Shown here: positions 1-64,000 of the stretch, piece by piece | Layout: every line of letters begins with the position of its first letter | How positions within the stretch are numbered: position 1 is the first letter of the stretch | Source of the DNA: Euglena gracilis | Taxonomy: Eukaryota | NCBI GenBank assembly: GCA_039621445.1 | Contig: CP154954.1 | Coordinates: forward strand, 6,397,425-6,461,424 | DNA length: 64,000 nt | Reading direction: 5' to 3' | Translations under genes and position numbers: made by a program | Notes under the pieces: generated by a model | The model's input: the letters and a program-made list of their open reading frames with translations, nothing else | Databases searched by the model: none | What the model was told of the DNA's origin: nothing

Positions 1-1176
1 TTGCTTTTGGGTCCAAACGGCGCGCCGCAACCACATCCGCCGGGACACCGCATTCCTGACTTCCTGTGGGGTTTCCGAGAAGTGGAGGGTTCCGCGGTGT
101 GCACGCTGCTATCTCGGCCCCTGCAACGAATGGATGGGCACCAGACACGACGCCCAGCCATTGCTTTTGGGTCCAAACGGCGCGCCGCAACCACATCCGC
201 TGGGACACCGCATTCCTGACTTCCTGTGGGGTTTCCGAGAAGTGGAGGGTTCCGCGGTGTGCACGCTGCTATCTCGGCCCCTGCAACGAATGGATGGGCA
301 CCAGACACGACGCCCAGCCATTGCTTTTGGGTCCAAACGGCGCGCCGCAACCACATCCGCCGGGACACCGCATTCCTGACTTCCTGTGGGGTTTCCGAGA
401 AGTGGAGGGTTCCGCGGTGTGCACGCTGCTATCTCGGCCCCTGCAACGAATGGATGGGCACCAGACACGACGCCCAGCCATTGCTTTTGGGTCCAAACGG
501 CGCGCCGCAACCACATCCGCTGGGACACCGCATTCCTGACTTCATGTGGGGTTTCCGAGAAGTGGAGGGTTCCGCGGTGTGCACGCTGCTATCTCGGCCC
601 CTGCAACGAATGGATGGGCACCAGACACGACGCCCAGCCATTGCTTTTGGGTCCAAACGGCGCGCCGCAACCACATCCGCTGGGACACCGCATTCCTGAC
701 TTCCTGTGGGGTTTCCGAGAAGTGGAGGGTTCCGCGGTGTGCACGCTGCTATCTCGGCCCCTGCAACGAATGGATGGGCACCAGACACGACGCCCAGCCA
801 TTGCTTTTGGGTCCAAACGGCGCGCCGCAACCACATCCGCTGGGACACCGCATTCCTGACTTCCTGTGGGGTTTCCGAGAAGTGGAGGGTTCCGCGGTGT
901 GCACGCTGCTATCTCGGCCCCTGCAACGAATGGATGGGCACCAGACACGACGCCCAGCCATTGCTTTTGGGTCCAAACGGCGCGCCGCAACCACATCCGC
1001 TGGGACACCGCATTCCTGACTTCCTGTGGGGTTTCCGAGAAGTGGAGGGTTCCGCGGTGTGCACGCTGCTATCTCGGCCCCTGCAACGAATGGATGGGCA
1101 CCAGACACGACGCCCAGCCACTGCTTTTGGGTCCAAACGGCGCGCCGCAACCACATCCGCCGGGACACCGCATTCT
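1..1176. repeat. 160-bp tandem satellite, block 1 (~7 copies, runs off the window start)
   Basis: Unit cctgacttcctgtggggtttccgagaagtggaggg...gggacaccgcatt recurs every 160 nt with near identity. Confidence 0.97.
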
Positions 1177-1452
1177 GGAGAATATGCTGCCCCAGAGAAT
1201 GCTAACCCCAACCCCCTCCAACTGCGCCCCAAAGTAGAATTGAATTGCTGCTTGTCCTCGCGGCCACTCCCGCTGACCACCCTTGCTGCTGATCCTGAAT
1301 CTGGGCTTCTGCGACCCAAAATAACCCCCAGCGGGCCCGCCACCTTCCCCTCTGTCCCCACCGGTGGCCAAACTATTAATAACAAACACTGGTGTTGGCA
1401 GAATTGCCATGGCATCGTCGTCGGGAATGAGCTGCAGATTGAAGTGCATTGG
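1177..1452. repeat. Non-tandem flank that follows each satellite block (second copy at 4294-4562)
   Basis: Both blocks end in ...cattct followed by ggagaatatgctgccccagagaatgctaacccc...gaagtgcattggcaa; the two copies are similar but diverged. Confidence 0.9.
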
Positions 1453-1734
1453 CAAGCTGCGTGCAAGGGGCGTGCTCAAAAATCGGTTTGGTGCAAGTAT
1501 TTTCCCACCCCCATAACCGGCGTAACTCTTGTCGCACAAACTGCAAAGCGGGGGGGGGGGAAGCAGGCAGGATAGGTGTGGAGCTCTTCCACCGGCAGCA
1601 CACAACAACAAACATTCTGCCCCCCCCCTCCCCCCTGTCCCCCCTGGAACCCAACACCCCACTGCACCCCAAACCCTTTGCCCGCGGGTGGCGGCGATCG
1701 CCTCCGCCAAATACGCACCACGCGCCACGCCGAC

Positions 1735-4293
1735 CCTGACTTCCTGTGGGGTTTCTGTGAAGTGGAGGGTTCCGCGGTGTGCACGCTGCTATCTCGGCCC
1801 CTGCAACGAATGGATGGGCACCAGACACGACGCCCAGCCATTGCTTTTGGGTCCAAACGGTGCGCCGCAACCACATCCGCTGGGACACCGCATTCCTGAC
1901 TTCCTGTGGGGTTTCCGAGAAATGGAGGGTTCCGCGGTGTGCACGCTGCTATCTCGGCCCCTGCAACGAATGGATGGGCACCAGACACGACGCCCAGCCA
2001 TTGCTTTTGGGTCCAAACGGCGCGCCGCAACCACATCCGCTGGGACACCGCATTCCTGACTTCCTGTGGGGTTTCCGAGAAGTGGAGGGTTCCGCGGTGT
2101 GCACGCTGCTATCTCGGCCCCTGCAACGAATGGATGGGCACCAGACACGACGCCCAGCCATTGCTTTTGGGTCCAAACGGTGCGCCGCAACCACATCCGC
2201 TGGGACACCGCATTCCTGACTTCCTGTGGGGTTTCCGAGAAATGGAGGGTTCCGCGGTGTGCACGCTGCTATCTCGGCCCCTGCAACGAATGGATGGGCA
2301 CCAGACACGACGCCCAGCCATTGCTTTTGGGTCCAAACGGTGCGCCGCAACCACATCCGCTGGGACACCGCATTCCTGACTTCCTGTGGGGTTTCCGAGA
2401 AGTGGAGGGTTCCGCGGTGTGCACGCTGCTATCTCGGCCCCTGCAACGAATGGATGGGCACCAGACACGACGCCCAGCCATTGCTTTTGGGTCCAAACGG
2501 CGCCGCAACCACATCCGCTGGGACACCGCATTCCTGACTTCCTGTGGGGTTTCCGAGAAGTGGAGGGTTCCGCGGTGTGCACGCTGCTATCTCGGCCCCT
2601 GCAACGAATGGATGGGCACCAGACACGACGCCCAGCCATTGCTTTTGGGTCCAAACGGCGCGCCGCAACCACATCCGCCGGGACACCGCATTCCTGACTT
2701 CCTGTGGGGTTTCCGAGAAGTGGAGGGTTCCGCGGTGTGCACGCTGCTATCTCGGCCCCTGCAACGAATGGATGGGCACCAGACACGACGCCCAGCCATT
2801 GCTTTTGGGTCCAAACGTCACGCCGCAACCACATCCGCCGGGACACCGCATTCCTGACTTCCTGTGGGATTTCCGAGAAGTGGAGGGTTCCGCGGTGTGC
2901 ACGCTGCTATCTCGGCCCCTGCAACGAATGGATGGGCACCAGACACGACGCCCAGCCATTGCTTTTGGGTCCAAACGGCGCGCCGCAACCACATCCGCTG
3001 GGACACCGCATTCCTGACTTCCTGTGGGGTTTCCGAGAAGTGGAGGGTTCCGCGGTGTGCACGCTGCTATCTCGGCCCCTGCAACGAATGGATGGGCACC
3101 AGACACGACGCCCAGCCATTGCTTTTGGGTCCAAACGGCGCGCGCAACCACATCCGCCGGGACACCGCATTCCTGACTTCCTGTGGGGTTTCCGAGAAGT
3201 GGAGGGTTCCGCGGTGTGCACGCTGCTATCTCGGCCCCTGCAACGAATGGATGGGCACCAGACACGACGCCCAGCCATTGCTTTTGGGTCCAAACGTCAC
3301 GCCGCAACCACATCCGCCGGGACACCGCATTCCTGACTTCCTGTGGGATTTCCGAGAAGTGGAGGGTTCCGCGGTGTGCACGCTGCTATCTCGGCCCCTG
3401 CAACGAATGGATGGGCACCAGACACGACGCCCAGCCCTTGCTTTTGGGTCCAAACGGCGCGCCGCAACCACATCCGCTGGGACACCGCATTCCTGACTTC
3501 CTGTGGGGTTTCCGAGAAGTGGAGGGTTCCGCGGTGTGCACGCTGCTATCTCGGCCCCTGCAACGAATGGATGGGCACCAGACACGACGCCCAGCCATTG
3601 CTTTTGGGTCCAAACGGCGCGCCGCAACCACATCCGCCGGGACACCGCATTCCTGACTTCCTGTGGGGTTTCCGAGAAGTGGAGGGTTCCGCGGTGTGCA
3701 CGCTGCTATCTCGGCCCCTGCAACGAATGGATGGGCACCAGACACGACGCCCAGCCATTGCTTTTGGGTCCAAACGTCACGCCGCAACCACATCCGCCGG
3801 GACACCGCATTCCTGACTTCCTGTGGGATTTCCGAGAAGTGGAGGGTTCCGCGGTGTGCACGCTGCTATCTCGGCCCCTGCAACGAATGGATGGGCACCA
3901 GACACGACGCCCAGCCATTGCTTTTGGGTCCAAACGGCGCGCCGCAACCACATCCGCTGGGACACCGCATTCCTGACTTCCTGTGGGGTTTCCGAGAAGT
4001 GGAGGGTTCCGCGGTGTGCACGCTGCTATCTCGGCCCCTGCAACGAATGGATGGGCACCAGACACGACGCCCAGCCATTGCTTTTGGGTCCAAACGGCTC
4101 GCCGCAACCACATCCGCCGGGACACCGCATTCCTGACTTCCTGTGGGGTTTCCGAGAAGTGGAGGGTTCCGCGGTGTGCACGCTGCTATCTCGGCCCCTG
4201 CAACGAATGGATGGGCACCAGACACGACGCCCAGCCATTGCTTTTGGGTCCAAACGGCTCGCCGCAACCACATCCGCCGGGACACCGCATTCT
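1735..4293. repeat. 160-bp tandem satellite, block 2 (~16 copies)
   Basis: Same unit as block 1, with a few SNPs and 1-2 nt deletions (near 2500 and 3143). Confidence 0.97.
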
Positions 4294-5177
4294 GGAGAAT
4301 ATGCTGCCCCAGAGAATGCTAACCCCAACCCCCTCCAACTGCGCCCCAAAATAGAATTGAATTGCTGCTTGTCCTCACAGCCACTCCCGCTGACAACCCT
4401 CGGGACTTATCCTGAATCTGGGCTTCTGCGACCCAAAATCTCCCCCAGCGGTCCCGCCACCTTCCCCTCTGTCCCCACCGGTGGCCAAACAAACATTGGT
4501 GTTTGCAGAATTGCCATGGCATCGTCGTCGAGAAATGAGCTGCAGATTGAAGTGCATTGGCAATTTGCGAGGGACATGGTTGTTCATCTCCCTTCCTTTG
4601 TCATTTTGCAATCTTTGTAATCTTTGTCATTTTGCAATTGAATTTGTTGATTCTCGGATTTGTCGAACGAAAAGGTGGGTTTCAAGTAAGCCCAAGATTC
4701 AAAAATTTATCATTTGAAAAATTTTCCATTCAGAGATTGGGAAATAATACAAACCCCAAAATTTGTTAAATTTGGCAAATATTGGCAAAATTGCAACCAA
4801 ATAGCAAAAAAAAAAAAATGAAGCAAAAGCCCGGTTTCCACGGAGAAACGTTCAAGGAATGGCCGGAACTCATTTTGTCTTCCATTTCAGGTTCATTCCC
4901 GTTTCAGAGTTTGTGACTTCGCGGTTTTTCATTGCTCTGTGGCAGTATTTTAACTTTTTTTTTCAATTAACTAATTATTAATTAACTAATTTTTGGGACT
5001 GTGTGAAACCAAGAACTGAAAACATGATAATTATATAATGTGAGGACAACCCTCATCCACACTTCGGACACTTCTTCTTGAATATTGCTTCCAGATTTGT
5101 TTTTTTTTTGGTATTTGCTGCGGGTTGGTATACGTAACGAAACCATAAATCAAAAACACACACACAAAGAATCGTAC

Positions 5178-5301
5178 CTTGTATTCATGCACCGCTCCAA
5201 CAGGTCGGTTCAGTGGATATGCAATGTACCCCGAAGACAGGATGGGGATACTTGGTTTTTGCACATTGAGGGAGCAACCATAGGGATAGACGAATGTCAG
5301 G
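5178..5301 (-). CDS. IFT52: IFT52 exon
   Basis: LTFVYPYGCSLNVQKPSIPILSSGYIAYPLNRPVGAVHEYK matches IFT52 LTFVYPFGATL.V.KP...LS.G...PLNRP; ctgcag| and |gtacg. The C-terminal exons were not found in the window. Confidence 0.92.
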
Positions 5302-5952
5302 CTGCAGAGGCAGAGGGAGGGAGAGACTAGGGAGGGAGAGTGAGAGGGGGGGGGGGGGTGGAGGAACAATAAGATTTCAAATTGATCACTTCATGGATGT
5401 GAAAACCTGTTCCCTTCTTGCCCCTGGGGGCCGGGATGGGCAACCAACGTCTGGCCACAAAAGAAGTTGGGGGGCTGTCAAAGCATTTTGCAATGAAAAA
5501 CTTCTGTGGAGTGGCAGAATGATTTTCGACTACCCGCAACAACAACTGACACAAAAAAACCCGCAAAAAATGCAACTTGCATGTAAAATCCTTCAGGAGA
5601 TCCCCCAAGGTTTAATTTAAATTTTTCACCTCTACCGGGGAATTTTTAAATGTGCATCTTGTTGACCAAAAAAAAAATGCAAAAAAGGCAAAAAAGATTG
5701 GGGTCAAAATGAAGCATTTTTCAGAGTTGAGAAAAATTTCCAGAAAAAATTGGAAAATTGCTGCAAAAAAATGCAAAAAAAAACCCACAAAATGCAAATT
5801 TTGCCACAATCGAAAAACACAAAAAACGCAAAAAAGACGCCCCCTCTCCCCTGGAAAGTACATGGGGTGCCACACCCCGTGTTGGAATCCCCCATAAAAA
5901 AAAATTGATTGATCTTTCATTTGATGTGAACACCAGACGTTGATCCAAACAC

Positions 5953-5993
5953 CTGGAACTTTGGGAGCTTTGTTGTGCCAAGAGGGCAGTCTG
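5953..5993 (-). CDS. IFT52: Possible IFT52 linker exon
   Basis: cgcag|QTALLAQQSSQSS|gtgtt ends in phase 2, which fits the next exon. It needs a further unidentified exon upstream to fix the phase. Confidence 0.35.
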
Positions 5994-6295
5994 CTGCGAG
6001 GCTGACAAGCCTTGCGATGCATTGAGTATGTAAGAGCCTGGAATATTCTTCCCTGAGAGAGGGCGAGGGGAAAATCAAACCAATCAAATCAATACTTGGG
6101 GTGTTTACTCAGCTGCGCTCTGCCCCTGGGGGTCCTTCCGCCATTTGGGTGAGTCCATAATACCTCCCCCCAAGAGGGTCAATTCCCCTTCCTGCAACTT
6201 TGGTGCCGGGGGGGGGGGGGGGCTGGCATCATCCACTCCAGAGGTATCACCCAACCACCAGCAGTCGGCAGTTGCCATCCAGCAGTAATACACAC

Positions 6296-6347
6296 CTGCA
6301 GCTCTGTTCAATTCACGGTTCACAATCCCATTAGTGATGCACACTTC
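6296..6347 (-). CDS. IFT52: IFT52 exon
   Basis: EVCITNGIVNRELNRAA(G) continues in phase 0 after HPK and matches IFT52 E..VS.GVLNREI.RAAG; cacag| and |gtgtg. Confidence 0.88.
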
Positions 6348-6824
6348 CTGTGGAAAGACAGCGCGCATCAGTTGACAAGCCAACCCGTTCATTGTCAGAA
6401 CAGACAGCACAGCTTGCGATCTGCTTGAATATTTTGGAAGAGCCCACACCGCGGTTACAACCGTGGTACATCGCCCTGATATCGCAGTTACGTGGGCAAG
6501 GTGCCTTGCAAGGTAGTAGCGGAGGCAGAGTTCAAAATTCTCTTTCAATTCAATGACTGGAGACAGCACAGTGATTTGGGCATGACGGTTCAAAGATCCA
6601 CGTGATCACCCTTTTTGCTGACACTGTTCAACCGGAAAAGAGGTCCAAACATCGAATTTTTCGAGAACCAAAAATTTTCCCAACAGAAATTGAAAAATCG
6701 CCAGGAGAAAAGGCAAAAAAATACAAACAAAATGCAAAAGAACCCTACAAACTTTGCCAAAATTGAAAAACACACAAAAAAGACAAAGAAATCCCTCCCC
6801 TGAAGACAGTGTCACTTGGCACAC

Positions 6825-7086
6825 CTTGGGGTGAAAATATTTGTAATACACAGTTCGCACGACGGAGTCGCCGTTGAACGTGATCCCCCACTCCTCCAGC
6901 AGGGCGTTCAGGTTGGTGTTGAACCGGGGGTCGCCTCCCGACGCCAGCATGAGCAGGACGCTGCCGCCGCCGGCCAGGTACTCCTTGATGGCGGCCAGCT
7001 CTTGCTCAGAGAACTTTTCCCGTGGCCCGGCGAACACCACCAAGCTGGCTTTTTTCAGGGAGTCAATCGACACCTCATCCTTGTTT
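6825..7086 (-). CDS. IFT52: IFT52 (intraflagellar transport protein 52) exon, GIFT domain
   Basis: NKDEVSIDSLKKASLVVFAGPREKFSEQELAAIKEYLAGGGSVLLMLASGGDPRFNTNLNALLEEWGITFNGDSVVRTVYYKYFHPK carries the IFT52 motifs GPREKF and VVRxVYxKYFHPKE; acceptor ccag|, donor |gtgtg. Confidence 0.93.
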
Positions 7087-8151
7087 CTGGGGTGGTGGGG
7101 AAAAATATGCAAATAGGGGGACAAAACCTTCAATTGAAGACAGGGTTTGATGGTTAACCATTTAACCGGTTGACCATTTCTTGGGCCAGTTAATAAACCG
7201 CTCGATGGATGGATGGTTGGCCAGTGAAGGCCGCGCATTTGCATTCTTTTTCTGTCGGCATTGCCTAATTTGATAGAAAATCTTGCCAAATTCCTATTTC
7301 GAATTTTTTTCACACTTCACACCATATTTTTTGCACTTCCTGTCAATTTGTTTGTGCCTTATCTCAAAAATGTTTGCCCTTGTCCCTAGAATATTTGCCT
7401 CCGTTCCAAAAATTTTTGCACTTGGATCGGGTGTTTTTCACAGTTGCCCTTTGAAACTTCAATTGGCGTGGACCTTTTTCCATTGCCCAGTGTAAGGCTT
7501 TTTTCATCGAACGAAAATAAAATGGCAGAGTGCAAAAATTTTCGCAACACATGCAAATATTTTTGGGGCGCAGTGCAAAAAATTTTGAGACCTTTGGGTA
7601 TTTTTTTTGAGGATGCAGGGCAAACTTTTTGACAGGTTGGGGCAAATATTTTTGCCAGCATTTCAGACGCCAGGTGTAATACCCTGAACCCGGGCCAGAT
7701 GCCCAGGTATGGGTTTCGACTCGAAGCGCCAAAATTTTTTTGGGAAATTGAATTTTGGGAAACTTTGAGGAAAGTTCAGAAACTAATCACCCAAAAGGTC
7801 GCAATGTGAAAAGAGCTTTTTCCCCCAAATTGGCAGGAGAGCAAGCAGTGGGTCATCTGCACCGTTCGGGGGGGGGGGGGACACGAGACAAGGTGTTGAA
7901 ACCGTGGAGTGGGGGATCTGATTTCACGCCTGAAACTCTGTATATGGAGGCACTCCTTATTCCTTATTTCCAAAATGTTTTCGCAATGATCCCCAACTGA
8001 GAGAGCATGGTTGAAAGGCTCTGCGTCCATCAGCAGTAATCGCATTTGGGATGCCCCAACGCTTTTTCATGTATCCAAGGCGATTGCTGTCCATTACTTT
8101 TTGCAGTTTCTGCAATTTTCCGTAAGTTTCTTTTCGAAACATCCACATGTT

Positions 8152-8835
8152 TTGAAACCGTGTTTTGGGGCTCTGGCTTCCCGCCCGAACCGGCGTTCTG
8201 AACACTGGTTCGGGCGGGAAATTTCCCGCCCGAAACTGTGTTATATAGAACACCGGTTCGGGCGGGAAGACAAGGTTTTGAGGAAAGTTGGGACATCATA
8301 ACATAGAGCAACATGAGTCACCAATCACAGGCCTGATACGGTGCATCCTTGGACGAACGTTTTTGGAACACACAGCGGAGGAGTATGTGTGCTAGGCAAA
8401 CAGGTTAGTGCCACAACCGTGGCGATTACACGATGGCAAAGGTATTGCCCCGAGGCAGCCAAGGGCCACTTATTTACAGTCGGGACACACCCAGGAGCCA
8501 TAACGGGGAGGCAGGACTAACCCAGCACACGCAAAGTGCCAGGGCAAGTGACAGGAGCCACTATTTTGTTTTTTGCAAGTCCACCACTGGGGCAACTGTC
8601 GACAAACGTGTCCCCAAACAAAAATTTGTGGCCTTCGCTGTTGTTTGAGGTGCGGTGGCAGCCTCTAAACCAAAAAATTCAGTTGGTGTGGGGGTTGGGG
8701 CAGCGCATTAGTCAGACGGCAACAACCTGGCCGGCGTACATTTAGAAGAAATCTGCATGGAGGAGTCACAAACGACTGTGCGTTCATGAACGCCGGTTCG
8801 GGCGGGAAGCCAGAGCCCCTAAAACACGGTTTCAA
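8152..8835. mobile_element. Non-coding element bounded by ~47-bp inverted repeats (MITE-like)
   Basis: ttgaaaccgtgttttggggctctggcttcccgcccgaaccggcgttc at 8152 has its reverse complement (1-nt indel) at 8788-8835; internal ccggttcgggcgggaa sub-repeats. Confidence 0.7.
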
Positions 8836-10550
8836 CAACTGTGTCCATAACCCCGAACCGGTGTTATGGACACAGTTCTCATATCAGTAACTTTTCCTTC
8901 TTTCCGCATTTTTCAGCATGAACTTTTGATTTCCCCACAAAAAATCCCGAAGGGGGTCTTATTTGGGGGGGGGTACTTTTTGGATTCTCAGGGGGGTCTT
9001 GTTTTGGGGGGTCTTACTTTGGGGGGGGGTTGGGGCAATTTCGACCCCCCCCCCCGGGAGGGGAAGGGGGGCGGGTGTGTGGGTCCAGCGCTGGACCCCC
9101 TGGGGGGGGGGGGGTCCCCAGGGTGAGCGGTGGTTTTGTGGAGAGGAGGGGAGAATGAAAACCGCATTTTTTGACAAAAAAAACTCAAAGATTCCAGGTT
9201 GAAAAATGGTAGTTTTTAGGAGGAGGGTGAAAAAAACGAAGGTCAAAATACTTGGACCAAATTTTGGCACAGTTAAATTTTACTGACATTTTTTCTCTTG
9301 GAATTTTTTTTGTATTTTCAATGGCATTTTTTGCTTCAAGAACCTCTCAAAATCAAAATTTTGAGAAAATGTTGAAACTTTGGAAGGTGTGAAAAAATGG
9401 GGGTTTGGGGGGTTTCTGGGGGGACCTCCCAAAAAGGTTGGGACAACAAGTCAACCAGTCGATGATTCGTTCGGGACCCCTGAACAGGAGTAATTGTTCA
9501 TGCCCAAAAAGAATAGTCGTGAACAAGAAAATTTGATAATAGACTGTTGAGCCGGCCAACTGCTCCTAACAAAAGAATGTTGGGGAATTCACAGGGGAAC
9601 TAAAAATCAAGCCCTAGATCTTGAATCAACCTGTTCAGGCCACGGGCCAGCTGCGCGCCTGACCCCAAATACAGCCTGTTTTAGGTTTTTTGGTCCCAAA
9701 AATCGAAATTATCAAAATATCTCCAAAATGGTGTCCAATCCCTTAAAAGCCCTGTCAAATGTTATTTTGATTCCCTCCACGACTGACGCCAGGACAACAA
9801 ACACTCCATTTGCCGGCCCACAGCTGTCGGGCAGGCCGCCGGTCCAGGCAGGGTGAAGTTTTGATGTGTGAAATGTTGTGCCTTTTTTTTTTTGCAAAAA
9901 TGACCATTTCGTTGAACTTCACCACTGAAGTTCACCATTTGGGGGAGGCAGGGGGGCTCGGGACGATGGCAGCCTCCAGACTAAACCACCCCCCCCACTT
10001 ATAACCCCCCCCCCACCTATTACCCCCCCCCTCGGGCCGACCAACCAAACCGGGACCTATAACCCCCCCCCCCTGGGGAAGAAAAATGAAAGCCGCCGGG
10101 GACGATTTTTTTTTTGGCCGCAGACCACCCAAAAACTGATTTTTTGGCAATTTTTTGAGACCGACCATCTTCAAAAATGCCATTTTTGTCCAAATTTGCC
10201 GAAAATTGCCAATTTCGGGGGTTTTTGGGGTCATTTTTGGGGGTCGGATTTTCACCAACAATTCCGGGACCTATAAACCCCCCCCCACCTATAAACCCCC
10301 CCTTCGGCCGGCCAACCAAACCGGATCCTATAAACCCCGGGGGGTTTATAAGTGGGGGGGGGGGTTTAATGGGCCACCCAGTTTTTTTCCCGCATGGTTT
10401 TCGATTTTTGCCCAAGTTGCATGTGTCTAAATTGGGCCACAAAATGGCGTCCCCGCCGTATGTACATTACCAATGCCCCCCTCACTGTTCCCATCCTATG
10501 GCCCCCTTTTGGGACCATGGAACAGCAAGGGGGGGGGGGACAGTAGATTC

Positions 10551-10724
10551 TTGTTCGCTGCACGACCGCCACCCCCAACGGCAGAGTCGGATTTTGGTTC
10601 TTGGAACGGGGTCAGGGTCAGGGTCGGGTTCGGGTCGGGTTAGGGTTAGGGTCAGGGTTAGGGTCGGATCAGGGTTTGGGTTTGAATTAGGGTTGGGGTT
10701 AGGTGGCGGTCGTGCAGCGAACAA
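10551..10724. repeat. Degenerate telomere-like (TTAGGG/TCAGGG) tract inside 23-bp perfect inverted repeats
   Basis: ttgttcgctgcacgaccgccacc (10551-10573) pairs with ggtggcggtcgtgcagcgaacaa (10702-10724); gggtcagggtcaggg...ttagggttagggtcagggttaggg lies between them. Confidence 0.8.
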
Positions 10725-13549
10725 ATACCGAACAGCAAGGGGGGACAAGCTGCCCCCCCTTACTGTTCCCATGGAACTGACCAGCCAAGCTAGACCTAAA
10801 AGGTCACTTAAAATGGCAAAATGAAGCCTTCACATGCTTGAAAATTGCACCTCCAATATCCATTTTGGTGTTGGTTTGGAGTTTGATGGGAAGCAGAGCA
10901 CGTGGAACCAACCAAAAATTTCCGTTTTTAACCCTAACAAAAAGTGCCTTGACACTGTGGGGGTGTATGAGTCGCGGGGGGGGTCGCGGGGGGGTCGCGG
11001 GGGGGGGTCGCGGGGGGAATGTGGCAGTTTTGACGGGTCACGTGTGACCAGTGTGACCGGACATACAACGTCACATGTGACCTATTTTTAGAACTTTTGA
11101 TCCAAAAATAGATCCAATTAGGAATTTATCACGCATTTTTGGCAATTTTGACTCCTAATTTGGTGCCAATTCCTAATTTAAGGTGCTATTTTTGACTCCT
11201 ACTGGGATCCGGAAACCCTCCATGTGTGGGTCGCGGGGGGGTCGCGGGGGGTCGCGGGGGGTACACCCCCTGTGCTGTTCCCATCTCCCCAATGGGAACA
11301 GCAAGGAGGGGAACAGTAAGGGGGGCATTGTAGACTGTATGTACAGCCTGAAGGTTCAAACACTGAACTTGAATGGGGTTCACAATGACAACTCCTGACC
11401 CTAACCCAGTTTACAACACTACCCCGGAAGAGGAAGAGGAGTCATAGGATAACTGAAAGGGGGGTCATAGAATAACAGATAAGCACCGGTCCGGCGACCC
11501 AAGGGGGTTAGGCGCGCTGCTCGGGGGGGGGCTGGGACCCCCCCCCCGCCCCCCCCTCCCCCCACTGTGCCCAGCTTCCCCAAGAAAAAAAATTCGGGAA
11601 AAATCCGACTTTTTGAGGCCCCAAAATGACATTTTTGGACAAATTTGGGGTTGCGTGCTCCATGCGTGGCCAAAAAGCATTTTTTTTGAAAAAAAATGGT
11701 CCAAAAATGGCCAAAAATGACCACTTTTTGGACCCGAAAAACACCGATTTTGGGACGCGCGCCGCCCACGCGGCCGCCCTCGGACCCCCCCTCCCCCCCC
11801 CCCCCGCGGCAGCTCACCCCCCCCTCAGCCCCCCCCCCCCCCTGCTGTGCCTAGCGTCCCAACCCAACCATCAAACACCCCCATACTCAGAAGAAGCCCC
11901 CTTGCAAAATGACCAAAGTCCACTGCCTGATCTCCCAAGACCTGGCTGCAGTTGGACGCCTCCTCCTCCCTTGGACCCCGCAAGGGAAAAATAAGTCAGA
12001 TAGACATGGGGTTAAAAAAATATCCGAAATGCCAAATTTGCACTTCAAACAAGGCGATTTTTTCGAATTAGCGAAGTTTAGGCAAATCACCCTCCCTCTC
12101 TGTGTTCAGGAAGACCTGTTGTCTTCTTTCCCCCTGCCTGTCTGCCGCCTTTGTGTGCAAGGTACGGGCCCGTTGTAGGATGACAGATAAGTGCCGGACC
12201 CGCCCCCCACCCCGCAGTACAGGGAGACAGATGATCTTCAAGCAGGGATAATTCAATCCATTTGCAAGTCAGATGCTGGAGACATGCAACACCCCAACAT
12301 AGGAGGCGGGACGGACCCCACCCCAGAATTGGTTCCTGCTAAGCGCTTTAAATGGAGTGAACAAAGCAGTGGGGCATACAAGTCAACTTTGTACGTTGAT
12401 TTGAGCTTCCGATTTAGCTGCCTGTAACCTTGGGCTGCAGTGTACATCTGAGAAAAGGGCAGATAAAAATGAGGACACGCTTCATGCTGGGGACACATCT
12501 TCGAAATAGTTCTTACGCCAACCTCCAACGCTCCACACCTCCTTCTTGCAAGCATTGAAAAGGATTATTGGCTTCCCGCCTTTTTCTTCATCCTTCTCTT
12601 CATGCGATTTTGGATCCCCCCGAACAATGGGCTCTTCATTCATCGACACTCAATAGTGTCTTCACTCACAACAAACAAAAAAAAATGGCTGGGTGAGGAA
12701 AGCATAATAATTGCCATACACTTTCGCGAACTGGGCATTCTTTCCGCGTAAATTTCTTGGTCAAATTGAAGCTTTGCTTCTCTCTGGTCTTTTGATCGTG
12801 GTCATCATCATTTGGTTTTTTCTTTAGACATGCGTACAAGAATCATCTCTTATCTACTTTTAATATCTGTTGGAGCACATTCCAGTTCGATAACAGGTTT
12901 GCCTTTGGCCACCTGCAACTGAAGAAATGGCTTGCACAACTTGGCACTTGGATTTTCCATTCCCTCAACCAAACTTTGCAAGTTGATGTCTTTTGACAAT
13001 GCTGTCCTTGCAAATTGAACCTTGGGTTTGAGATTCTTCATTGGCTACATCCGACTATGCCGGTGAAATTTTCTCTGTCGAAAGTTTGGGTTATGAACGA
13101 GTAGGGTCAGGGTCAGCAATTCAGGTTTACCTTCAGACTCATATTTAGGCATAAATTTAAGCCCAAATCCTGACCTTGGGAGCCCTTGTAATCCAATTGG
13201 ATCGGGACAGCACAGTGATGAGGGTCCGAGACCACCCCCAGGGAAAGTCGAGTCAAAATCCTCAGCAAGGGTCGAAAAACTGTTCCCAAAAAGCACTTTT
13301 TTGGGAGGTTGACCAAGTTTTCACACCTTTTTCTCAACGACAACCAACAGGGCCTTTTGTGAGACCGGTGGTTGGCGCTGGTGGGCACCATTTTCAGTGC
13401 TGTGCTGGTTTTTTGGCGAAAACTCCCAAATCAAGAATTATTCCTGAAATGGGTTGGCATCAGGGAGGCCAGATACTGCGGGGGAGGGCTGGACCCCATT
13501 GTACACACGCTGGCCGTGTATTCCCTCCCTGAAGTCCCCCCCCTAAATT

Positions 13550-13854
13550 GGTACTTGTCTGTTAGTCGATCCACGGCAGTGCATCAAGTCTGTTAGTCGA
13601 TCCACACCCTATTCCAGCCTATTCAATAGGAATGACCACTTTCAGTGCAAAACAGGATGTGTGACGTCATAATTTGACCATGTGACGTCATACACGAGCA
13701 AAATGATGACCGTATGACGTCATACTTGAGTGTGTGACCCAGGGATGACGTCATAAGGTCCAAATCAGCTGCATATTTGACGTCATCAAAGCATAGGGGA
13801 AGAAAGGGTGTGGATCGAGTCGTTTTGCCGTGGATCGACTAACAGACAAGTACC
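13550..13854. mobile_element. Merlin/IS1016-like MITE
   Basis: 29-bp perfect TIR ggtacttgtctgttagtcgatccacggca; 8-bp TSD cctaaatt at 13542-13549 and 13855-13862. The TIR start GGTAC fits the Merlin GGNRM consensus. Five internal tgacgtca motifs. Confidence 0.8.
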
Positions 13855-14775
13855 CCTAAATTTTGGTGTTTTTCTGAGTTTTGGAACTTTGGCAAAACCG
13901 GTGAAAGTCCCCCCCACTTCTGGAGATGCCAAGTGGTTACACAAGGATCATTCAGAGAACACCTTTTTGCAATTACTCTTTCCTTTGCACGACTGATGTG
14001 GACTCTTTTCGCATGCTCTTGCAATACCAAAGCTTTAAATCCACTGGGGGCAGAACAATTGGAGCCACCTCCCTGGATGCACTTGTGATTCCCCCCCAAT
14101 TAGTCGTTCGTTTGTGGGGGGACAATTAACCACAGTTGATTAAAATTTGATTAATCGCTTGTGACCCCCAGTCAATCTCTTCTGTTTCTTTGTAGAAGAA
14201 GAGATGTTCTGAGGTTGGGAACATTTCTTCAAAGAAGATGGCAAGGTTTTGTGCAATGCCAATGTGGATGAAAAATCCTTTCCAAAAGCCTTAAAATGTC
14301 ACATTTAAAACTCTGTTTGATGCAACATTTTCTGGACACCAAAATTTGTGGGTCCCCTGGCCCACTTGGTGAGTGAGGGGGGGTGTTCTCCCCGTGCCCC
14401 CCCCCCCCCGCGTCCCCGCGTCCCCCCCCCGTCCCGGATTTTGGCTCGGCACATTTTTCCGTAATGACGTCAAATAAAATGTGTGGGGGAAGCCGGGCCA
14501 CATTTCCCCCCGCGTCCCCCCCCCCCGCGTCCCGAACCACCCAGGGAATCAGCCATGCTAACGCCGGATGTTGCTTTTTGTTTTTTTTTGAAAAAAGTGA
14601 TCCAGTGGCGGTTAATCGAAATTAATTGAGGGAAAGGCACGGTTAATCAAAAATTGCGATATCGACGCCTGGCCCCTGATTAACCATGGTTAATCGCTTG
14701 ACCTTAAAACCTATTTTCTGGGCCCGACGCCTGTCTTGAAATTCTACTGACATTAACGGATTTCAGGCTGAAATT

Positions 14776-14863
14776 GTTTATGTCGGTCGATTTCCATTCA
14801 GGCGCCCGTTTATGTCGGTCGATTTCCATTCAGGCGCCCGTTTATGTCGGTCGATTTCCATTC
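14776..14863 (+). repeat. 32-bp direct-repeat array, left end of the YR element
   Basis: gtttatgtcggtcgatttccattcaggcgccc at 14776, 14808 and 14840 (partial). Confidence 0.95.
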
Positions 14864-15870
14864 CATTGAAATCTGTTGCTGGTCAAATGCAGGACAGGGA
14901 AATCACAGCGACAGGGAACATAGCTCAGTTGCCGAGCAGACAGGTTGATGAACAAGGCCCCTTTTGGAAGGGGACAGTAGACGGAGGAGGGTGACAAATG
15001 GCGGTGTGCACCACAGTGGTGCGAGCTGCAAGGCAGCTGAGGAACAAAAACTCACATCACACAACAATGGGTATCACATGTCACTCCATGGCCTTGTGGC
15101 ACCCCTCACACATCCACCCGAAAACGGGGCGGGTGACGCAGGTTAGCACAACGCCAATGCCACCAAACAGCACAGAGCTCACAACGAACGCCCCGCATGT
15201 CACGACAGTCCGTTTTTTTTGGGGATAGGAACACTGCACACCCCACACAACGGACAGTCCGCAGGGGAAGGCAAGGGAAAAACGGATGGAATGTTCGCCG
15301 TGCTCACTGCTACGGGGGCACCCTCCTCCGCCGGGGGCGCCTCGAACATGAGCTGCCGCAGTTGAGTAATCACTTATTACAGACATGCAGACATGGGACG
15401 TGAGCAGTTGCAAAATGACGAATCTGATGGGAACAAGTTGCGGCGTTCCGCAACTGCCCGGCATCGTCCGGGCACTCCTCCAGTTTGAAGGAGCGGACGG
15501 GCACGCACCAGCGCTGCAGCTGTAAAAAATGAAGTGCGTGACATTTTACCTGTGGACATTTTACTACCTTTGCAGTGTATTCCTGTTTTTGCGATTCCGT
15601 CATGACGTCGAGCTTGCCACACGGTTGTGACAGGATGTCACTGATGTCCTCATCGACATCTATGGGCTCCTGCGGCGTGCCCATCAACCGCCGCCGCTTT
15701 GTGGAACGAGGAACCTGAGACGTGTGAGTTAGCATTACCGCTTACCGTTTGCTGAGAGTGTCACCTTCACTGCTGGTCGCGTCTGCGCAACAACCGTGTC
15801 TGCGGCAGCAGGCACCGGTGGTTGGTCGTCCTGCAACGCGTTTGCATCATGAAGTTCATGGCACGGTACA

Positions 15871-16215
15871 TCCTGTGGGGGGTAGAGCGGGTGGGGGACA
15901 CGACCCCAGGCAAATTTGTTGCACCTCTGTCATCACGTCGCACAGTTCCACGTGTTGGGGTTCAGCAGGTGCCTCAGTGGGGGGTGCATCCTGTGGGGGG
16001 TAGAGCGGGTGGGGGTCAGGACTCTAGGCTCTGTGTTGCACCTCTGTCTTCGCGTCCCAGGGTTCCAGGTGTTGGGGTTCAGCAGACGCCTCCGTGGGGG
16101 GTGCATCCTGTGGGGGGGTAGAGCGGGTGGGGGTCAGGACCTACGGAACTCTGTTGCACCTCTGTCTTCACGTCGCAGGGTTTCAGCTGTTGGGGTTCAG
16201 CAGACGCCTCAGAGG
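15871..16215. repeat. ~118-bp tandem repeat (3 copies) in the YR C-terminal tail
   Basis: cctgtgggggg(g)tagagcgggtggggg...tgttgcacctctgtc...gttggggttcagcag at ~15871, 15990 and 16107. Confidence 0.85.
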
Positions 16216-17479
16216 GGGAAAGTGCCTCAGCCGCGCTTTCAGGAGGCTCAGCCTTCACAGCCCCCACAGCCTCCCCCTTGGTTACGCCTGCCAAAATGGC
16301 AGCCGCAACCCTGGGCGTCCCCGCCGTCATGCGGTGGTACACCCCCACGGTTTGCCTGGCAACCCCAAAAAACTTTGCGACGTCCTCCCGTGGCAACTCG
16401 GAGTTGGCCAGGCGTGTCATCGCGGCACGCCTGGCCAAATCCTTGAAGGTAAGCTGGCGCCCCAAACAGCGGGAGACCCAGCTTGCCACACCACGGAAAA
16501 AACCTTCGCCGATTGGACCGTTGCCCAAGCTTTTGGAAAACGGGGTGACAGTGCGGGAAAAAAAAATCATTTTCCCCGGAGACAGAGCTGGAAGCTCCTG
16601 TCAACAAACCGCACTGGCGTTCAAAAGCCGCAATGGCGCAAACTGTGGGATCCGCAGAGGGGGCAATAATTTGTCTGAACAAATGGGCGTCGTGGGCCAT
16701 GTCGGCTGGCATGTTTTTCATGGACCCGACCACAAACTTTAGACTTTTCTGCCCATCCGTTTTCACAACTTGCAGGGATTTGGTTGTGAGACGACAAAGA
16801 ACTTCGGCACGCAGTCCCGTCCGGAAACCAAAAACCAGCAAATTGTACCTTTGCATTTCCAGGACGCTGTTTGGGTTGTACTGCGTGCTGAGAGAGAAAA
16901 GTTCCGCCTCCGTCAGAATCCCTGTGTCGGTCCTTTGGGCAGCTTGCACGGCACGCACCCCTCTCTCACGTTTCAGCACTGGGGAGATAAATTCATTGGT
17001 CAGCGGGAACTGCCGCTGCGACGAGGCGACCAGGGCGATGGCAGGGGCAGACTGGTTGTACGCACGCATGAGAGCGTTCACGTACGTCCGCCAAGGCTCT
17101 GCCGAAGTTTCCTTGGGTGAAAAACTTTATCTGGCCCGTTGATCGTTGCAAAGTTGCACCCCAGCCGGCGTATCAAAAGATACACAGCCTGGATGACACG
17201 CCGTCCCCATGCCCGCAGCAATTCGTCCAACGAGCCATACACTACAGCCTTTTGCTCACAAAAATCAACAAACCCCAAAAAATTTGTAATGCTGGCTCGT
17301 TGAACGTTCTGGGCACCACTTAATTTCTTGGGAGGCGAGGCAAACAACGGACCATTCACCGGATCATCGTCCTCCTTTTTTCCACCAGCCGATAAGTTAC
17401 GAATCACTGCCACGAAATCCTCCAAGGGGGGTGGGGGGCTCAAACTGGCCTCCATCACTAGGCTTGCACGGCGGGCCAT
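16079..17479 (-). pseudogene. Intronless tyrosine recombinase, disrupted (frameshifts near 17190 and 16560, in-frame TAA near 17128)
   Basis: Ordered YR motifs: FRTGLRAEVL (catalytic R), GSMKN (K), DPTVCAIAAF, NDFFF, GPIG, LTFKDLARRAAMTRL (box B variant), DVAKFFGVARQTVGVY (catalytic Y). A degenerate repeat-rich tail probably continues to ~15370. Confidence 0.8.
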
Positions 17480-17562
17480 GAGGGGGACTGCGGAACCACA
17501 GAGGAATTCACGCACGGAAACAGCACGCAGAAGAGACACACCTCTGGCTGAAGACCGGAATC

Positions 17563-17730
17563 TGTTTAGGTCAGTCGATTTCCATTCAGGCTGAAGTTGT
17601 TTATGTCGGTCGATTTCCATTCAGGCGCCCGTTTATGTCGGTCGATTTCCATTCAGGCGCCCGTTTATGTCAGTCGATTTCCATTCAGGCGCCCGTTTAT
17701 GTCTAACGGTTTCCATTCAGGCGCCCGTTA
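17563..17730 (+). repeat. 32-bp direct-repeat array (~5 copies), right end of the YR element, same orientation as the left array
   Basis: Same unit; both arrays also include the variant ttcaggctgaa(a/g)ttgtttatg. Confidence 0.95.
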
Positions 17731-17828
17731 ATGGGCCAAAAACCACTTTTTTGGCCATATTTCCGTCCAGGCGGTTCGGTCGAATGAATATCAAGACAGG
17801 CGTCGGGCCCAGACAAAATAGGTTTTAG

Positions 17829-17932
17829 AAAAATCGACCGACACTAACAGATTCAGCAGGGGCGCCGGGCGGCTCGCTTCGCTCGCTCGCACCCAGCGCC
17901 CCTGCTGAATCTGTTAGTGTCGGTCGATTTTT
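17829..17932. repeat. Long hairpin: 37-bp perfect stem with a GCTC-repeat loop
   Basis: aaaaatcgaccgacactaacagattcagcaggggcgc / gcgcccctgctgaatctgttagtgtcggtcgattttt; the loop contains gctcgcttcgctcgctcgc. Confidence 0.95.
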
Positions 17933-18487
17933 GTATAGAAAATGACGGTTAATTGCGCAACCTTGATTGGAGACCATGGACTTCCATGGAAACATACTCC
18001 AAGCGAATTCCGGATGCCGGTACACTTCATTCCACTGAAGAGTAAGAGCATTCTGTGTGGAGACAAGGGAAGTGTACCGAAACGTTTCCCCCTTCCAGAA
18101 TTTTTGGGAAATACGGCCGGGACCGTAGATTCGTGCGAACTCAACTGGACAGGGGTCGGGAGCGCAAAGTGCCGAAATTTTTTGAAAAATAAGTGTTTTT
18201 TTTTTTTTTTTTTTTTTTTTTGATGAATTTTTAAATAATTTTTGAGAATGGCCATTTTGGCCATTTTCGGCCATTTTGGGGGCCAATTTTTGTCGAGTCT
18301 ACCAGTCCAGTCAGGTTCTAGGAAGGGGGGGGGGGGGGGGGTCACCCGGACCCCCCAGTGGAGTCAGGAACTGAACTGGACAAGGGGAATGAGGGGTCCA
18401 AAAATGAACTGAACTGGACAACCTAGTCCCCAAGGGACGTCCCCGAAACAACCAAAACAAAACACCAAAACACCCCCCCCCCCCAAT

Positions 18488-18914
18488 CAGGCTTTTGCTT
18501 AAGGGATTGCAGTAGGGATTGCAGGGGGGGGGGCTGGGCTGCAGCTAGTCCAAATTTGGCTAGTGGGATTTCTAGCAGACCCCCCGGGGGGGGGGGTCTG
18601 CCAGCAGGGCTAGCTAGTGGAAATTTTTTTTCTAGTGACCGGCGCGAAGCGCCGGAATTTTTTTTGGGACCCCCAAAAATGGCCAAAAATGCCCATTTTT
18701 GGCCATTTTTGGGAATTTTTGGAACAAAATCAGCCAAAAACCTCTTAAAAACCTCATTTCCACCTCGGCGCACAGCGCCGGAGGAAAATTTTTTTCCAGT
18801 GGGGGGGACCCCCGGACCCCCCCGGGGGGGGGTCCTAGCTAGTCCATTTTTTCCAGTGTCTAGTCGATTGGCTAGCCAGTACCCCCCCCTGGGGGTCCTT
18901 AAGCAAAAAGCCTG
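18488..18914. mobile_element. CAG...CTG MITE with 8-bp TSD (hAT-like)
   Basis: TIR caggcttttgcttaagg / ccttaagcaaaaagcctg; flanks cccccaat / gccccaat. Confidence 0.85.
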
Positions 18915-19106
18915 GCCCCAATTGATTTCTCAGCCCCTCAGAATTGCTGAGGCCATTTGCAATCCCTCACCATAAACTCCCCCTGGAAAAGCAGGCAGTG
19001 GGGGGGCAGGGTGGAGTGGTTGCAAAGCGGAGGACAGTGTTTCAAACGGTCCAAACAATCCTGAATTAGTTCAAAGGTTTTTTCTTGCGTCTCTCTCCTT
19101 CTGCAG

Positions 19107-63636
<44,530 letters not shown>

Positions 63637-63822
63637 GGCCAGCGCCGGACCAACGTCCTGTCCATCCGATTGGGACGACCCTCCCCCCTTTCTGCGCTGA
63701 CCCCCTGTGCTGATCAGAAAATGCCCCTGGGGGGATGTGGCTCACCATTGCTTGACGTGTGTCCGACCCCCCCCCCCCCGGGTGGCTTAATTGTTTTTTC
63801 GGAGGGTCCGACCAGGCACCTA

Positions 63823-63996
63823 TGCCGACCGCAGCCGACCGCAGCCGACCGCGGCCGACCGCGGGTTTCAGGACTGTCATAGGTGGGGTGCCGACCGCAG
63901 CCGACCGCAGCCGACCGCGGCCGACCGCGGGTTTCAGGACTGTCATAGGTGGGGTGCCGACCGCAGCCGACCGCAGCCGACCGCAGCCGACCGCGC
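63823..63996. repeat. gccgaccgca 10-mers inside a ~67-bp tandem unit
   Basis: gccgaccgca x3-4 + gggtttcaggactgtcataggtggggt, repeated. Confidence 0.9.
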
Positions 63997-64000
63997 AACT

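What the first reader, a model, noticed from the sequence alone, without database searches (positions are those of the whole stretch)
16320..16830. YR catalytic signature is atypical: K-D-L-A-R-R instead of H-x-x-R, and G-V instead of G-H/W
Seen: R (GLR), K (MKN), TFKDLARR and FFGVARQTVGVY. Known: Lys in place of the box-B His occurs in type IB topoisomerases (KDLR-like) and protelomerases (KDSR-like). The last segment reads like a classic HTH (DVAKFFGVARQTV). Inference: with the adjacent long palindrome, the enzyme might resolve or create hairpin ends rather than carry out standard integration. It could instead be simply decayed.
Basis: partly seen in the sequence, partly recalled or inferred. 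Interest (0 to 1): 0.7.

Follow-up and report, generated by a model that had tools for sequence, protein, structure and literature searches.

The report
Histidine-less tyrosine recombinase of Euglena transposon
The odd motifs are real and are the conserved hallmark of a previously undescribed family of Cre-like recombinases, carried here by a broken copy of a 3.2 kb transposon of Euglena gracilis whose end sequences are far more abundant in DNA reads than its gene.

Summary
On the minus strand, 16811-16334 encodes GLR, MKN, TFKDLARR and FFGVARQTVGVYH. The motifs are not decay. A library-wide HMMER search found 103 relatives. Of 39 sequences covering all key positions, 27 carry exactly R-K-K-D-R-V-Y. 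None has His at the box-B position (0 of 51) or His/Trp at the G-V valine (0 of 45).

AlphaFold models (pLDDT 88.8 and 86.9) match Cre over both domains (Z 17.6-19.9). Protelomerases score Z 6.4-9.1 and TopIB 6.8-11.9. From the aligned ranges, R64, K95, D187, R190, V213 and Y221 correspond to Cre R173, K201, H289, R292, W315 and Y324. So Asp, not Lys, sits at the His position.

The host is Euglena gracilis. The gene lies in a 3232-bp element (14706-17937) with 40-nt inverted ends, 32-nt subterminal tandem repeats and a terminal palindrome. Contigs from public runs show a head-to-tail or circle junction, empty-site-like joins and end-to-end deletion forms. Word depth at the ends is hundreds-fold higher than inside.

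The window's copy has a stop and two frameshifts. Reads remove the stop and one frameshift in every contig run that covers them, and the other frameshift in one run.

The hairpin-resolvase idea is not supported. Verdict: a new variant of Crypton-like tyrosine-recombinase transposons.

The parts
14706..17937 (-). Whole mobile element (3232 bp). The recombinase gene is on the minus strand.
   Evidence: The boundaries come from joints. 17937>14706 'goes back 3232' was seen in X10 (2 contigs, depth 140.9, side 46) and X14 (2 contigs, depth 18.6, side 30). 14706>17939 'skips 3232' was seen in X14 (2 contigs, depth 141, side 24). A 14703>17937 join with one A between was seen in X10 (depth 55.4). 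Loose ends before 14704 agree poorly (0.35-0.45), which indicates many different left flanks.
14705..14744 (.). Left terminal inverted repeat (A').
   Evidence: It pairs with 17786-17827 at 39 of 40 positions with one 2-nt gap.
14762..14895 (+). Left subterminal array of 32-nt tandem units (about 3-4 units). Candidate recombinase binding sites.
   Evidence: Repeat families D1 and D3. A 22-nt unit core is found 7 times in the window (3 left, 4 right, all on the + strand) against 0 expected.
15370..15735 (-). Probable C-terminal part of the protein: a KRRR stretch, an acidic IDVDED..LSQP motif and a Cys/His-rich tail. Its join to the upstream frame is unresolved in this copy.
   Evidence: ORF. 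The acidic motif resembles VDAFDDYDEHPLTQ in P0016, P0046 and P0112. There is no Pfam hit. A PHD finger occupies this position in 2 of 10 homologues scanned above the Pfam cut-off (P0046, P0049); P0016 is just below it and P0112 is weak.
15865..16218 (.). Three 118-nt tandem repeats in the linker after the catalytic domain. They carry further frame breaks in this copy.
   Evidence: TRF reports period 118, 3.0 copies, 87% matches. Copy variants in reads include 15708>16114 skipping 405 in X10 and X15, and several indels.
16280..17000 (-). Catalytic domain (read-through P0114, 240 aa). Key codons: R64 16811-16809, K95 16718-16716, K186-D187 16444-16439, R190-R191 16432-16427, G212-V213 16366-16361, Y221-H222 16339-16334.
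   Evidence: (pLDDT 88.8, pTM 0.83).
16555..16564 (.). Frameshift in an A9 run (T9 on the coding strand). The window has one base too many.
   Evidence: A 1-nt deletion at 16555 is present in X10 (239.6 of 239.6, 1 contig). X14 does not show it (0 of 96.1) and instead has -2 at 16557 in 31.2 of 54. X15 has no depth at this place.
17127..17129 (-). In-frame TAA stop specific to the window's copy.
   Evidence: 17129 A>G turns TAA into CAA (Gln) in all depth of X10 (957.3 of 957.3), X14 (113.4 of 113.4) and X15 (11.3 of 11.3), and in 1 of 1 X21 read. The homologue P0002 has Gln there.
17175..17178 (.). Frameshift in an A4 run. The window lacks one base.
   Evidence: 'Put in behind 17174: A' in X10 (486.7 of 486.7), X14 (61 of 61) and X15 (11.3 of 11.3). 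With this change, 17129 A>G and the deletion at 16555 (six further read-reported substitutions were applied in the same script), the minus-strand frame over 17620-16082 is open for 513 codons.
17081..17479 (-). N-terminal part of the protein, with a likely start at MARRAS (17479). In the homologue model this region forms a helical core-binding-type domain.
   Evidence: The P0004 model aligns with Cre residues 22-341 over 300 residues.
17553..17750 (+). Right subterminal array of 32-nt tandem units (about 6), in the same orientation as the left array.
17786..17827 (.). Right copy (A) of the 40-nt inverted repeat. It lies just inside the palindrome.
17826..17935 (.). Terminal palindrome. Each 44-nt arm holds one repeat-unit-like sequence, and the centre is an asymmetric 22-nt spacer. 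The spacer is 18 nt with the letters most reads carry at 17891 and 17895.
   Evidence: 17891 A>G in 48791 of 49033.9 and 17895 A>G in 34648.6 of 37373.6 in X10. In the head-to-tail junction A' follows the right arm, so the arms grow to about 84-86 nt (inference).

Best explanation
The region encodes the catalytic domain of a two-domain, Cre-like tyrosine recombinase. It is the only protein of a 3232-bp Crypton-like DNA transposon of Euglena gracilis.

The atypical active site is the conserved state of a whole protein family: Arg, beta-hairpin Lys, Lys-Asp where His-I normally sits, Arg-Arg, Gly-Val where His/Trp normally sits, then Tyr-His. It is not damage. The four residues that matter most in Cre are kept (two Arg, the Lys, the Tyr). 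Both histidines are absent.

Inferred mechanism:
- The recombinase binds the 32-nt subterminal units and the inverted unit-like arms of the terminal palindrome.
- It cleaves with Tyr221.
- It joins the element's right end to its left end. This junction completes a palindrome of about 190 bp.
- It then recombines that junction with A-rich target sites, as proposed for Cryptons.

Short end-to-end derivatives are far more abundant by word depth than the coding copies. They would be mobilised in trans.

The window's copy is dead or mis-assembled. It has one stop and two homopolymer frameshifts in the N-terminal and catalytic part, and further breaks in the repeat linker.

Shown: the motifs, their conservation, the fold, the residue correspondence at range level, the element borders and the joints. 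Inferred: catalysis, the binding sites, and a circle rather than a tandem junction.
For: Family and conservation:
- 103 relatives at E<=1e-3.
- Column counts over 114 aligned sequences, many of them fragments: R64 103 of 107, K95 88 of 98, K186 42 of 54, D187 44 of 51, R190 45 of 52, R191 45 of 51, G212 36 of 45, V213 35 of 45, Y221 38 of 42, H222 38 of 43.
- Of 39 sequences covering all seven positions, 27 read R-K-K-D-R-V-Y.

Fold:
- Catalytic-domain model: pLDDT 88.8, pTM 0.83.
- Foldseek top hits are Tn1549 Int, Cre, XerH and XerA, with E from 3.3e-6.
- In the unbiased search of 48,161 chains, all 33 chains with Z>=5 are YR, TopIB, protelomerase or Crypton-derived proteins. Cre leads at Z 17.6, and the next unrelated hit is at Z 4.4.
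- The full-length homologue P0004 (pLDDT 86.9) aligns with Cre 22-341 over 300 of 320 residues, Z 19.9, rmsd 3.9.

Residue mapping:
- hhalign pairs R64 with Cre R173 and K95 with K201.
- Range ends 212~314, 223~326, 224~327 and 226~329, and in the second model G383~314 and 397~329, place V213 at W315 and Y221 at Y324.
- An ungapped run places R190 at R292 and D187 at H289.

Mobility:
- Joints, empty-site-like joins, end-to-end deletion joins (14764>17759, 14785>17671, 14796>17860, 15203>17659) and diverse left flanks.
- Word depth in X10 is 1.4-3.7e5 at the ends, 267-2046 inside and about 3e4 in the flanks. The contrast is similar in X14 and X15.
- There is no reverse transcriptase or second gene in the element.

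Intact frame in other copies.

Chemistry: in Cre only Tyr324 and Lys201 are strictly required. His289 and Trp315 tolerate many substitutions (PMC2943603, abstract and sections 22-23 read).
Against: - In Cre itself, H289D and H289K are among the five inactive substitutions at that position, and small residues at W315 give weak activity (PMC2943603, sections 22-23). A conserved Lys-Asp there is unexpected for an active enzyme.
- No Pfam family reaches its cut-off. PF00589 scores only E 0.012-0.049 in 4 of 10 homologues scanned, and nothing on the window's pieces.
- The D187~H289 assignment rests on range ends and an ungapped stretch. I could not read model coordinates.
- The joints rest on short-read contigs laid at 90% likeness with short sides (24-46 letters). 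A head-to-tail joint can come from a tandem copy as well as from a circle.
- The frame-restoring 1-nt deletion at 16555 is seen only in X10, in a single contig.
- RNA support is thin. In X21, internal depth is at most 1.6, over 16538-17221 only, with about 5% of the run read. X15 is only guessed to be RNA.
- No DNA loci of relatives could be fetched, so the end structure is known from this element alone.
Confidence: 0.75

Rival explanations
1. Hairpin-forming or hairpin-resolving enzyme. The recombinase would act like a protelomerase on the long palindrome and make or resolve covalently closed hairpin ends instead of performing conservative integration and excision.
For: - The F-K-D letters resemble TelN's Y-K-D-S-R.
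- A strong palindrome sits at the element's right end.
- The junction would extend it to arms of about 84-86 nt, which looks like a replicated-telomere structure.
- An asymmetric centre could be a hairpin loop. I could not test whether it occurs in both orientations.
Against: - Protelomerases are the weakest superfamily matches: TelA Z 9.1, TelK 8.4, ResT 6.4, against Cre 17.6, XerA 17.4 and XerH 16.7.
- The full-length homologue matches all of Cre and has no extra protelomerase domains.
- TelN keeps K-x-x-R and G-H...Y. This family has K-x-x-x-R and no His.
- The centre of the palindrome is not self-complementary over 18-22 nt.
- The joints listed lie at 17937|14706, the outer edge. None of the 15 listed joints changes strand at the centre; 91 further joints were not shown.
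Confidence: 0.06
2. Catalytically dead recombinase-fold DNA-binding protein, comparable to DUF3504 proteins or Ndc10. The fold would be kept for binding the repeats, and the elements would be moved by something else or no longer move.
For: - Asp or Lys at the His-I position inactivates Cre (PMC2943603, section 23).
- There is no His/Trp at the second position.
- Some members carry a PHD finger, a chromatin-reader domain.
- QRICH1 (Z 9.9) and Ndc10 (Z 9.5) are among the structural matches.
Against: - According to PMC3212892 (passages read), the dead Crypton derivatives lost the Tyr and the second Arg. Here R64, K95, R190 and Y221 are kept in 88-96% of the sequences that cover them.
- The gene sits inside a multi-copy element with defined ends, diverse flanks and empty-site-like joins. 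It is not at a single host locus.
- No other candidate transposase lies in the element.
Confidence: 0.12
3. Remnant of a DIRS-like tyrosine-recombinase retrotransposon that lost its reverse transcriptase. The inverted ends plus an internal inverted copy of the end-to-end junction would be a DIRS-type ITR/ICR design.
For: - A·rcU (17786-17869) is the reverse complement of the right-end/left-end junction. As I recall it, this is the logic of the DIRS1 internal complementary region; I did not check that in a paper.
- The nearest named ESM-Atlas cluster (score 0.98) is an ALOG plus Phage_integrase family of eukaryotes. This is a lead only.
Against: - There is no RT or RNase H in the 3232-bp element.
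- I read 19 family proteins as aligned sequence or Pfam scans and saw only the recombinase. The contigs on record for the 20 clusters looked up are 1.2-3.2 kb.
- No relative of 1239-3535 residues was found. This is weak evidence because of the length band searched.
Confidence: 0.05
4. An ordinary canonical recombinase whose motifs have decayed in this copy.
For: The copy carries a stop and frameshifts.
Against: The same residues are present in relatives down to about 25% identity. His is found at position 187 in 0 of 51 sequences, and His or Trp at position 213 in 0 of 45.
Confidence: 0.01

Closest known systems
Cre recombinase of phage P1 (simple tyrosine recombinases: Cre, XerA, XerH, Tn1549 Int)
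   Same: - Both domains superpose: Z 19.9, 300 residues, rmsd 3.9 for homologue P0004. The window's catalytic domain scores Z 17.6-19.4.
- Arg-I, the beta-hairpin Lys, Arg-II and the Tyr at the end of helix M are kept.
- There is a C-terminal helix N equivalent: model residues 228-236 fall within the range aligned to Cre up to 341.
   Different: - Asp (with a preceding conserved Lys) replaces His289.
- Val replaces Trp315/His.
- There is a one-residue deletion between that position and the Tyr.
- His directly follows the Tyr.
- Sequence identity is only 12-14%.
- The protein is eukaryotic, has a long C-terminal extension, and in some members a PHD finger.
Crypton DNA transposons (CryptonF/S/A/I; Kojima and Jurka 2011, PMC3212892, passages read)
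   Same: - A eukaryotic element whose only gene is a tyrosine recombinase, with no reverse transcriptase.
- Non-autonomous derivatives are much more abundant than autonomous copies.
- A circular intermediate is the expected mode of movement.
   Different: - Described Cryptons keep the R-H-R-Y tetrad. Here the His is missing.
- Animal Cryptons have no terminal repeats. This element has 40-nt inverted ends, direct 32-nt subterminal arrays and a terminal palindrome.
- The host group is different: the Crypton table in PMC3212892 lists no euglenozoan.
- Phylogenetic placement among Crypton groups was not tested, because no Crypton sequences were at hand.
Protelomerases (TelN, TelK, TelA, ResT)
   Same: - Same superfamily fold.
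- An aromatic-Lys-Asp triplet precedes the second Arg (TelN Y-K-D-S-R).
- They act on long palindromes.
   Different: - Spacing is K-x-x-R in TelN against K-x-x-x-R here.
- TelN keeps G-H and the 9-residue spacing to Tyr.
- Much lower structural scores (Z 6.4-9.1).
- The palindrome here has an asymmetric centre, and the observed break point is at its outer edge.
Type IB topoisomerases
   Same: - Same catalytic fold (Z 6.8-11.9).
- No His at the His-I position. PMC2943603 section 23 states that TopIB has no equivalent of His289 and that its Lys220 points away from the scissile phosphate.
   Different: - TopIB keeps the second His (His265 in vaccinia, same paper).
- TopIB has a different N-terminal domain, whereas this family matches Cre's N-terminal domain.
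- This protein is encoded in a mobile element with specific repeats.
DIRS1-type retrotransposons
   Same: - A tyrosine recombinase.
- Inverted ends plus an internal inverted copy of the end-to-end junction (my recollection of the DIRS1 layout; not checked in a paper here).
   Different: - No RT/RH.
- The element is only 3.2 kb.
- The subterminal repeats are direct tandem arrays.

Membership tests
Tyrosine recombinase / TopIB superfamily (fold level) | Catalytic-domain fold shared with Cre, Xer and lambda Int | tested here: met
   Z 17.6 to Cre over 194 residues, rmsd 3.2. All 33 chains with Z>=5 of 48,161 belong to the superfamily or its derivatives. Foldseek E from 3.3e-6.
Tyrosine recombinase / TopIB superfamily (fold level) | Arg-I, beta-hairpin Lys, Arg-II and Tyr nucleophile at equivalent positions | tested here: met
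   R64~R173 and K95~K201 by hhalign. R190~R292 and Y221~Y324 from aligned range ends in two models. Conservation is 103 of 107, 88 of 98, 45 of 52 and 38 of 42.
Canonical tyrosine recombinases (Pfam PF00589 Phage_integrase) | His-I three residues before Arg-II (H-x-x-R) | tested here: not met
   Asp at that position in 44 of 51 sequences, and His in 0 of 51.
Canonical tyrosine recombinases (Pfam PF00589 Phage_integrase) | His or Trp nine residues before the Tyr (G-H / G-W) | tested here: not met
   Position 213: V 35, I 4, L 2 of 45, with no H or W. Position 212 (nine residues before Tyr): G 36 of 45, H 1 of 45.
Canonical tyrosine recombinases (Pfam PF00589 Phage_integrase) | Score above the Pfam gathering cut-off (27.1 bits) | tested here: not met
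   13.8-15.8 bits in 4 of 10 homologues. No hit on the window's pieces.
Canonical tyrosine recombinases (Pfam PF00589 Phage_integrase) | Covalent 3'-phosphotyrosine catalysis | not testable with these tools
   This needs biochemistry.
Crypton transposons | Mobile element encoding a tyrosine recombinase and no reverse transcriptase | tested here: met
   Element 14706-17937. The only long ORFs belong to the recombinase, and there is no RT/RH Pfam hit.
Crypton transposons | R-H-R-Y catalytic tetrad (PMC3212892) | tested here: not met
   The His is absent.
Crypton transposons | Clustering with CryptonF/S/A/I recombinases in a tree | not tested
The Crypton-derived QRICH1 and the Ndc10 structures score Z 9.9 and 9.5.
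Protelomerase (telomere resolvase) | Closest structural similarity to TelK, TelA or ResT, with their extra domains | tested here: inconclusive
   TelA Z 9.1, TelK 8.4, ResT 6.4, well below Cre at 17.6. The full-length homologue is covered by Cre alone.
Protelomerase (telomere resolvase) | Substrate palindrome with a self-complementary centre, cut near the dyad | tested here: not met
   The centre is an asymmetric 18-22 nt spacer. The joints are at 17937|14706, outside the arms.
Protelomerase (telomere resolvase) | Hairpin-ended products | not testable with these tools
   None of the 15 listed joints changes strand, and 91 joints were not shown. A direct test needs native DNA.
Type IB topoisomerase | K-x-x-R plus a conserved second His, and a TopIB N-terminal domain | tested here: not met
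   Spacing is K-x-x-x-R, there is no second His, and the N-terminal domain matches Cre.
DIRS-like YR retrotransposon | RT and RNase H in the same element | tested here: not met
   None in the element. No long fused relatives were found (weak evidence).

The most novel reading that the evidence does not exclude
This would be a clade of eukaryotic tyrosine recombinases that catalyses strand exchange without either active-site histidine. An Asp that kills Cre sits at the His-I position, perhaps neutralised or replaced in function by the neighbouring conserved Lys186/Arg191 or by His222 next to the nucleophile.

That clade would drive one of the most abundant repeat families of the very repeat-rich Euglena genome. 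It would do so through a junction that forms a palindrome of about 190 bp containing an internal inverted copy of its own recombination site. In this reading the palindrome is not decoration. It is a two-site substrate that allows inversion or a hairpin-type step in addition to integration.
Probability: 0.3. Interest if true: 0.8.

Novelty: new variant of a known kind. Interest (0 to 1): 0.62.

Why it matters
- **Active-site chemistry.** The family keeps only the residues shared with type IB topoisomerases (Arg, Lys, Arg, Tyr). It fixes Lys-Asp and Val at the two positions where recombinases normally carry His and His/Trp. Mutagenesis of Cre found Asp or Lys at the first of these to be inactive. 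A naturally mobile family with these residues would show a different way to build the site, and it gives clear point mutants to test.
- **Euglena genome content.** The finding names a concrete autonomous element, with its ends, behind a very abundant repeat of Euglena gracilis. In the paper searches made here I found no description of a tyrosine-recombinase DNA transposon in Euglena.
- **Element architecture.** Inverted ends, direct subterminal arrays and an internal inverted copy of the end junction combine features otherwise split between Cryptons and DIRS-type elements.

Tried and rejected
- **Paralogues in the window.** There are none. blastn of 14600-18000 and tblastn of the three protein pieces found only the element itself. 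The consensus-from-paralogues check was replaced by external relatives.
- **Whole genome and earlier findings.** Neither was available.
- **Frameshift read-through.** Four-letter steps GATT and TTCC hit other in-frame places. CCGC on a shorter reference worked.
- **Cre C-terminus by hhalign.** hhalign of the family C-terminus against the single Cre sequence gave only a meaningless match (probability 0.3). The profile search of PDB sequences gave only weak HTH hits (E 0.48 and 0.77).
- **DNA loci of relatives.** Nothing was found in metagenome contigs with alignment A3 or with protein P0108. Nothing in viral contigs or in prokaryotic genome contigs. The first attempt, with A2, was too diverse to search.
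- **Longer fused forms.** None among proteins of 1239-3535 residues. The length band was wider than I intended, so proteins of about 710-1238 residues were not searched.
- **Names or taxa for relatives.** No source named an organism for the 20 clusters looked up. The only named relative is P0001, 'Genlisea aurea M569_16518'. I suspect it is a euglenid contaminant of that plant assembly; this was not tested.
- **Putative intron 15736-15766.** There is no support. X15 record 19 runs through it without a gap.
- **RNA.** No RNA holder was listed among the indexed runs. The raw RNA run X21 gave few internal reads.
- **Other checks.** No Rfam family or tRNA in the window. No Pfam hit for the window's C-terminal ORF or its N-terminal piece.
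- **Protelomerases in the Foldseek-based lists.** They were absent. They appeared only in the wide search.
- **Paper searches.** These returned nothing on such an element: Euglena gracilis + tyrosine recombinase (6 papers, none on it by listing); Euglena + Crypton + transposable elements + genome assembly (0 papers); Euglena + Crypton (3 papers, all unrelated); tyrosine recombinase + PHD finger + DNA transposon + protists.
Full report
**What is at the coordinates**

The window is not prokaryotic. It has little coding density and many microsatellites. One exon, 6840-7100(-), is 100% identical to the EukProt entry EG_transcript_9433, an IFT52 homologue by the names and shared Pfam domains of its relatives in that search. 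It is 80% identical to an unnamed Eutreptiella gymnastica protein carrying those domains. I therefore take the host to be Euglena gracilis.

The finding lies on the minus strand. Reading three frames over 17700-15300 shows one gene split across frames:
- an N-terminal piece, 17479-17081;
- a middle piece, 17099-16557, with GFRTGLRAEV and VGSMKNMPA;
- a third piece, 16570-16082, with TFKDLARRAAMTRLAN and AKFFGVARQTVGVYH.

The exact codons are 16817-16809, 16721-16713, 16450-16427, 16366-16361 and 16339-16334.

**The motifs are a family trait, not decay**

There is no paralogue in the window, so I used outside relatives.
- A full HMMER scan of 1.84 billion representatives with the middle piece found 103 proteins at E<=1e-3, 44 at E<=1e-10, and a best hit of 5.5e-80 at 73% identity.
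- A word-based search with the third piece found a 476-aa protein labelled Genlisea aurea M569_16518, 59% identical.

Alignments of the longer relatives give the consensus TFKDxxRRxxMTRLAN...AKxxGVxxxTxxxYH, down to about 25% overall identity. Over 114 aligned sequences, many of them fragments, the column counts are:

| Position | Count |
|---|---|
| R64 | 103 of 107 |
| K95 | 88 of 98 |
| K186 | 42 of 54 |
| D187 | 44 of 51 |
| R190 | 45 of 52 |
| R191 | 45 of 51 |
| G212 | 36 of 45 |
| V213 | 35 of 45 (plus I 4, L 2, M 1) |
| Y221 | 38 of 42 |
| H222 | 38 of 43 |

- His never occurs at position 187 (0 of 51). His or Trp never occurs at 213 (0 of 45). His occurs once at 212 (1 of 45).
- Of 39 sequences covering all seven key positions, 27 read R-K-K-D-R-V-Y.
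- In 19 of 44 sequences a His follows the Val (G-V-H). The window's copy has Ala there.

**The fold**

Pfam gives no significant hit. Phage_integrase reaches only E 0.012-0.049 in 4 of 10 homologues, and weak HTH families cover the last segment.

To fold the window's own catalytic domain I read through the frameshift by reference (window:16280-17000:-, four-letter step CCGC=R; 240 aa).
- With a 50-row alignment, AlphaFold2 gave pLDDT 88.8 and pTM 0.83.
- Foldseek against the PDB put Tn1549 integrase, Cre, XerH and XerA on top, with E from 3.3e-6.
- VIA-align against 48,161 representative chains gave the ranking below.

| Chain | Z |
|---|---|
| Cre | 17.6 (194 aligned, rmsd 3.2) |
| XerA | 17.4 |
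| XerH | 16.7 |
| Tn1549 Int | 15.7 |
| IntI | 14.4 |
| lambda Int | 13.5 |
| XerD | 11.9-12.2 |
| bacterial and variola TopIB | 11.9 |
| Flp | 10.2 |
| QRICH1 | 9.9 |
| Ndc10 | 9.5 |
| human Top1 | 9.5 |
| TelA | 9.1 |
| TelK | 8.4 |
| SSV1 Int | 8.4 |
| ResT | 6.4 |
| first unrelated HTH protein | 4.4 |

A second model, of the intact 439-aa homologue P0004 (pLDDT 86.9, pTM 0.78), aligns with Cre residues 22-341 over 300 residues (Z 19.9, rmsd 3.9). The family therefore has both the core-binding and the catalytic domain of a simple recombinase.

**Which residue sits where**

I had no access to model coordinates, so the mapping uses three sources:
- hhalign, which pairs R64 with Cre R173 and K95 with K201;
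- the ends of aligned ranges: model 212 with Cre 314, 223 with 326, 224 with 327, 226 with 329, and in the second model G383 with 314 and 397 with 329;
- an ungapped comparison of TFKDLARRAAMTRLANSELPREDVAKFFGV with Cre WSGHSARVGAARDMARAGVSIPEIMQAGGW.

These agree on R190~R292, V213~W315, Y221~Y324 and D187~H289, with K186 at Cre G288. There is a one-residue deletion between V213 and Y221.

The conserved pair is Lys-Asp, and the Asp takes the His position. I rate this assignment as probable, not certain.

The residue two before position 213 is a large hydrophobic (L 18, F 16, V 6, M 4 of 46). Gibb et al. describe that position as packing against the tyrosine in most recombinases.

**Comparison with known chemistry**

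Gibb et al. 2010 (PMC2943603; abstract and sections 22 and 23 read) report the following for Cre:
- Only Tyr324 and Lys201 are strictly required, and the two Arg tolerate little change.
[quoted passage not shown] - Small residues at 315 are weak.
- TopIB enzymes have no equivalent of His289, and their Lys220 points to the neighbouring phosphate.

So this family keeps what is essential. But it fixes, at the His-I position, residues that do not work in Cre. That is the real oddity.

N15 TelN reads RRVYKDSRAIY and later ILGHDDENTQLHY. However, TelN has K-x-x-R and keeps G-H...Y, unlike this family.

**The element**

The gene is flanked by 32-nt tandem units in the same orientation on both sides, at 14762-14895 and 17553-17750. 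The unit core occurs 7 times against 0 expected. Outside these arrays lie 40-nt inverted repeats, 14705-14744 and 17786-17827 (39 of 40). On the right there is also a palindrome, 17826-17935, whose arms each contain a unit-like sequence.

I laid contigs of two DNA runs (X10, X14), one run guessed to be RNA (X15) and raw RNA reads (X21) on 14600-18000. This showed the following.
- **Head-to-tail joint, 17937>14706.** X10: 2 contigs, depth 140.9, side 46. X14: 2 contigs, depth 18.6, side 30.
- **Empty-site-like joins.** 14706>17939 in X14 (2 contigs, depth 141, side 24, 3 shared letters), and 14703>17937 with one A between in X10 (depth 55.4).
- **Joins of left-end to right-end sequence that skip the gene:** 14764>17759, 14785>17671, 14796>17860, 15203>17659.
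- **Loose ends before 14704** with poor agreement (0.35-0.45), meaning many different flanks.
- **Word depth in X10:** 1.4-3.7e5 over the ends, 267-2046 inside, about 3e4 in the flanks. The contrast is similar in X14 and X15.

Caveats: word depth is not a copy number. The sides of the joints are short and the lay was at 90% likeness. A head-to-tail joint can be a tandem copy or a circle.

Taken together, the borders are 14706 and 17937 (3232 bp). In the head-to-tail junction the left inverted repeat follows the right arm of the palindrome, so the arms extend to about 84-86 nt. Put another way, the element carries, just inside its right end, an inverted copy of its own end-to-end junction.

With the letters most copies carry at 17891 and 17895, the central spacer is 18 nt. 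It is not self-complementary.

**State of this copy**

Reads differ from the window at three disabling places.
- An A is inserted behind 17174 in all depth of X10, X14 and X15.
- 17129 A>G turns a TAA stop into Gln in all depth of X10, X14 and X15, and in the one X21 read.
- One base is deleted at 16555 in X10 only (239.6 of 239.6, one contig). X14 shows no such deletion (0 of 96.1) and has -2 at 16557 in 31.2 of 54. X15 has no depth there.

I applied these three differences, together with six further read-reported substitutions, in a script. The result is an open minus-strand frame of 513 codons over 17620-16082, collinear with P0002, P0004 and P0001.

The linker with 118-nt repeats has more breaks: a G7 run where the other units have G6, and a TAG. 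The window's copy is therefore degenerate, partly mis-assembled at homopolymers, or both. Other copies appear intact through the catalytic domain.

**Relatives elsewhere**

- No relative was found in viral contigs, prokaryotic genomes or the JGI metagenome contigs.
- The sources gave no organism names for the 20 clusters I looked up.
- Two of 10 homologues scanned (P0046, P0049) end in a PHD finger above the Pfam cut-off. P0016 is just below it and P0112 is weak. The window's C-terminal ORF has none.
- An ESM-Atlas look-up put an ALOG plus Phage_integrase eukaryotic cluster nearest, at score 0.98. This is a lead only.

**Literature**

Kojima and Jurka 2011 (PMC3212892, passages read) describe Cryptons as keeping R-H-R-Y, and animal Cryptons as lacking terminal repeats. 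Their host table lists no euglenozoan.

Four searches combining Euglena with Crypton or tyrosine recombinase found no description of such an element. The library does not cover most subscription journals or Repbase, so a Repbase entry cannot be excluded.

**Verdict**

- The motifs mark a conserved family of Cre-like recombinases without either active-site histidine.
- The family is carried by a Crypton-like transposon of Euglena with unusual ends.
- The hairpin-resolvase reading is not supported but not formally excluded.
- This is a new variant of a known kind, of moderate to high interest to people working on recombinase mechanisms and on protist mobile DNA.

Noticed in passing
window 6606-7313 (-), esp. 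6840-7100: An exon of an IFT52 (intraflagellar transport) homologue. It is 100% identical to EukProt EG_transcript_9433 and 80% identical to an unnamed Eutreptiella gymnastica protein with the same Pfam domains. It identifies the host as Euglena gracilis.
   Followed up: partly
window 1-4292: A 160-bp tandem satellite: 7.3 copies at 99% and 16 copies at 98%, with higher-order periods of 320 and 480. It produces long spurious repeated ORFs on both strands.
   Followed up: no
window 44055-46551; also 49376-49606, 50201-50402, 53271-53565, 57135-57597: Very long microsatellites. (ATGT)n runs for 626 copies, about 2.5 kb. There are also several (GT)n, (GTGT)n and (GTAT)n arrays. They cause strong GC and AT skew at 44-46 kb.
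   Followed up: no
window 14600-14705 and 17938-18000 (flanks of the element): Both flanks carry repeated GGTTAAT(C/T) motifs and have a similar high word depth in reads (about 2.9e4 and 3.3e4 in X10). The element seems to be inserted in another high-copy repeat.
   Followed up: partly
window 14389-14541 and 18194-18340, 18580-18900: Long C, G and T homopolymer runs, and TTTTGGCCATTTTTGG-type simple repeats that form short palindromes. Such runs are places where long-read assemblies often err. That bears on the two homopolymer frameshifts in the gene.
   Followed up: no
P0001: The only named relative is annotated as a Genlisea aurea (carnivorous plant) protein on a 1.9-kb contig. Its N-terminus begins with the acidic ...IDADDWPLTQ motif that ends other family members. 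This suggests a contaminant contig from a trap-dwelling euglenid and a head-to-tail or circular reading.
   Followed up: no
window 34533-34834 and 61161-61458, 63823-63995: Further tandem repeats: period 126 (proline-rich in translation), period 19 with 15 copies, and period 66.
   Followed up: no
window 14885 and 17556 (loose ends): Many contigs leave the window's sequence just inside the repeat arrays and continue with a shared different sequence (agreement 0.77-0.94). This points to a dominant short or different-interior subfamily that uses the same ends.
   Followed up: no
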